Assembly (NCBI GenBank): GCA_003105185.1 | Contig: PQAJ01000138.1 | Coordinates: 1 to 53,948 of the forward strand | DNA from: Holophagae bacterium | GTDB taxonomy: Bacteria; Acidobacteriota; Thermoanaerobaculia; Thermoanaerobaculales; Sulfomarinibacteraceae | Length of the DNA: 53,948 nt | Direction of reading: 5' to 3' | Shown here: piece after piece, positions 1 to 53,948 of the stretch | How positions within the stretch are numbered: position 1 is the first letter of the stretch | How the letters are laid out: each line of letters starts with the position of its first letter | Made by a program: the position numbers and the translations under genes | Notes under the pieces: model-generated | What the model saw: only the letters and a program-made list of their open reading frames with translations | Told to the model about the DNA's origin: nothing | The model's database searches: none

Positions 1-455
1 TGCTCGAGCCGCTGCAGCGCCACGTTCCGCGTGGCGTCGGCCCACAGGCCGCCGGCGAGCGCGGTCGCCAGCGAGGGCAACAGGCCCCCGGTCCAGCCGC
101 CGATGACCCAAGCCGCGGCAGCCATCAGCGCGACCCCGCCGGCGCCGGCCGCGTGCGCGGCGTGGGTCTCGATCGGTAGGCAGCTCACCCGCAGCTGCCA
201 ACCCTCGGGTTCCTGCACGAGCTCCAGAGCCACCTGCTCGTCGACCTCCCGGCGGATCAGGCCATAGACCAGGGTCTGCCAGGGCAGGAGCACCTCGCAG
301 CGGCCGGCGGACGTGTCGACCAGGCGGGCGCCCGACCGCCGGACCTCCTCGCTGAGGATCTCGTCGGGCTGGGCAGGAGCTTCCTCCGCGGTGGTCATCC
401 AGCGCAGCACGAGCGGCGCGGACGGAGCGGAGCGGATGATCTCGGGCAGCCACAT
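1..455 (-). CDS. hypothetical protein, N-terminal part only (gene continues past the left edge)
   Basis: Absent from the ORF track because it is open at the window edge. The minus-strand frame from ATG 455..453 reads MWLPEIIRSAPSAPLVLRWMTTAEE...GVALMAAAAWVIGGWTGGLLPSLATALAGGLW with no stops and GC-rich third positions. No family recognised. Confidence 0.4.
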   Translation of the reverse strand, partial: MWLPEIIRSAPSAPLVLRWMTTAEEAPAQPDEILSEEVRRSGARLVDTSAGRCEVLLPWQTLVYGLIRREVDEQVALELVQEPEGWQLRVSCLPIETHAAHAAGAGGVALMAAAAWVIGGWTGGLLPSLATALAGGLWADATRNVALQRLE

Positions 456-782
456 CGATGATCACAATAGCGGAATGTGACCTGCCGGTTCGAGCCCATG
501 AGCTTAACTGCATGCCGGGCAATCTCTTACCTCTTGAGGCATGGCCCTACAACCTGACGCCGAGAATGCGTGACTCCGTGGTTCTACCTGGGACGAGGGT
601 TCCTGCAATGGAGCACCCAGCGGCGAGTGGCGTGCGTGACGCGCCATGACGCCGTATGCCACGATTGCCGTTGCCGGACCCGGAGAAGGGCACGGCGACA
701 AGCAGGAGGGTCGCGGCGTCAACGGCCGGTATACTTCGCCGGCGAGTCGGTGCTCTGCCGAGGGAGAGAGAGGGGAGGGGTC

Positions 783-1187
783 ATGCGATCCGAACTGCGC
801 GTGCCGGCGATCCGGGTGATGATGTTCCCCCGCGACACCAACCCTGCAGGCACCATCTTCGGCGGCGTCATCCTGTCCTACATCGACCAGGCCGGCGCGG
901 AGGAGGCGAAGCTCCACGGCGCCGACACGGTGGTCACGGTGGCGATGAAGGAGGTGGTGTTTCACGAGCCGGTCTACGTCGGCGACCTGATGTCCTTCTA
1001 CACCGAGCTCGTGCGCACCGGCCGGACCTCGGTCACCGTCCGGGTGGACGTCGAGGCGGCGCGCCATCGCGACCGGAGCGAGGTGGTGCGCGTGACCCAG
1101 GCCGAGATCACCTACGTCAACGTCGACGACAGCCGGCGGCCGACGCCGCTGCGCGAGCCCTGTGAAGCGCGCCGGGGGCGCGATTGA
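783..1187 (+). CDS. acyl-CoA thioesterase, hotdog fold (YciA-like)
   Basis: ORF 570..1187 trimmed to ATG 783, which is preceded by GGGGAGGGG. The sequence MMFPRDTNPAGTIFGGVILSYIDQAG...VTVAMKEVVFHEPVYVGD is typical of hotdog thioesterases. Confidence 0.85.
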   Translation: MRSELRVPAIRVMMFPRDTNPAGTIFGGVILSYIDQAGAEEAKLHGADTVVTVAMKEVVFHEPVYVGDLMSFYTELVRTGRTSVTVRVDVEAARHRDRSEVVRVTQAEITYVNVDDSRRPTPLREPCEARRGRD

Positions 1188-2293
1188 CGGCGCGAGCAGC
1201 GGTCGCCGAGCTGCTCGAGCGGGCGGTCCGGGCAGGGCAGACGCCCGGCGCGGTGGCTGCGTGGGGCCCCGGCGGGGACGAGCCGGCGCACGTGGTGGCC
1301 GTGGGGCTCGCGCGAGTGGCGCCGTCTCGAGAGGCGGCGGCTCCGTCGACCTGGTACGACCTTGCGTCGCTCACCAAGCCGCTGGCCACCGGCACGCTCG
1401 CGCTGCTCGCGGCGCGGGAGCGAGCCATCTCGCTCGACGCCACGGTGGGGGAGATCCTCTCCGCTGCCGCGGGTCGCCGGATCGGGAAGGCGTCGATTCG
1501 CCAGCTGCTCGGCCACAGCTCCGGCCTGCCGGCGTGGGCGCCGCTCTACGCGCTGGCGGACGGTCCGCGGGGGGTGGTCGAGGCGGTGCTGGCGCTCGAG
1601 CCCATCGGATGGCCGGACCAGCAGGTCGAGTACAGCTGCCCCGGCTTCATCCTGCTCGGGGCGATCTTGGAGAGGGTCTTCGGGCAGCCGCTCGACGCCG
1701 CCTTCCGCGAGCGCGTCGTCGAGCCCCTCGGGCTCGGCGAGTCGTTGGGGTTCCGTCCTCACCCCACCCGGCGCCCGATGGCGGGTGGCGCCATCGAGCC
1801 GGCGGTCGAGCGGCGCCTGTGCGCCGAGCGCGGCGTCGACCCGTCGGCGATCCCAGCGGTGGCGGCGGGGCTGCCGGATGACGGCAACGCGCGGTTCCTG
1901 GGGGGCGTGGCCGGCAACGCCGGGCTGTTCGGGACCGCGGCCGGAGTGCACCGACTCGCCAGCCAGTATCTGCGTTCTGTCAGTCAACTGTTGCAACGAA
2001 ACGAGATAGCAAGCGCGACCGCGATCGTCGCGGCGGCCGACGGCGGGCAGGTGCGAGGCCTCGGCTGGCAGCTCGCGAGCTCGCCCGGGTGCGCCGCCGG
2101 ACCGTCGCTCGCGGCCACGGCCTTCGGCCACACCGGCTTCACCGGGACCTCGGTGTGGGTCGATCCGCGCCGCCAGGCGGTCTTCGTGCTGCTGGCCAAC
2201 CGGCACCATCCGGGCCACCACGAGGTCGACCTGCACCCGCTGCGCCGCCGCTTTCACGCCCTCGCGGTGTCCGATCGAACCTCTCGCCCATAG
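1184..2293 (+). CDS. serine hydrolase, beta-lactamase/PBP-like family
   Basis: 369 aa with an S-x-x-K active-site motif (ASLTKPLATG) and the overall class C beta-lactamase-like pattern. The TTG start overlaps the upstream stop (TTGA). Confidence 0.85.
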   Translation: MTARAAVAELLERAVRAGQTPGAVAAWGPGGDEPAHVVAVGLARVAPSREAAAPSTWYDLASLTKPLATGTLALLAARERAISLDATVGEILSAAAGRRIGKASIRQLLGHSSGLPAWAPLYALADGPRGVVEAVLALEPIGWPDQQVEYSCPGFILLGAILERVFGQPLDAAFRERVVEPLGLGESLGFRPHPTRRPMAGGAIEPAVERRLCAERGVDPSAIPAVAAGLPDDGNARFLGGVAGNAGLFGTAAGVHRLASQYLRSVSQLLQRNEIASATAIVAAADGGQVRGLGWQLASSPGCAAGPSLAATAFGHTGFTGTSVWVDPRRQAVFVLLANRHHPGHHEVDLHPLRRRFHALAVSDRTSRP

Positions 2294-2319
2294 TCCCTAT
2301 CCCCTGGCAGGGGATGTGG

Positions 2320-4764
2320 TTAGGTTCTGAGCGCCGTCATTCGATTGACCGCGAACAGGGCGCCGAGCACCACCGGCGCCCAGGCGCCGACCAGGGGCGG
2401 GAGGACCTCGGCCTCGCCGAGCTTCGAAAACACGATGACCAGGATCGAGTAGGCGATACCGAGGCCGAGCGCGAGCGCGACTCCTTGCATCGTGGTCACC
2501 CGGCGGCCGCCGCGGTTGAGGGCGAAGGGCATCGCCAGCCACACCATGACAATCGCCGACAGCGGGTAGGACACCTTCTGGTGGAGCCGGACCACGAGGC
2601 GAGCTGGCTGGTAGCCGGACTCCACGAGCTCGCGGATGTACTGCCGCAGCTCACCGAACGACATTTCGGAGGGGCTCGAGTACTCCTGTCCGAAGTAGTC
2701 TGGGCCTTCCGGCACCTGCAGCTTGAGCGGCCGGGTGATCCTGCGGAACTCGTCGGTGCCGTCCGGAAAGAACTGGCGGAACCAGCCGCCGTCGGCGATC
2801 CAGGCGTTGCCGTCCCAACGGGCGCGGTGCGCATACTGATGGAAGCGAAGGCGCATGTCCTCGTCGACGCGATAGATCGTCAGGCGGTAGAGGGTCTGCT
2901 CCTCACCGTCGTAGCGGAGGAAGTTGTAGAACGTGGTGTCGTCGCGCGACAACAGCCACTGCCGGTCAGTGACCCGGTAGGAGCGGGCGCCGGTGGCCTT
3001 GCCCTGGATGACGTCGAGCAGCTGCTCCCTGGTGCGGTTCGCGCCAGGGACCACGTGCTCGGCGAGCAGCCACATCACCACCCCGCCGGCAACCGCCACC
3101 AGCAGCGCCGGGACCATCAGCCGGTAGAGTGAGATGCCGGCCCCCTTGAGCGCAGTCAGCTCCTGCTGGCGCTCGAGCGCGGTCAGCAGGATCAACACCG
3201 CGATCAACATTCCGAACGGGAGCACGTCGATGACCACCTGCGGCATCAGGTTCCAGTAGTAGGCGAGGATGACCATGACCGGCGCCTGGTTCTTGGCCAT
3301 GTCGCCGGCGTGCTCGGTGAGGTCGACCACGATGTAGAGGGCGATCGTGCTCAGCAGCACCAGCAGCAGGGGAGCGATGAGCCGCCGGATGAGGTAGCGA
3401 TCGAGGAGCACCGGGAAGCGGGGCTCGACGTGCTGCCGAGCCACCTCGATCGCATCCGGCTCCGGTGGCCGCTGTGCCCCGGGCGGGAGGGAGGCCGCCC
3501 GCCACCGCCTCTGCCACCGCCGCCACCGTCGCCGCAGCCGGCGCAGGACGCTCTCGCGTGGCGCGCGCTCGCCCAGCCAGCGCCCCATCCGCGCCATCAG
3601 TACGAACGACAGCACGGCCAGGGCGAGGTTGGGCAGCCACATGCCGAGCCACACCGGGACCCGCCCCTCGAGGGCCAGCATCTCGCCGTTGTTGCCGACA
3701 ATCCAGTAGACGAGGACCACTGCCACCGAGATCACGAAGCCGCGGCCGCGGCCGCCTGACCGCGAGCCGATGCCGAGGGGCAGGGCGAGCAGGGCGAAGA
3801 CGACGCACGCCGCCGGCACCGCGAACCGGCGGTGGAGCTCGACGGCGGCCTGGCGCACCTGTGTCTCGCGCTCGCTCGGGTCGGCGCCTTCCTCGGCGAA
3901 TGCCTGCTCGCCGCCGCGGACCAGCCCGACCAGCTCGTGCGTTTCCAGCTCCCGCACGGCCCGGTCGTAGCGCACCGATCCCAAACCCTGCACCTGCGGC
4001 CGGAACTTGAGCTCCCGGTTGTTGTTGACGCGATAGGTCTCGGGGGATGCGCGCGGGAACTGGTGGGTGACCGCGTCCTCGAGCTCGATCCACGGCTGGC
4101 GGCGCACCGCCGCAGCGGCTGCGGTGCTGGTCAGGTCCTCTCGTACTCCGGAATCAGGAGCCATCGACACGACCCGGCCCCGGCGGGCGAGGGTCAACCG
4201 CTCCTCGCCGGGACTGGTGTTGTCGAAGACCAGCACCTGCTCCCAGTCGCCGTTGGCCTGGTCGACCTGGCGCACGAACAGCAGGATGTTCGGGAACTCC
4301 TCGTAGAAGACCCCGGGCTGGATCCTGCCCAGGTTGCGGGCCGCGGAGAACAGCCGGACGCGCAGGTCTTTGAGCGACCGATTGGCGCGCGGGATCTCGA
4401 CCGTCGACAAGAAGCCGGTCAGAATCGCCAGCGCCACGCCGACGGTCACGATCGGCCGCACCAGGCGCCGCGCCGAGATGCCGGCGGCCTGCAGAGCCAC
4501 GATCTCGCGGTCCGCGCTCAGCCGCCCGACCGCCAGCAGCACCCCGAACAGATAGCCCATCGGGATGGTCAGCACCACGACGTGTGGCAGCGTCACCAGC
4601 AGGACCGCCACCGCATCGCGCACGGGCAGTCCGCGCACGAAGATCTGCTCGATCAGCCCGAAGAGGCCCCGCATCATCAGCAGGAAGGTGTAGGTGACGA
4701 AACCCAGCGCCGCCGGCGACAGGACCTCGCGCACCATCATGCGGTCCAGCTTCACGCCCGCCAT
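2320..4764 (-). CDS. fused LptF-LptG LPS export permease (two YjgP/YjgQ modules in one ORF)
   Basis: The first module begins KLDRMMVREVLSPAALGFVTYTFLLMM. The second begins LLDRYLIRRLIAPLLLVLLSTIALYIV, after an Arg/Trp-rich linker RRLRRRWRRWQRRWR. There is no stop between them. Start set at ATG 4764; GTG 4755, 9 nt after GGGAGG, is equally possible. The 63 codons upstream to 4953 lack LptF similarity. Confidence 0.8.
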   Translation of the reverse strand: MAGVKLDRMMVREVLSPAALGFVTYTFLLMMRGLFGLIEQIFVRGLPVRDAVAVLLVTLPHVVVLTIPMGYLFGVLLAVGRLSADREIVALQAAGISARRLVRPIVTVGVALAILTGFLSTVEIPRANRSLKDLRVRLFSAARNLGRIQPGVFYEEFPNILLFVRQVDQANGDWEQVLVFDNTSPGEERLTLARRGRVVSMAPDSGVREDLTSTAAAAAVRRQPWIELEDAVTHQFPRASPETYRVNNNRELKFRPQVQGLGSVRYDRAVRELETHELVGLVRGGEQAFAEEGADPSERETQVRQAAVELHRRFAVPAACVVFALLALPLGIGSRSGGRGRGFVISVAVVLVYWIVGNNGEMLALEGRVPVWLGMWLPNLALAVLSFVLMARMGRWLGERAPRESVLRRLRRRWRRWQRRWRAASLPPGAQRPPEPDAIEVARQHVEPRFPVLLDRYLIRRLIAPLLLVLLSTIALYIVVDLTEHAGDMAKNQAPVMVILAYYWNLMPQVVIDVLPFGMLIAVLILLTALERQQELTALKGAGISLYRLMVPALLVAVAGGVVMWLLAEHVVPGANRTREQLLDVIQGKATGARSYRVTDRQWLLSRDDTTFYNFLRYDGEEQTLYRLTIYRVDEDMRLRFHQYAHRARWDGNAWIADGGWFRQFFPDGTDEFRRITRPLKLQVPEGPDYFGQEYSSPSEMSFGELRQYIRELVESGYQPARLVVRLHQKVSYPLSAIVMVWLAMPFALNRGGRRVTTMQGVALALGLGIAYSILVIVFSKLGEAEVLPPLVGAWAPVVLGALFAVNRMTALRT

Positions 4765-5025
4765 CCTCCCACGGGCCGGCAACCTCCGCGGCGAAGGATG
4801 ATCCGGCGACGACGACGCTCGGCGACGTCCGCAGCAGTGTAGCGCGACTTCGGCCGACTGCGAGTCGAACCAGCACTTCCACCGCCGAGGGGAGCGAGCC
4901 CACAGGATTTCCACAGGGCCTGGGTTTTCCGCAGGCTCTGAGTACATATGCAATGTCCGATAAGATATATTATGTAAACCTACGATTGTGGAACGTGACC
5001 CCGCGAGCCGTATTGAGGACCCGGC

Positions 5026-5928
5026 TCAGGCGTCGATCTCGGTCTCGGGGCCGCTGCGGAGCTCGTCGAGGATGGTTTCGAGGGCGCGGATGACCTCTGC
5101 CCTCTTCGGCTGCTCGATGGTCCTGAAGGAGAGCGACAGGCTGACGACGCGGTCCGGGCTGCGGAATCGAACCGTGTAAGGTCGCGGCCTGGCGGCTGGC
5201 GGCGGTGCCTCCGGCTCGTCGGCGGTGTGGTCGCTTGGGTGTGCGAGCTGACGGCGGCGGTCGCGGATGGCGTCCCGGTCGAGCTGGTGGGCTTCGATCT
5301 CCTCGATCAGGCGGAGCATCGCCGGGATCGTCCGTGCCTTGGCGATCTCGAGCAGGATGCCCTTGGCCGAGATGTCGGCATGCCGACATGCCTCGCGCAC
5401 GGCCTCGGGGAGTTCGAGGAGTCTGAGGGTCTCGGTGACGGTCACCCGCGAGCGTCCGACCGTGGCGGCGACCTTGTCATGGGTGTAGTTGTACTTGGTG
5501 ACGAGGGTGTGGAAGCCCTCGGCTTCCTCGAATGCGCTGAGATCTTGTCGCTGGAGGTTCTCGACGAGGGCAATCTCGAGCGCCTGCTCGTCGCTGACGG
5601 CAACCTCGATACACGGCACCTCGGACAGGCCTGCCTGCATGGCGGCGTGGAACCGGCGCTCACCCGCAACGAGCTGGTAGAGACCGTCGGCGCGGCGCCG
5701 CACGAGCAGGGGCTCGAGGACGCCATGCCTCTGGATGCTCGCCATCAGCTCGGAGAGGTCGCCCAGGGTCGATCGCGGCTGGTCCGGGTTGGCCGTGATG
5801 GCCGTGATCCGGAACATGCGGCCAATGCCCTCCCCCATCCGCTGCGCCAGCTCGTCTACGAAGTGGCGATCATGGCGCATGCGCTTCTTGGGGGGCAGGC
5901 CGACGCCCGGCTTACTCGGATCCGACAC
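5026..5928 (-). CDS. parB: chromosome partitioning protein ParB/Spo0J
   Basis: ParB-box motifs (GVLEPLLVRR, LVAGERRFHAA, ALVENLQRQDLSAFEEAEGF), and the gene lies directly downstream of parA. Confidence 0.9.
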   Translation of the reverse strand: MSDPSKPGVGLPPKKRMRHDRHFVDELAQRMGEGIGRMFRITAITANPDQPRSTLGDLSELMASIQRHGVLEPLLVRRRADGLYQLVAGERRFHAAMQAGLSEVPCIEVAVSDEQALEIALVENLQRQDLSAFEEAEGFHTLVTKYNYTHDKVAATVGRSRVTVTETLRLLELPEAVREACRHADISAKGILLEIAKARTIPAMLRLIEEIEAHQLDRDAIRDRRRQLAHPSDHTADEPEAPPPAARPRPYTVRFRSPDRVVSLSLSFRTIEQPKRAEVIRALETILDELRSGPETEIDA

Positions 5929-6673
5929 GCTGCAGAACCTCCTCGCAGAGCCGGTAGTACTCGTAGGCGCCGCTCGAACGGGGCGCGTGCTCGAAAATGC
6001 TGAGCTGGTGGGCCGGAGCTTCCTCGAGGCGCACCGACTTGGTGATCACCGTCTTGAAGACGAGGCGTCCGAACACGGCCTTGATCTCTTTGAGCACCTG
6101 CCGCGACAGGATGGTGCGGCGATCGAACATGGTCACCAGGACGCCGAGCAGCTGCAGCTCGGTGTTGGGCCTCGCCTTGATCTTGTCGATGGTCTCCAGG
6201 AGGTCGTCGGTGCCCTCGAGCGCGAAGTAGGACGACTGGATCGGGATCAGGACATGGGTGGCGGCGACCAGCGCGTTGACCGTGGTCAGGCCGAGAGTCG
6301 GCGGTGTGTCGATGATGATGGCGTCAAAGCCGGCCTCGAGGCGGTCGAAGGCGTCCTTCAGCCGGTACGGGGCGTCGAGCTCGCCGACCATGGACACCTC
6401 GAGCTTTGCCATGGCGATGCGCGACGGCGCCACCCACAGATGCTTGTGGCTGGTGGGAACGATCACGTCGGCGAGCTGGAGGCCGCCGCGGAGCACGTCG
6501 AACATGTTGCCGTCGAGCTGGTCGAGGTCGACGAAGGACATCGTCGAGTTGGCCTGCGGGTCGAGGTCGACGAGCAGAGTGTCGAGCCCCTTGTGGGCGA
6601 ACCCAGCGGCGAGACTGATGGCGGTGGTGGTCTTGCCAACCCCGCCCTTCTGGTTGGTGATCGCAACGATCAT
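5912..6673 (-). CDS. parA: chromosome partitioning ATPase ParA/Soj
   Basis: Deviant Walker A motif MIVAITNQKGGVGKTTTAISLAAG. 253 aa, overlapping parB by 17 nt. Confidence 0.95.
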   Translation of the reverse strand: MIVAITNQKGGVGKTTTAISLAAGFAHKGLDTLLVDLDPQANSTMSFVDLDQLDGNMFDVLRGGLQLADVIVPTSHKHLWVAPSRIAMAKLEVSMVGELDAPYRLKDAFDRLEAGFDAIIIDTPPTLGLTTVNALVAATHVLIPIQSSYFALEGTDDLLETIDKIKARPNTELQLLGVLVTMFDRRTILSRQVLKEIKAVFGRLVFKTVITKSVRLEEAPAHQLSIFEHAPRSSGAYEYYRLCEEVLQRVGSE

Positions 6674-6702
6674 GTGACGCCTTGCTGCCTCCGGCGTCGA
6701 CC

Positions 6703-6732
6703 ATTATGGGGGGAGGTGCGAAACGGTGTCAA
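6703..6732 (-). promoter_or_regulatory. sigma-70-type promoter upstream of parA (TTGACA-N18-CATAAT)
   Basis: On the minus strand, TTGACA (6732..6727) is followed by an 18-nt spacer and CATAAT (6708..6703). It lies in the 70-nt gap between the nuclease-family gene and parA. Confidence 0.45.
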
Positions 6733-6742
6733 TTTTGTCCGG

Positions 6743-7243
6743 CTACATCTCGTACTCGCCGAGGTCCTCCGGACGGAGGCGTTCGAGGATCGAGCGGATG
6801 GCCTCGTCTTGGCTGGGCTCGGAAACGACGGCCTTGGTCAGGACGTCGGGATCGACCAGGATCACGGAGTTGGTCCGCAGCGCGAGGGCGAGCGCGTCCG
6901 ACGGGCGGGAGTCCACCTCCCGGGCCTCGCCTGTACCGTTGACGAGGTGGATCGAGGCCAGGAACACGCTGTCGGACAGCGTGTGGATCAGCACGTGATC
7001 GACGGTGAACCCGGTGGCGGTGAGCAGCTCCCGGATCAGGTCGTGCGTCATCGGTCGCGGCGTCGGCACGCCTTCGAGGACGAGGGAGATGGCGTTGGCC
7101 TCGCAGACGCCGATCCAGATCGGCAGGAGCCTGGTCTGGTCGTCGTCCTGCAGGATCACCACCGGCATGTTGGAGACCGGGTCCATGACCAGGGCCCGGA
7201 CCGTCATCCGGACCGGCGGGCGGTGTTCGGCGGCCTTGCGCAT
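6743..7243 (-). CDS. bifunctional nuclease family protein (BFN/DUF151)
   Basis: MTVRALVMDPVSNMPVVILQDDDQTRLLPIWIGVCEANAISLVLEGVPTPRPMTHDLI is the typical BFN N-terminus. Start trimmed to 7243 (or 7207) to avoid overlap with the miaB 3' end. Confidence 0.75.
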   Translation of the reverse strand: MRKAAEHRPPVRMTVRALVMDPVSNMPVVILQDDDQTRLLPIWIGVCEANAISLVLEGVPTPRPMTHDLIRELLTATGFTVDHVLIHTLSDSVFLASIHLVNGTGEAREVDSRPSDALALALRTNSVILVDPDVLTKAVVSEPSQDEAIRSILERLRPEDLGEYEM

Positions 7244-7274
7244 GCCTTCAATGTGTCGACCGGAGGCCGGCTTG

Positions 7275-8618
7275 TCAAGCCGGGGGCAGCACCGGCAGCC
7301 GCGGCGGCGCGCTGGTTTCAACCTCGCCGATCAGCGAGTGGGCCGCGGCGCGCACGATCCGCACCTCGACCACGTCGCCGATGCCCGCACCCCCGTTGCC
7401 GGGGAAATTGACGACCCGGTTGTCCTCTCCCCTGCCCTGCCAGACGTTCGGATCGCGGCGGCTCCCGCCGTCGATCAGGACCCTGGACAGCGTTCCCACC
7501 AGTGACCGGTTGAGCTCGAGGGTGATCCGGTCGGTGAGCTCGAACAGCCGCTGCAGCCGCTCTTTGCGGACCGCCTCCGGCACCTGGTCAGGATAACGAG
7601 CGGCCGGGGTGCCTGGCCGCGGCGAAAATGCGAACCCGAAGACCTGGCCGAAACGGACCCGCTCGATCAAGTCCAGGGTCGCGACGAAATCCTCGTCGGT
7701 CTCGCCGGGGAAGCCGACGATGACGTCGGTCGAGAGGTTGATGTCGGGGACTGCGCTGCGGATGCGCGACACCAGGGCGAGGAACTCCTCACGGGTGTAT
7801 CGGCGATGCATCCGGCGCAGGACGCAATTCGATCCGGCCTGGACCGGCAGGTGAAGGTAGCGCGACACGGCCGGACGGCGCGCCAGCACCTCGATCAGGC
7901 GGTCGTCGAAGTGGCGGGGGTGGGAGGTGACGTAGCGAATCCGATCGAGCCCCGCCACCTCCGCAACCGCGTCCAGCAGCGCGGCGAAGTCGGCCCCGGT
8001 TGTCGGACAGCGGTAGGAGTTGATGGTCTGACCGAGCAGCTCGACCTCGCGCATGCCGCCAGCCACCAGCCCGTTCACCTCGTCGAGGACCTCGCCCATC
8101 GGGCGGCTGCGCTCGCGCCCGCGGGTGTAGGGCACGATGCAGAAGGTGCAGAACTCGTCACAGCCCTCGATCACGGTGATCATGCCGCGGGTCGGGCTGC
8201 GGCGCGAAACCTCACGCCGGTCGCTTCCGGAGTCCGCGTCGAATCCGACCAGGAGCGCACGATCGCCGCGAGCGACCGCGCGCAGCGCCTCGCCGAGGCG
8301 GCCGATCTGGCCGGGACCGAGAACGAAGCGGACCAGCGGGGACCGGTCGAGCAGCGCCTGTCCTTCCTGCTCGGCCACGCATCCGCAGACACCGACCATG
8401 GGCGGCGGCGTGCACCGGGCCAACTCGCCGATCCGGCTCGCGATCTTGCGCACCGGGCGGTCGCGGACCGAGCAGGTGTTGAGGAGGACGAGGTCGGCGC
8501 GATCGGCGTCGCGCGCCGGCTCGAGACCATGTCGGAGCAGCTGCCCTTCCAGCCGCTCGCTGTCATGATGGTTCATCTGACAGCCCCAGGTCTCGATGAA
8601 ATAAGATCTCATTCTCAC
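7275..8618 (-). CDS. miaB: tRNA-2-methylthio-N6-dimethylallyladenosine synthase MiaB
   Basis: N-terminal ETWGCQMNHHDSE, radical-SAM motif CDEFCTFCIVP and a C-terminal TRAM-like region. 447 aa. Confidence 0.9.
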   Translation of the reverse strand: MRMRSYFIETWGCQMNHHDSERLEGQLLRHGLEPARDADRADLVLLNTCSVRDRPVRKIASRIGELARCTPPPMVGVCGCVAEQEGQALLDRSPLVRFVLGPGQIGRLGEALRAVARGDRALLVGFDADSGSDRREVSRRSPTRGMITVIEGCDEFCTFCIVPYTRGRERSRPMGEVLDEVNGLVAGGMREVELLGQTINSYRCPTTGADFAALLDAVAEVAGLDRIRYVTSHPRHFDDRLIEVLARRPAVSRYLHLPVQAGSNCVLRRMHRRYTREEFLALVSRIRSAVPDINLSTDVIVGFPGETDEDFVATLDLIERVRFGQVFGFAFSPRPGTPAARYPDQVPEAVRKERLQRLFELTDRITLELNRSLVGTLSRVLIDGGSRRDPNVWQGRGEDNRVVNFPGNGGAGIGDVVEVRIVRAAAHSLIGEVETSAPPRLPVLPPA

Positions 8619-8665
8619 TTCGACTCACCGCTCGATTCCTTCCCGGAAACTCGCGTGCGTCGCCG

Positions 8666-9316
8666 CTAGTTCCCGGGGGTGGCGATCGGCGTCGGCACGT
8701 CGAGCCCACGGAACCACCCAGGCTCCGCGCCGGCCTTGCGCGCCTCGACCCGGATCTTCGTGAGCTGCTCCTGCTCGACCCCGATCTGCTGTTTGAGACG
8801 CTCCGACCTCGCGAGCGCGGCATCGAGCTGGACCTTGATGACGCCATCGCGGTACGCGGGGTCGTCCCAGGCGTAGAAGTCGCGCCACAGGCCCGGGATT
8901 TCGCGATCCAGGATCGCAATCTGGTCCTCGATCGAGGCGATGAGCTCGAGCTGCTGCTGGTAGCGACGACGCCAGTACTGCCGCTTCTCGTCCGCGGCCA
9001 GGCTGTCCGCGTCCGCGGCCGCATCCTCGATCCGGGTGTTGGCGTCGCCCCCCGTGCGATGAACCGGCCGGCGCCCGGCAGCCTTCGACGCGGCGGTGTT
9101 GCCATCCGCGGTGGTGAGGTGCCCCTGGGCCGCGTAATCGGCCAGGTTGTCGTCGGTGATCACGATCGGAGTCCGGGTTGCCGCCGGGGTCGGTGTCGGT
9201 GACGGCTCGGACGCAGCGGCAGTGCCGGCCGCCAGCGCCAACCCGAGCGCCAGCTGGAGCCGGAGAATCATCGTCTGCACGTAGTGCCGGTCCATGGCTG
9301 CCCCCCTGTCCATCAT
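8666..9316 (-). CDS. hypothetical secreted protein with coiled-coil C-terminal half
   Basis: Signal-peptide-like ILRLQLALGLALAAGTAAA, then a Pro/Thr linker and a heptad-like charged region (QYWRRRYQQQLELIASIEDQIAILD). No family recognised. Confidence 0.5.
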   Translation of the reverse strand: MMDRGAAMDRHYVQTMILRLQLALGLALAAGTAAASEPSPTPTPAATRTPIVITDDNLADYAAQGHLTTADGNTAASKAAGRRPVHRTGGDANTRIEDAAADADSLAADEKRQYWRRRYQQQLELIASIEDQIAILDREIPGLWRDFYAWDDPAYRDGVIKVQLDAALARSERLKQQIGVEQEQLTKIRVEARKAGAEPGWFRGLDVPTPIATPGN

Positions 9317-9684
9317 GGGTCGCTGGTTCCGGTCCGGCCGTAGCGGTCATCGAGCCGGACCACGTCATCGAGCTCGGGTGTCGAAACCTCCAGCAGGCGG
9401 CAGTCGGTGACCGCCGTCAGGCGATGGAGGGTGGCCGGGGGCAGGTGGAACACCGCGCCGCCCTCAAGCCGATGCGTCACCAGCCGATCGGGACCGTCAC
9501 CCGCGGCGAGTTCGACCACGCCGTCGAGGACCCGCAGCGTCTCCTCCTTACGGCGGTGGTATTGGAGGCTGAGCGCCTCGCCGGCCTTGATGCACAGGAT
9601 CTTGCCGACGTAGCGGTCGGTGTGGGCGAAGATCTCCTCGTGCCCCCACGGCTTGTCCACGAAACGAACAGCCACGCTCCCCAT
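9313..9684 (-). CDS. cupin domain protein (phosphomannose-isomerase type II C-terminal-like)
   Basis: WGHEEIFAHTDRYVGKILCIKAGEALSLQYHRRKEETLRVLDG matches the cupin QYH..K.E pattern. Start trimmed to ATG 9684 so it does not overlap ptsI. Confidence 0.7.
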   Translation of the reverse strand: MGSVAVRFVDKPWGHEEIFAHTDRYVGKILCIKAGEALSLQYHRRKEETLRVLDGVVELAAGDGPDRLVTHRLEGGAVFHLPPATLHRLTAVTDCRLLEVSTPELDDVVRLDDRYGRTGTSDP

Positions 9685-9694
9685 CGACTCAACC

Positions 9695-11461
9695 CTACAC
9701 CCGAATCTTGGTCTTCGCGAGCACGATGGCAAGCCGCTCGAGCAGGAACTCCTCGACCTCGCGCGAGGTCACCATCCCCAACGCCTGCCGCGCCATCTGC
9801 ACCGAATCCCGGTACGACAGCTGCCGGATCAACGCGCGCACCACCGGCACGGCCTGCGGGTTCATGCTGAAGCTCCGCAGCCCGAGCCCGACGAGCAGCG
9901 GCACCATCAGGGGGTCCGCGGCCATCTCGCCGCAGATCGTCACCGGAACGCCGGCCGCGTCCCCCGCCGCGCGCACGCCGGCGATCATCCGCAGCACCGC
10001 CGGGCTGGTCGGCCGGTAGAGATGCGCGACCTGCTCGTTGGACCGGTCGACGGCCAGCGAGTACTGAATCAGGTCGTTGGTTCCGATCGACAGGAAGTCG
10101 GTCTCGCGGGCGAGGTCCTCAGCCATGACAGCCGAGGACGGGACCTCGACCATGGCGCCGAGCGGAATCCCGTCCGGCGCACTGCGCCCTTCTTGCCGTA
10201 GCTCCGCGCACAGCCGGCGCACGAGCAGCCGGGCGACCCGGAACTCCTCGATGCCCGAGATCAACGGGAACATGATCCGGACGCGTCCGGTCGGGTACTC
10301 GCCCGCCACCCGCAGCAGCGCCCGCAGCTGGGTCCGAAAGAACTCCGGCTGGGAGAAGCACAGGCGGATGCCACGCAGCCCGAGCACCGGGTTGGCCTCG
10401 GTCGCGCCGATCACCTCACGCGCCAGCTTCTTGCCGCCGAGGTCGAAGGTGCGGATCGTGACCGGCCGTCCTTCCATGCGTTCCACGAGGTCGCGATAAA
10501 CCGCGAGGTGGTCCTCCTCCGAGGGCAGGTTGGGGCTCAGCTTCATGTACAGGAACTCGGAGCGGTAGAGGCCGATTCCGACCACGTTCCAGTCGACGGC
10601 GGTCTTCACCTCGTCGGTCAGGTCGATATTGGCCATCAACTCCATCGGCTGGCCGTCGCGGGTGACGGTCGGCAGCGTGCGCATCTGCAGCAGCTGCGCC
10701 TGCTGCTCCCGGTGCTCGCGCTGCCGTGACTGGAACTCGCTGATTTCAGCAGGGTTCGGATCGAACACGATCCGCCCCTCGAAGGCATCGAGCGCGACCT
10801 CCTGCGCGTGCTGCGCGAGCTGGCAGACGCCGTGGGCGCCGACCACCACCGGGATCCCCAGCGAGCGCGCGATGATCGTCGTGTGCGCCGTCGGCCCGCC
10901 CATCTCGAGCACGAAGCCGAGCACCTTGTCGAGCGGGAGCTGCACCGTCGTCGACGGCGACAGGTCGCTCGCCACCAGGATCACCGGGTGGTCGAGCGCC
11001 CGGAGCTCGCCCAGGTCGAAGCCGTGGAGCGCCTTGAGAATCTGGGTGGCGACGTCGAGCACGTCGAGCTTGCGGTCGGCGAGGTGGGCGTCGGGCAGGG
11101 CCTCGAAGCGCTTGACGAAGTTGGCCACCACCGAGTCGAGCGCCCACTCCGCGTTCACCTGCTGCGAGCGGATGATGTCCTCGACCGGCTCGAGGAAGGT
11201 CGGATCCGAGGCGATCAACTGGTGGGCCTCGAAGATGCCGGCGTACTCCGCCCCCATCTGCCGCGTCGCCCGCTGCTGGTTCTCTCGCATGCCCTCGACG
11301 GCGGTCGCAACCGCGTCGCGGAAGCGCGCGACCTCGGCCTCGACCTCGGCGAGCGGTAGGCCGATGCGGACCGTGGAGATCGGCAGGCTTTCGTGGATCA
11401 CCGGCTTGCCGATGGCGATCCCGGGGCTGACGCCCATGCCCGACAGCGAGGTGTGGCTCAT
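9695..11461 (-). CDS. ptsI: phosphoenolpyruvate-protein phosphotransferase (PTS enzyme I, no GAF domain)
   Basis: 588 aa with the active-site region GGPTAHTTIIARSLGIPVVVG and the C-terminal PEP-utilising motif SIGTNDLIQYSLAVDR. Confidence 0.95.
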   Translation of the reverse strand: MSHTSLSGMGVSPGIAIGKPVIHESLPISTVRIGLPLAEVEAEVARFRDAVATAVEGMRENQQRATRQMGAEYAGIFEAHQLIASDPTFLEPVEDIIRSQQVNAEWALDSVVANFVKRFEALPDAHLADRKLDVLDVATQILKALHGFDLGELRALDHPVILVASDLSPSTTVQLPLDKVLGFVLEMGGPTAHTTIIARSLGIPVVVGAHGVCQLAQHAQEVALDAFEGRIVFDPNPAEISEFQSRQREHREQQAQLLQMRTLPTVTRDGQPMELMANIDLTDEVKTAVDWNVVGIGLYRSEFLYMKLSPNLPSEEDHLAVYRDLVERMEGRPVTIRTFDLGGKKLAREVIGATEANPVLGLRGIRLCFSQPEFFRTQLRALLRVAGEYPTGRVRIMFPLISGIEEFRVARLLVRRLCAELRQEGRSAPDGIPLGAMVEVPSSAVMAEDLARETDFLSIGTNDLIQYSLAVDRSNEQVAHLYRPTSPAVLRMIAGVRAAGDAAGVPVTICGEMAADPLMVPLLVGLGLRSFSMNPQAVPVVRALIRQLSYRDSVQMARQALGMVTSREVEEFLLERLAIVLAKTKIRV

Positions 11462-11751
11462 TCCCCTTCCCCGAACCGGTCCGCGAACAGCGCGACCACC
11501 GCCCTCACCGCCTCCTCCTCGTCCTCTCCCTCTGCGCGCACCATCAGCGGCGTGCCCTTGGTCGCCGCGAGAGTGAGCAGCCCGAGAATCGATTTCGCGT
11601 TCACTTCTTCCTCGCCGGTGCCCACATAGACCTGGGATCGAAAACCGTTCGCCGTGTGCACGAGCTTGGCCGCGGCGCGGGCGTGGAGCCCGAGTCGGTT
11701 GATGATCTCCACCTGCTGCTGCGTCATGCCATCAGACTCCTGCACGGTCAA
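11458..11751 (-). CDS. ptsH: phosphocarrier protein HPr
   Basis: His-15 region INRLGLHARAAAKLV and Ser-46 region VNAKSILGLLTL. An alternative start at 11727 (MTQQQV) is possible. Confidence 0.9.
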   Translation of the reverse strand: MTVQESDGMTQQQVEIINRLGLHARAAAKLVHTANGFRSQVYVGTGEEEVNAKSILGLLTLAATKGTPLMVRAEGEDEEEAVRAVVALFADRFGEGE

Positions 11752-11809
11752 CTGGTCGACCGCGTGACCCGGGTGGCCGTGCGGTTCTCGTCATTGTAGC
11801 GGGTGAGCG

Positions 11810-12232
11810 TCAGCCGGCGCGAAAGTTCTTCGATCGCAGGAACTCGCTGGCGACGCGGATGCTCTTCTGTGCAGCGGCCGTGAGCCGCAGGGCGATTTCG
11901 CCAAGCGGCAGCTCCTGGCCGCGCAGCGAGCCCAGCTTCACGAGCATGGGGAGGTTCACCCCGGTCACGATCTCGACCCGATTCGGGTCGAGAAACGGCA
12001 GGGCCACGTTGGTCGCCGTCCCCCCGAACATGTCGGTCAGGATGAGCACGCCCTCGCCCTTGTCCAGGTCGCGCAGCCGTTGCTTCAGCGACCCGCTCGC
12101 CGAGTCCGAGTCCACGTCCCACGGCAGTGCGAGGGCCTCGGTCCGGTCCGCGAGCTGCGGGTCGATGGTCCGCGCGGCGTCGAGGAGGGCGACCGCGAGA
12201 TCACCGTGGGTCAGCACCAACACCGGGATCAT
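11810..12232 (-). CDS. PTS EIIA component, mannose family
   Basis: ORF trimmed to ATG 12232. MIPVLVLTHGDLAVALLDAA...GVLILTDMFGGTATNVA...VTGVNLPMLV is the EIIA(Man) pattern. Confidence 0.85.
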   Translation of the reverse strand: MIPVLVLTHGDLAVALLDAARTIDPQLADRTEALALPWDVDSDSASGSLKQRLRDLDKGEGVLILTDMFGGTATNVALPFLDPNRVEIVTGVNLPMLVKLGSLRGQELPLGEIALRLTAAAQKSIRVASEFLRSKNFRAG

Positions 12233-12234
12233 GT

Positions 12235-13101
12235 CTACCTCCACCGGTCCCTGTCGCGGTGGTGGACGACGACATCGTAACCAGCCTCGCGGACCGCCGC
12301 GGCGACCCGTTGCGCCACGAACACCGAGCGGTGCCGGCCGCCGGTGCACCCCACCGCGATGGTGACCTCGGCCTTCAGCTCGTGGGCGTAGCGAGGCAGC
12401 AGGTAGAGTAGCAGGTCCACCAGCCGTCCGATCGCCTCGCCAACCTCCGGGAATCGACCGAACCACTCGACCACCGCATCGTCGTCGCCGGCCAGCGAGC
12501 GGAGCTCGTCCTGGAAGTAGGGGTTGGGGAGAAAGCGAACGTCGAACACGACGCTGGCAGTGACCGGCGCGCCCTGGAGGTAGGAGAAGCTCTGGACCGC
12601 CACGACCATCTTTTGCGTGGTGTCGGTCGAGCCGGCGAGTGAGAGGATCTGCCGCTTGAGGTCGTGCGGGGTGAGTTGGCTGGTGTCGATGATCAAGTCG
12701 GCGAGCTCCCGGACCGGCATCAGCGAGGCCCGTTCGTCCGCGATCGCCTGCTCGAGGCTGCGGTCACGCAGGGGATGCGGCCGGCGCGCGATCGAAAAGC
12801 GCCGCATCAGCACGATCGGGGTCGCCTCCACGAAGACCACCCGCAGCGCGCTGCAGACCTCTGACAGCTCGCGGAGGATCTCGGCGAACTTCTCGGTCAA
12901 GCCGCGCGTCCGCACGTCGACGACCACGACCAGCTTCTCGAGCTCCGCCTTCGACGTCGAGAACAGCTCCGGCACCAGTTCGAGCGGAATGTTGTCGACG
13001 CACACGTAGCCGAGGTCTTCGAGGCTGCGGCTGAGCACTGTCTTGCCGGAGCCCGACAGGCCGGTGATCACGAACGGTCCGCGGAACGGCTGTTCAGCCA
13101 T
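12235..13101 (-). CDS. rapZ: RNase adapter / nucleotide-binding protein RapZ (YvcJ/YhbJ)
   Basis: Walker A motif FVITGLSGSGKT, plus the C-terminal GCTGGRHRSV motif. Start trimmed to ATG 13101. Confidence 0.9.
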   Translation of the reverse strand: MAEQPFRGPFVITGLSGSGKTVLSRSLEDLGYVCVDNIPLELVPELFSTSKAELEKLVVVVDVRTRGLTEKFAEILRELSEVCSALRVVFVEATPIVLMRRFSIARRPHPLRDRSLEQAIADERASLMPVRELADLIIDTSQLTPHDLKRQILSLAGSTDTTQKMVVAVQSFSYLQGAPVTASVVFDVRFLPNPYFQDELRSLAGDDDAVVEWFGRFPEVGEAIGRLVDLLLYLLPRYAHELKAEVTIAVGCTGGRHRSVFVAQRVAAAVREAGYDVVVHHRDRDRWR

Positions 13102-14104
13102 CGCTGCCCTCGTCGGTGTCGATGCCGCGCCTGGCGGCGATATCGTTGATCGCCTCCAGGAAGTCACGCTCGTCTTGGATGCCGCGCTGGGCGAGCAGGC
13201 ACTTGCGGACGGCGGTCTCGACCATGATCGCGAGGTCCCTGCCAGGCGCGACCACCATCGTGTAGAGCGGAATCTCGATACCGAGGATCTCCTCCGTCGT
13301 CGGCCACGAGTGGGGGTTCTCCATCACCTGCTCGCGCCACTTCTGCTCGAGCTTCCGGGAGTCGGGCCCCAGCTTCACGAGCCGGATCACGAGAGAGACC
13401 GGGATCGAGGGCGAGGTCGCCGTCATGCCGAAGTGGTTGCGCAGATCGATGATTCCGACGCCGCGCAGCTCGAGGTAGTTCTCGAGCAGCTCGTGTGGCG
13501 ATCCCACCAGGCCATGCGCGTGGGTGCGCCGGATCACGACCAGATCGTCGGCCACCAGCCGGTGACCGCGGTAGACCAACTCGAGCGCGCACTCGCTCTT
13601 GCCGATGCCGGCGTCGCCGACGATCAGGGTGCCGAGCGAGAACACGTCGACCAGCACGCCGTGGAGCTGGACGCGGGGCGCCAACTCTTCCTCGAGGAAG
13701 GCGGAGAGCCCCCCGATCAGGTCCGAAGTCCGGATTGCCGACGCCAGAAACGGCACCTCGAGCTCGTCGGATCGCCGCAGCACCTCGTCGGACGGCCGCA
13801 GCCCCTTCGCGGAGACGATGCACGGCACCTCGAGCTCGACCAGCCGGATCAGCCGGGACGCCGCCTCGCCGGGATCCATGGTTGCCAGGTAGGCGTACTC
13901 CGACTCGCCAAGAATCTGGACCCGGCCGGGCTTGACGTACGGGAGGTAGCCAGCGAGGGCGAGCCCCGGCTTTTGGAGGCGGGGGTTGGTGACCCACCGT
14001 CGATCGAGGCCGGCTGCCCCGGCCGCGACCTCGAGATGCATCGCCCGCAGCCGCTCGTCCTCGAACAGCGTCCGCACCGAAATCGAGCGCGCGTTAGCGT
14101 TCAC
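13094..14104 (-). CDS. hprK: HPr kinase/phosphorylase
   Basis: GVLVDVFSLGTLIVGDAGIGKSECALELVYRGHRLVADD is the HprK P-loop and signature. 336 aa. Confidence 0.9.
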   Translation of the reverse strand: MNANARSISVRTLFEDERLRAMHLEVAAGAAGLDRRWVTNPRLQKPGLALAGYLPYVKPGRVQILGESEYAYLATMDPGEAASRLIRLVELEVPCIVSAKGLRPSDEVLRRSDELEVPFLASAIRTSDLIGGLSAFLEEELAPRVQLHGVLVDVFSLGTLIVGDAGIGKSECALELVYRGHRLVADDLVVIRRTHAHGLVGSPHELLENYLELRGVGIIDLRNHFGMTATSPSIPVSLVIRLVKLGPDSRKLEQKWREQVMENPHSWPTTEEILGIEIPLYTMVVAPGRDLAIMVETAVRKCLLAQRGIQDERDFLEAINDIAARRGIDTDEGSDG

Positions 14105-14565
14105 AGTCCCTCCGCGTCCGCCGCCCGGCGCAGCGCGGCGATCACCTCGTCCCGGTCGGGCGCCTCGAGCAGCGCTTGCCGCAGGTCCTCCCGCTTCAGG
14201 ACGCGGGCGATCTGGGACAAGATCTTGAGGTGCGCGGTCGGCTGCTCCGGGGGCGAGAACACTACGAACAGGAAGCGCACCGGGCTGTCGTCCGGAGCAC
14301 CGAAGTCAACCGGGCCGGCAAAGCGCACGAGCGACAGGTCGACGGTCGAGACGCCGTTGACCTTGCCGTGCGGGATGGCGAATCCCATACCCACCGCCGT
14401 CGAGCCGAGACGCTCGCGCGCAAGCAGCGCCGCGACCAACTGGGAGACATCGCTCTGCAGCCTCGGGGCGGCGGCAGTCGCAGCGGCGTGAAGCGCGTCC
14501 ATCACGTCTCGTGCGGCGACATCCAGCACGATGCGGTCGCGGTCCGCGAAGTCGCGGATGTTCAT
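14101..14565 (-). CDS. ptsN: PTS EIIA-Ntr (nitrogen regulatory IIA)
   Basis: GSTAVGMGFAIPHGK active-site His region. The gene sits between hpf and hprK. Confidence 0.85.
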   Translation of the reverse strand: MNIRDFADRDRIVLDVAARDVMDALHAAATAAAPRLQSDVSQLVAALLARERLGSTAVGMGFAIPHGKVNGVSTVDLSLVRFAGPVDFGAPDDSPVRFLFVVFSPPEQPTAHLKILSQIARVLKREDLRQALLEAPDRDEVIAALRRAADAEGL

Positions 14566-15104
14566 CAGGACTCGGGCGTGATCAGGCCGAGGTCATGGCC
14601 GGTCCGCCGGTAGAGAACGTTGATGGAATCGCTCGAGGAGTTTCGGAACACCAGGAAGTCGCTGCGCGACTTCTCGAGCTGCATTACCGCCTCCTCGACG
14701 CTCATCGGCTTCACGGTGATCGTGCTGCGCTCGACGATCCGCGCCTCGCCAGCCGGGGCGGGCTCGGGCTCGGCCTCGGGACCCTCGACCGGCACCTCGC
14801 CGCGGCCGGTGCGGCTCTTGTGGTGCTTGAGCTTGGTCTTGGCGCGCCGCGCCTGGATCTCGAGCTTGTCGACGGCGTCTTGAATGGCAGTGGTGAGGTC
14901 CTTGTTCTGGCTGGTCGACTTGATGTCGAAGTCCTTCCCCCGAACCAGCAGGTCGGCTACGAACAGATGGCGCTCCTGCTCGAGCTCGAGACGAACGTCG
15001 AGGATGTCGTTGAAGTACTTCTTGATCTTGGCCAGTTTCTTCTCGGCCACCTGGCGAGCGTCGTCACTCAGATCCACCTTGCGCGCGACGTACTCGATCT
15101 TCAT
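14565..15104 (-). CDS. hpf: ribosome hibernation promoting factor, long form
   Basis: The N-terminus MKIEYVARKVDLSDDARQVAEKKLAKIKKYF and C-terminal dimerisation domain (PMSVEEAVMQLE...FLVFRN) fit HPF. The position directly downstream of rpoN is canonical. Confidence 0.9.
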   Translation of the reverse strand: MKIEYVARKVDLSDDARQVAEKKLAKIKKYFNDILDVRLELEQERHLFVADLLVRGKDFDIKSTSQNKDLTTAIQDAVDKLEIQARRAKTKLKHHKSRTGRGEVPVEGPEAEPEPAPAGEARIVERSTITVKPMSVEEAVMQLEKSRSDFLVFRNSSSDSINVLYRRTGHDLGLITPES

Positions 15105-15119
15105 CGGTGTCCTCCCATA

Positions 15120-16691
<1,572 letters not shown>

Positions 16692-16744
16692 GGTTGTGAG
16701 AGCTCGAGATCACGGCACTGTCACTGTGAGGGCCGGCGACCGCC

Positions 16745-17479
16745 TCACAGACGGAATTCTTCTCCCAGGTAGATCCGCCGCACGTCCTCGTTGTCGGACA
16801 GCCCAACTGGATCCCCCGTAGCAAAAATCTTGCCGTCCTTGATTATATAGGCGCGGTCCGTGATCTTCAACGTCTCACGAACGTTGTGATCCGTGATTAA
16901 CACGCCTATTCCCAATGACTTGAGATGGCTAATGATGCGCTGTAGATCGATCACAGCGAGCGGGTCAATGCCGGCGAACGGCTCGTCGAGCAGGATGAAC
17001 GTGGGGTCGATGGCGAGCGACCGGGCGACCTCGAGTCGGCGTCTCTCGCCGCCGGACAGCGTCTCGGCACGCTGGTGGCGCAGGGCGCTCAGCCCGAAGT
17101 CTTCGAGAAGGCCGTCGATCCGGCGCTGCGCCTCGCCGGCATCGGTGCCGAGCGCCTCGAGCACCATCCAGATGTTGTCTTGGACGTCGAGTCGTCGAAA
17201 CGCGCTCGGTTCCTGCGCGAGGTAGGCCACGCCGGCGCGAGCCCGGCGGAACATCGGCCAGGAGGTGATGTCGTCCTCGCCGAGCATCACCCGGCCGCCG
17301 TCAGGCTCGACCAGGCCGACCATCATGTAGAAGCAGGTGGTCTTACCGGCGCCGTTCGGGCCGAGCAGACCGACGATCTCGCCGGGCGCTATGCTCAGCG
17401 AGACGCCATCCACCACCTTTCGCCCGCGGTAGGACTTGCGCAGACTGTCGGCGACAAGATCGAGAGCTTGCGGACTCAG
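16745..17479 (-). CDS. lptB: LPS export ABC transporter ATPase LptB (probable CTG start)
   Basis: Walker [13 protein letters not shown], signature LSGGERRR and C-terminal YLGEEFRL. Conserved N-terminal residues [15 protein letters not shown] lie upstream of the ORF-track GTG (17416). The only SD-preceded codon there is CTG 17479..17477. Confidence 0.85.
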
Positions 17480-19422
17480 CGTCCCTCCTCCGGGTAGTAG
17501 ATGGTCTCGGTGCCGCCAGCGACGGTGACACTACCATCCGCCTGATTCCAGGTCAACGAAGAGCTCGACACTGCCGAACCGGTGGCATCCTCGAGGCGCA
17601 CCGGCGATCCGGTAGCGACCACTGTCCCCTGCTCCACGTCACGGATCGCGTGCTGCGCGGTCATGGTTCTTCCGGTGGCCAGCTCGCGCAGCTCGACGTC
17701 GCCGGTCGCCTCGACCTTCCGGATCTCGTCCTGCTCGTCGAACTCCGCGGCGAGCTCGGTCGCGGACAGCACGTTGTCCGGGTCGCTGTAACGGACGTCG
17801 CCCCTGAACACGGCGCGGCCCCCGAACCGCTCGTAGGTCAACGACCTGGCTGCGATCACGACCTCGCCAGCGGCCGCCTCGGAGCGGTCGACCTGACTCG
17901 AAGGAAAGGTCGCACGCACGTGTCCGGACGCTTCCACGACGCCCGCCTCCTCGCGGTAGGAGACATCGTCGGCGGTCAGCAGCCGCTTTCCCTGCCAGAG
18001 CCGCGCGCCGTCCCGCAGCCGGTAGCTCGCGCCGGACCCGGTCACCTCGAGCAGCTCCGCCGCAAAGTGAAGCGGCCCGGCGCCGTCACCGGTCTCGCTG
18101 CCGAGGATTGCGACCTCGCTGAGGGAACCCTGAACCTTGCCCCGCGCCTCCAGTCGGCCGTCGCGGTCGCTGATCTGAATCTGATCGCTGGTGATGTGCC
18201 CGCGCGGCGATGTCACCGACGCCCGCTCGAGGGCGGTCGGGTCGCCGTGGAGCATCGTGATCCCAGCGATCGATGAGAAGCGCGCCCGATAACCCGTCGC
18301 CTCGATGCCCTCGCCGCGGATCACCACCTGCTGCTCGAGCTGCATGTCAGTGGCGAGGCCGTCCTTGAACCACACCCGCGCGGCCGCCGCCTCTGCCGAC
18401 CTGGGATCTGCGTCGACCGGGATCTCGTCCAGGCAGACGCCGTCGTCAGCGCGCAGGTTGAGCGGGCCGTCCGGCGCGAGCACGCCGCGCAGGATGCGCG
18501 TCCGCAGCCTGCGCTCGAAGAACGCGTCACTGCCGCGCAAGACCACCGCCACCCAATCGCCGGTGGTCGAGGCGTCGATCTGCCAATTACCGTGGCCGTC
18601 GCGCTCCGCGACCACGGTCTCCGCCGCGAGCTCGCTGCCATCGCGGCCGCCGCCGCCGGGACCGCGAGCCTTGACCCCTCCCCGGAAGGTCACCCGCTGC
18701 GGCGGTCCTTCCGGCTCGGCCAGCTCCACGGTCGCGGAGGGGGCCATGATCCAGGCCTCCCCCTGGACGACCTTGCACCCGTGTGGGAACTCGATCGTGC
18801 CGCGTCCCCGCTGGTAGACGATCGTGTCAGCCTGCAGCGTGGTCCCACCCGAGGTCAGCAGCGCGCCGTCGGCGAGCACGAGCTGATCGTCATTCATCAG
18901 GTACATCGCCTGGCCGGCCTCGGCGACGGTGCCGCCGCTCATGAACACGACCTCGGAATCGGTGACGAACCGGCGGCTGCTCGCCTCGAAGTGGCCGCTC
19001 TGGGTGGTGACCGTGCCCCCGCTCGGGAAGCTGACGTGGATCGGGCCGCGCAGCTCTGCGTCGCGGGTCTCAACGTTGAAGCTCGCCGCCGCCGCCGTCA
19101 CCACCGGGCCGGCAACGCCGGCGTCGTAGAGCTGGAGCTGAACGCCCTCGATCTCATGCCAGCCCGACGACCGCCCCAGCGTCCGCAGCGAGCGCAGGGC
19201 GAAGATCGCCTTGCCGGCGATGCTCTCGACGTACTCGAAGCCGGTGTAGATGCCGACCGCGGGGTCGTCGACCTCGCCCTCGGCCACCGGCGGGGTTCGA
19301 TCCCCAGCCGGGCGCGCCATGCTGCGCGACCGCTGCACGCCGATGACGACCAGGGCCGCGATCGAGACCGCGATCAGTATCGCCGTGACGTAGCGGATCC
19401 ACTTGCGCGCGATCGCGCTCAT
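17476..19422 (-). CDS. membrane-anchored LptC/LptA (OstA-like) multi-repeat protein
   Basis: N-terminal TM helix ([22 protein letters not shown]), then repeated OstA-like beta segments (for example [27 protein letters not shown]...[11 protein letters not shown]). It occupies the lptC-lptA position immediately upstream of lptB-rpoN. Start trimmed to ATG 19422. Confidence 0.6.
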
Positions 19423-19503
19423 GCGGGCCTCAGGAGCAGCGGAATGCGGCACATGTCCCCAACGAGGGTACCGCACTCCCGGGCGGTGGAGCGCTGGCGC
19501 GGG

Positions 19504-20460
19504 CTAGCGGTCGGAGTAGACGCCCAGCGCGCGGTATTTCTTGTAGCGGCGGGCGAGCAGCGCATCGGCCTTCATCTTGCGCAGCTGCCGGAGGTGGCGC
19601 CGGATCGCAGCCCCGACGGTTTCCGCCGTCGCGCGCGGGTCCATGTGGGCCCCGCCATGAGGCTCGGGGAGGACCTCGTCCACCACCCCGAAGTGCTTGA
19701 GATCGCGCGCGGTCAGACGGAGGGACTTGGCCGCATCCTCGGCGCGGTTCTGGTCCTTCCACAGGATCGCGGCGCACCCCTCGGGTGAGATCACGGAGTA
19801 GATCGCGTGCTCGAGCATCAGCACCCGGTCCCCGATGCCGAGTGCGAGTGCGCCTCCCGATCCGCCTTCCCCGGTCACCACGACCACGATCGGCACCGGC
19901 AGCCGGGACATCTCGATCAGGTTGTCAGCGATCGCCTCCGCCTGGCCGCGCTCCTCGGCGTGGATGCCGGGGTAGGCGCCGGGGGTGTCGACGAAGGAGA
20001 CAATCGGCCGGCGGAAGCGCACGGCCAGCCGCATGATCCGCATCGCCTTCCGGTATCCCTCCGGTCGTGGCATGCCGAAGTTGCGCCGCAGCTTCTCGTT
20101 GGTGTCGCGCCCCTTCTGGTGCCCGACCACGGCCACCGGGTCGCCGTCGAACAAGGCGAACCCGGCGACGACCGCCGGGTCGTCGGCAAAGCGCCGGTCG
20201 CCGTGAAGCTGTGTGAACGAGGTGAAGATGGTGTCGATGTAGTCGAGGGTGTATGGGCGCTCGTGGTGACGCGCGATCTGGCACCGTTGCCATGGCGTCA
20301 GCGAGGAGAAGATCGAGTCGATGGTGGCGACCAGCTCGCGCCGTGCCTCGCGCAGCCGCGCGGCCGCCCGGCGGTCGACGGCCGCGGTCCCCTCCAGGCC
20401 AGCGATCTCGTCGCGCAGGCGTTCGATAGGCTCCAGGAAGAGAATGTTGCCGGATGCCAT
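19504..20460 (-). CDS. accA: acetyl-CoA carboxylase carboxyltransferase subunit alpha
   Basis: 318 aa. [35 protein letters not shown] and [13 protein letters not shown] are AccA hallmarks. Confidence 0.95.
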
Positions 20461-20509
20461 GGGCCGAGACTCTAGCAGAGGCCCGGATCGACGGTCAATC
20501 GAGTGCGGC

Positions 20510-22201
20510 TCAGAAGCGCAGCCGGATCAGTGCCGGCAGGTAGTCCTCCGGGGCGGAAAAGCCGAGCAGCAGGAGCAGGGTCGCGGCGAGATTGCCGAGC
20601 CCTGGGTGGTCAACCGCGTTGTCGGCCTCGAATCGGTCGGCGGCGACGCCCGTCAGCAGCCACGGCACCGGGTTCAGGGTGTGGCTCGTCTTGATCACCG
20701 GCGCGCCGCCGACGCGCCGCTTGACGTTGCCGGTCGCGTCGTCGACCTCCCACATCATTTCGAGGTTGCCGTGGTCCGCAGTCACGATCAGCGTCCCCTT
20801 GGCGGCCGCGACCGCCCGCTCGAGGGCGCCCACGCACTCGTCGACCACCTCCATCGCCGCGACGGCGGCCGCCAGCACCCCGGTGTGCCCGACCATGTCG
20901 CCGTTGGCGAAGTTGACCCGCAGAAAGCGGTGCGTGTTCCGTGCCAGCCGATCGACGACCACCTGGCACACCTCGCGCGCCTTCATCGCCGGCGCGTGCT
21001 CGAACGCAATCCTGTCGGATGGGATCTCGACCCACTCCTCGCGCGTCGCGTCGAACTTCTCCGAGTTGTTGCCGTTCCAGAAGTAGGTCACGTGGCCGAA
21101 CTTCTGGGTCTCGGCCACCGCCAGCTGCGAGACCCCGTTGTGCACCAGGTACTCCGAGACGGTCCGCGAGATCGCCGGCGGCTCGACGAGGTACGCCTCG
21201 GGGATCCGCAGATCGCCGTCGTACTCCATCATCCCGGCGTACTGGACGCGCGGCCACCGTCCGCGGTCGAACTCGGCGAAGCCGGGCTCGGTGAAGGCCC
21301 GCGAGATCTCGAGCGCACGATCGCCCCGGAAGTTGAAGAACACCACCGAGTCCCCGTCGACGATCGGACCGAGCGGCCGCCCGTCGTCGCCGACCACCAC
21401 GAAGGGCGGCAGGTCCTGATCGATCACCCCGGGCTGTGCGGCGCGGAGCTCGCACACCGCCTGCTGCGCCGACCGGAAGCTGCGGCCCTCTCCGTGGACG
21501 TGGATCTGCCAGCCGCGCCGCACCATCTCCCAGTCGGCGTTGTAGCGGTCCATGGTGATGCGCATGCGGCCGCCGCCGGAGGCGACCGCCGCGTCCACTC
21601 CGGTCTTCGCCAGCTCGGCGAGCGCGCGCTCGAGGCGGTCCAGGTAGACGTGGTAGGTCACCGGGTCGACATCGCGGCCGTCGGCCAGCGGGTGGACCCG
21701 GATCCGGCGCACGCCGTCGACGGGGAGCCGGTCGAGCAACGCCTCGAGGTGCCGGATGTGGCTGTGCACGTTCCCGTCGGACAGCAGGCCGATCAGGTGG
21801 AAGGTCGAGCCGTGCTCGATCACGTTGCGCACGAGCCGCTGCCACACCGGACCCCGGAACAGTGCGCCCGACGCGATCGCCTGGTCGACCAGCTTGGCGC
21901 CCTGCTCGAAGATCCGCCCCGCTCCCATCGCGTTGTGGCCGACCTCGGAGTTTCCCATGTCGGCATCGCTCGGCAGGCCCACCGCGAGGCCGTGCGCGGC
22001 CAGCCGCAGGAACACCGGCGCGGTTGCGAACAGGCGGTCGAGGTTCGGAGTGGAGGCGAGGTCGAAGGCGTTGGCCTGGTAGCCCTCCGCGCGCCCCCGG
22101 TACAGGCCGACACCGTCCAGTATCGCGAGCACCAGCGGCCCGGGCACGCCCGCGAAGCGCGGGTGCGGCGGCAGCGAGAAGTCGGTCATGGTCATCTCCA
22201 A
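20510..22201 (-). CDS. gpmI: 2,3-bisphosphoglycerate-independent phosphoglycerate mutase (long form)
   Basis: LAILDGVG near the N-terminus, SDGNVHSH, and TADHGN near the C-terminus. 563 aa. Confidence 0.9.
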
Positions 22202-22349
22202 ACGGTCGTCGGCGCGCCGCCGAGTGCAACTGCCGGGGCGATCGCTGCCATTCCCGGCAATCCCGGCCGGCGCGGCCGGTTGTACGTGGAAGGTCGCGGC
22301 GCGCCCCTGCCTCGAAACGCTGCACGTCGCGCCCGAGGCCGAGCCGCGG

Positions 22350-23162
22350 TCAGTTCCCGGCGGCGGCCTGGGGCCTCAGCAGCACGACGCTGATGTTGTC
22401 GTGGCCGCCGCGCTCGTTGGCCGCCGCTATCAGCGCCGACGCCATCCCCTCGAGGGACTCGCCGGCCCCGAGGACCTCAACGATTTCCTCGTCCGACAGC
22501 ATCGAGTTGAGCCCGTCCGAGCACAGCAGGTAGAGGTCGCCCTCCCCAAGCTCGGTCTCGAGGATGTCGACCCGGGGGTCGCCGCTGCCGCCGAGGGCCT
22601 GGGTCACGACGTTCTTGAGCGGGTGCGCCCGGGCAGCCTCCTCGCTGAGAAAGCCCGCAGCGACCTGCTCGTGCACCCACGAGTGATCGTCGGTCAGCAG
22701 CTCGAAGCGGCCCTTGCGAAGCCGGTAGGCGCGGCTGTCTCCGACGTGGCAGATGACCAGTGTCCTGCTGTTTGCCGGGTGCATGGCGACCACCACCGTG
22801 GTCCCCATCCCGCGCAGATCGGAGTCGCGTCGGACCGCCCTCGTGACCCGCTCGTGACCGGCCAGGATCGCGTCGACTACTCGGTTCGCGGTCGCACTGC
22901 GCGCCATGTTCCAGTGACTGGGCCAGGTTTCTTTGTCGACGGCGGCGGGCTCCGACAGGTTGCGGATGATCTCCTCGGCCGCGAGCCGGGACGCCACCTC
23001 CCCAGCCGCGTGGCCGCCCATCCCGTCCGCAACCAGGTAGACGCCGAGGTTCTCGTCGACGAGGAACACGTCCTCGTTGAGGCGGCGTGTCATGCCGACG
23101 TCGGTTGCGCCCCACGACTCGATGACCAGTCCGGGTTCGGGGTCCCGCGGCACGCGCCTCAT
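22350..23162 (-). CDS. PP2C-family Ser/Thr protein phosphatase
   Basis: TDVGMTRRLNEDVF, VADGMGGHAAGEVAS, LLCSDGL and GGHDNISVVLL motifs. Confidence 0.9.
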   Translation of the reverse strand: MRRVPRDPEPGLVIESWGATDVGMTRRLNEDVFLVDENLGVYLVADGMGGHAAGEVASRLAAEEIIRNLSEPAAVDKETWPSHWNMARSATANRVVDAILAGHERVTRAVRRDSDLRGMGTTVVVAMHPANSRTLVICHVGDSRAYRLRKGRFELLTDDHSWVHEQVAAGFLSEEAARAHPLKNVVTQALGGSGDPRVDILETELGEGDLYLLCSDGLNSMLSDEEIVEVLGAGESLEGMASALIAAANERGGHDNISVVLLRPQAAAGN

Positions 23163-23827
23163 TCCTTCCGCCGCAGGCGCCCGAGCAGGCCCTCACGCTT
23201 GGGGTCCGACGCGGCCCGGATCGAGGCCAGCACGCCCTTCGCCTTGTCGCTGGTCGGGTCGAGAGACAGGGCATCCTGCGCGAGCCGCTCGGCGCGGCTG
23301 GACATGCCGGCGGCCAGCGCCGCAGCGGCCGCGTGCGCCTTGTACACCGCATTGTGTTGGTCGAGGGCCACGGCCCGCTCGAGGTAGCGCAAGGCATCGC
23401 GCTCCCTCCCCTTGACCCGGCTCAGCGCCAGTCCCAGGAAGTAGTTCGCGCGGTCGAACTCCGCGTCGTGGTCGACCGCCGCCTTGAGGTGCTCGAGCGC
23501 CTCCTTGATGCGGTCGGCGCGGAGCGCCTCCGCCCCCTTGGCCGCCAACCGGCGCGCGATCTCCTTGGCGTTGATCTGGCTGCTGTTCGAGGTGGTCGAC
23601 CGCTGCGCTAGGTCGCGGTCGTAACGCTCGCGGCTCTCCGGCCGGCTGAGGACGTTGAAGGCCTCGGTGATCGCCTGGAAGCGCTGCTCGGCCGCCTCGC
23701 GCTTCGCGCCGGCGAACCGGTCAGGGTGGTGGTCCATGCTCAGCCGGCGAAACGCGGCGCGAATCTCCTGCTCGGTGGCGTCGCGCTGAACGCCCAGCGT
23801 GTCATACAGGGTGATCCGATGTGCCAT
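23159..23827 (-). CDS. DnaJ (J-domain) protein with TPR-like C-terminal region
   Basis: J-domain with HPD (LYDTLGV...AFRRLSMDHHPDRF), followed by TPR-like helices. The start overlaps the phosphatase gene by 4 nt. Confidence 0.85.
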   Translation of the reverse strand: MAHRITLYDTLGVQRDATEQEIRAAFRRLSMDHHPDRFAGAKREAAEQRFQAITEAFNVLSRPESRERYDRDLAQRSTTSNSSQINAKEIARRLAAKGAEALRADRIKEALEHLKAAVDHDAEFDRANYFLGLALSRVKGRERDALRYLERAVALDQHNAVYKAHAAAAALAAGMSSRAERLAQDALSLDPTSDKAKGVLASIRAASDPKREGLLGRLRRKE

Positions 23828-23927
23828 CGATGGTGTGACCCGTTGCCGTGTCCCTCAGACCGTCCATGTCTACCACAGCCGGCACGGCCACGCAAACACC
23901 CCCGACCGAGCGCGGATCCGGCCGCCC

Positions 23928-25016
23928 TCAGCGCCGACGAGAGTGGAACTCATGCGCACGCCGCCGCACCACCGGGTTGATGTTGCGGTCCCGCGCCAGG
24001 CGAGCGAGATCGCGGACCGACAGCCGGGGCAGCAGGTGGAGAGCGGTCTGCAGCGGCGTCTTGGGATTCTGGGCCAAGGCCTGGATCACCCCGTACTGCT
24101 GCATCCAGCGTCGGTTGCCCGCGATGATCCGGATCGCTTCATCCGACACGCTCCTCGCCGCCGCGAACCGCTCGACCTCGGATTCGGTCAGCTTCGGGCT
24201 GGCGAGGACCGCCCGCACCACCAGGCGGTTGCGCGAGTTGATCAGAATGGTCCGCTCCTCGCGGGCTCCCAGCAGCGCAACCACGACTTTCTCCCTGACC
24301 GACATCCGCGCCAGCCTGCCGTAGGTGCTGAGCCCGAGCCGCTCCACTTCCTCGCGGACGCCGGGATCGTCAGGGCTCGGGTACGGCATCGCGTCCTCGC
24401 GCGGGATGTGGGCACCGATCGCGCGCAGGGCGGCGAGCGCCTCCTCGATGCTGACGCCCTCCGCCTCGGGTGCGACCAGCTGCCCGCTGATCGCCTTCTC
24501 GATGAACTCCTCCTCGAACTCCCGCACCCTGCGCAGCACCACCTGGGTGACCCTGGGATTGGCGCGCAGATCGTCGAGGATCTCCAGGTGCGCCAGCAGG
24601 CGGACCTGGTTGGTCATGATGATGTCCTGGATCAGCGGTGCGCCGTGCCGAGCCAGCATCCGCATCGTCTCGTCCGAGGTGCGGCCGTGGATCGCGACCG
24701 CCGCCCAGAGCTGGTCCTCGGAGCGGATCCGGCTCAGCAGGTCGAGCACGACCGGCTCCAAGTCCTCGTGCTCGAGCCAGTCGATGAGCGTCTTCACATC
24801 TTCGGCCTGCAGCGACTGGGTCGCCGCGGCCGCCAGCTCAGGATCCGGGTCCGAGGACAGCACGGCCTGCAGGCGGAACAGGTCCTCGCGGGGAATCGGC
24901 AGCAGTCCCTGCGCGGCAAACAGTCGCACGGGTCGCGGAACCTGGCCGGACAGGATCGCCTGAAGCAGCTGGTTTCCGGTCGCGATCCCGCCCTCAGTCA
25001 TAGGCCGGGCCGGCAC
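23928..25016 (-). CDS. alpha-helical repeat protein (HEAT/LRV-like), paralog of 27454..28227
   Basis: 362 aa of repeated helical units with an ALAQNPKTP-type motif. The C-terminal 120 aa align with the ORF at 27454..28227. Family name not certain. Confidence 0.6.
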   Translation of the reverse strand: MPARPMTEGGIATGNQLLQAILSGQVPRPVRLFAAQGLLPIPREDLFRLQAVLSSDPDPELAAAATQSLQAEDVKTLIDWLEHEDLEPVVLDLLSRIRSEDQLWAAVAIHGRTSDETMRMLARHGAPLIQDIIMTNQVRLLAHLEILDDLRANPRVTQVVLRRVREFEEEFIEKAISGQLVAPEAEGVSIEEALAALRAIGAHIPREDAMPYPSPDDPGVREEVERLGLSTYGRLARMSVREKVVVALLGAREERTILINSRNRLVVRAVLASPKLTESEVERFAAARSVSDEAIRIIAGNRRWMQQYGVIQALAQNPKTPLQTALHLLPRLSVRDLARLARDRNINPVVRRRAHEFHSRRR

Positions 25017-25818
25017 CGAGCTCGGTCAGCCCCTGCAGGCTCGCTTCGGCGTGGACGACCTGGCCGGGGACGCCGAGGTCCCCATAGGTGACGCCACCCA
25101 CGACCAACCGCGCCGCCGATGCGTTGCCGACGGTGAGCTTGACCGGACCTTCGAGCTGGAGCTCGAGCGACTCGCCCCCTTCGAGCAGGCGCTGCTCCGT
25201 GCGGCCTTCGCGATCCCGGTACCGCACCCAGCACTCCTCGTTGGGGTCGACGAGGATCTTGAGGTCGACGAGCCCGTTGTCAGGTGGCGCCTCGGCGCTG
25301 GCCGGGATCACAATCGGCGGGGCCTGGGGCGTCTCGACCGGGGTCGCGGCCGCGGCGCGCTGGACGACCTGGCGCGGTTGCTGGACGAGCGCGGCCTGGC
25401 CGCGCTCCGAGCTGCTCAGGATGAACACCGCAACGACGACCAGGATCGCTGCACACACCGAGATCGGGAACCAGAATCGCCAGCGGATCGCGGGCCCGGC
25501 GGAGATCTCATCAGGCACCGGCGGATGCTCGGCTCGCGCAACCCGCTGGTAGTCATCCCAGACCGCATCGAATTCCCCGAGCAAGGGCGCCGGGTCGCAG
25601 TCCATGACGCGTGCGATCTGGCCGACGAAGCTGCGGCTGAACACGCGCTCCGGCAGGTACTGGAAGGCGCCGGACTCCAGCGCCCCGAGCACCCGTGTCG
25701 AGATCTTGGTCTCCAGGCTGATGTCGTCGAGGGACAGCTCGCGCTCGAGGCGGAGGCTCTTCAGCCGCTCCCCGAAGGCCTTCGGATTCGCAGGCGGCTG
25801 GGGCGCTTCGAGAATCAT
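24994..25818 (-). CDS. rodZ: RodZ-like cytoskeleton protein (HTH + TM + C-terminal DUF4115-like domain)
   Basis: N-terminal XRE-type HTH FGERLKSLRLERELSLDDISLETKISTRVLGALESG, a single TM (WFPISVCAAILVVVAVFIL) and a C-terminal beta domain (KLTVGNASAARLVVGG). Confidence 0.8.
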   Translation of the reverse strand: MILEAPQPPANPKAFGERLKSLRLERELSLDDISLETKISTRVLGALESGAFQYLPERVFSRSFVGQIARVMDCDPAPLLGEFDAVWDDYQRVARAEHPPVPDEISAGPAIRWRFWFPISVCAAILVVVAVFILSSSERGQAALVQQPRQVVQRAAAATPVETPQAPPIVIPASAEAPPDNGLVDLKILVDPNEECWVRYRDREGRTEQRLLEGGESLELQLEGPVKLTVGNASAARLVVGGVTYGDLGVPGQVVHAEASLQGLTELGAGPAYD

Positions 25819-25836
25819 GGGACGAGCATTGTATCA
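25819..25836 (-). promoter_or_regulatory. extended -10 promoter (TGaTACAAT) placed for a leaderless rodZ mRNA
   Basis: The minus strand reads TGATACAAT-gctcgtccc-ATG. The -10 hexamer is at 25833..25828, only 9 nt from the start codon, and there is no SD. Confidence 0.4.
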
Positions 25837-25910
25837 CTCTACGTAGGAAAGCAACTACCCTAAGCCTTTTTCGCCGAGCGACTTACTGCGACCGCTCGGA
25901 GCCGTAACTT

Positions 25911-25947
25911 CTCGCCCTGTAACGAATTATGACACTCGCCCTGTAAC
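25911..25947. repeat. two exact 13-nt direct repeats CTCGCCCTGTAAC, 24 nt apart
   Basis: Copies at 25911..25923 and 25935..25947. Partial GTAAC/GTTAC copies lie at 25904 and 25973. Confidence 0.8.
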
Positions 25948-26177
25948 CTGGTGACCGAGGGTAAATCCAAGTGTTACGTAGTGTTGTCCTGTCTCAGAGC
26001 CGAATTCGGGCCTATGGCGGGCAAATCGCCGGACCCTATGGAGCCTCACCTAGTCGAGCAGAAATCCGAGCCTAGCCATCCCTTGCCGCGCCGTGCCCCG
26101 CCGCACCGCGCCGGGCGTTGGCCGGCCAAGCCATGCCTGGCTACGGGGCCAGGGAATCCCCTCACCCGGTGGTCAGG

Positions 26178-26252
26178 AAACCATGCCTTGCCGTGCCATG
26201 CCTTGCCAGGCCTTGACTCGCCGCGCCAAGCCTTGCCAAGGCTAGCCATGCC
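26178..26252. repeat. five tandem degenerate 15-nt units (consensus nnnCCATGCCTTGCC)
   Basis: Units in register: aaaccatgccttgcc, gtgccatgccttgcc, aggccttgactcgcc, gcgccaagccttgcc, aaggctagccatgcc. Related single copies lie near 26071-26100 and 26128-26142. Confidence 0.75.
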
Positions 26253-26289
26253 GTGTCGCGCCCAGTAGCCCCTTGGAGGGGGCGTTCGA

Positions 26290-26869
26290 CTACGCCTCTT
26301 CGACCATGAACCGTCCGTATTTCGGTCGCCACTCCAACAGCCCGACCTGACTACGCCCGATGCGGAGGATCTCGAGCAACCCGTAACGGTCCAAGACTGA
26401 GTCTTCATAGGTGATCGAAACAACCGCCGACCACTTCGGAAACAGGGGGCGTGTTCGCATGACGCGGGTCATCTTCACCCGGACTCCGACCGTCAGCCGG
26501 AAACGTTAATCTGGCCACAGGTCGCGGTAGTCCCGTTGGCCGTCGTATTCGACCGGGAAGTCATGCGAACAGTAAACCCCGGACGAAACTTGTTTCCCCT
26601 TCTTGATTTTCTTGGCGGCCTCGAGGAGCATCCCCTCGACGTTCACCGCCGGGATGTATGGCCCGTCTTGCGCCGACCAATACAGGGACCCGAACCACTC
26701 AAGGTGAGCCATCTCCTCGTGGTCCGGGTACGGTCTTCGTACGTTTTCCAGTTGTTTCCTTCAGGTCCTTCGCCTGGACGGCCATCGGATCGGCTAGGCG
26801 GCCGTTGAGCATGAGGAGTCCCGGACAGCTCGGATCGCCCGTCAATCTGACGGTCAGCTCCTTCCGCAT
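26290..26869 (-). pseudogene. phage-type gene disrupted by one frameshift and one in-frame TAA
   Basis: Three fragments in one orientation: MRKELTVRLTGDPSCPGLLMLNGRLADPMAVQAKDLKETTGKRTKT (start 26869 after GGAGG); a frameshift near 26735 into ...PDHEEMAHLEWFGSLYWSAQDGPYIPAVNVEGMLLEAAKKIKKGKQV...; then TAA at 26506..26508 in frame with ...RVKMTRVMRTRPLFPKWSAVVSITYEDSVLDRYGLLEILRIGRSQVGLLEWRPKYGRFMVEEA. Confidence 0.6.
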
Positions 26870-26903
26870 CGTGACCTCCCGGCTGCGCCATGTCGAAGGG
26901 TTT

Positions 26904-27212
26904 CTACTCGCGGCCCGCGTACCGGCGCTCGCGGATCGAGTCCGTGATCGCCTCATGGCAGACCTTGCACAACGTGACCAGATCCTCCCACCGGAGCTCT
27001 TCTTCGTCGCCGTAGTGGGGATGGTGGACCTCGAGGTCCTCAGTAGCCCAGCACGTCCGGCATCGGTACCCGTCGCGCTCGAGCACCTTGAGCCGCGCCT
27101 CCTGAAACCACTCCCCGTACGCGTTGCCTATGGCATCCCCCCGATGGTCACGTGGACGGAGTCTCTGACGGGGTCGCCGCAGGGGATGGTACCGGTGTTG
27201 GTGTGGGCTCAA
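26904..27212 (-). CDS. HNH endonuclease (phage-type)
   Basis: RDGYRCRTC...LEVHHPHYGDEE...LVTLCKVCHEAI is an HNH motif with two CxxC zinc knuckles. 102 aa, apparently intact. Confidence 0.75.
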   Translation of the reverse strand: MSPHQHRYHPLRRPRQRLRPRDHRGDAIGNAYGEWFQEARLKVLERDGYRCRTCWATEDLEVHHPHYGDEEELRWEDLVTLCKVCHEAITDSIRERRYAGRE

Positions 27213-27453
27213 CGGGACCGCACAGGTACGCTTCCCCTCGTCACCCTAGCGCTTCCTTTTGACGAGCCTCCCGGAGACGCCGAAGGGCCGGACCCTAGCG
27301 GCCGGCGATCGCCTGACTTTCCGCGTAGAAGTGAACCGACGGCTCACCCTTCACGACAAGCTCGACGTTTCCGAATCCGGCCGTCCCGGTCACCGTCACC
27401 GGCGCCCCGGGGACCCGGGAAGCGCCGGGCCCTTTCTTGTCTGATGGAATTCG

Positions 27454-28227
27454 CTAGGCTTCCGCCCGCGACTCGGCGCCCGGATCGGGGCCCGTGGATA
27501 TCACTCTTCGTAGTCCCTTGTCTTCTCGTTCCTTGAGGGCTGAGGCAGCGCTGCGCACCGGCTCCGGCACGTCGGGCCTGGCGGCGATGGCTTCGAGGTC
27601 GCTCGAGCGCAGCTGGACCAGGGCGCTCAGCGCCACGGGCAGCGGCGCGTGAGGGCAGCGGACCAGCGCGGCACGCACGGCGTACGACTGCCCCCAGCGA
27701 TGGTGGCGGGCAAGCTCGGCGTAGAACTCCGGAGGCGCCGCCGCGGTGTTGAGGATCAGGAGCACGTCGTTCTCGGACAGCCGCTGGTTGTCGAGGAGGG
27801 CAATCAGCACCTGACGGTCTCCGGCGTCGATCAGCGGGCGCAGCAACGGGCGGTGGACCCGGCGGGCCAGCGCGACCTTCTCGCCGAGGCTCATCCTGAC
27901 GAGCACCGCCAGCAGCTTCTTCTCGGCCTGGCGACCGACCATCGGCGGCGTCCTCGGGTTCTGAGCGAGCGCGAGCAGCGAGGTCCACGGCAGGGTGGCG
28001 ATCAGGTCCATCGCGCGCGCAAAGGCCAGTCCACGGAAGGAGCTCAACAGCTCGCGCACGGTGTGCCCGGCGAGCAGCTCGCGGCGCTCGGCGATGGCCT
28101 CGGCGACCTCGACACTGCAGTATGGGTTGCGCAGCGCGTCGAGGACGTCCTGCTCGGAGAGCTCGCTCCCGCGGACCCAGGCCTGCAACTCCTCCGCGTT
28201 CATGTCGGCGACACGGGCGGGTTCCAT
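27454..28227 (-). CDS. alpha-helical repeat protein, paralog of 23928..25016
   Basis: 257 aa with an ALAQNPRTPP motif. The segment MSLGEKVALARRV...LSENDV...HRWGQSYAVRAALVRCPHAPLPVAL...LRSSDLEAIA aligns with the C-terminus of the 362-aa protein. Confidence 0.6.
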   Translation of the reverse strand: MEPARVADMNAEELQAWVRGSELSEQDVLDALRNPYCSVEVAEAIAERRELLAGHTVRELLSSFRGLAFARAMDLIATLPWTSLLALAQNPRTPPMVGRQAEKKLLAVLVRMSLGEKVALARRVHRPLLRPLIDAGDRQVLIALLDNQRLSENDVLLILNTAAAPPEFYAELARHHRWGQSYAVRAALVRCPHAPLPVALSALVQLRSSDLEAIAARPDVPEPVRSAASALKEREDKGLRRVISTGPDPGAESRAEA

Positions 28228-28268
28228 ACCCCGATCCTACGCCGTCTCAACGCTCGCAAACTCACCTT

Positions 28269-29267
28269 CTACAAATGATTGACATTCGCATCATCCGGGG
28301 ATGGCGCCGCGGGCTCCAGCATGCGCCGCACCCGGCCGCGCAGCTGGACCACCTCGAGGGAGGCGAGCCCCGCCTCGTCCTCCGGCAGCCGAGAGGTCTG
28401 GTACCTCCGGAAGGCGAGGCGGGTCAGCAGCCTGGACAGCACCACGCGCTCGGCCCGCCGCGGCCACCACTCCGACCGGATGCGGCGGCGGTAGAACGGA
28501 ATGACATCGACCACCCAGGGGGGAACCAGCTGGAGACTCGCCTCCTGTTCGAGCTGGTCACGCAGGATCCCATGCTCCCAGCGCAGGAACAGGCAGAAGG
28601 CGCCCACGTACACGCCGTAGAGGACCGGCATCGCGGCCCACACGGGCCACCGCTCGCCGCTGCCCGAGACGGTCGACAGCAGGGCGGCGTTCCAGCCGCC
28701 GTGGAAGGCCGTGCCAATGAGCAATCCCGCCAGCGTCCAGCCGATTTTGATCAGCGCTCCCCTGGACAGGTGGGCGAGCCCGACGAAGCCGCCGACGATA
28801 CCGCTCGCCAGCCCATGAACCCCGGCCGAGAACAGCGTGCGCTGCAAGACCAGGGCCGGGATCAGTGACTCGAGTCCCGACGGGACTCGGCCGAGGACGA
28901 TCAGGAGGTTCTCAGTGCAGGCGAACCCGAGCCCGGCTGCGGTGCCGTACACCAGGCCGTCGGTCGGGCTGTCGAACTCCGCCGAGTAGCGGGCAACCAT
29001 GACCACGGCAAACGCCTTGAACAGCTCCTCGACGGCGGCTGCGGCGATCGTCCCCAGTGGTCCATCGATCATCGCGGTGGCCGCACTGAAGGACATGACC
29101 GACATGACCGGCGCGACCCCCGCGCCCCATGCGAAGACGCTCGCCACCAGCACCAGTGGCTCCCGGTCGTATCGGTCCAGCCACCACAGGAACAGCACAA
29201 CCGCGACCAGTAGAGCGGTCGACACCAGCAGGCCGGTGGCCGTGGCGATGGCGATGAGCGCCGTCAC
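28269..29267 (-). CDS. PrsW-family intramembrane metalloprotease
   Basis: Polytopic membrane protein with EELFK (AAVEELFKAF), a conserved membrane-embedded His region (FHGGWN) and a cytoplasmic C-terminal tail. Confidence 0.75.
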   Translation of the reverse strand: MTALIAIATATGLLVSTALLVAVVLFLWWLDRYDREPLVLVASVFAWGAGVAPVMSVMSFSAATAMIDGPLGTIAAAAVEELFKAFAVVMVARYSAEFDSPTDGLVYGTAAGLGFACTENLLIVLGRVPSGLESLIPALVLQRTLFSAGVHGLASGIVGGFVGLAHLSRGALIKIGWTLAGLLIGTAFHGGWNAALLSTVSGSGERWPVWAAMPVLYGVYVGAFCLFLRWEHGILRDQLEQEASLQLVPPWVVDVIPFYRRRIRSEWWPRRAERVVLSRLLTRLAFRRYQTSRLPEDEAGLASLEVVQLRGRVRRMLEPAAPSPDDANVNHL

Positions 29268-30229
29268 GGCAGCACCAGATCGAGGGCGTCAATCGGGTGG
29301 GCAGCGAACCGGGCGCGTGCGGCCGCAACGTCGCGGCTGACCTGCAGCATGAGCTGTGTGGTCGACGCAAAGTGCAGCTCGTCGCGCAGTCGATCCAGGA
29401 AATAGAGGCGCACCCGCTCGCGGTAGACGTCGGCGGTAAAGTCGAGGAGGTGGCTCTCCATGGTCACCATCGAGTTCTCGTAGACGGTCGGGCGCACCCC
29501 GATGTTGGTGACCGACGGGAAGGTCCGGCCGAACGACGGGATGTGTACCGCCGTGACGTAGACGCCCTGCTTCGGCACGAGCTCGTTGTCCCAGCCGAGG
29601 TTGAGCGTCGGGAAGCCGAGCCGGCGGCCGAGACGCTTGCCCTCAAGCACCCCACCGTCGACGAAGGTGTACCGCCCCAGCAGCCCGGCAGCCAGTGCCA
29701 CGTCGCCGTCGGCCAGAGCGCGCCTGACCCGGGTCGACGACACCACCTCGCCGGCGTACTCCACGGTCGGCGCGCTCGCCGCCGTGAAACCCAACTCCCG
29801 GCCCATGTCGCGCAGCAGTTCGACGCCCCCGCCACGGTCGGCCCCGAAACGGAAGTTGGCGCCGATGTAGACCTCGCGGATCGCGAGCCGGCCGACCAGC
29901 ACGTCGCGCACGAAGTCCGCGGCAGAGAGCCGCGCCAGCCGGTGGGTGAAGGGCACGACCATGGCCGTTCCAATCCCGGTCCGCTCGATGAGCTGCAGCC
30001 GCTGGGCAAGGGTGGTCACGAGCAGCGGCGCCTCGCGCGGCCTCAGCAGCTTGACCGGGTGGGGATCCAGGGTCAGAGCGGCCGCGGTCGTCTGGAGCTC
30101 CGCACCGCGCCCGGCGACGTGCCGCAGGACTGTCTGGTGGCCGATGTGAACCCCGTCGAAGTTGCCGATCGACAGCACTGAGCCGCGCGGCGGTTCGTCG
30201 TTCCCGATCGGGTCGCGATAGACGTCCAT
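29264..30229 (-). CDS. ribF: bifunctional riboflavin kinase / FMN adenylyltransferase
   Basis: SIGNFDGVHIGHQ near the N-terminus and a C-terminal riboflavin kinase domain (GFPTLNL...GVY...IGVRPT). Start trimmed to ATG 30229, just downstream of the rimO stop. Confidence 0.9.
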   Translation of the reverse strand: MDVYRDPIGNDEPPRGSVLSIGNFDGVHIGHQTVLRHVAGRGAELQTTAAALTLDPHPVKLLRPREAPLLVTTLAQRLQLIERTGIGTAMVVPFTHRLARLSAADFVRDVLVGRLAIREVYIGANFRFGADRGGGVELLRDMGRELGFTAASAPTVEYAGEVVSSTRVRRALADGDVALAAGLLGRYTFVDGGVLEGKRLGRRLGFPTLNLGWDNELVPKQGVYVTAVHIPSFGRTFPSVTNIGVRPTVYENSMVTMESHLLDFTADVYRERVRLYFLDRLRDELHFASTTQLMLQVSRDVAAARARFAAHPIDALDLVLP

Positions 30230-30236
30230 CCCGCCC

Positions 30237-31655
30237 TCACACCCGAACCGGGAGGACCACTGATGGCCTCGGCTTCGCGGCATGCGTCACCGCCACCAGG
30301 CGACCCACCACATCATAGGGATGGGCATCGGTGATCTCGACCTCGACCAGCGAGCCCGCCGGCGCGGTCCCTTCGTTGATCAAAAGCCGGCCGTCAATCT
30401 CCGGCGCCTGCCGCTGCAGGCGTCCCTCGGTCAGCAGCTCCATTTCGGGCAACCGTCCGGCGACGAGGGCCGGCAGCGTCATGCCGACGAGCGCGCGGTT
30501 GCGCTCGAGCGAGATCGCTTGTTGCACCGCCAGCAGCCTGTCCCGGCGATCTGCCTTGACCTCGTCGGGTACCGGATCGCCGAGCTCGGCGCCGGGGTTT
30601 TCCTCCTGCCACGAGTAGGAGAACACGCCGAGGTGATCGAAGCGCGCCTGCTCGACGAACTCGAGGAGCTCGTCGAACTCGCGCTCGCCCTCCCCCGGGA
30701 AGCCGACGATCATGGTCGTGCGCAGCACGATCGACGGCACCAGCGCCCGCGCGCGTGCAATGAGATCGAGGTAGCTGCGGCCGTTGCCGCCGCGCTTCAT
30801 CGCCTTGAGCACGCGGCGGCTCGAATGCTGGAGCGGAATGTCGAGGTACGCCAAGAAGCGCGGAGCGCGGGCCATGAGCTCGAACAGGCCCTCGTCGAGA
30901 GTCGCCGGGTACGCGTAGAGAAACCGGATCCAGGGCAGTGAGGTCGCATCGAGCAGCTGTTCCACCAGCCGCCGCAGGCCTGCCCGTCCCATGCCGAGAT
31001 CCTCGCCGTAGCGGGTCGTGTCCTGGGCGATCAGGATCAGCTCGCGAACGCCGTCGCCCTCGAGCCGCTGCGCCTCGGCCACCAGATCCCCCGGCGGCCG
31101 CGAGCGGAATCGACCGCGCATCGCCGGGATGTGGCAAAACGAGCACGGGTTGTCGCAGCCCTCGGCGACCTTCAGATAGGCGAAGCCGGAGGTCGACAGG
31201 AGCCGCGGGTGCTGGTGGTCGTACAGGCGCACCGCCCCGCGCTGGTCGGGCAAGTGGCCGGCCAGCTCGCCGCGCGCGGCCTCCACCACCCGCTCGAGCT
31301 CGTCCAGTCCGACGAACACGTCGATCTCCGGGATCTCCGCGGCGAGCTCCCGCGCGTAGGCCTGGGCCATGCAGCCCGCCACCACCAGCCGGCGAACCCG
31401 GCCCTTCCGCTTGCCCTCCGCCACCTCGAGGATGGCCTCGATCGACTCCCGCTTGGCGTCGTCGATGAAGCCGCAGGTGTTGACCACGACCACGTCGGCG
31501 GCGCTGCCATCCGCGGTGATCCGCACGCCCGCCCGCTGGAGATGGCCGAGCATCACCTCGCCGTCCACCAGGTTCTTGGCGCAGCCGAGGCTGATCATGC
31601 CCGCGCGGATCTCGGTGGGGGCACTGTCAGCCGGGGTTCCTGAACGCCGCTTCAC
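30237..31655 (-). CDS. rimO: ribosomal protein S12 methylthiotransferase RimO
   Basis: N-terminal SLGCAKNLVDGE, radical-SAM CDNPCSFCHIP and a C-terminal TRAM domain. Confidence 0.9.
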   Translation of the reverse strand: MKRRSGTPADSAPTEIRAGMISLGCAKNLVDGEVMLGHLQRAGVRITADGSAADVVVVNTCGFIDDAKRESIEAILEVAEGKRKGRVRRLVVAGCMAQAYARELAAEIPEIDVFVGLDELERVVEAARGELAGHLPDQRGAVRLYDHQHPRLLSTSGFAYLKVAEGCDNPCSFCHIPAMRGRFRSRPPGDLVAEAQRLEGDGVRELILIAQDTTRYGEDLGMGRAGLRRLVEQLLDATSLPWIRFLYAYPATLDEGLFELMARAPRFLAYLDIPLQHSSRRVLKAMKRGGNGRSYLDLIARARALVPSIVLRTTMIVGFPGEGEREFDELLEFVEQARFDHLGVFSYSWQEENPGAELGDPVPDEVKADRRDRLLAVQQAISLERNRALVGMTLPALVAGRLPEMELLTEGRLQRQAPEIDGRLLINEGTAPAGSLVEVEITDAHPYDVVGRLVAVTHAAKPRPSVVLPVRV

Positions 31656-31708
31656 CTGACCTCCAAGCTGGGGATTCTAACAATTCGAGAGGAGCCGCCA
31701 ACGCGTCG

Positions 31709-32833
31709 TCACAGGTCGGCGGAGCGCAGGTACTCGGCGACCGCCTCCGCGGCGCGACGGGACGCGCCCGGGTCTCCGAGCCGCCGTCGAACCTCACGCA
31801 GCGCCCGTCGCTGGACGTCCGCCCCACCCGCCGCCAGCGAACGCGTCGCGGCCACCAGCTGCGCGGGGTTCCAGGCCTCCTGCAGCAGCTCCGGCGCCGC
31901 CCGTTCGCCGGCGATAAGGTTTGCCAGTGCCACGTGCGGGACCCGGACCAGCCTTCGCGCGACCGCCGCCGAGAGCGCGCGCAGGCGATAGCCGACGATC
32001 ATCGGGACGCCGAGCAGCGCGCACTCGAGGGTGGCGGTTCCAGACGCGGTCCAGGCCAGCCCACAGGAGGCATGGGCGCGCCGCCGCTCATCGCCCGCGG
32101 CCCGCCACAGCCTCGGGTCCGGGGGGTGCGCGCCGAGGACCTCGTCGACCACGTCGGAGACCCCCGGGGCCTCAACCAGCACCGCCTCCGCGACCTCTCC
32201 CCCGCCGAGCTGGGCGAGCCCCTCGAGCATCGTCGGCAGGAGCTGCCGCACCTCCATCGCGCGCGATCCGGGCAGCAACGCGAGCCGTCGCTCGAACCGC
32301 TGGGGCGGATCATCGAGCAGCTGGTCGCGGTCGAGGTCGTCGAGCAGGGGGTGCCCGACGTAGCGGGCGCGCACGCCGTGCTCCTCGTAGAACCCCGCCT
32401 CGAAGGGGAGGATGCAAAGGACCTCACGGGCGAGCCGACGGACCGTCCGCACCCTCCCCCGCCGCCAGGCCCACAGCTGCGGCGAGACGTAGAGCACGAC
32501 CGGGATTCCGATCTTCCCGAGCCGCGCCGCCAGCCGCAGGTTGAAGTCCGGCGAGTCCACCAACACCGCGACCTGGGGCCGCCGTTGCTCGGCGGTCCGG
32601 ACCACGGAGCGCAGGATGCCGCGCAATCGCGGCAGCTCGCGGACCACTTCAACCAGGCCCATGTGCGCGAGCTCCTCGGAGCGGGCGACGCAGTCGAGCC
32701 CGGCCTGCGCGAGCCGGTCGCCGCCGACGCCGAAGGCGTCGAGCTCGGGCTCGATGTCGCGCAGGCTCGCCAGGAGGTTGCCCGCGTGGATGTCCCCCGA
32801 AACTTCACCCGCGACAATCAGAATCCGGCTCAC
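31709..32833 (-). CDS. lpxB: lipid-A-disaccharide synthase
   Basis: ORF trimmed to GTG 32833 (VSRILIVAGEVSGDIHAGNL, the LpxB N-terminus). 374 aa with GTATLE near the C-terminus. Confidence 0.9.
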   Translation of the reverse strand: MSRILIVAGEVSGDIHAGNLLASLRDIEPELDAFGVGGDRLAQAGLDCVARSEELAHMGLVEVVRELPRLRGILRSVVRTAEQRRPQVAVLVDSPDFNLRLAARLGKIGIPVVLYVSPQLWAWRRGRVRTVRRLAREVLCILPFEAGFYEEHGVRARYVGHPLLDDLDRDQLLDDPPQRFERRLALLPGSRAMEVRQLLPTMLEGLAQLGGGEVAEAVLVEAPGVSDVVDEVLGAHPPDPRLWRAAGDERRRAHASCGLAWTASGTATLECALLGVPMIVGYRLRALSAAVARRLVRVPHVALANLIAGERAAPELLQEAWNPAQLVAATRSLAAGGADVQRRALREVRRRLGDPGASRRAAEAVAEYLRSADL

Positions 32834-32940
32834 CGCACGTCCTCGGGCCCCGGCCGTCCCCGGCCCGCGCCCAGTCGTGCGAGGAGGGCCACGACCATCC
32901 CGAGTCCTGATGGCGGTCGCGCCGCCGCGTCCGCCATGGC

Positions 32941-33129
32941 TCAGGGAACTAGGTACATCAGCCATCCCAGCACGACCGAACCGACGGCCATGATCAGGAA
33001 GGCCTTGGCGAACAGGACCAGCCGGTCCCGGGACGAGCGCCGCCACAGAAAGGCGAAGAACAACGCCACGAGCAGGGCGTGCCAGATCATCAGCAGGAGG
33101 TGGTCGACCACGTCAGTCCTTCTCCCCAC
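32941..33129 (-). CDS. small hypothetical membrane protein
   Basis: Two predicted TM helices (LLLMIWHALLVALFFAFLW; FLIMAVGSVVLGWLMYLV). It lies between lpxB and the upstream membrane protein. No family recognised. Confidence 0.35.
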   Translation of the reverse strand: MGRRTDVVDHLLLMIWHALLVALFFAFLWRRSSRDRLVLFAKAFLIMAVGSVVLGWLMYLVP

Positions 33130-33568
33130 GGGCGATGTCGGATACGTCGAGCATCAGCAACAGGTTCATCAACCCGCCGGTGTAGAGGAAGGTGTTTCCG
33201 TACGTAAAACCGACCGCGATCGGATCCCCGCCGCCGTCGAGGCCGAACGGCAGGCCGCCGAGCGCGCCGGAGACGCCGTTGATCCAGACCAGCCGGGCGA
33301 GGTAGAGGAGGCCGTTGCCCAAGCACGCGAGCGTCGCCAGCCACGAGAACGGCTCGCCGGGCCGTGGCGTGCCGAGCTCGCCGTCGACCAAGACCCCGGT
33401 CAGGAACGCACAGACCACAACCGCGAAGAACACCAGCGCCCGGCGCCGCTTGCCGAGAATCCAGTGCCCGAGCCCCGGCACCAACCATGCTGCCAGGAGC
33501 AGGAGCGGTGAGGTCATCGCCCGCGGCGCCTCGGCCCCGGCGGTGCTCCGGCCGGTGTCCTTGGTCAT
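33113..33568 (-). CDS. hypothetical multi-pass membrane protein
   Basis: Start trimmed to ATG 33568, overlapping the HIT stop as ATGA. LLLLAAWLVPGLGHWILGKRRRALVFFAVVV is followed by further TM segments. Confidence 0.5.
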   Translation of the reverse strand: MTKDTGRSTAGAEAPRAMTSPLLLLAAWLVPGLGHWILGKRRRALVFFAVVVCAFLTGVLVDGELGTPRPGEPFSWLATLACLGNGLLYLARLVWINGVSGALGGLPFGLDGGGDPIAVGFTYGNTFLYTGGLMNLLLMLDVSDIARGEKD

Positions 33569-34065
33569 CGATTCTCCCCCGCTTCGAGGGCAGCCCGCAC
33601 CTTGTCGAAGGTCGTGCCCAGGTCCTCTGGGATCACGCGTGTGTCGCCGATGACCCCCATCAAGTTCGTGTCGCCGCGCCACCTCGGTACGACGTGCAGG
33701 TGAAGGTGCTCCTCGATTCCGGCGCCTGCGGCGGCGCCGACATTGAAGCCGATGTTGAAGCCGTGCGGCGCGTAGGCCCGGCGCAAGGCGCCGAGGAGGC
33801 TTCTCGCGGTGAGCATGATCTCGGCGACGGTCGCGTCATCGAGCTCCTCGAGGTCGGAAACGTGGGCGTTGGGCGCCACCATGCAGTGACCCGAGGTGTA
33901 CGGATAGAGGTTGAGGAGCACGAAGCACCGGCTGCGGCGCAGCAGGGTCAGCGTGTCCCGGTCGTGCTCCGCTGCCAGGGCCCCGCAGAAGACGCATTGG
34001 TCACGGCTTCGTCGGTCGACGGCGGTCACGTACCCGAAACGCCACGGCGCGAACAGTGTCTCCAC
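33565..34065 (-). CDS. HIT-family nucleotide hydrolase/transferase
   Basis: Histidine triad EEHLHLHVVPR, plus NLYPYTSGHCMVAP. Confidence 0.85.
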   Translation of the reverse strand: METLFAPWRFGYVTAVDRRSRDQCVFCGALAAEHDRDTLTLLRRSRCFVLLNLYPYTSGHCMVAPNAHVSDLEELDDATVAEIMLTARSLLGALRRAYAPHGFNIGFNVGAAAGAGIEEHLHLHVVPRWRGDTNLMGVIGDTRVIPEDLGTTFDKVRAALEAGENR

Positions 34066-34077
34066 TTCGAACGACCG

Positions 34078-34359
34078 CTACTGCAGCAACTCTTCGCGGA
34101 GGTGTTTGCCGGGCTTGAAGTATGGGATCTTCTTGGGAGGCACGTGCACGCGGTCGCCGGTCTTCGGGTTGCGTCCGTTGCGCTCGCCGCGCCGCCGGAT
34201 CCGAAACGAACCGAAGCCGCGCAGCTCCACCTTCTCGCCGCGGCTCAGGGCCGCGATGATGCTGTCGAGAATGACCTGGACCACCTCGTCCGCTTGCTTC
34301 CGGGGCAGGTCCGAGGACTCCGCAACCATCTCCACCAGGTCGGCCTTCGTCATCGTCAT
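34078..34359 (-). CDS. integration host factor / HU family DNA-binding protein
   Basis: ORF trimmed to ATG 34359. MTMTKADLVEMVAE...VELRGFGSFRIRRRGERNGRNPKTGDRVHVPPKKIPYFKPGK is the IHF-beta/HU signature. Confidence 0.9.
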   Translation of the reverse strand: MTMTKADLVEMVAESSDLPRKQADEVVQVILDSIIAALSRGEKVELRGFGSFRIRRRGERNGRNPKTGDRVHVPPKKIPYFKPGKHLREELLQ

Positions 34360-34414
34360 GAGGCATGCCTCCTTGGTCGATCGCAGTGCACCGATTGCGC
34401 TCCGTCGACCCGCG

Positions 34415-36247
34415 TCAGCTGTCCCTGCCCGCTTCTCCGTCCTGATCGGGATCGCCTTCCGGTTGCTCGGGGTCCTCCCCTGCCGACGAGGGCTCCCCGC
34501 CCGGCTGCGGCTCCGCGGCCGCACCCTGCTCCTCCACCAGGCCCCCGGCGCGCAGCGCCGCGGCCATCGCGGTCTCGGCAGGCTTCGAGCTGTCCACCTC
34601 CTCGCCCGCCTCAACCGCCTCCACCGCAGCCTGCGGAACGCCGTGCATCGACAAGCCGATCCGATTCTCGTTCCAATCGATGCGCAGGATTCGGCAGGCG
34701 ACGGCCTGACCGGGGTTGAACATCTCGGCGAGGGTCAGCCCGGCATCGCGATCGATCTCCGAGATGTGGCATAGCCCCTCGACGCCCGGCGCCAGCTCGA
34801 CGAAAACCCCGAAGTCGGTGATGTTGGTCGTGCGCCCGCCGACGATGTCGCCGACGCCGTGGGTGTTCGCGTACTCCTCCCACTCGTTCGGCAAGAGCTC
34901 CTTCATTGACAGCGAGATGCGCTGGTTGAGCGCGTCGATCGAGGTGATAATCGCCTCGATCTCCTGGCCCTTGCTCACCACCTCGGACGGATGGTTGATC
35001 CGCCGCGTCCACGACATGTCCGAGATGTGGACCAGACCGTCGACGCCGGGGACGATCTCCACGAAGGCCCCGAAGTCGGTCAGGTTGCGGACCACGCCCT
35101 TGATGCGGTTGCCAACGTGGTGGGTCTCCGCGACCCTCTCCCACGGGTTCGACTCGGTGGCGCGCAGCGACAGCGACAGCCGGCGCTTGTCGACGTCGAC
35201 CTCCGACACCACGACCTCGACCTCCTGATCGATCTCGAGGATCGAGCGTGGGTTCTTGACCTTCTTGGTCCACGACATCTCGCTGACGTGGATCAGGCCC
35301 TCGACGCCCTCCTCAAGGGCGACGAAGGCGCCGTAGTCGACGATGCTGACCACACGGCCCTTGACGCGCTTGCCGATCGGGTACTTCTCGGGCACGAGCA
35401 CCCACGGGTCCTCGAACCGCTGCTTGTAGCCGAGCGACACGCGCTCCCGGTCGCGATCGAACTTGAGCACCACCACCTGCACCTCATCGCCGACGTGGAA
35501 GTACTCGCTCGGGTGGCCGACGCGGCCCCACGAGATGTCGGTGATGTGCAACAGCCCGTCCAGCCCGCCGAGGTCCACGAACACGCCGTAGTCGGTGATG
35601 TTCTTGATCGTGCCGGAGGCGAGCCTGCCCTCCTCGAGCTCGGACATCGTCGCTTCCTTGATGTGGCCCTGCGCGTCCTCGAGGACCGCCTTGCGCGACA
35701 GCACGACGTTGGAGCGGCGCCGATCAAACGAGATGATCCTGGCCTCGACCTCGGTCCCGATGTAGTCCTCAAGCCGCCGGTTCGGCCGCAGGTCGACCAG
35801 CGACCCGGGGAGGAAGGCGCGGATGCCGATGTCGACCGAGAGCCCGCCTTTGACCCGCTCGATCACCTTGCCGACGACCGGCTCACCGCTCCGGTACGCC
35901 TCCTCGATGCCGCGCCAGGTCTTGAGCTTGTTCGCACGATCCCGCGACAGCCGCAGTCGGCCCTCGACCTCGTCGAGGCGCTCGACGAAGACCTCGACGT
36001 CGTCGTCCACATCCACCGTCACCTTGCCGGTTTTCGGATCCGTGAACTCGGCGACCGGGACCGACCCCTCGCACTTGAAGCCGATGTCGATCATCACCTC
36101 GTCCTGCGTCACCGCGACCACCACCCCGTGCACCACCTCGCCCTCGCGGAGTGACTGCATGGACTTCTGCATCAGCTCTTCCATCGAGAGCTGGTCGCGC
36201 TCCTCCGAATCTCTCCTTTCGTCGTTGCTGCCAAGGTCGCTGTTCAA
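34415..36247 (-). CDS. rpsA: 30S ribosomal protein S1
   Basis: 610 aa with six S1 repeats (for example GTIKNITDYGVFVDLGGLDGLLHITDISW). TTG start 7 nt after GAGGAGG. Confidence 0.95.
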   Translation of the reverse strand: MNSDLGSNDERRDSEERDQLSMEELMQKSMQSLREGEVVHGVVVAVTQDEVMIDIGFKCEGSVPVAEFTDPKTGKVTVDVDDDVEVFVERLDEVEGRLRLSRDRANKLKTWRGIEEAYRSGEPVVGKVIERVKGGLSVDIGIRAFLPGSLVDLRPNRRLEDYIGTEVEARIISFDRRRSNVVLSRKAVLEDAQGHIKEATMSELEEGRLASGTIKNITDYGVFVDLGGLDGLLHITDISWGRVGHPSEYFHVGDEVQVVVLKFDRDRERVSLGYKQRFEDPWVLVPEKYPIGKRVKGRVVSIVDYGAFVALEEGVEGLIHVSEMSWTKKVKNPRSILEIDQEVEVVVSEVDVDKRRLSLSLRATESNPWERVAETHHVGNRIKGVVRNLTDFGAFVEIVPGVDGLVHISDMSWTRRINHPSEVVSKGQEIEAIITSIDALNQRISLSMKELLPNEWEEYANTHGVGDIVGGRTTNITDFGVFVELAPGVEGLCHISEIDRDAGLTLAEMFNPGQAVACRILRIDWNENRIGLSMHGVPQAAVEAVEAGEEVDSSKPAETAMAAALRAGGLVEEQGAAAEPQPGGEPSSAGEDPEQPEGDPDQDGEAGRDS

Positions 36248-36303
36248 ACTGGATCCTCCTCGCCAAAGCCACCTCGGGTGCCCTTAGCTTCCGTGGTTTG
36301 TGT

Positions 36304-36333
36304 ACCTTACGGTGTCCCGGCCGTTGCTGTCAA
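36304..36333 (-). promoter_or_regulatory. sigma-70-type promoter upstream of rpsA (TTGACA-N18-TAAGGT)
   Basis: On the minus strand, TTGACA (36333..36328) is followed by an 18-nt spacer and TAAGGT (36309..36304), about 55 nt upstream of the rpsA start. Confidence 0.45.
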
Positions 36334-37070
36334 GCACCGGTGGCCCTGACCCTGTCGAGCTCCTCGAGCAACCGCCTCACGACGGCCTCCGGGCTCTGAC
36401 CGGTGGTGTCGATCACGATCACGCCCTCGGCCACGTGCAGCGGCGATTCCGCCCGGGTCGTGTCCTGGCGGTCGCGCTGCTGCTGCTGGCGCCTCACCTC
36501 GTCCAGGCTGGGCGCGTCCGGCGCCCCGAGATCCTGGTGGCGGCGACGCGCCCGCTCCTCCGGCGAGGCGGTCAGAAAAACCCGCAGCGCCGCGTCCGGG
36601 AACACGACGGTGGTGATGTCGCGCCCCTCCATGACGCCGCCGGACCGCAGGCCGAGCTCCCGCTGCGCGGCGACCAGGCGGCGGCGGACCGCCGGCAGCG
36701 CCGACACCGCCGACGCCATCATCGCGACCTCGGGGGAGCGGATCTCCTCGCCAACCTCCCGGCCGTCGACCAGAACCCGTAGAGCGTTCCTGCCCGGCTC
36801 GAGCCGAACCTGGTGCGAGTCGAGCAGCGCCACGACGCGCTCGCTATCGTCCGCGCCGAACGGCTGGCGGATCCCTTCCTGCAGCGCGAGCCAACCGACC
36901 GCGCGATACATGGCACCGGTGTCCAGATAGGGTACGCCGAGGCGACCTGCGAGCATGGCGGCGATCGTCGACTTGCCGGCCGCGGCCGGGCCGTCGATCG
37001 CGACGATCAGCGGCCGTTCGCGGTCACTTGCGGTCGGGTCAGGCACGTCTTCCTTTCGGCCGCCCAGCAT
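36330..37070 (-). CDS. cmk: cytidylate kinase
   Basis: IVAIDGPAAAGKSTIA P-loop, YLDTGAMYRA, and the conserved position upstream of rpsA. Confidence 0.9.
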   Translation of the reverse strand: MLGGRKEDVPDPTASDRERPLIVAIDGPAAAGKSTIAAMLAGRLGVPYLDTGAMYRAVGWLALQEGIRQPFGADDSERVVALLDSHQVRLEPGRNALRVLVDGREVGEEIRSPEVAMMASAVSALPAVRRRLVAAQRELGLRSGGVMEGRDITTVVFPDAALRVFLTASPEERARRRHQDLGAPDAPSLDEVRRQQQQRDRQDTTRAESPLHVAEGVIVIDTTGQSPEAVVRRLLEELDRVRATGA

Positions 37071-37151
37071 GGGGCGGCTATTGTAAGCGATCTCCGCGTC
37101 TCTTCGGTGCGGTCCCAGCCCGGCCGCAGGGTCGGCGGCCGGACCGGCTCC

Positions 37152-38267
37152 CTACCCGCCGTCGCCGGTGGCCCCGAAGCCGCTGGCCGGGGTCGGCGGC
37201 ACGGGCCGGCGCGCCGCCTCGTGCCGCGCGATCACCTCCACCGGTACCTCGATCAGCGGCCGCGCCGGATCCGAGGTGGCGATGCGCACGGTGGTGCGCA
37301 GCGTGCCCTGCCCGACCGTCACACCCTCGGCGAGGGTGATCCGGATCGAGTGGATCTGCTGGCTGCCGGAGCTCTCGAGCTTCGCCGCGACCAGCGCCGG
37401 ATCGGCAACCTCGATCCCGGTAACCTCGAAGGCGGATCGTCCGGCATGAGCCAACCGCACCAGCAGGCTCGCGCCGCCAGGACCCCCGTCTGCCGGCCAC
37501 AGCCGGACCGAGCTCGGGCGCGCCTCGATCGTCGCGCGGATCCTGACGATCAGGGGCACCTCCACCTTCGGCGCACGCGGATCGTTGGTGGCGACGGTGA
37601 TCAGCCCGTCGTGACTGCCAGCCACCGCCGACTCGATGGTGCCAACGAGCCACTGGTCGCCGCGCTGGGGCGTCAGCTTGCCGATTGCCGGCTCGCTGCC
37701 CTGCGCGGGCGCGAGCTCGACCCGGAGCCCGCGCTCCAGGGTCGTCCCGACCACCCGGGCCTCGAGTGGCTGGCCGTCGGCGCGCCGCAGCAGAACCCGC
37801 TCGGTGAGCGACGAACCCTCGACGGCGTTGAAGTACATGCGAAACGCGGGCATCGCCACGATCGGCGTCACCGCGTTGAACGACACGGTGAGACGAAGGC
37901 TCTCGACGCCCGGCGCATCGGTCTCCACCGTGATGCTCTTCGACAAGCGCCCACTGTGCCCGCTGTTGGTCTTGACCTTCGATGTGAGCTGTCCCGACCC
38001 ACCTGCCGGGATGACCGAGTCATACTCGGTGACGGTGCATCCTCAGGAAGGTTTTGCGCGGATGATGTGAACATCCGCGTCGCCAGCGTTGTGGAAGCGG
38101 AACACCGCCACCGCTTCGCTGCCCGCCGTCACGTCTCCGAGGTCGATCATCTCCTGTTCGACTCGGAACAGCGGGGTCGGCGCTGCTTCATCGGCGGCAA
38201 CCGCCACCGCGGCGATGACCACGAGCGCGCCGAGGACCGCGGCGGCGGTCGTCGTGAACTGCTTCAT
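37152..38267 (-). CDS. secreted DUF1573-type repeat protein with a single in-frame TGA (38043..38045): candidate selenoprotein or recent pseudogene
   Basis: ORFs 38043..38267 and 37152..37946 share one frame, which stays open between them apart from that one TGA. Signal peptide MKQFTTTAAAVLGALVVIAAVAVA. The DUF1573 pattern FRFHNAGDADVHIIRAKPS-[TGA]-GCTVTEYDSVIPAGGSGQL...SKSITVETDA puts the TGA where the family has the first Cys of SCGCT. Confidence 0.6.
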
Positions 38268-38378
38268 CGGTTCCTCCCCTGCGCGTCCGGTGGTCGTACG
38301 CCGTTGTGCACGGTCGTGCAGGGCGGTCGACGATTCACACCGGCGCGAACCGGGCGGGATTGTACACCGTCGGTCGAT

Positions 38379-39149
38379 TCAGGACCGGCCGGCGGGCTGG
38401 ACCTCACCGCCGATGCCGACCACGGCCACCCGCAGCGGAACGGTCCGCGCCGCCTGCGCCAGTGCGGCGTTGGCGAGCTGCACCAGGCCCCGGCAGCAGG
38501 GCACCTCCATGACCATGACCTCGATCCCGCAAATCCGGCCGTGATCGATCATCGCCGCGAGCTTGGCCAGGTAGGCCTCCTGCTGGCTGTCGAGCTTGGG
38601 GCAAGCGATGGCCAGGGCCCGGCCATCGAGGTGGGCCTGGTGGAAGCCGCCGACCGCGTAGGCCACGCAGTCGGCGGCGAGCAGCAGCTCTGCGCCCTCG
38701 AGGAAAGGTGCGGTCGGCGGCAGCAGGTGGAGCTGGATCGGCCACTGCCGCAGCCGCGATGTGAGGTCACCCGCAGCCACTGGCCCGCCGGCTGGCGGGC
38801 GCAGGGCGACCACGCGGGATCCTGGGCAGGACGCCGCCGAGTGTTCGCCCACCACTGGCAGGCCGGCGCCGGCGGTGGGACGCAGGTTGGATCGCAGCCC
38901 GGCCAGATGGTGGCCGACGGCCGCGCTGTCGAAGTCCTCGGCCTCGCGCCGCACCACGGTGATCGCGCCCTTCGGGCAGTGTCCGAGGCAGGCGCCGAGG
39001 CCGTCGCAGTAGACCTCGCTGACCAGCCTGGCTCTGCCATCGACGATCTGGATTGCCCCTTCGGCACAGCTCGGGACGCAGTCGCCGCACCCGTCGCACA
39101 GCTTCTCGTCAATCTCCACAACCTCGCGCACGGCCATCGGATCACGCAC
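38379..39149 (-). CDS. 4Fe-4S dicluster domain protein with Cys-rich C-terminal domain
   Basis: CDGCGDCVPSC and CDGLGACLGHCP ferredoxin-type motifs. C-terminal region with ACPKLD and EVPCCRGL. Confidence 0.75.
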   Translation of the reverse strand: MRDPMAVREVVEIDEKLCDGCGDCVPSCAEGAIQIVDGRARLVSEVYCDGLGACLGHCPKGAITVVRREAEDFDSAAVGHHLAGLRSNLRPTAGAGLPVVGEHSAASCPGSRVVALRPPAGGPVAAGDLTSRLRQWPIQLHLLPPTAPFLEGAELLLAADCVAYAVGGFHQAHLDGRALAIACPKLDSQQEAYLAKLAAMIDHGRICGIEVMVMEVPCCRGLVQLANAALAQAARTVPLRVAVVGIGGEVQPAGRS

Positions 39150-39492
39150 CCTGGCCGCGCAGCATGGTCAGGATCATCTTCGAATCCGCGGCGGCGCGCA
39201 GTGCGTGTGGCACCCCGGCCGGCATCAAGACGATCTCCCCGGCGTTGACCGTCACCGGCTTGCCGCCGATGGCGAGCTCGAGCTGCCCGGACGCGACGTG
39301 CACCAGCGCGTCAAACGGCGCGGTGTGCTCCGCGAGCTCCTGCCCGGCGGCGAACGCGAACACGGTCACGCTGCCGCCCGGACTGCGGGCGAGCACCCTG
39401 CTCACGATCGCCGCCGGCGCGACCTTCACCAGTTGGTCTACCACGGCCACCTCGGCCGGAGCCATTACCGTGCTTCCCGATGCGTCCTTCAT
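39142..39492 (-). CDS. cupin domain protein
   Basis: ORF trimmed to ATG 39492. GQELAEHTAPFDALVHVASGQLELAIGGKPVTVNAGEIVLMPAGVPHAL is the two-motif cupin pattern. Confidence 0.7.
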   Translation of the reverse strand: MKDASGSTVMAPAEVAVVDQLVKVAPAAIVSRVLARSPGGSVTVFAFAAGQELAEHTAPFDALVHVASGQLELAIGGKPVTVNAGEIVLMPAGVPHALRAAADSKMILTMLRGQGA

Positions 39493-39547
39493 GGTCACCC
39501 CCGATGTGCAGTGTGCCGCGCCCGCCAGCCCTCGTCCTTGATCCAGG

Positions 39548-40822
39548 TCAAGCCGGCGGCCGGAGGCGAGGGAACACCGGCTGGTTGGCGATGACCGCGA
39601 CCATGTCACCGGCACGCGTCCGCCGCCAGCCGTGCACGATCGACGCCGGATCGCTCACCGGGTGGAAGCCGAGCCGCCGCGCCAGCGCGTCGTCGAGCCG
39701 CGACACCAGGTGCACCCGGTACCGTGCCGTCAGGCTCACCAGCCGCAGCGTCGTGTGACCGTACTGGACCCACCGCTCGGCCAGGCGCTGCATGATCGCC
39801 GACGGCCGAGGGTCGTCGAGGAACGGCTGCATGTCCGGTGACCCGGCGCCCGATGACAGGTCGGCCGCGAACAGCACCTCCCCTCCCTCATCGAGGAACC
39901 GGCACGCCGCGTCAAGGCCCTTGTGCGCCTGGATCAAGGTGGCGTCCGCCGGCGCCCCACCGGCCGACGCCACGGCCAACGGGAAGCGCCCAGCGGCGAT
40001 CTCGTACCAGTGACGCGCCCTTTCCACGGCTGCCGCAAAGGCAGTCCGCCACGGACCGGCGGCGGCGAAGGCCGGGCGCCCGTCACGGCCCGGGACCAGG
40101 CAGAGAGCACAGTCGGGCGGCCGGCAGTCCGCGGCCCGCGCGATCTCCTCGGCGACCGGGTTGCCGTCCAACACCCCAGGTTGGCACCCGGGTTCGCGCT
40201 CGAGCTCGCCGCCATGCCGGCGCAGCACGCGGGCGTGGTTGGCCTGAATCTCGCGGTAGCCCGCCACCCCGGGGAACACCATCTTCGGACCGCCGCCGAA
40301 GCCGGCGAAGTAGTGGTGCCGAACCCCGCCGACGGTGACCAGCAGCGACGCCTCGGCGGCCAGGCGGTGCAGGCGAACCGCGCTGCCATCGGTAAGGCTG
40401 CCGACCCGGACCAACGCAGCCTCGTCGCGCGCGTCGTGCTGCATGATCCGGATGCCGCTCGGGACCGGTCCGACGAGCGATGCCAGGGAACCATCAGAAA
40501 GCGGCGGGTGGGTGCCGCACGCCACCAACACGCTGACCCGGCGGTCCGGCACCCCGGCACGAGCCAGTTGCTCGAGCACGACTGGGAGCACCGCCGCGAG
40601 CTCGATTTTGCGGGTCGCGTCCGGGACCACCACGGTGGCGTCAGTTCGGCCGTGCGCCAGCTCTGCCAGAGGCCCGCCGTCGAGCGGTCGATCCAGCGCC
40701 TGTCGGATCAGCCGGGGCAAGTCCGCTGCGCCGGCGGGCGCAGCGGGTTCGAGCGGCCGGACCTTGAGCCCGCGCAGGTCGACCGCGAGGGTGTCGGTGG
40801 CGAAGGGAAGCTTGACGATCAC
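39548..40822 (-). CDS. LarA-like (lactate racemase family, DUF2088) protein
   Basis: ORF 39548..41398 trimmed to GTG 40822 (VIVKLPF...). VVPDATR, LVACGTHPP and HHYFAGFGGGPK resemble the nickel-pincer racemase/epimerase family. 424 aa. Confidence 0.7.
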   Translation of the reverse strand: MIVKLPFATDTLAVDLRGLKVRPLEPAAPAGAADLPRLIRQALDRPLDGGPLAELAHGRTDATVVVPDATRKIELAAVLPVVLEQLARAGVPDRRVSVLVACGTHPPLSDGSLASLVGPVPSGIRIMQHDARDEAALVRVGSLTDGSAVRLHRLAAEASLLVTVGGVRHHYFAGFGGGPKMVFPGVAGYREIQANHARVLRRHGGELEREPGCQPGVLDGNPVAEEIARAADCRPPDCALCLVPGRDGRPAFAAAGPWRTAFAAAVERARHWYEIAAGRFPLAVASAGGAPADATLIQAHKGLDAACRFLDEGGEVLFAADLSSGAGSPDMQPFLDDPRPSAIMQRLAERWVQYGHTTLRLVSLTARYRVHLVSRLDDALARRLGFHPVSDPASIVHGWRRTRAGDMVAVIANQPVFPRLRPPA

Positions 40823-40861
40823 CGACTCAAGATACCATCGTGCAGGCGGGAGATCACCGCG

Positions 40862-41416
40862 ATGCACGAGCCGCTTCCCCAGGCCGACCGCACGCTCCTG
40901 CTGGAGCTCGCGCGGGACACCCTCAAGGCGACCTTTGCCGGCCGTCCGCTGCCGCTTCCCGACCCGCTCGACGATGCGCTCACGCAGCGTCGCGGCGCCT
41001 TCGTCACCCTGACCATCAAGGGCGCGCTGCGCGGCTGCATCGGCCACGTCGAGGCGGTCGAGCCGCTGTGGCGGAGCGTGCGCGACAACACCCTCGCCGC
41101 GGCCTTCCGGGACCCGCGATTCCCGCCGCTCGAGGAGGGAGAGCTCGAGCAGGTGGTCATCGAGATCTCCGTGCTGACGCCGATGCAAAGGGTCACCAGC
41201 CCGGACGGGGTGGTCGTCGGGACGCACGGCCTGCTCATCGAGCGGGGCCAACGCCGCGGGCTCCTGCTCCCACAGGTCGCCAGCGAGCGCGGCTGGGACC
41301 GCTTCACATTCCTCGATCAGACCTGCCGCAAGGCTGGTCTCGACCCGGGTTGCTGGCATTCCGACGAGACCAGGATCTTCGTGTTCTGCGCCGATCACTT
41401 CCGCGAACCGGGCTGA
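40862..41416 (+). CDS. AMMECR1 domain protein
   Basis: ORF 39923..41416 trimmed to ATG 40862. GAFVTLTIKGALRGCIGHVE and GLLLPQVA are AMMECR1 hallmarks. 184 aa. Confidence 0.9.
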   Translation: MHEPLPQADRTLLLELARDTLKATFAGRPLPLPDPLDDALTQRRGAFVTLTIKGALRGCIGHVEAVEPLWRSVRDNTLAAAFRDPRFPPLEEGELEQVVIEISVLTPMQRVTSPDGVVVGTHGLLIERGQRRGLLLPQVASERGWDRFTFLDQTCRKAGLDPGCWHSDETRIFVFCADHFREPG

Positions 41417-41440
41417 CCGCCAGCACGGCGATCGGCGCGG

Positions 41441-43408
41441 TCAGGCTTCTGCCGCTCCGTCCGTCGGGTCCCCCGCGGCCGACACGCCGAGCACCGCGCG
41501 CTCGTACTCCGGCAGCGACGTGAAGGTCCGGAACGGGCGGCCCCGCGCCCCGTCCGGGTCCGGCAGCATCGCCGCGCCGGACAGCTCGATGATCCTGCCC
41601 AGGAATGCCCGGAAGGCCTCCGCCGCGTCCGGCCCGGGGGCGAGGGCGCGCGGATCGAAGTCGGTGCTCAGCAGGCGAACTACGCGCAGGTCGCGGCGGT
41701 CGCTCCACGGCGCGTCGAGCATGAGGTCGACGACAACCATCGGCCGCTTCTCGGACCGGGCCACGCCACCGACCGCGATCACCTCGATCCGCGGCAAGCT
41801 CAGCCGCCGGGTCGCCCCCTCCACTTCGATGACGAGGTTGTCCTGCTCGAGCGCCTGCGGCACCGCTGCGACGACCTGGAGTCGGTGGGCAATCGCGGGC
41901 GGCTCCGGCCCTCCCACCAGGGACCCGGTGGGGCCAGCGGCCGCCGCGGCGGCGATCGCCGCGAGCTCGGGGCGGACGTGGGCCGGGAGGTCGGACCGCG
42001 ACAGCGCTTCGCGCGCGAACGAGGCGGCTGCCGGCGCGCCCGCTTGGGCCGCCGTCCGCGCCAGCCGAACCAGAGGGCCGATCGGCGTCCCGGGCCCGGC
42101 CGCTCGCAGGGCGTGCGCGAGGGTCGCTTCCACGGCATCTCGGCGTCCGCTGCGGAGCAGGATCTCGACCACCCGCGCGGCCAGCGAGGGTTCGACTTGG
42201 AGGGCCGGAACCGCGAGCGCCAGCTCCTCCCAGTGCTGCAGGACGAGAGTTTCGTCATCGGCTCGCAGCCCGGCCTGGATGATCCGTTGGAGGTCGCCGG
42301 CGGCCAGCTCCGGACGACCGCTGTCCACGGCCGCGTTCCACAGCGCGAGCACGGCATCGGTGTTGCCTGGGTCGTCACGGACGACGGCGGCCAGCAGCTG
42401 CAGCGAGTGCTCGAGCTTGCCCTGCGCCCTTGCCTCCAGCGCCCGGTCGACCGCCGGGTTTTCGTGGACCGTGATCTTGGCCTCGATAGCGCGGTGGATG
42501 AAGCGCTCCTCGACCCGCCAATAGGCAATGCCGGCGGCCACCGCGAGCCCGAATGCGAAGCCCCAGACGTGGGCCCAGTGCGCCACCCCGCCGCCGCCGG
42601 TGCCAGGGGACGCCACGTCCCAGGCCTGCGCGAACACCAGCTCGCGCGCGAACCACAGCGGCAGCATGAGCCAGGCGGGCGCGGTGAAGGTGCCGGGACG
42701 GAGCGGGATGAAGAAGTACAGGAACCTGATCCTGGTCTTCCAGTAGCGAACCAAGAAGGCGCCCATGACGCCGGCCACGGCCCCGGACGCGCCGATCAAC
42801 GGCTCGTCGAGCTCGGGGTAGCGCAGGGCGAACATCAGGGCCGACAGCGCGCCGGCGGTCAGATAGAAGGCGGCGAACACCGGCCGTCCCCAGACGTCCT
42901 CGATGAAGGGGCCGGCCAGGAACAGGAAGAACAGATTGCCGAACAGGTGCAGGAAGCCCCCGTGCAGGAACTGGTAGGTGATGAGCGCGGACGGCTTGAT
43001 GGCGGCAGGCACCACCCCGAAGCGCCGGAAGGGGGAGTCGCGGATCGCCGCCAGCGACGCGAGCGCCCGCTCGACGATGCGGTCGAGCTCCTCCTGCTCC
43101 GCGGCCACCTGGCGTGGGTTCTTGGGCGGCGCCGCACCGAGGTCCCGTGTCGCCTCGAGGAAGGCCTGAAACTCCTGGTGGGGAACGTAGCGGTCGAGGG
43201 CGCGGGCGAACTCGGGTTCGATCTCGAGGTACGGATGGGTGCTGTAGTACTGGAAGAAGTCGGTGAAGTCCTTGTTGACTTGCGAGCCGTCCCGGCGGGT
43301 CGCGAGCGAGGTCAGCGCGAAGGCCGCCACGCAGGCCGCCATCAGCACGAACGTCACCCAAGGCAGCCGCCGCACGGTGGTGTGCTCGTGGCCGTATGGG
43401 ATGATCAC
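41441..43408 (-). CDS. rhomboid-family intramembrane serine protease with about 350-aa C-terminal extension
   Basis: Rhomboid core FLHGGFLHLFGNLFFL and GASGAVAGVMGAFL, followed by TPR-like helices and an unrecognised C-terminal domain. GTG start. Confidence 0.85.
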   Translation of the reverse strand: MIIPYGHEHTTVRRLPWVTFVLMAACVAAFALTSLATRRDGSQVNKDFTDFFQYYSTHPYLEIEPEFARALDRYVPHQEFQAFLEATRDLGAAPPKNPRQVAAEQEELDRIVERALASLAAIRDSPFRRFGVVPAAIKPSALITYQFLHGGFLHLFGNLFFLFLAGPFIEDVWGRPVFAAFYLTAGALSALMFALRYPELDEPLIGASGAVAGVMGAFLVRYWKTRIRFLYFFIPLRPGTFTAPAWLMLPLWFARELVFAQAWDVASPGTGGGGVAHWAHVWGFAFGLAVAAGIAYWRVEERFIHRAIEAKITVHENPAVDRALEARAQGKLEHSLQLLAAVVRDDPGNTDAVLALWNAAVDSGRPELAAGDLQRIIQAGLRADDETLVLQHWEELALAVPALQVEPSLAARVVEILLRSGRRDAVEATLAHALRAAGPGTPIGPLVRLARTAAQAGAPAAASFAREALSRSDLPAHVRPELAAIAAAAAAGPTGSLVGGPEPPAIAHRLQVVAAVPQALEQDNLVIEVEGATRRLSLPRIEVIAVGGVARSEKRPMVVVDLMLDAPWSDRRDLRVVRLLSTDFDPRALAPGPDAAEAFRAFLGRIIELSGAAMLPDPDGARGRPFRTFTSLPEYERAVLGVSAAGDPTDGAAEA

Positions 43409-43531
43409 GAGAATCGTTCCCGCCCAACAACTGGTTCCCGCCCGCCCGCTGGCTGATATACCGCCTGCTGACCCCTGGGCTGGTGCTCGGTCGACGCTCT
43501 CAGCCGGCTCACGGCCGCGGTGCCAGCCGGG

Positions 43532-44467
43532 CTATGGCTCGACCCTGGTCCCCTGCTCATCGAGGAACCACAGCCGACAGGCGAGCCTGACGCCGCAGCG
43601 CTCGGCCACGCGATCCCGCATCATCCGGTACAGCTCGGCGACGTCGCGCGCCGAGCAGGCCGCCGTGGTCACGATGGCATTCGACGACCAGTCGGCGACC
43701 CGAGCCCCGCCGAATCGCAGCACTTCACAGCCCGCGCGCGCGAGCAGGGTGGCGGCGGAACCGCCACGCGGATCTTGGAAGACGACCGGAGCCACCCGCC
43801 CGCGCAGCGGTCCGACCGGCCGCCGGGCCGCCCCCACTCGCAGCCCGCGGAGTGGCTGGGAGGGCTGCCCCGGCCGCAGCCGCACCCTGGTGATGACCGC
43901 CCGCCCCTCCCCCAAACCTGCCGCCCAGGCCGTGTCGCTGTCGTTGGGGGCGACCCGGGTGGGTCCTGCCCCGGGCCGTGCAACCTCGATCCAGTCGGCA
44001 AGACCGATGACGGTCGACGGCTCGCCGAGCGCCGCGGCCCGCAGATCGCCGCCGGCGCTGCCCGGCTCCCCGATCAGGCGGTCCAGCTCGGGTGGCCCGG
44101 ATCGTGCCAGCGAGCCACCGACCTGTGCCAACTTGGCACCCGCGCCGACGATCACGCCGCCGTCCCCCTCCGCCGTGCAGCGTTGCAGCTCGCCTGCGAG
44201 GTGCAGCAGCGGGACCCGAAGCCCGCGGTCGGGGGCCACGATCCTGCTGCCGGCGCCGAGCACCAGCCAGCGCAGGCCGTGGCTGGCGAGCAGGTCGATG
44301 GCGCGCTGCCCGGCCGATGCCGTGCTGCAGCGGATCAGGAGGTCGCCGAGCCCGCCGATGGCGAGCGTCGTCCACGCGCCGAGGTCGACGCGCTCGTGCA
44401 CCTCGAGGTCGCCGCCGAGGCGGAACTCCCGGAGCAGAGTTTTGAGGGTTGAGGGCAGGTCACCCAC
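43532..44467 (-). CDS. murB: UDP-N-acetylenolpyruvoylglucosamine reductase-like protein (divergent MurB)
   Basis: FAD-binding-type N-terminus (WTTLAIGGLGDLLI...VLGAGSRIV) and a MurB-like C-terminal domain. Start trimmed to GTG 44467 because the upstream 39 codons cover an intergenic-looking region. The catalytic-Ser region is divergent. Confidence 0.6.
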   Translation of the reverse strand: MGDLPSTLKTLLREFRLGGDLEVHERVDLGAWTTLAIGGLGDLLIRCSTASAGQRAIDLLASHGLRWLVLGAGSRIVAPDRGLRVPLLHLAGELQRCTAEGDGGVIVGAGAKLAQVGGSLARSGPPELDRLIGEPGSAGGDLRAAALGEPSTVIGLADWIEVARPGAGPTRVAPNDSDTAWAAGLGEGRAVITRVRLRPGQPSQPLRGLRVGAARRPVGPLRGRVAPVVFQDPRGGSAATLLARAGCEVLRFGGARVADWSSNAIVTTAACSARDVAELYRMMRDRVAERCGVRLACRLWFLDEQGTRVEP

Positions 44468-44493
44468 GCTGCAACGCTCCCGGCCCAGTGACC

Positions 44494-44508
44494 TGGCACG
44501 GTGCTTGC
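44494..44508 (+). promoter_or_regulatory. sigma-54 promoter, TGGCAC-N5-TTGC (full consensus match)
   Basis: The plus strand reads cTGGCACGgtgcTTGCt at 44494..44508, in the gap between the murB-like start and the stop of the sigma-54 activator gene. Confidence 0.6.
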
Positions 44509-44519
44509 TTAACTCCGCA

Positions 44520-44601
44520 CCAGCCAGTCGACGCAACGAACTGGTACACGCATCATACCTCCTCCTTCCTCCTGCGGACCTCACGGTCCGCTCCTTTTTT
44601 T
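44520..44601 (+). ncRNA. candidate sigma-54-dependent small RNA (about 80 nt) with C/U-rich anti-SD tract
   Basis: The predicted TSS is about 12 nt after the -12 GC. A 5' stem-loop (CCAGT 44524..44528 / ACTGG 44540..44544) is followed by the unpaired tract ACCTCCTCCTTCCTCCT (44557..44573) and an intrinsic terminator. No plus-strand ORF starts downstream of the predicted TSS. Confidence 0.5.
44574..44601 (+). terminator. intrinsic terminator (GCGGACC-tcac-GGTCCGC + TCC T7)
   Basis: A 7-bp GC-rich stem, 4-nt loop and a run of 7 T on the plus strand only. It abuts the TGA of the convergent activator gene. Confidence 0.6.
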
Positions 44602-45974
44602 CAGGGGTTGCGGCTCCCGAGGCCGAGGCTGCGAAGGTGGTAGAGGAGGGTCTGCCGGGAGATCCCGAGCTCGCGCGCCGCCGCGCTCCGGTTGCCGCCG
44701 TGACGGTGGAGGGCCCGGTGAAGCAGCCGCCGCCGGAAGTCGGCTGTGGCCTGGCCCCAGCCCTGCGGCGCGGTGCTCCCGCCTTCCCCGAACGGCAGCA
44801 TCGCTCGGGTCACGACGCCGCCCCTCGCCTCGACCATCCCCAGCTCCACCGCGTGCCGCAGCTCCCGGATGTTGCCCGGCCAGTGGTAGCGAAGGAGCGC
44901 GTTCTCGGCCGCCTCGCTCCAGCGGCACGGCGGCAGCCCGATCCGGAGCGACGCCTCCTTCTCGAAGAGGTGGCGAAGCAGCGGCAGGTCCTCGATCCGC
45001 TCCCGCAGCGGCGGCACCCGCACCACCGCCGGCGCCAGGCGGTAGTAGAGGTCGGCACGAAACGACCCGTCGTCGATCCCCGTCAAGAGGTCGCGGTGAG
45101 TCGCCGATACGACCCGCGCATCGACGGTGTGGAACACGGTCGACCCCACCGGCCGCACCTCGCCGGACTCCAGGACCCGCAGCAGCTTGGCCTGCATGGC
45201 GAGGTCGAGGTCGCCGATCTCGTCCAGGAACAGCGTCCCCCGATGGGCGGCCGTGACCAGCCCCTGCCGCGCCCGATCCGCGCCGGTATAGGCCCCGCGC
45301 ACCGAACCGAAGAGCTCGGCCTCGATCAGCTCCTTTGGAATCGCCGCCACGTTGACCGGCACGAAGGCCCCGGTCCTTCCCGAGAGCCGGTGAACGGCCT
45401 GCGCCGCCACCTCTTTGCCGACTCCAGTTTCGCCGAGGATCAGCACGGCGATGTCGGTTGGCGCGATTCGCCGCAACTCCGCCCGCAGGCGCGTCGCTGA
45501 CGCCGAGCGGCCGTGGATGCCGGTGTCGTCGTCCTCGGCGCCGGCCCCGGTCTCCCCGGCGACAGCCGCCATGGCGAGCAGGCCGAGGAGCGTCCTCCAG
45601 ATCGGGCCCTCGCGCGGCGGCCCACCCATAGGCGTGACCCGCAGGGCGCCGCTCGTGACCTCGCCGTGGGCGGCACCGCCGCCACAGCGCCAGACGACCC
45701 TCCCGCTGCCCCGACAGTGGACCTCGATCCCGCTCAGACCGAGCGAGCGCAGGAGCCGGCTCGACTGCGCCTCGCTCAGCGCCCAGGGATCGCCCTCGCA
45801 CGAAAGCACTGCCAGCGCGTCGAGCGCCCCCTCATCGAGCGGGTGCGAGCCCGCGCCGCCGATGGGCAATGGCCTCGCGACCTCCGCGACCCGGGCAGCG
45901 GGATCGCTCAGCCCGCCGGCGACGTCAGCGCCCGCCATACCTCCCAAAAGGAGGGGAAGGACGTGGTGACGCAA
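44601..45974 (-). CDS. sigma-54-dependent transcriptional activator (bEBP) with non-receiver N-terminal domain
   Basis: AAA+ core GETGVGKEVAAQAVH, GAYTGA variant of the GAFTGA loop (ELFGSVRGAYTGA), WPGNIRELRH, and C-terminal HTH AARELGISRQTLLYHL. The N-terminal 150 aa or so are not recognisable as a response-regulator receiver. Confidence 0.9.
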   Translation of the reverse strand: MRHHVLPLLLGGMAGADVAGGLSDPAARVAEVARPLPIGGAGSHPLDEGALDALAVLSCEGDPWALSEAQSSRLLRSLGLSGIEVHCRGSGRVVWRCGGGAAHGEVTSGALRVTPMGGPPREGPIWRTLLGLLAMAAVAGETGAGAEDDDTGIHGRSASATRLRAELRRIAPTDIAVLILGETGVGKEVAAQAVHRLSGRTGAFVPVNVAAIPKELIEAELFGSVRGAYTGADRARQGLVTAAHRGTLFLDEIGDLDLAMQAKLLRVLESGEVRPVGSTVFHTVDARVVSATHRDLLTGIDDGSFRADLYYRLAPAVVRVPPLRERIEDLPLLRHLFEKEASLRIGLPPCRWSEAAENALLRYHWPGNIRELRHAVELGMVEARGGVVTRAMLPFGEGGSTAPQGWGQATADFRRRLLHRALHRHGGNRSAAARELGISRQTLLYHLRSLGLGSRNP

Positions 45975-46031
45975 CCCGGATCATCGAGCTCGGGGGGCCG
46001 GCGCTCAGCCCGGAGATGGGTTCGGGCGGGC

Positions 46032-46793
46032 TCACGCACCACCGCCGTCCGCTTCCGGGGCTCGCGGGATGGGCTGAGGCTCCAGCGTCGAGCTCAGCCA
46101 GCTCCACGACCCATCGTCCGCCACGGCGAGGCACCCCCTGGTCTCCATCCAGGCCGGGACGACCATCGCCAGGCGATCCCCGTTGCCGGTGGCCCAGCCG
46201 GTGTGGAAGTGCCCCCAGAGCAGAACGTCGACCCCCTCGGCCCAGGCGTCCCGGGCGGCCCGCTCGAGGTCGCGGATCGGCTTCCGATAGCGGTACTTCC
46301 GGTTCGTCGCCGCGAGCCTCGCCTCCATGTGACTGACGATGGCGACCGCCAGCGCGCCCGGCAGCAGCCGCGCCCAGGCCCGCGCCGGCCGTGACTTGGA
46401 GACCGCGGACCAGAAACGGTACTGGACGTCGCGCAGGTTGACCCGGTCGCCGTGCACGACCCGAAAGGCGCGGCCCCCGGCGGCGAAATCGTGCTGCCGC
46501 CCGGTCCAGTCGACCCGTTCCGCGAGCTCTGGGTCGTCGAGGAAGAAGTCGCGGTTGCCCTCGATCAACCCGATCGTCATGCCGCGGCGCCGCGCCCGGT
46601 CCCACTCGAGGAGCACCGTCTGCACCGCCGGGGTCCAGAACTTCGCCATCCCGATCAGGTACTGAAAGGCATCGCCGAGGTAGATGAGCTCGCGGAACCC
46701 CGCCTCGACGGCGCGCCCGACGAGCTGCACCATGTCGGCCGCGTCGGGCCCGGTGTGGCCGACATGCGCATCGGCGATGATGAGCCGCGTCAC
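46032..46793 (-). CDS. lpxH: UDP-2,3-diacylglucosamine diphosphatase
   Basis: ORF trimmed to GTG 46793 (VTRLIIADAHVGH). LpxH-type metallophosphoesterase motifs YLGDAFQYLIG, IEGNRDFF, VVHGD and WGHFH. Confidence 0.8.
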   Translation of the reverse strand: MTRLIIADAHVGHTGPDAADMVQLVGRAVEAGFRELIYLGDAFQYLIGMAKFWTPAVQTVLLEWDRARRRGMTIGLIEGNRDFFLDDPELAERVDWTGRQHDFAAGGRAFRVVHGDRVNLRDVQYRFWSAVSKSRPARAWARLLPGALAVAIVSHMEARLAATNRKYRYRKPIRDLERAARDAWAEGVDVLLWGHFHTGWATGNGDRLAMVVPAWMETRGCLAVADDGSWSWLSSTLEPQPIPRAPEADGGGA

Positions 46794-46888
46794 ACCTGCA
46801 TGGTACAGGAGGACCCCCCGACCCTGACCGGGCGCGGCGGCCGCGGATATACTGGGGCCGGTGCCCATTCGGAGGGATTTCGGGGCTC

Positions 46889-49800
46889 ATGCGGTGGTCG
46901 GTCCTCCTGTCGCTGCTGGCCGTGGGGCATCTGTCCGGTGCCGCGGCCGGGATCGCGCCCGCTGCTGAGCTGCGCACCAACCCTCGGGTCGCCGCCGCGC
47001 TCGTGGCCGGATGGGACGCCGGCGACGGGCGCTTCCCAGTCATCGTCCACCTCGCCGCCTCCGCGGAAGCGCGAGCCCCACTCGCACCAGAGGGAACCGG
47101 CGCCGACCGCCTCCGGCAGGAGGCCGTCGCCGAGACCATCGCCGCGGAGCTGGTGGTGCTGTCGCCCCTGCTGGATCACGGGGAGATCACCTCGGTGCAG
47201 CCCTTCCTCCTCCAGCCCGCTTTCGCGGCCACCGTCACTCGCCGCGCGCTGCTCGAGCTCGTCGACCGCCCCGAGATCGTCGAAATCGAGCCCAACCTGC
47301 GGTTCACCGCCCACACCGCCGAGGGGCTCGAGATGATCGGCGCCAACCGCCTGCACGATCTCGGCTGGTTCGGCGACGGGACGGCCGTGGCGATCATCGA
47401 CACCGGCATCGACCCCCTGCACCCCACGCTCGGCGGCCTGCCGCTGCCCAACCCCAAGGTCGTTCGCGGACTCGACACCGCCGACCTCGACGACGACCCG
47501 ACCGACTGCAACGGACACGGCACCGCCGTCGCCTCGATCGCCGCCGGCACCTCCTACCAGTGGAGCCCGCAACTCCGATTCTTCGGCGGGGTCGCTCCCG
47601 AGGCGCGCATCCTCGCCTACAAAGCCAGCCCGGACGCCGACTGCGGTTCGTTCCCGCTGTCGGCGGTGGTGGTGGCAATCGAGGACGCTCTGCTCCACCG
47701 CTCCGGCGACGGCTACCAGCTCGCCGCTATCAACCTGTCGTTCGGGGGCGGCGCGTTCGCGGGCCCGTGCGACCGCTTTGCCACCAGCTACGCAAATGCC
47801 GTCACCGCCGCCACCGAGGCCGGGGTCACGATCGTCGCCTCCTCGGGGAACGAGGGCCGGCTGACGGCGATCGCCGCCCCCGCGTGCGTCGGCGAGGTGC
47901 TGAGCGTGGCCTCGGTCTGGGACACCGACTCGGGCTGGGTGGGCTACAGCTTCTGCCTCGACCCCGCATGCGCGTCGCGCTGCGACGACAGCTTCCGGCC
48001 CGCTGGGGCGGTCACCTGCTACAGCAACTCGAGCCCCGTCCTCGACCTGCTCGCGCCCTCCGAGTACCTGCGGGCGGCGCGCGCGAACGGGCAGACCATC
48101 GAGTTCGGAGGGACCTCGGGCGCTGCGGCCTATGCCACCGGCGCGGTCGCGCTGCTCCGCCAGGCAGTGCCGGAGCTCGAACCGGCTGCGCTGCGCCAGC
48201 TGCTGCAGCTCAGCGGCGACCCGACCCTCGACCCCCGAACCGGCCTGGTGCGCCCGCGAATCAACCTCGAGCGGTCCCTCGCCGCCGTCGGTCGCATCCA
48301 TGCCTCGGACGCGTCCGGCATGAACATTCCCGTCGGGACCGGTACCCCGACAGTGTCGACCGTGGACGTCGACCAAGCGGGCATCATCGGCTCGGTCCGA
48401 GTCCTGCTCGAGGTCATCCACCCCGAGCCCGAGCGACTGGAGATTGCGCTCGTCGCGCCGACCGGAACTCGTTCGCGGCTGCACCACCATGGACCCGGAT
48501 CCATCCCCGCATCGGGCGGCGACCCACACAGCGACGGCGTCTGGGGACTGTTCCCGGACGAGCTCGAGCCGGTGGACAGCCTCGGTGTCTTCTCCGGCCA
48601 GCCTGCCGCCGGGACCTGGCGCCTCGAGCTCCTCGACGGCGGCCCCGCCGCGCCGGGGGGTGAGCTCGCGCGCCTGGTCGGCTGGGCCCTGTCCATCGAC
48701 AGCGCCGAGCCCCCACCGACACCCACGACGACGACGGTCGTCGTTCCAGTGGTCGCCCACGGCCACGGCGCCCACGGCGCCGTGTGGAGGTCGGACGTCC
48801 GCATCTTCAACCCCTCCCCGGACACCACCGCTCCCGCCCGGCTCTACTTCGTGCCGTCATCCGAGGACGGGACGCAGGTCTTTCGGCAGAGCGAGCTCGT
48901 GCTCCCCCAGCACACGGTGGTCGAGCTGCCGGACGTCGTCGAGCGCCGCTTCGCGGGCGCCGCGGCGCGCGGTTCGCTCATCCTCGAGACCGCGGCTCCG
49001 AACCTCGTGGTCACCTCGCGCACCTTCACCGGCGATGAGACGTCGGGCAGCTACGGGCAGTTCATCGGCAGCGTCGCCCCCCCCAACCTCACCGCGTACG
49101 GTCAACCGCCGCTCGTGATCGGCGAGCTCGGCACCGGCGCCGATGTCCGCACCAACCTCGGGCTGACCGAGGTCGCGGGCGCGAGCGCCACGGTGACCGT
49201 TGTCCGATTCAACGGCGACACCGGAGCCACGGTGGGCGCACCGGCCGTGTTCACGGTCGCGCCCTTCTCCAACCTCCAGGTGCCGCTCGCAAGCCTCCCC
49301 GCGGCCGCCCCCGCCTATGCCATCGTCACCGTGTCCGCAGGTGCCGGCCGGATCACGGCTTACGCGTCGCTTGTCGACAACCACACCGGCGACGCGGTCT
49401 TCATCCCGGCGGTGCGGCCGCCCCCGGTCGACCGCCTCATGGTCCCGGTGGTCGCGCGTCACCCGGGACGCGAGGCGACTCGGTGGCGCAGCTCGCTCCA
49501 GGTCGTCAACCTCGGCCAGGCCGCGGTGACGCTCGACCTCCAGCTGCGACCCAGGATGGGCAGCCCGTCCAGCGCCGGCAGCGCAGCCGTGACCGTCCAG
49601 CCGGGCCGCGCCCTCGCGGTCGCGGACGTGGTCAGGGAGCTCTTCGGTCTGGACCAGGCCGTCGGCTCGCTCCAGATCAACGTGGTGCAGGGACCGGCCA
49701 CCATCGTCGCCACGTCGCGCACCTTCAACGTGACCGCCGACGGCACCTACGGGCAAGGGGTCCCGGCGGTGGCCTCCGGCGTCGGCCCCGCCGCCGTGAT

Positions 49801-50119
49801 CTCGCACGTCGACGCCACCAGTTCGCTGCGCACGAACCTCGGGCTGTGCGAGGTGGCCGGCTCGACCGTTCGCGTGCGCTGCACCATCCGCGACGCTCAC
49901 GGTCGTCAGCTCGGCCAACCCCTGATCCTCGATCCGGGGCCGTTCGAGCTCGTCCAGGTCGACGACGTCTTCGCCGCTGCCGGCGCGTCCCCGACCCACA
50001 ACTGCCGCATCGAGCTCACGAGAGTGTCCGGAACCGGCGATTTCGTGGGCTACGCGTCGGTGGTTGACGCCCTGACCGGAGACGCGATCTGCGTCCCGGC
50101 GATTTCCCAGTCGCAGTAG
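46889..50119 (+). CDS. secreted subtilisin-family (S8) protease with proprotein-convertase P-domain and two C-terminal repeats of an unrecognised domain
   Basis: Signal peptide MRWSVLLSLLAVGHLSGAAAG. Catalytic triad D171 (AIIDTGID), H210 (CNGHGTAVAS) and S410 (GGTSGAAAY). P-domain-like region around GSVRVLLEVIHPEPERLEIALVAPTG...GTWRLELLD. Then two repeats of about 225 aa. Confidence 0.9.
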   Translation: MRWSVLLSLLAVGHLSGAAAGIAPAAELRTNPRVAAALVAGWDAGDGRFPVIVHLAASAEARAPLAPEGTGADRLRQEAVAETIAAELVVLSPLLDHGEITSVQPFLLQPAFAATVTRRALLELVDRPEIVEIEPNLRFTAHTAEGLEMIGANRLHDLGWFGDGTAVAIIDTGIDPLHPTLGGLPLPNPKVVRGLDTADLDDDPTDCNGHGTAVASIAAGTSYQWSPQLRFFGGVAPEARILAYKASPDADCGSFPLSAVVVAIEDALLHRSGDGYQLAAINLSFGGGAFAGPCDRFATSYANAVTAATEAGVTIVASSGNEGRLTAIAAPACVGEVLSVASVWDTDSGWVGYSFCLDPACASRCDDSFRPAGAVTCYSNSSPVLDLLAPSEYLRAARANGQTIEFGGTSGAAAYATGAVALLRQAVPELEPAALRQLLQLSGDPTLDPRTGLVRPRINLERSLAAVGRIHASDASGMNIPVGTGTPTVSTVDVDQAGIIGSVRVLLEVIHPEPERLEIALVAPTGTRSRLHHHGPGSIPASGGDPHSDGVWGLFPDELEPVDSLGVFSGQPAAGTWRLELLDGGPAAPGGELARLVGWALSIDSAEPPPTPTTTTVVVPVVAHGHGAHGAVWRSDVRIFNPSPDTTAPARLYFVPSSEDGTQVFRQSELVLPQHTVVELPDVVERRFAGAAARGSLILETAAPNLVVTSRTFTGDETSGSYGQFIGSVAPPNLTAYGQPPLVIGELGTGADVRTNLGLTEVAGASATVTVVRFNGDTGATVGAPAVFTVAPFSNLQVPLASLPAAAPAYAIVTVSAGAGRITAYASLVDNHTGDAVFIPAVRPPPVDRLMVPVVARHPGREATRWRSSLQVVNLGQAAVTLDLQLRPRMGSPSSAGSAAVTVQPGRALAVADVVRELFGLDQAVGSLQINVVQGPATIVATSRTFNVTADGTYGQGVPAVASGVGPAAVISHVDATSSLRTNLGLCEVAGSTVRVRCTIRDAHGRQLGQPLILDPGPFELVQVDDVFAAAGASPTHNCRIELTRVSGTGDFVGYASVVDALTGDAICVPAISQSQ

Positions 50120-50356
50120 CCGCGCTCCGTCGACCGTGCGCTCACCCGTGCCGGCACAGCCGCCGACTCCAGCGCCAGTGCTCCTATTGGCGACCTCCTC
50201 GCGCGCTGCTGGCGTGCAGCCATCGGCAGTCAGCGCAGTGCTTCCCGAGGATCGGGCTTGATCGCGCGACAGCGCCTTCCTGCGTGAAGCCAATGGTGAG
50301 GTGTATCACCCAACCTCCCGGCCGGTAACCATAGAATCGACGGAGGGGAGTCGATT

Positions 50357-51934
50357 TTGGAGCGTCTCGCTCGAGTCGTTGTGGTTATCGCTCTCGCCGC
50401 GGTCCCGGCCGCCGGTGGGGCGAGCGCCGCCACCTCGGTCCTGCTCGGTGACACCGTCACCTGCGACGCCTCGGCCACCGAGGGCCACCCCTCCTCCTAT
50501 GCCTGGTACGTCACTGAGCCCGGAGGATCGCCGCCGACCCAGCCGACGTCGACCGCGATCAGCTTCCCGCTCCTGCTCGACGCCATTGGCACTTGGACGA
50601 TCGAGCTGGTGGTCGGCTACCCCCACCAAGCCCCTGGTGGCGGCACCTACCAGGCCGAGGCGAGCACGACCATCCAGGTCGAGGTGGTCGTCACCTCACT
50701 CGAGCTGTCGGACACCCAGATCACGACCGAGGAGAGCCTGACGCTGGACGGCACCGCCTCCCGCTGGTCCGACTGGGTGACCCCGACCGTGATGTTTCGC
50801 CTCGATTGGGTCGCCTATGCCCCGTGCAACGTACAGTCCCCGCCCGATCCGTCGGTCCTCACCTGCGTCGTTCCGCCGGGTTTCTTCGAGCCCGGGCCGC
50901 ACATCGCCTCGCTCCGGCTGCAGGATCCGGTCAGCGGCAGCTACAGCCGCGCGACAGTCGACTTCGAGGTCGTGGCGGTGTCGCCGCTGGCGGTCGACTT
51001 CAGCTGGGAGCCCGTCAACCCGGATCCCGGAGCTCTGGTCCAGCTCGAGATCCAGGTCCAGCCGCCGGAGGCCGAGGCCGACCTCCTCACCGCCACCTGG
51101 GACTGGGACGACGGCCAGGTCCTCCAGCAGCCCTGCCAACCGTACGGCTGCATGTTCGCGAGCCACGAGTGGGCCCAGCAGGGCTGGTACGACGTGCACC
51201 TCCTGGTCGAAACCGCCGACGAGTCAGCCGAGGTCACCCGCACCATCCAGGTCGGCAACCCGCCGACGCCGCCGGTGGCTGCCTTCACCGCCACGCCCGC
51301 GAGCCCGCTGCTGGTGCGGCCGGTCACCTTCACCTTCACCGGCTCGTGCGAGGAGCCGTGCACCTACGCGTGGGCCTTCGGCGATGGCGCCACGGCGTCG
51401 ATCCCGAGCCCCAGCCACACCTACGTCGTGCCCGGCACCTACACCGCCCGCTTGACCGTGACCAACGACGGCGGCTGCGACAGCGAGCAGCTCCCCATCA
51501 CCGTCTCCCCGTGCTGGTCCCCGGCGAGCCCGGTGCAGTCCGGCACCTGCTACGGTGCGCCGATCCAGCTGACCGCGGCCGCTGGCGTGGCGTGGCTGTG
51601 GAGCACCGGCGCGACCTCGCGCACGGTCACCGTCGGCCTGGCCGGAGACTACTGGGTCGACGTCAACAGCGGCGGCTCCTGCTGGGGGCATTCACCGTGG
51701 ACGGTGGCGCTCGCCAACTGCGGCGATCCGGGCGGCGACGCCAACCTCGACGGCGCGACCGATCTCGCCGACGTGCCGGCGCTGCTGCGCGAGCTTGCCG
51801 ATGGCGACGGGACCGCCGTCATCGACGCAGGCGCCGCCGATCTCAGCGCGCCCGGGGGCGACGTCACCCGCGACTGGCTCCTCACCGCCTCCGACCTGGA
51901 GGCGATCCTCGCGATCCTGTTCGCCGGACCGTGA
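50357..51934 (+). CDS. secreted PKD-repeat protein with dockerin/EF-hand-like C-terminus
   Basis: TTG start 6 nt after GGAGGGGAG, and signal peptide MERLARVVVVIALAAVPAAGGASA. PKD-like motifs (WDWDDGQ, YAWAFGDGATASIPSPSHTYVVPGTYTARLTVTNDGGC). C-terminal GDANLDGATDLADVPALLREL resembles a dockerin repeat. Confidence 0.8.
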   Translation: MERLARVVVVIALAAVPAAGGASAATSVLLGDTVTCDASATEGHPSSYAWYVTEPGGSPPTQPTSTAISFPLLLDAIGTWTIELVVGYPHQAPGGGTYQAEASTTIQVEVVVTSLELSDTQITTEESLTLDGTASRWSDWVTPTVMFRLDWVAYAPCNVQSPPDPSVLTCVVPPGFFEPGPHIASLRLQDPVSGSYSRATVDFEVVAVSPLAVDFSWEPVNPDPGALVQLEIQVQPPEAEADLLTATWDWDDGQVLQQPCQPYGCMFASHEWAQQGWYDVHLLVETADESAEVTRTIQVGNPPTPPVAAFTATPASPLLVRPVTFTFTGSCEEPCTYAWAFGDGATASIPSPSHTYVVPGTYTARLTVTNDGGCDSEQLPITVSPCWSPASPVQSGTCYGAPIQLTAAAGVAWLWSTGATSRTVTVGLAGDYWVDVNSGGSCWGHSPWTVALANCGDPGGDANLDGATDLADVPALLRELADGDGTAVIDAGAADLSAPGGDVTRDWLLTASDLEAILAILFAGP

Positions 51935-51994
51935 GCCTTCGCACTCGGCGAAGATCAGCCGAAACCGCTCCGTCGACCGTTCGCAGTGATTCGA

Positions 51995-53077
51995 CTAACC
52001 GTTGCGCTGCGCGAAGTCCTTCATGAAGCTCGCCAGCGCCTCGACGCCGTCGATCCCCATCGCGTTGTAGATCGACGCCCGGCAGCCGCCGACCGAGCGG
52101 TGCCCTTTGAGACCGAACATCCGGTTCGTCTTGGCCTCGCCGAGGAACTTGCCCTCGAGCTCCTCGGAGGGGAGCCGCCAAACCACGTTCATCACCGACC
52201 GGCTGGCCGGCTCCACCGGGCAGCGGTAGAAGCCGGAACTGCCGTCGATGGTGCCGTACAGAAGCTCGGCCTTGGCGCGGTTTCTCCGCTCCATCGCAGC
52301 GAGGCCGCCCTCGGCCTTCACCCACTGCAGCACGTTGCGGACGATGTAGATCGAGAACGTGGGCGGGGTGTTGTAGAGCGATTCCTCCTTGAGGTGGATG
52401 CCGTACCTGAGCATGGTCGGCAGCCCGCTGTTCGCCGTCTCCACCCACGAGCGCTTCACGATCACCGCAGTGACGCCCGACGGGCCGAGGTTCTTCTGGG
52501 CGCCGGCGTAGATCAGCGCGAAGCGGTTGGCATCGAACGGCCGCCACAGCAGGTCCGACGACATGTCGGCGACCATCGGCACCGCCCCGGGGGTCGGGAA
52601 CTCGTGGTACTGGGTGCCCTTGATCGTGTTGTTCGACGTGATGTGGACGTAGGCGGCCCCCGGATCGAGGTCGAGCTCGTGCTGGGCCGGGACGCGTGTG
52701 AACCCGTTGCCCTCCGAGGTCCCGGCGATCCGGGCCTTGGCCACGATGTTCGCCTCCTTGAAGGCCTTCTCGGCCCACGAGCCGGTGATCACGTAGTCCG
52801 CGGAGCCGCCCTTCGGGATGAAGTTCATCGGCACCATCGCGAACTGCAAGGAGGCGCCGCCCTGCAGGAAGAGCACGATGTGGTCGTCGTCGAGCCCGAG
52901 CAGCTCGCGGAACAGGTCCATCGCCTCGTGGTGCACCGCGTCGTACTCCTTCGAGCGGTGCGAGGTCTCCATGACCGACATCCCGGTCCCAGCCCAGTCG
53001 ATCATCTCATCCCGCGCGCGCTCGAGCGCGGACAGCGGCAGGGTCGCGGGGCCAGCGTAGAAGTTCCAGCTCCTCAT
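51995..53077 (-). CDS. serC: phosphoserine aminotransferase
   Basis: 360 aa. FYAGPATLP near the N-terminus, GAQKNLGPSGVT with the PLP lysine, and GGCRASIYNA near the C-terminus. Confidence 0.95.
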   Translation of the reverse strand: MRSWNFYAGPATLPLSALERARDEMIDWAGTGMSVMETSHRSKEYDAVHHEAMDLFRELLGLDDDHIVLFLQGGASLQFAMVPMNFIPKGGSADYVITGSWAEKAFKEANIVAKARIAGTSEGNGFTRVPAQHELDLDPGAAYVHITSNNTIKGTQYHEFPTPGAVPMVADMSSDLLWRPFDANRFALIYAGAQKNLGPSGVTAVIVKRSWVETANSGLPTMLRYGIHLKEESLYNTPPTFSIYIVRNVLQWVKAEGGLAAMERRNRAKAELLYGTIDGSSGFYRCPVEPASRSVMNVVWRLPSEELEGKFLGEAKTNRMFGLKGHRSVGGCRASIYNAMGIDGVEALASFMKDFAQRNG

Positions 53078-53088
53078 GGCGCCTCCCT

Positions 53089-53948
53089 TCAGGCGGTGTG
53101 GCTGACGAAGTCCTCGAGGATGTGGATGACCACATCCCCGATCCGCAGCAGGTTCTCGGTGCTCGATGCTCCGATGTGCGGGGTCATCACCACGTTCGGG
53201 GCATCATAAAGCGGGCACGCCGGATCCGGCGGATCTGAGAAGAAGACGTCGGTCGCGAAAGCGCGCAGCTTGCCCGACCGGAGGGCTTCCACGAGGTCTG
53301 CCTCGACGACGCACTTTCCGCGCGCCGTGTTGATGATCACCGCGCCGTCCTTCATCTTGTTGATGGTGCCGGCGTTGATCATGCCCCGGGTCTCGTCGGT
53401 CAGCGGGACGTGCAGCGACAGGTAGTCGGACTGGCTGAGCAACTGCTCGAGGCTGACCAGCTGCAGCAGCTCGTGGCTCCGGATCAGTGGGTCGTACGCA
53501 ATCACCCGCATCCCGAAGGCGAGCGCTCGCCGCGCCAGCTCGGTGCCGATGTTGCCGGCGCCGATCAGCCCGAGCGTCTTGCCCATCAGCTCGGTGCGCT
53601 TGAGCTCCTTCTTGAGCCACTGGCGCTGCGTCATGCTGAAGTGCCCGTCGATCAGCCGGGCCGGCACCGCGATCATCAGCGCGAACGCCAGCTCGGCGAC
53701 GGCGACCGCCGACGCCTCGGCGGTGTTGAAGACCTGGATGCCCTTGGAGCGCGCGTAGTCGACGTCGATGTTGTCGAGCCCGACCCCGCCGCGGATGATC
53801 AGTCGCAGCTTCTTGGCGCGGTCGATGTAGGCGCGGTCGCACTTCGTTTTCGAGCGCACCAGGACCACATCCGCCTCGGCCATCTGCTCCTTGTCGTCGG
53901 TGACCTCGCCGAACGCCGCCAGCTTGCCCGGCAGCGAGGGGTCGAATG
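53089..53948 (-). CDS. serA: D-3-phosphoglycerate dehydrogenase-like 2-hydroxyacid dehydrogenase (N-terminus beyond right edge)
   Basis: NAD-binding GLIGAGNIGTELARR, catalytic region NTARG...TPHIGAS. The frame stays open upstream of the ORF-track Met (53883) to the window end. Adjacent to serC. Confidence 0.85.
   Translation of the reverse strand, partial: FDPSLPGKLAAFGEVTDDKEQMAEADVVLVRSKTKCDRAYIDRAKKLRLIIRGGVGLDNIDVDYARSKGIQVFNTAEASAVAVAELAFALMIAVPARLIDGHFSMTQRQWLKKELKRTELMGKTLGLIGAGNIGTELARRALAFGMRVIAYDPLIRSHELLQLVSLEQLLSQSDYLSLHVPLTDETRGMINAGTINKMKDGAVIINTARGKCVVEADLVEALRSGKLRAFATDVFFSDPPDPACPLYDAPNVVMTPHIGASSTENLLRIGDVVIHILEDFVSHTA

Follow-up and report, generated by a model that had tools for sequence, protein, structure and literature searches.

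On the reverse strand of the window, a 53,948-nucleotide contig from a Holophagae bacterium analysed over its whole length, the open reading frames 38043..38267 and 37152..37946 form one frame whose sole break is a TGA at 38043-38045 (codon 75). The frame and its translation agree with a preliminary description of this DNA, which had joined the two parts through the lone TGA into a 371-residue product. That product comprises a predicted signal peptide, three Ig-like beta-sandwich domains in tandem, and a disordered tail rich in Pro, Ala, and Gly.

37152..38267, reverse strand: complete coding sequence of 371 codons with a TAG stop and a single in-frame TGA that is read through
38196..38267, reverse strand: predicted Sec-type signal peptide, aa 1-24, cleavage after AVA (translation inspected by eye)
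37893..38165, reverse strand: DUF1573/OS_HP2-type PapD-like Ig domain, aa 35-125, straddling the TGA; Pfam PF07610
38043..38045, reverse strand: proposed selenocysteine (Sec) codon UGA, codon 75, in the motif KPS-U-G-C-T; TGA in 96/96 clade members
38037..38039, reverse strand: Cys77 codon TGC; Cys invariant in 86/86 Sec-clade and 70/70 Cys-clade sequences (clades defined below)

By inspection of the translation, the N-terminus begins MKQ, continues into a hydrophobic core, and reaches AVA|AD, with neither a lipobox nor a twin-arginine motif; it looks like the Sec-type signal peptide that had been proposed, and a hydrophobic N-terminus is found in every Sec-clade member. When the 371-residue product is searched against Pfam with U read as Cys, the DUF1573 model PF07610 matches aa 35-125, directly across the TGA, with an E-value of 1.5e-15 and a score of 57.4 bits, compared to a gathering threshold of 26.1. 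The predicted peptide across codon 75, translated with Sec at the UGA, is AKPS-U-GCTVTEYDSVIPAGGSGQLTSK, in which Cys77 is probably the partner of Sec75 in a U-x-C motif.

The window gene is a divergent acidobacterial branch of a known selenoprotein family, not a new family. Reviews of prokaryotic selenoproteins already include a DUF1573 family with a 'UGC' motif (PMC9312934, PMC13188914), so the novelty implied by the preliminary description does not hold. The primary source is apparently Zhang & Gladyshev 2007, where the family is named OS_HP2 (PMC1976440); that OS_HP2 and the DUF1573 'UGC' family are the same is suggested by the order of a table in the review and by a match to NCBIfam model NF041425, 'OS_HP2 family (seleno)protein'. 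The window protein matches this model with an E-value of 1.7e-21 and 76.4 bits over positions 3-94 of 98, and has the U/C-G-C motif (KPS-U-G-C-T) at the Sec position of the model. Its score falls short of the 100-bit curated cutoff, which marks it as a homolog outside the curated boundary. The window protein and six other Sec-clade members score 63.1-80.7 bits, all below 100, and four Cys-clade homologs score 89, 107.2, 111, and 114.5, three of the four passing. OS_HP2 and the window family share the PF07610 domain, Sec at the first position of C-G-C, and the existence of Cys-form homologs. They differ in that the original OS_HP2 hosts are deltaproteobacterial worm symbionts, whereas the window clade belongs to Acidobacteriota (Thermoanaerobaculia, Sulfomarinibacteraceae, and MAGs labelled Holophagae), and in that the window protein has two Ig-like domains beyond the OS_HP2 domain. 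Recognised DUF1573/OS_HP2 selenoproteins include CAB1076174.1 and MDJ0815992.1; a domain-profile search for such proteins returned only Cys-form single-domain DUF1573 proteins, and Figure 5 of the 2007 paper does not include an OS_HP2 SECIS (PMC1976440).

The collection designated the Sec clade consists of the window and 95 additional loci, with 86 sequences distinct over 135 nt, and reaches down to about 36% protein identity. Codon 75 is TGA in 96 of 96 sequences, and the frame is maintained across it in all of them. Because the scan patterns left codon 75 out, a Cys revertant within the clade would have surfaced. In the sister clade, designated the Cys clade, homologs are single uninterrupted proteins, and the aligned codon is TGC or TGT in all 70 sites of matching coverage; the second Cys of C-G-C is invariant in both clades. 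The TGA therefore replaces the first Cys of the DUF1573 C-G-C, as had been proposed, and its alignment with the Cys of non-selenoprotein homologs is as expected of bacterial selenoprotein genes. The Sec/Cys partition, 96/96 versus 70/70, is very clean for one found in nature.

Over 237 pairs, the part upstream of the TGA has a median omega of 0.13 and the downstream part one of 0.22, so that, as judged from these sequence comparisons, purifying selection acts on both flanks, and the relaxed selection that a pseudogene would show downstream of the TGA is not seen. A single TGC-to-TGA change would be sufficient to create such a codon, and the hairpin energy discussed below is by itself not significant, so the TGA might be read as a sequencing error, a recent nonsense mutation, or the mark of a pseudogene. 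The comparative data already refute this reading, and we give it a negligible chance: the same TGA occurs in 96 independent assemblies or metagenomes spanning 36-94% protein identity, the downstream part is under the constraint just described, and the RNA element appears only together with the TGA. Global reassignment of UGA to Gly or Trp in the lineage has nothing in its favor beyond the in-frame TGA itself, and is refuted by stop codon usage, making it the least credible reading of all. TGA is an ordinary stop here, ending 29 of 41 other GC3-supported ORFs in the window, in agreement with the earlier claim that recoding is not global, and the stop positions of TGA-terminated window genes agree with full-length Pfam domains. 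A crude GC3-based scan, which recovered only 11 known sites, gave no credible candidate for another gene with an in-frame TGA in 1.66 Mb of related loci; its output beyond the known sites consisted of adjacent same-frame genes and antisense frames.

In public gene calls, the Sec-clade gene is split in two in 38 of 38 clusters, including a PGAP-annotated MAG, and appears as two 'hypothetical proteins'. The upstream ORF is 73-76 aa long, while the downstream starts differ (238-313 aa). The uniformity of this split would suit a reading in which there are two products, a secreted 74-aa peptide terminated by the TGA and a protein of ~260-295 aa made by downstream reinitiation. We consider this very improbable, since the DUF1573 beta-sandwich spans the TGA, so that neither half would have the complete domain, the downstream protein would be without a signal peptide, and no start is conserved, the next in-frame start in the window being a TTG 33 codons downstream of the TGA. 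Moreover, the Cys-clade homologs are continuous, and the Sec-clade sequences keep the frame throughout. The splitting is probably explained by the NF041425 scores of 63-81 bits, compared to the cutoff of 100, by which the curated model misses the clade; these scores, together with the alignment, could be used to extend NF041425.

Downstream of the TGA, codons +5..+17 have a synonymous entropy of 0.16, compared to 0.67-0.76 in the rest of the gene, and the lowest six 10-codon windows in the gene all fall within this stretch. Median dS is 0.000 over the RNA element versus 0.76 elsewhere. In the Sec clade, Ser+9 is TCG in 86/86 sequences, Ser+16 is TCG in 81/81, and Gly+14 is GGT in 84/86, whereas GGT encodes the same Gly in 5/70 Cys-clade sequences. 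Codons at these element positions vary freely in the Cys clade, where the aligned +9 position is Lys or Arg, without a hairpin. The constrained stretch folds into two adjoining hairpins, H1 and H2, whose nucleotides are counted from the U of UGA.

38012..38032, reverse strand: hairpin H1, nt 14-34; 7-bp invariant core plus up to 2 outer pairs, 3-nt loop [A/U][C/U]G
37992..38011, reverse strand: hairpin H2, nt 35-54; 7-8 bp stem, from the RNAalifold consensus
38001..38003, reverse strand: GGU, the Gly+14 codon at the H2 apex, nt 43-45; candidate SelB recognition nucleotides

H1 is exactly 21 nt long. Its core, ACCGAGU/ACUCGGU (38030-38024 / 38020-38014), closed in the window by an AUG loop, begins 12 nt after the UGA; this 7-bp stem lies where the preliminary description placed it, and forms standard pairs in 74 of 74 distinct sequences, with a single change of G-C to G-U. 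The outer pair 15/33 covaries (G-C 35, C-G 9, U-G 5, A-U 1, unpaired 24). An additional outer stem that had been suggested, GGAUG/CAUCC, was rejected: it lacks conservation (51/86 sequences have GGC as codon +1 and 25/86 have GGA), and its CAUCC arm overlaps the better supported H2. Of the SECIS-like hairpin as first described, the conserved H1 stands, but it covers half of an element that extends to 37992 and includes H2, which had been missed. The apical loop of H2 is mostly AGGUGG, otherwise GGUC or a register-shifted GGU; at pairs 42/47 and 39/50 both partners change among sequences, and 20 of 20 H2 sequence variants retain the hairpin fold.

For H1 and H2 combined, 91.7% of positions assigned to pairs are paired, versus 26-52% with slid partners, and both-sided changes are seen at 3 pairs. 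With RNAalifold, the Sec clade reaches -14.7 and the Cys clade -1.4. A covariance model of the combined element, searched against 1.33 Mb, scores Sec sites at 83-91 bits, Cys sites at 14-36, and all else at no more than about 17. The stem-loop directly 3' of the UGA thus occurs only with TGA in the comparison of the two clades, and both the orthologs and the covariance model bear out the co-occurrence that had been proposed as a check. Folding energy alone is not unusual (the window hairpin has z = -0.92 relative to shuffles, in local sequence of 69% GC), and the significance of the hairpin therefore comes only from comparative data. Curated Rfam covariance models give no gathering-level match in the window, and only chance-level matches at E up to 10 over 37900-38120.

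Taken together, H1 and H2 look like a SECIS, though not a textbook one. The bSECIS consensus of bSECISearch calls for a loop of 3-9 nt, a stem of 4-16 bp, a G at loop position 1 or 2, and a UGA distance of 16-37 nt (PMC13188914, Fig. 2 legend); the same review points out that some bSECIS elements fall outside this model. Both H1 and H2 agree with the stem and loop-length ranges. The spacing of H1, 19 nt, fits, but its loop is without a G in positions 1-2; H2 has the required loop G, but lies 38-39 nt from the UGA, where the limit is 37. Neither hairpin by itself conforms to every published bSECIS criterion.

The window element can be compared with the SECIS of E. coli fdhF, the bacterial reference SECIS. 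Both elements lie in the coding region directly 3' of the UGA, with a similar 5' linker of 10-11 nt ahead of the first helix, and H2, like the fdhF hairpin, has a short G+C-rich upper stem topped by GGU. The fdhF apical tetraloop GGUC, for which sequence and fold were checked, is identical in several H2 variants; most H2 loops, unlike it, are AGGUGG, and H2 has no evident bulged U matching U17 of fdhF. G23 and U24 of the fdhF SECIS contribute to SelB binding. The GGU occupies nt 43-45 in the window element versus nt 22-24 in fdhF, and this 21-nt offset equals the perfectly conserved H1, for which fdhF has no counterpart, so that with H1 removed the GGU would fall at nt 22-24, as in fdhF.

In the mechanism that we propose, the UGA at 38043-38045 would be decoded as Sec through SelB and Sec-tRNA(Sec), and the signal that recruits them would be a SECIS inside the coding region, formed jointly by the neighbouring H1 and H2 (nt 14-54 after the UGA). 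SelB would more likely bind H2, because the almost invariant GGU at its apex resembles the fdhF loop, and H1 may serve as a folded spacer at the mRNA entrance. A tentative extension, which we regard as possible but would not favor, is that H1 and H2 represent a distinct class of bacterial SECIS, in which a fixed 21-nt spacer hairpin precedes an fdhF-like GGU hairpin and the spacing becomes canonical only when the spacer is folded. If this were true, a second RNA fold would be needed for Sec insertion; with an inserted hairpin of exactly 21 nt, the geometry is directly testable. Alternatively, H1 and H2 may both contact SelB or the ribosome.

We put the probability at roughly 85% that 37152..38267 on the reverse strand encodes a genuine selenoprotein, exported, with three Ig-like domains, the first of them of DUF1573/OS_HP2 type with the motif Sec75-Gly-Cys77. 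The Sec trait is recorded in the phylum Acidobacteria. Nothing is overturned by this assignment, as family and mechanism are both of known kinds. Genes for selA, selB, selD, and tRNA-Sec were not found in the window or in the 1.66 Mb of related loci; because the loci cover gene neighbourhoods only, this provides no data on their presence in the genome. ARAGORN, applied to the same sequences, found 10 tRNAs in total and no tRNA-Sec. Tblastn with approximate E. coli SelA, SelB, and SelD queries gave weak GTPase matches only, in Cys-clade loci, and Pfam searches of about 42 window genes identified housekeeping genes only. Our literature search found no publication linking Thermoanaerobaculia or Sulfomarinibacter to selenocysteine.

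A UGA that is recoded, but not as Sec, would also account for a conserved codon. A selC* tRNA, an allo-tRNA acting as opal suppressor, or near-cognate readthrough might insert Cys, Ser, or Trp, with the RNA element stimulating readthrough or recruiting SelB that carries Cys-tRNA. Acidobacteria have 8/4 and 9/3 'allo-tRNAs' that are proposed nonsense suppressors, and a selC* tRNA(Cys) may serve as opal suppressor in delta-proteobacteria, although selC* is not reported from Acidobacteria (PMC5389517). The failure to find Sec genes in the gene neighbourhoods sampled would fit this scheme as well, but the 10 tRNAs in those loci include none that is suppressor-like. Were Cys inserted at the UGA, that codon would offer nothing beyond what TGC offers, and yet the clade has TGA without exception. 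DUF1573/OS_HP2 is, in addition, a recognised Sec/Cys family, and the GGU apical loop agrees with the SelB-type signal of fdhF. We judge recoding to an amino acid other than Sec improbable, and prefer selenocysteine.

We know of no activity for any DUF1573 protein. In an AlphaFold2 (AF2) model of the domain of a Cys homolog (P0041), with pLDDT 95-98, C-G-C lies in a turn between two strands, and the post-TGA part of the window protein (296 aa) is modeled as all-beta with pLDDT 87. The closest PDB fold match for the DUF1573 domain is 2QSV; Foldseek gave generic PapD/ASH/Ig matches only, and no PDB sequence homolog was found. Neither fold searches nor gene neighbourhoods gave a catalytic clue. 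One Cys form, from Planctomycetota, carries a fused AhpC/TSA-Redoxin (ResA-like) domain. A periplasmic U-x-C pair in a beta-turn could form a redox-active selenylsulfide or bind a soft metal or metalloid, and because of this motif chemistry and the one domain fusion we suggest, weakly, that the protein takes part in redox reactions or metal binding in the periplasm. Selenoprotein families of the thiol:disulfide interchange and thiol-disulfide isomerase-like kinds have been tabulated (PMC1976440 Table 1), and exported selenoproteins of the thiol:disulfide oxidoreductase type have Sec near Cys in a redox motif, as here. Those proteins, however, have a thioredoxin fold and a U-x-x-C motif, whereas the window protein has a PapD-like Ig beta-sandwich and U-x-C, which would make it an exported selenoprotein of non-thioredoxin fold.

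The genomic context at 38379..41398 on the reverse strand consists of conserved upstream neighbours, identified by Pfam and NCBIfam.

39548-41398, reverse strand: LarA-like NPN-dependent racemase homolog
39142-39615, reverse strand: cupin
38379-39149, reverse strand: 4Fe-4S/AF_0155 protein

No promoter or terminator consensus was found around 37152..38267. Among the Sec-clade members is Ca. Sulfomarinibacter, described from MAGs of marine sediment (Ca. Sulfomarinibacter kjeldsenii, JACXWA01); others are GCA_035431145.1, GCA_041560205.1, and CAVQXZ01 (MAG MFD00032.bin.2.196), whose locus is 93% identical. Cys-clade genomes include Thermoanaerobaculum aquaticum. The gene order rhomboid-LarN-cupin-Fer4-[gene]-cmk-rpsA occurs in 9 of 9 Sec-clade loci with enough flank and in 0 of 42 Cys-clade loci, where housekeeping genes, among them an mpl-like ligase and rph, flank the gene.

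On the minus strand, positions 38267 to 37152 form one reading frame of 371 sense codons closed by TAG, whose sole break is the TGA at 38045-38043 (codon 75; local text ...IIRAKPS-TGA-GCTVTEYDSVIPAGGSG). With codon 75 taken as Cys, the Pfam DUF1573 match runs across the TGA (residues 35-125, E=1.5e-15, 57.4 bits; gathering score 26.1), which bears out the preliminary description of a single frame interrupted once, inside DUF1573. A pseudogene is ruled out by a median omega (Nei-Gojobori, 237 pairs) of 0.13 over the 45 codons that precede the TGA and of 0.22 over codons +18 to +290 after it, the latter value contradicting the relaxed downstream selection that had been named as a contrary sign. 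A reassigned genetic code is ruled out as well: of 41 further ORFs with GC3 support in the window, the majority with a Pfam family match, 29 are closed by TGA, and the earlier view that TGA is not globally recoded was correct. The sole false-positive "in-frame TGA" signal of the window comes from rpoN and hpf (14565-15104, minus strand), which lie in one frame with the rpoN stop TGA (15120-15122) between them.

A protein search found 38 close homologs, each a gene call of 238-313 residues whose coverage of the query is limited to its C-terminal 57-77%. At all five distinct loci fetched, the gene call is immediately preceded by a separate in-frame ORF of 73-76 residues, the two being divided by one TGA at the same codon. 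Two collection scans added 160 loci, and the comparison of Cys and TGA at this position suggested earlier gave a clean split. The aligned codon is TGA in 96 of 96 sequences (the window and 95 loci; 86 distinct over 135 nt) of a group designated the Sec clade, with the context [ILV][RK]AKPS-U-GC-x-x-[AT]E[YF]DSVIPAG and identities to the window protein as low as about 36%. It is TGC or TGT at all 70 sites (69 loci) of the Cys clade, with the context V[RKQ]P[TSA]-C-GC-TVAE[YF]DK.I.PG. Because the U codon was left out of the peptide patterns used to find the Sec clade, a Cys revertant within it would have been detected; none occurs among the 96 sequences. Sec-clade hosts are metagenome-assembled genomes (MAGs) labelled Holophagae, Thermoanaerobaculia, Ca. 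Sulfomarinibacter or Sulfomarinibacteraceae, and one locus, L007, which lies on a contig of 1.37 Mb, shares 93% identity with the window. The Cys clade occurs in MAGs of Thermoanaerobaculia and of other Acidobacteriota, Thermoanaerobaculum aquaticum among them, and in one Planctomycetota MAG. One Acidobacteria MAG (RHKY01000027.1) carries tandem Cys-form paralogs (L084:8118 and L084:10100).

The gene order rhomboid-LarA_N-cupin-Fer4/AF_0155-[gene]-cmk-rpsA surrounds the Sec form at nine of nine loci with enough flank, and the Cys form at none of 42. Cys forms must therefore be viewed as homologs over most of the protein length, not as positional orthologs. Neighbours of the gene are uninformative on function in both clades.

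In the codon tables, synonymous positions are almost invariant over codons +5 to +17, and only in the Sec clade. Glu+6 is GAG and Ser+9 is TCG in 86 of 86 sequences, the latter despite six Ser codons; Ser+16 is TCG in 81 of 81, Gly+17 is GGA in 72 of 86, and Gly+14 is GGT in 84 of 86, as against 5 of 70 for the same Gly in the Cys clade. Normalised synonymous entropy is 0.16 at +5 to +17 and 0.67-0.76 in all other gene segments, the six lowest-entropy 10-codon windows of the whole gene all fall at +2 to +19, and median dS is 0.000 in the frozen stretch versus 0.76 downstream. Two adjacent hairpins lie here (nt 1 is the U of UGA):

H1: nt 14-34, window 38032-38012, minus strand; invariant core is the 7-bp stem of the preliminary description, with a 3-nt loop
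H2: nt 35-54, window 38011-37992, minus strand; stem of 7-8 bp, cap AGGUGG, GGUC or GGU

Folding energy by itself is unremarkable (z = -0.92, in a 69% GC sequence), and the window contains no Rfam match and no tRNA. With RNAalifold, the Sec clade yields both hairpins (-14.7), whereas the Cys clade yields no structure (-1.4). Across 74 distinct sequences the two-hairpin structure is 91.7% paired, versus 26-52% with slid partners. Both sides change together at three pairs (G-C/C-G at the H1 outer pair, C-G/U-A closing the H2 loop, G-C/U-A in the H2 stem), and the fold is retained by 20 of 20 H2 variants and 22 of 22 H1 variants. The H1 3' arm is formed by Asp-Ser-Val codons, in place of which Cys-clade sequences encode Asp-Lys or Asp-Arg, so that the hairpin is present only with TGA. 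A covariance model scores Sec sites at 83-91 bits and homologous Cys sites at 14-36 bits; all other scores in 1.33 Mb stay at or below about 17 bits. The co-occurrence of hairpin and TGA, proposed earlier as a check, is thereby confirmed, and the stem ACCGAGU/ACUCGGU with its AUG loop lies exactly where it had been placed. Conservation does not extend to the proposed outer stem GGAUG/CAUCC: most sequences have GGC at codon +1, and the stem is in competition with H2.

The bacterial SECIS consensus calls for a loop of 3-9 nt, a stem of 4-16 bp, a G in loop positions 1-2, and a UGA-to-loop distance of 16-37 nt (PMC13188914). H1, read earlier as SECIS-like, agrees in spacing (19 nt) but fails the loop-G rule; H2 passes the loop-G rule, but its distance is 38-39 nt. 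Neither hairpin singly is a textbook bacterial SECIS. The E. coli fdhF element, 100% identical in 5,419 genomes, folds with its GGUC tetraloop at nt 22-25; its GGU thus starts at nt 22, whereas that of the window gene occupies nt 43-45. H1 is exactly 21 nt long, and its deletion in silico brings the GGU to nt 22. The H2 apex is sequence-invariant despite a rare-codon cost, and the H1 loop varies (ACG, UCG, AUG, UUG). From these sequence features we lean slightly toward an arrangement in which SelB would recognise H2 and H1, in folded form, would act as a spacer at the mRNA entrance; a reversal of the two roles seems rather unlikely.

We put the probability that the TGA is a selenocysteine codon, and the gene a selenoprotein gene, at roughly 85%. 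Sec users are known within the phylum (PMC1794560); Sec machinery is absent from the window and from the gene neighbourhoods of roughly 20 kb, a statement about these stretches alone. Since acidobacterial allo-tRNAs have been proposed as nonsense suppressors (PMC5389517), recoding of the UGA to something other than Sec keeps a small probability.

The preliminary description implied that DUF1573 was not a described selenoprotein family, which does not hold. In two reviews (PMC9312934, PMC13188914), the prokaryotic selenoprotein families include a DUF1573 domain-containing protein (PF07610, motif UGC), for which Zhang & Gladyshev 2007 is cited. Judged by table order, it appears to be the OS_HP2 of that study (PMC1976440), which had two sequences from deltaproteobacterial Olavius symbionts, Cys homologs then unknown, and a SECIS absent from Figure 5. 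The window protein matches NCBIfam NF041425, "OS_HP2 family (seleno)protein" (E=1.7e-21, 76.4 bits), below its cutoff of 100 bits; scores are 63-81 bits for another six proteins of the Sec clade and 89, 107, 111 and 115 bits for Cys-clade proteins. The family was therefore already known, and the Sec clade is a divergent branch missed by the curated model, which is probably why public gene calls are split (for example PGAP "hypothetical protein PLV66_11745"). Public calls P0001-P0038 and P0125 are all truncated, with false starts that differ among callers (238-313 residues); P0125 (61 residues) starts at a false Met within the domain. What is new is a member clade whose annotation is systematically wrong and whose two-hairpin SECIS is atypical; the selenoprotein family itself is not new.

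For P0041, a homolog from the Cys clade, the AF2 model (pLDDT 95-98 within the domain) is a PapD-like beta-sandwich with C-G-C in a turn between two strands; its closest PDB match is 2QSV (P. gingivalis, function unknown), followed by HYDIN and VesB Ig domains. The 296 residues after the TGA in the window protein are confidently predicted (pLDDT 87) to form a further two beta-sandwich domains plus a tail that is disordered, with only generic tandem-Ig structural matches. An apparent signal peptide makes a periplasmic location of the protein probable. A 529-residue Cys form in a Planctomycetota MAG (L021:10142 region, CALODL010000001.1) has a C-terminal AhpC/TSA-Redoxin (ResA-like) domain at residues 363-495, with SWNP at the usual CxxC position. 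This single fusion links the C-G-C protein to thiol-redox biology and, with U-x-C chemistry, makes up all the functional hints. Our best guess, at about even odds, would be a redox-active selenylsulfide or soft-metal site.

The LarA-like ORF (nickel-pincer racemase family; 39548-41398, minus strand; 616 residues) shows homology only from about residue 196 and overlaps the cupin gene by 68 nt, and its real start is probably further downstream; the ORF, the cupin gene and the Fer4/AF_0155 gene make up a compact, conserved cluster on the upstream side of the selenoprotein gene. L003 (ERZ25039459 contig_18137, 284,890 bp) has a Sec-form gene, 74% identical in amino acids to that of the window, outside the usual synteny, beside two ArsR-type HTH_5 regulators, an SBF-family transporter and a low-molecular-weight phosphatase/ArsC-like gene. 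The surroundings look like a metalloid-resistance neighbourhood, and the gene may be relocated or a second copy. In more divergent Sec-clade loci (L005, L006, L009, L011, L013-L015, L017), cmk lies 2.5-3.8 kb downstream of the gene, versus 1.0 kb; this extra gap is absent from the window, L007 and L008. A radical SAM gene (Radical_SAM_N2 + Radical_SAM, about 505-520 residues) adjoins the selenoprotein gene of L005 and L006 on the opposite strand. L013 (DATHSO010000150.1), from a MAG labelled Candidatus Methylomirabilota, has the Sec form in full Thermoanaerobaculia-type synteny and an rpsA 81% identical to that of the window; either the binning of this contig or the label of the MAG may be wrong. 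Elsewhere in the window, two minus-strand ORFs are unusually long, fused LPS-transport components: 2320-4953 (877 residues, two LptF/LptG matches), which looks like a fused LptFG permease, and 17476-19476 (666 residues), joining LptC-like and LptA/LptD_N-like regions.

Follow-up and report, generated by a model that had tools for sequence, protein, structure and literature searches.

The question raised by this locus was what is encoded in the short gap between the gene of a sigma-54 enhancer-binding protein (bEBP) and a murB-like gene in a Holophagae (Acidobacteriota) genome; the source organism was known from metagenomes as its sole origin of knowledge. As judged from sequence and its comparison, the gap appears to harbor a previously undescribed small RNA (sRNA) gene of about 80 nt, and the locus is probably, though far from certainly, the gene of a sigma-54-dependent sRNA of that size. 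The analysis was applied to the whole stretch of 53,948 bp (hereafter the window) together with 83 related loci from wetland, estuary, and sediment projects (such as the Ga0316xxx and Ga0209xxx series), which were fetched via the neighboring MurB-like protein; linkage to murB was ascertained on murB, because all these loci were found through MurB.

The bEBP gene was located at 44601..45938 on the minus strand (probable start ATG 45938, with 45974 as the start of the longest ORF). Its ORF terminated at 44601, convergent with the predicted sRNA gene, and its stop codon had one base in common with the T run of the sRNA terminator. The encoded protein carried Pfam domains Sigma54_activat (5.8e-60), AAA_lid_14, and HTH_8, and the GAYTGA loop was readable in its translation; it was the equivalog of no named bEBP, and its N-terminal domain matched no Pfam family even at E≤10. 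The MurB-like gene (UDP-N-acetylenolpyruvoylglucosamine reductase family; 43532..44467, minus strand) was divergent from the sRNA gene, and its start GTG 44467 gave a product of 311 aa, the homologs being mostly 310–311 aa. This product contained Pfam MurB_C plus a FAD_binding_4 match slightly under the cut-off, matched MurB chains in PDB (down to 1.7e-19), and stayed under the NCBIfam equivalog cut-offs (97 vs 259 bits). The rpoN gene, expected by the original prediction in the same window, was indeed present at 15120..16709 on the minus strand, with all three sigma-54 Pfam domains (Sigma54_AID, Sigma54_CBD, and Sigma54_DBD) and the RpoN box ARRTVAKYR; the sigma-54 machinery encoded in the window included this rpoN and the bEBP gene adjacent to the sRNA gene.

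The predicted sigma-54 (-24/-12) promoter TGGCACGGTGCTTGC was located at 44494..44508 on the plus strand (GG at 44495–44496 and GC at 44507–44508). It had been proposed as a full match to TGGCAC-N5-TTGC, with a chance estimate of about 0.1 matches per window: the match was exact and the sole one in 53,948 bp on both strands, and the estimate agreed with the 0.07 expected from shuffles (at least one match in 7/100 shuffles); with one mismatch permitted, just one additional site appeared in the window. TGGCA and TTGC were invariant in 46 distinct homologs, and the N5 spacer and positions -11 to +1 were variable (family consensus tTGGCAcGccgtTTGCTt). TGGCAY-N5-TTGC was found in 74 of the 83 loci, and in every one of them a single match had the position and strand expected for the sRNA promoter; a second match in L018 and L019 was intragenic, within the HTH codons of the bEBP gene, and was judged to be due to chance. 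Spacing from promoter to murB was nearly constant across the loci: 24–27 bp separated the promoter from the start codon of murB, and in the window the distance between the -24 element and the MurB-like start codon was 26 nt. Counting against the sRNA reading, L021 and L069, which belonged to one lineage, kept the RNA and had no -24/-12 element of canonical spacing.

The predicted transcript (44520..44601, plus strand, about 82 nt) would start 12 nt past the -12 C and end within the U run. Sequence conservation resumed at the predicted +1 (about 44520) after the variable -11 to +1 stretch, and the constraint pattern (fixed -24/-12 element, free spacer, and conservation from +1) looked like that of a promoter plus a transcript. 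The predicted fold of the plus-strand sequence 44519–44601 had a hairpin at the 5' end and the terminator hairpin at the 3' end, with an unpaired tract between them, the same build that had been foreseen for an RNA of about 80 nt, with a minimum free energy (MFE) of -23.4 kcal/mol (z = -3.7; 1/200 shuffles equally stable); the homologs were 77–89 nt long (median 81). The 5' stem-loop (helix 1) spanned 44523..44545 on the plus strand, with 44523–44529 paired to 44538–44545. Helix 1 had 98% of its cells paired, one pair alternating among GC:30, UA:11, GU:3, and AU:1, and G-U pairs at two positions (45/46 and 29/46) that would be C-A mismatches on the opposite strand.

The 3' end of the unit was the predicted intrinsic terminator GCGGACC-TCAC-GGTCCGC, TCC, U7 at 44574..44601 (plus strand), composed of a 7-bp G+C hairpin at 44574–44591 and T7 at 44595–44601. 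The terminator scan reported it on the plus strand alone, in line with the orientation assigned to it beforehand. The terminator helix had 100% of its cells paired and two covarying pairs (GC:25/AU:19/GU:2 and CG:38/UA:5/UG:3), and a T run of at least 5 followed the hairpin in 59 of the 61 regions, the remaining two ending at the contig edge. Compensatory change appears to maintain the hairpin, with the U run on the sRNA strand. Taking both helices together, 99.1% of the cells were paired vs 22–41% in slid controls, and 36 cells were changed on both sides vs a shuffled mean of 10.8, a value reached by 0/500 shuffles. The test that had been suggested for this region, conservation and covariation in relatives, was clearly positive, with promoter, C/U tract, and terminator kept and both helices showing compensatory changes.

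In the related loci, the -24/-12 element, C/U tract, and terminator hairpin plus T run recurred together, with order and strand unchanged. Each locus carried a single copy of the whole unit, invariably in the gap that separates the bEBP gene from murB and on the strand opposite to them, and it persisted where MurB was only 34–50% identical (about 60 distinct sequences from environmental relatives overall, MurB identity 34–94%). The covariance model R1 gave 119.6 bits at the locus with one match in the window, and 77 matches in 84 sources with one per source; the sources without an R1 match had almost no upstream flank or were two distant MurB outliers. In tblastn, a bEBP orthologue (48–92% identity) ended just beyond the sRNA terminator in every sufficiently long locus. 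This linkage supports the idea, already part of the original prediction, of an sRNA encoded beside the gene of its own putative sigma-54 activator. A scan of a genome collection with MurB gave, among the matches listed, one near-identical metagenome-assembled genome (MAG) of an uncultured Holophagae bacterium (94%), which was too close to inform.

The most conserved part of the predicted RNA was the single-stranded tract CAUCAUACCUCCUCCUUCCUCCU (44551..44573, plus strand), an anti-Shine-Dalgarno-like seed whose mean unpaired probability of 0.96 bore out the earlier expectation of an unpaired C/U tract with an anti-Shine-Dalgarno core. Of 61 distinct homologous regions, 54 had this 23-mer unchanged and 59 had its 15-mer core unchanged, and the 23-mer was kept while MurB identity dropped to 37–50% and bEBP identity to about 50–58% in most. 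By these measures, the locus has a C/U-rich seed that is conserved, predicted to be unpaired, and able to base-pair with Shine-Dalgarno sequences.

No known RNA family corresponded to this unit, as had been suspected: Rfam 15 at gathering thresholds matched no family in the window, and Rfam at E≤10 gave none for the sRNA. The latter search returned a sub-threshold narK match covering the sigma-54 promoter only (18.6 vs 43.2 bits) and an unrelated lncRNA fragment. Qrr, GlmY/GlmZ, CrcZ, and alpha-r14 are among the Rfam families. A full-text literature search found no description of the tract, nor a relevant sigma-54 small RNA in Acidobacteria, and an exact scan of viral contigs for the tract plus the hairpin start gave no match. 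The predicted sRNA family was rated as new and of a known kind.

How such an RNA might act was approached through its possible pairing partners. A perfect duplex with the murB-strand sequence had an energy of -45.9 kcal/mol, compared with -29.1 kcal/mol for the runner-up in the window, and the only perfect complement seen was the bEBP–murB spacer itself, which carried AGGAGGAAGGAGGAGGUAUGAUG. A duplex-energy scan of the 54-kb window and the locus flanks for trans targets found no conserved site at start regions; the best trans matches lay in coding sequence, for example where the HPr-like gene npr encodes a run rich in Glu and where the bEBP gene encodes its Walker A motif, and a further recurrent match was a site within the long bEBP ORF. 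In the window clade, the bEBP start UUGGGAGGUAUGG could pair with the seed through 2 G-U and 9 Watson-Crick pairs; the bEBP ORF of distant clades exceeded 900 aa and its start was not recovered, so that seed pairing at the bEBP start is a statement about the window clade. The purine-rich ribosome-binding site GGAGGAGG, said earlier to precede several genes here, was not supported in that role: it had 7 copies vs 4.4 expected, and most of these lay inside likely coding regions of a rough ORF map rather than before genes.

For the favored sigma-54-dependent sRNA, the following course of events is proposed. RNA polymerase with sigma-54 would bind the -24/-12 element at 44494–44508, and the bEBP from the convergent neighbor gene would probably open the complex, perhaps from a palindrome in murB (see below). 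Transcription would begin near 44520 and end at the hairpin plus U7 (44574–44601), and the seed tract would pair with ribosome-binding regions, leading to blocked translation or triggered cleavage. The tract resembles the 16S rRNA 3' end twice over and is therefore complementary to a strong Shine-Dalgarno sequence plus AUG; its perfect partner is its own opposite strand, and therefore a murB mRNA crossing the sRNA gene would be the first target. An overlapping murB-strand transcript of this kind is plausible, because scans of the window and two distant loci found neither a terminator on the murB strand nor a sigma-70 consensus in the gap from the bEBP gene to murB. The murB message, and possibly that of the bEBP, might thereby come under sigma-54 control, and more trans targets are conceivable. 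A sigma-70 murB promoter inside the sRNA gene was also considered, with TTGTGT and A/T-rich hexamers picked out by eye in some loci; the idea was dropped because the spacing was inconsistent and the consensus scan found none.

The same data could instead describe a purely local device, in which the RNA would be relevant only in cis and have no trans targets, sigma-54 transcription lowering murB by polymerase occupancy or collision or by antisense pairing with the spacer. We regarded this as unlikely, yet as the rival to be taken most seriously. It fits the finding that every locus with sufficient flanking sequence had the unit ahead of this type of MurB gene, its absence elsewhere within the searched window and loci, the near-constant promoter–murB spacing, the lack of any sigma-70 consensus or murB-strand terminator that would separate murB from the bEBP gene, and the empty trans target search. 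However, that search was limited to the window and the locus flanks, so its null result says little, and trans-acting sRNAs are usually built in this way, with a conserved unpaired seed flanked by two hairpins and a U tail at the end. Moreover, 23 nt were identical where MurB was about 40% identical, although flanking non-coding bases drifted; a cis-antisense RNA is complementary by construction, and the invariance of the 23 nt is therefore left unexplained by it. Invariance is needless for pure cis-antisense action and murB linkage is needless for action in trans, and neither alone explains both.

Binding of the RNA to a protein or to the ribosome, either as a sponge or decoy titrating an RNA-binding protein or as a mimic of the 16S 3' end, was considered improbable. 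The long, unpaired, and extremely invariant tract would be typical of protein-binding decoy RNAs, the mRNA target search found none, and a RapZ-like adaptor gene was present in the rpoN cluster of the window, which is a parallel only. Against this, the tract occurred once per RNA, with no CsrB/RsmZ- or CrcZ-like architecture of repeated motifs, no candidate protein partner was linked to the locus, and base pairing is the simpler reading of a near-perfect anti-Shine-Dalgarno tract.

The strand of the functional RNA was examined through a 15-codon ORF MMRVPVRCVDWLVRS (44509..44556, minus strand) behind the purine tract AGGAGGAAGGAGGAGG, which was the complement of the seed. The homologous ORFs read the same nucleotides in at least 3 frames (MMRVPVRC.., MMSCTRSLC.., MMSYQVVVC.., and others), ranged from 3 to more than 69 codons, and contained single-base indels within the conserved block; L058 kept the tract and had no ATG for this ORF. 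An upstream ORF encoding a specific peptide was contradicted by this drift of frame, length, and peptide, and with it the peptide-coding form of a rival named at the outset, in which the purine tract serves as the ribosome-binding site of the 15-codon ORF. A type I toxin-antitoxin system was likewise rejected, the murB-strand peptides being neither conserved nor hydrophobic. What is left for the murB strand is a leader with the very strong ribosome-binding site AGGAGGAAGGAGGAGG and an AUGAUG upstream ORF whose peptide would be irrelevant, the sigma-54-like match and the T run being by-products; we gave this very little credence. UAUGAUG followed right after the purine tract and was equally invariant, the Shine-Dalgarno register as read from the sequence stood at a workable distance from the second AUG, and the murB-strand RNA was at least as stable in folding. 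The opposite strand was in fact slightly more stable in 44 of 56 sequences, a comparison that does not discriminate; MFE does not favor the sRNA strand, which was assigned from the promoter, T run, and G-U pairs. On these points the leader fares poorly: it gives no role to the exactly spaced, invariant TGGCA/TTGC, to the free spacer, or to a T run that is always on the other strand, and the helix 1 G-U pairs turn into C-A mismatches on the murB strand. In addition, frame, length, and stop position of the ORF were not conserved, L058 kept the tract and lacked the ATG, and 16 identical bases are unnecessary for Shine-Dalgarno function. That a promoter-like match and a hairpin fell together by chance in a short spacer and have no function has next to no probability. 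In its favor, such a promoter match arose in about 7% of shuffles of one window; the comparative data contradict it, the whole arrangement being conserved with covariation in about 60 distinct sequences.

The predicted sigma-54-dependent sRNA was further compared with known systems. Qrr/LuxO of Vibrio, GlmY/GlrK-GlrR of Enterobacteria, and CrcZ/CbrB of Pseudomonas are sigma-54-dependent sRNAs adjoining activator genes. Qrr sRNAs have a long invariant unpaired region and exert feedback on luxO, GlmY/GlmZ control GlmS (a cell-envelope precursor enzyme), and GlmY and CrcZ are protein decoys with repeated motifs. Qrr, GlmY, and CrcZ share with the sRNA here a sigma-54 promoter (predicted in our case) and the adjacent activator gene, but Qrr and GlmY are not known to be antisense to the leader of a neighboring gene, and GlmY and CrcZ have repeated motifs whereas the sRNA here has one pyrimidine tract and is tied to murB rather than glmS. 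Chromosomal cis-antisense RNAs share the full complementarity of the sRNA to the bEBP–murB spacer and to any transcript crossing it, but they are rarely invariant in sequence across distant lineages.

For the Pxr sRNA of Myxococcus, a sigma-54 promoter has been predicted, and its gene adjoins that of an NtrC-like regulator (PMC5684412). The pxr locus with pxrR/pxrK shared with the present one this type of promoter, an upstream enhancer region (a candidate in our case), the adjacent NtrC-like activator gene, and conservation of the sRNA–activator gene pair together across a whole lineage (PMC5684412). It differed in that pxr is immediately downstream of pxrR, whereas the sRNA here is convergent with the bEBP gene and divergent from murB, and in that Pxr has three stem-loops, no C/U anti-Shine-Dalgarno tract, and a host of another phylum (PMC5684412). 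Alpha-r14/NfeR1 of rhizobia and AbcR1/2 have ultraconserved unpaired anti-Shine-Dalgarno seeds CCUCCUCCC that pair with translation initiation regions, and the operon silenced by NfeR1, ntrBC, includes a bEBP gene (PMC10746234). According to the same paper, LsrB activates and NtrC represses NfeR1, which does not depend on sigma-54; its motif occurs three times in hairpin loops (PMC10746234). The sRNA here differs in having a single tract of 16 nt, located between its two hairpins, a promoter predicted to be of the sigma-54 type, and a host of another phylum.

The locus offers a well-supported family: the type of promoter is defined, the activator is likely to be dedicated to it, the seed of 23 nt is invariant, and the partnership with a divergent murB is fixed. 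Its alignment plus covariance model can be directly converted into an Rfam-style family and used in MAG annotation. If expressed as predicted, it would extend the few known cases of sigma-54-dependent sRNAs encoded beside their activators to a new lineage and would tie sigma-54 signaling to cell-wall precursor synthesis in this group. Acidobacteriota are a dominant, mostly uncultured soil and sediment phylum, and to our knowledge almost nothing has been described of their small RNAs.

On a wider reading, which is speculative and as a whole rather unlikely to hold, the bEBP, the sRNA, and murB would form a self-contained sigma-54 module gating the first committed peptidoglycan precursor steps in Holophagae-like Acidobacteriota. 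With an enhancer within the murB coding sequence, the bEBP would fire a promoter overlapping the murB leader; the resulting anti-Shine-Dalgarno-mimic sRNA would silence the very strong ribosome-binding site in the bEBP–murB spacer, hence murB and perhaps the bEBP gene, and the same seed could act on other strong ribosome-binding sites. If true, the module would do in function what GlmY/GlmZ do for glmS, though with unrelated parts. No murA was found beside the bEBP gene in the window, and murA adjacency as a general feature was rejected, being true in L014, L082, and L083 only.

The candidate enhancer, a putative bEBP binding site, was the palindrome GTGCCA-N3-TGGCAC in murB (44125..44139), about 365–369 bp upstream of the promoter. 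It is one site and lies farther away (about 365 bp) than most bEBP sites, which counts against it. The palindrome occurred a single time in the window (0.10 occurrences expected when up to one mismatch is allowed), and 74 of the 83 loci had one copy each, at the same murB codons; as a conserved intragenic sequence, it is a testable candidate site for the uncharacterized bEBP. In sequences chosen independently of the palindrome, the codons GGT GCC .. .. GCA CAG were almost fixed, synonymous sites included, and the other invariant Gly and Ala codons of murB had top-codon frequencies of 0.35–0.67.

The 133-bp spacer at 44468-44600 was located between two minus-strand genes, as originally predicted, and held a plus-strand unit with (i) the promoter TGGCACGGTGCTTGC (44494-44508), which was the sole exact TGGCAC-N5-TTGC in the window (0.07 expected), and (ii) the terminator-like site GCGGACC-TCAC-GGTCCGC plus TCC and seven T (44574-44601), which a terminator scan recovered on the plus strand only. 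A sigma-54-dependent start would be expected 12 nt past the -12 C, at 44520, where sequence conservation resumed, and predicted transcripts measured 77-89 nt across homologues. The RNA 44519-44601 was predicted to fold as proposed, into a 5' hairpin, an open C/U tract (mean unpaired probability 0.96), and a terminator hairpin (z = -3.7). The original prediction had also placed GGAGGAGG ahead of several genes, but 7 copies were found against 4.4 expected, mostly in likely coding sequence on a rough ORF map; apart from that remark, its observations were accurate. A real sigma-54-type sRNA gene at 44494-44601 (plus strand) is highly probable. The sole sub-threshold Rfam match was narK RNA (44495-44534, plus strand; 18.6 vs 43.2 bits), which covered nothing but GGCAC-N5-TTGC; from this alignment, the narK model seems to start with a sigma-54 promoter-like sequence.

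The window had a G+C content of 69%, and the nearest genome among the matches listed was the MAG "uncultured Holophagae bacterium" (MurB identity 94%). The MurB-like gene (43532-44467, minus strand) matched Pfam MurB_C, with FAD_binding_4 slightly under the cut-off and the best PDB MurB chain matches reaching 1.7e-19; its protein fell under the NCBIfam equivalog cut-offs (97 bits vs a 259-bit cut-off) and, as judged from sequence, is a divergent MurB subfamily. The gene on the other side, ending at 44601 (minus strand), encoded a sigma-54 enhancer-binding protein (bEBP) with Sigma54_activat (5.8e-60), AAA_lid_14, HTH_8, and a GAYTGA loop; its 140-aa N-terminus matched no Pfam family.

A search with the MurB-like protein gave graded homologues (93% to 29% identity, mostly 310-311 aa), and an alignment of 21 of them served to fetch 80 metagenome loci, to which 2 long contigs were added. 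Of the first 81 loci, 73 had the tract core CCTCCTCCTTC ahead of murB on the other strand; of the eight remaining, six had too little upstream flank and two were outliers at 23-29%. One short-flank locus, L073, was later recovered by the covariance model; its unit (111-223, minus strand) had the variant tract CAUCCUCCCUCCCCCUCCCUCCU, altered yet pyrimidine-only. Among 61 distinct sequences of the sRNA region, window included, the identical 23-mer CATCATACCTCCTCCTTCCTCCT was found in 54, the 15-mer tract core in 59, TGGCAY-N5-TTGC in 60, and a hairpin with a run of five or more T after it in 59, the remaining two ending at a contig edge. Promoter, C/U tract, and terminator were all conserved in relatives, and the unit was kept in loci whose MurB and bEBP were 37-50% and about 50-58% identical to the window proteins, respectively; the bases just past the T run and from -11 to +1, taken as an internal control for neutral drift, were unalignable among homologues. 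Loci L021 (1508-1614, minus strand) and L069 kept tract and terminator, had no canonically spaced -24/-12 element, and differed from other members in the 5' hairpin. A second long hairpin stood just past the sRNA terminator in L050, L052, L055, L057, L059, and L062, its 5' arm opening with the terminator's T run and its 3' arm closing with an A run, e.g., TTTTTTTGAGCCCACAGCTCGGAGCTGTGGGCTCAAAAAA; such a hairpin may form an alternative structure or stop transcription in both directions.

The covariance model built from the alignment gave exactly one match per matching source (77 matches in 84 sources, the window included), invariably in the bEBP-murB gap and antisense to both genes; the sole match in the window was 44488-44601 (plus strand, 119.6 bits). 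By tblastn, every locus of sufficient extent had a bEBP orthologue whose end lay just short of the sRNA terminator, the match taking in part of the N-terminal region in many loci. The core order bEBP gene, sRNA gene (opposite strand), murB was conserved and other neighbours varied: a TPR gene followed murB in distant clades, Rhomboid and AMMECR1 genes recurred near the unit, and three loci alone, L014, L082 (3728-4993), and L083 (679-1944), had murA (EPSP_synthase family) immediately upstream of the bEBP gene, giving the row murA-bEBP gene-sRNA gene-murB; at the murA position, the window had a 278-aa protein without a confident domain. In the window clade the bEBP was about 445 aa long, vs an ORF of >900 aa in distant clades (L020-L067) and 1279 aa as called in L083 (2058-5897); its sensory N-terminal part was very different between clades and the sRNA was unchanged. 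The divergent MurB subfamily was always linked to the bEBP and sRNA genes in the window and in the loci with the unit, which was absent from L080 and L081, the two most distant MurB matches.

In a structural alignment of 46 distinct sequences, TGGCA and TTGC were invariant, the family promoter consensus tTGGCAcGccgtTTGCTt agreed with the extended sigma-54 consensus, and the N5 spacer and the following 12-14 nt were variable. Pairs exchanged in helix 1 (44523-44529/44538-44545; GC:30, UA:11, GU:3, AU:1 at one pair and GU:29, AU:14, GC:3 at another) and in the terminator helix (GC:25, AU:19, GU:2 and CG:38, UA:5, UG:3). Cells were paired in 99.1% vs 22-41% with partners slid, and both sides had changed in 36 cells vs a shuffled mean of 10.8, with 0 of 500 shuffles reaching 36. 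Folding energy favoured neither strand clearly, and in 44 of 56 cases the murB-strand RNA had a slight edge in stability; helix 1 G-U pairs (45/46 and 29/46) would become C-A mismatches on the murB strand, and the sRNA was assigned to the plus strand because promoter, T run, and these G-U pairs all agreed.

The tract complement read AGGAGGAAGGAGGAGG-U-AUGAUG, in which a 15-codon ORF (44556..44509) comes after a very strong ribosome-binding site, and this murB-strand ORF may be translated with its peptide sequence irrelevant, UAUGAUG being invariant to the same degree as the tract. A conserved peptide was excluded, since single-base indels within the conserved stretch mean that its nucleotides are read in at least three frames (MMRVPVRC.., MMSCTRSLC.., MMSYQVVVC.., MMRLPGRC.., and MMLYQFFQ..), ORF length ran from 3 to >69 codons, the stop ranged from 95 nt before murB to inside murB, and L058 had no ATG.

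For the plus-strand sRNA, the sigma-54 holoenzyme would bind 44494-44508 and be activated by the adjacent bEBP, yielding an RNA of about 82 nt. The tract resembled the 16S rRNA 3' end written twice (ACCUCCU and CCUCCUU) with CAUCAU ahead, and its predicted partners are strong Shine-Dalgarno sequences with an AUG after them; action by base pairing through the tract is moderately favoured. In the DNA examined, the tract had no perfect partner other than its own complement (-45.9 kcal/mol); the second-ranked duplex site (-29.1) was within coding sequence. In the loci checked, 24-27 bp separated the promoter from the murB start codon, and no murB-strand terminator or sigma-70 consensus was found between the bEBP gene and murB in the window and two distant loci; a murB mRNA is likely to run across the sRNA gene, in which case the sRNA would bind it along about 80 nt. 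The murB leader or bEBP-murB spacer may be a physiological target. Cis pairing needs no tract invariance and therefore further constraints are indicated, which points to trans targets, a protein partner, or the complement's ribosome-binding function. At the bEBP gene start, GGAGGUAUG was complementary to the seed CAUACCUCC (9 Watson-Crick and 2 G-U pairs) and was kept across the close-clade starts compared, which suggests possible feedback of the sRNA on its activator. The same start region (45936-45965, minus strand) read CCUUCCCCUCCUUUUGGGAGGUAUG, whose C/U stretch could pair with its own GGGAGG. The purine tract AGGAGGAAGGAGGAGGUAUGAUG (44551-44573, minus reading) resembled GGAGGAAGGUGGGGAUGACG, a universally conserved 16S rRNA segment (E. 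coli ~1175-1195), with GGAGGAAGG common to both; the likeness may be a coincidence, and the window had no 16S gene.

The palindrome GTGCCA-N3-TGGCAC (44125-44139), each half-site of which was the -24 hexamer, lay inside murB 369 bp upstream of the sRNA promoter; the window and 74 of 83 loci had one copy each, at the same murB codons and a constant distance of 363-369 bp. In sequences chosen independently of the palindrome, codons GGT GCC AAx xTG GCA CAG were almost fixed and the immediately preceding Gly and Ala codons varied freely; top-codon frequency was 0.35-0.67 at other invariant murB Gly and Ala codons, in a comparison selected on the palindrome, in which only columns outside it count as evidence. 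The palindrome is under nucleotide-level constraint, the obvious reading being a candidate bEBP binding site or enhancer, as a single site rather far from the promoter.

Sigma-54-dependent sRNAs beside activator genes include Qrr with LuxO, GlmY with GlrR, and CrcZ with CbrB, which the present RNA would resemble in its way of working. Pxr adjoins pxrR, and both a sigma-54 promoter and an enhancer region have been predicted for it (PMC5684412); the present RNA is likewise of predicted sigma-54 type beside an activator gene. In its seed the present RNA is similar to alpha-r14/NfeR1, whose CCUCCUCCC anti-SD motifs are ultraconserved; NfeR1 blocks start regions and silences ntrBC (PMC10746234). 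No Rfam model matched the sRNA, in line with the expectation of no known family, and it is not a member of the Pxr, Qrr, GlmY, CrcZ, or alpha-r14/NfeR1 families, given this, its other architecture, and its other phylum; full-text literature searches found no description of it. Comparative evidence supports the finding as real and its interpretation, and the RNA appears to be a new sRNA family in a poorly studied phylum, with expression and targets predicted; its 23-nt invariant seed, its obligatory position between the presumed activator gene and a divergent murB, and a candidate enhancer encoded within murB are unusual.

As the original prediction held, rpoN (15120-16709) was in the same window, within a canonical neighbourhood (9695-19503, minus strand) composed of an LptC/LptA-like gene, rpoN, hpf (S30AE), a RapZ-like gene (12235-13323), an HPr-like (npr) gene (11458-11751), and ptsI (9695-11461); in enterobacteria, the sigma-54-linked GlmY/GlmZ sRNAs have RapZ as their adaptor.
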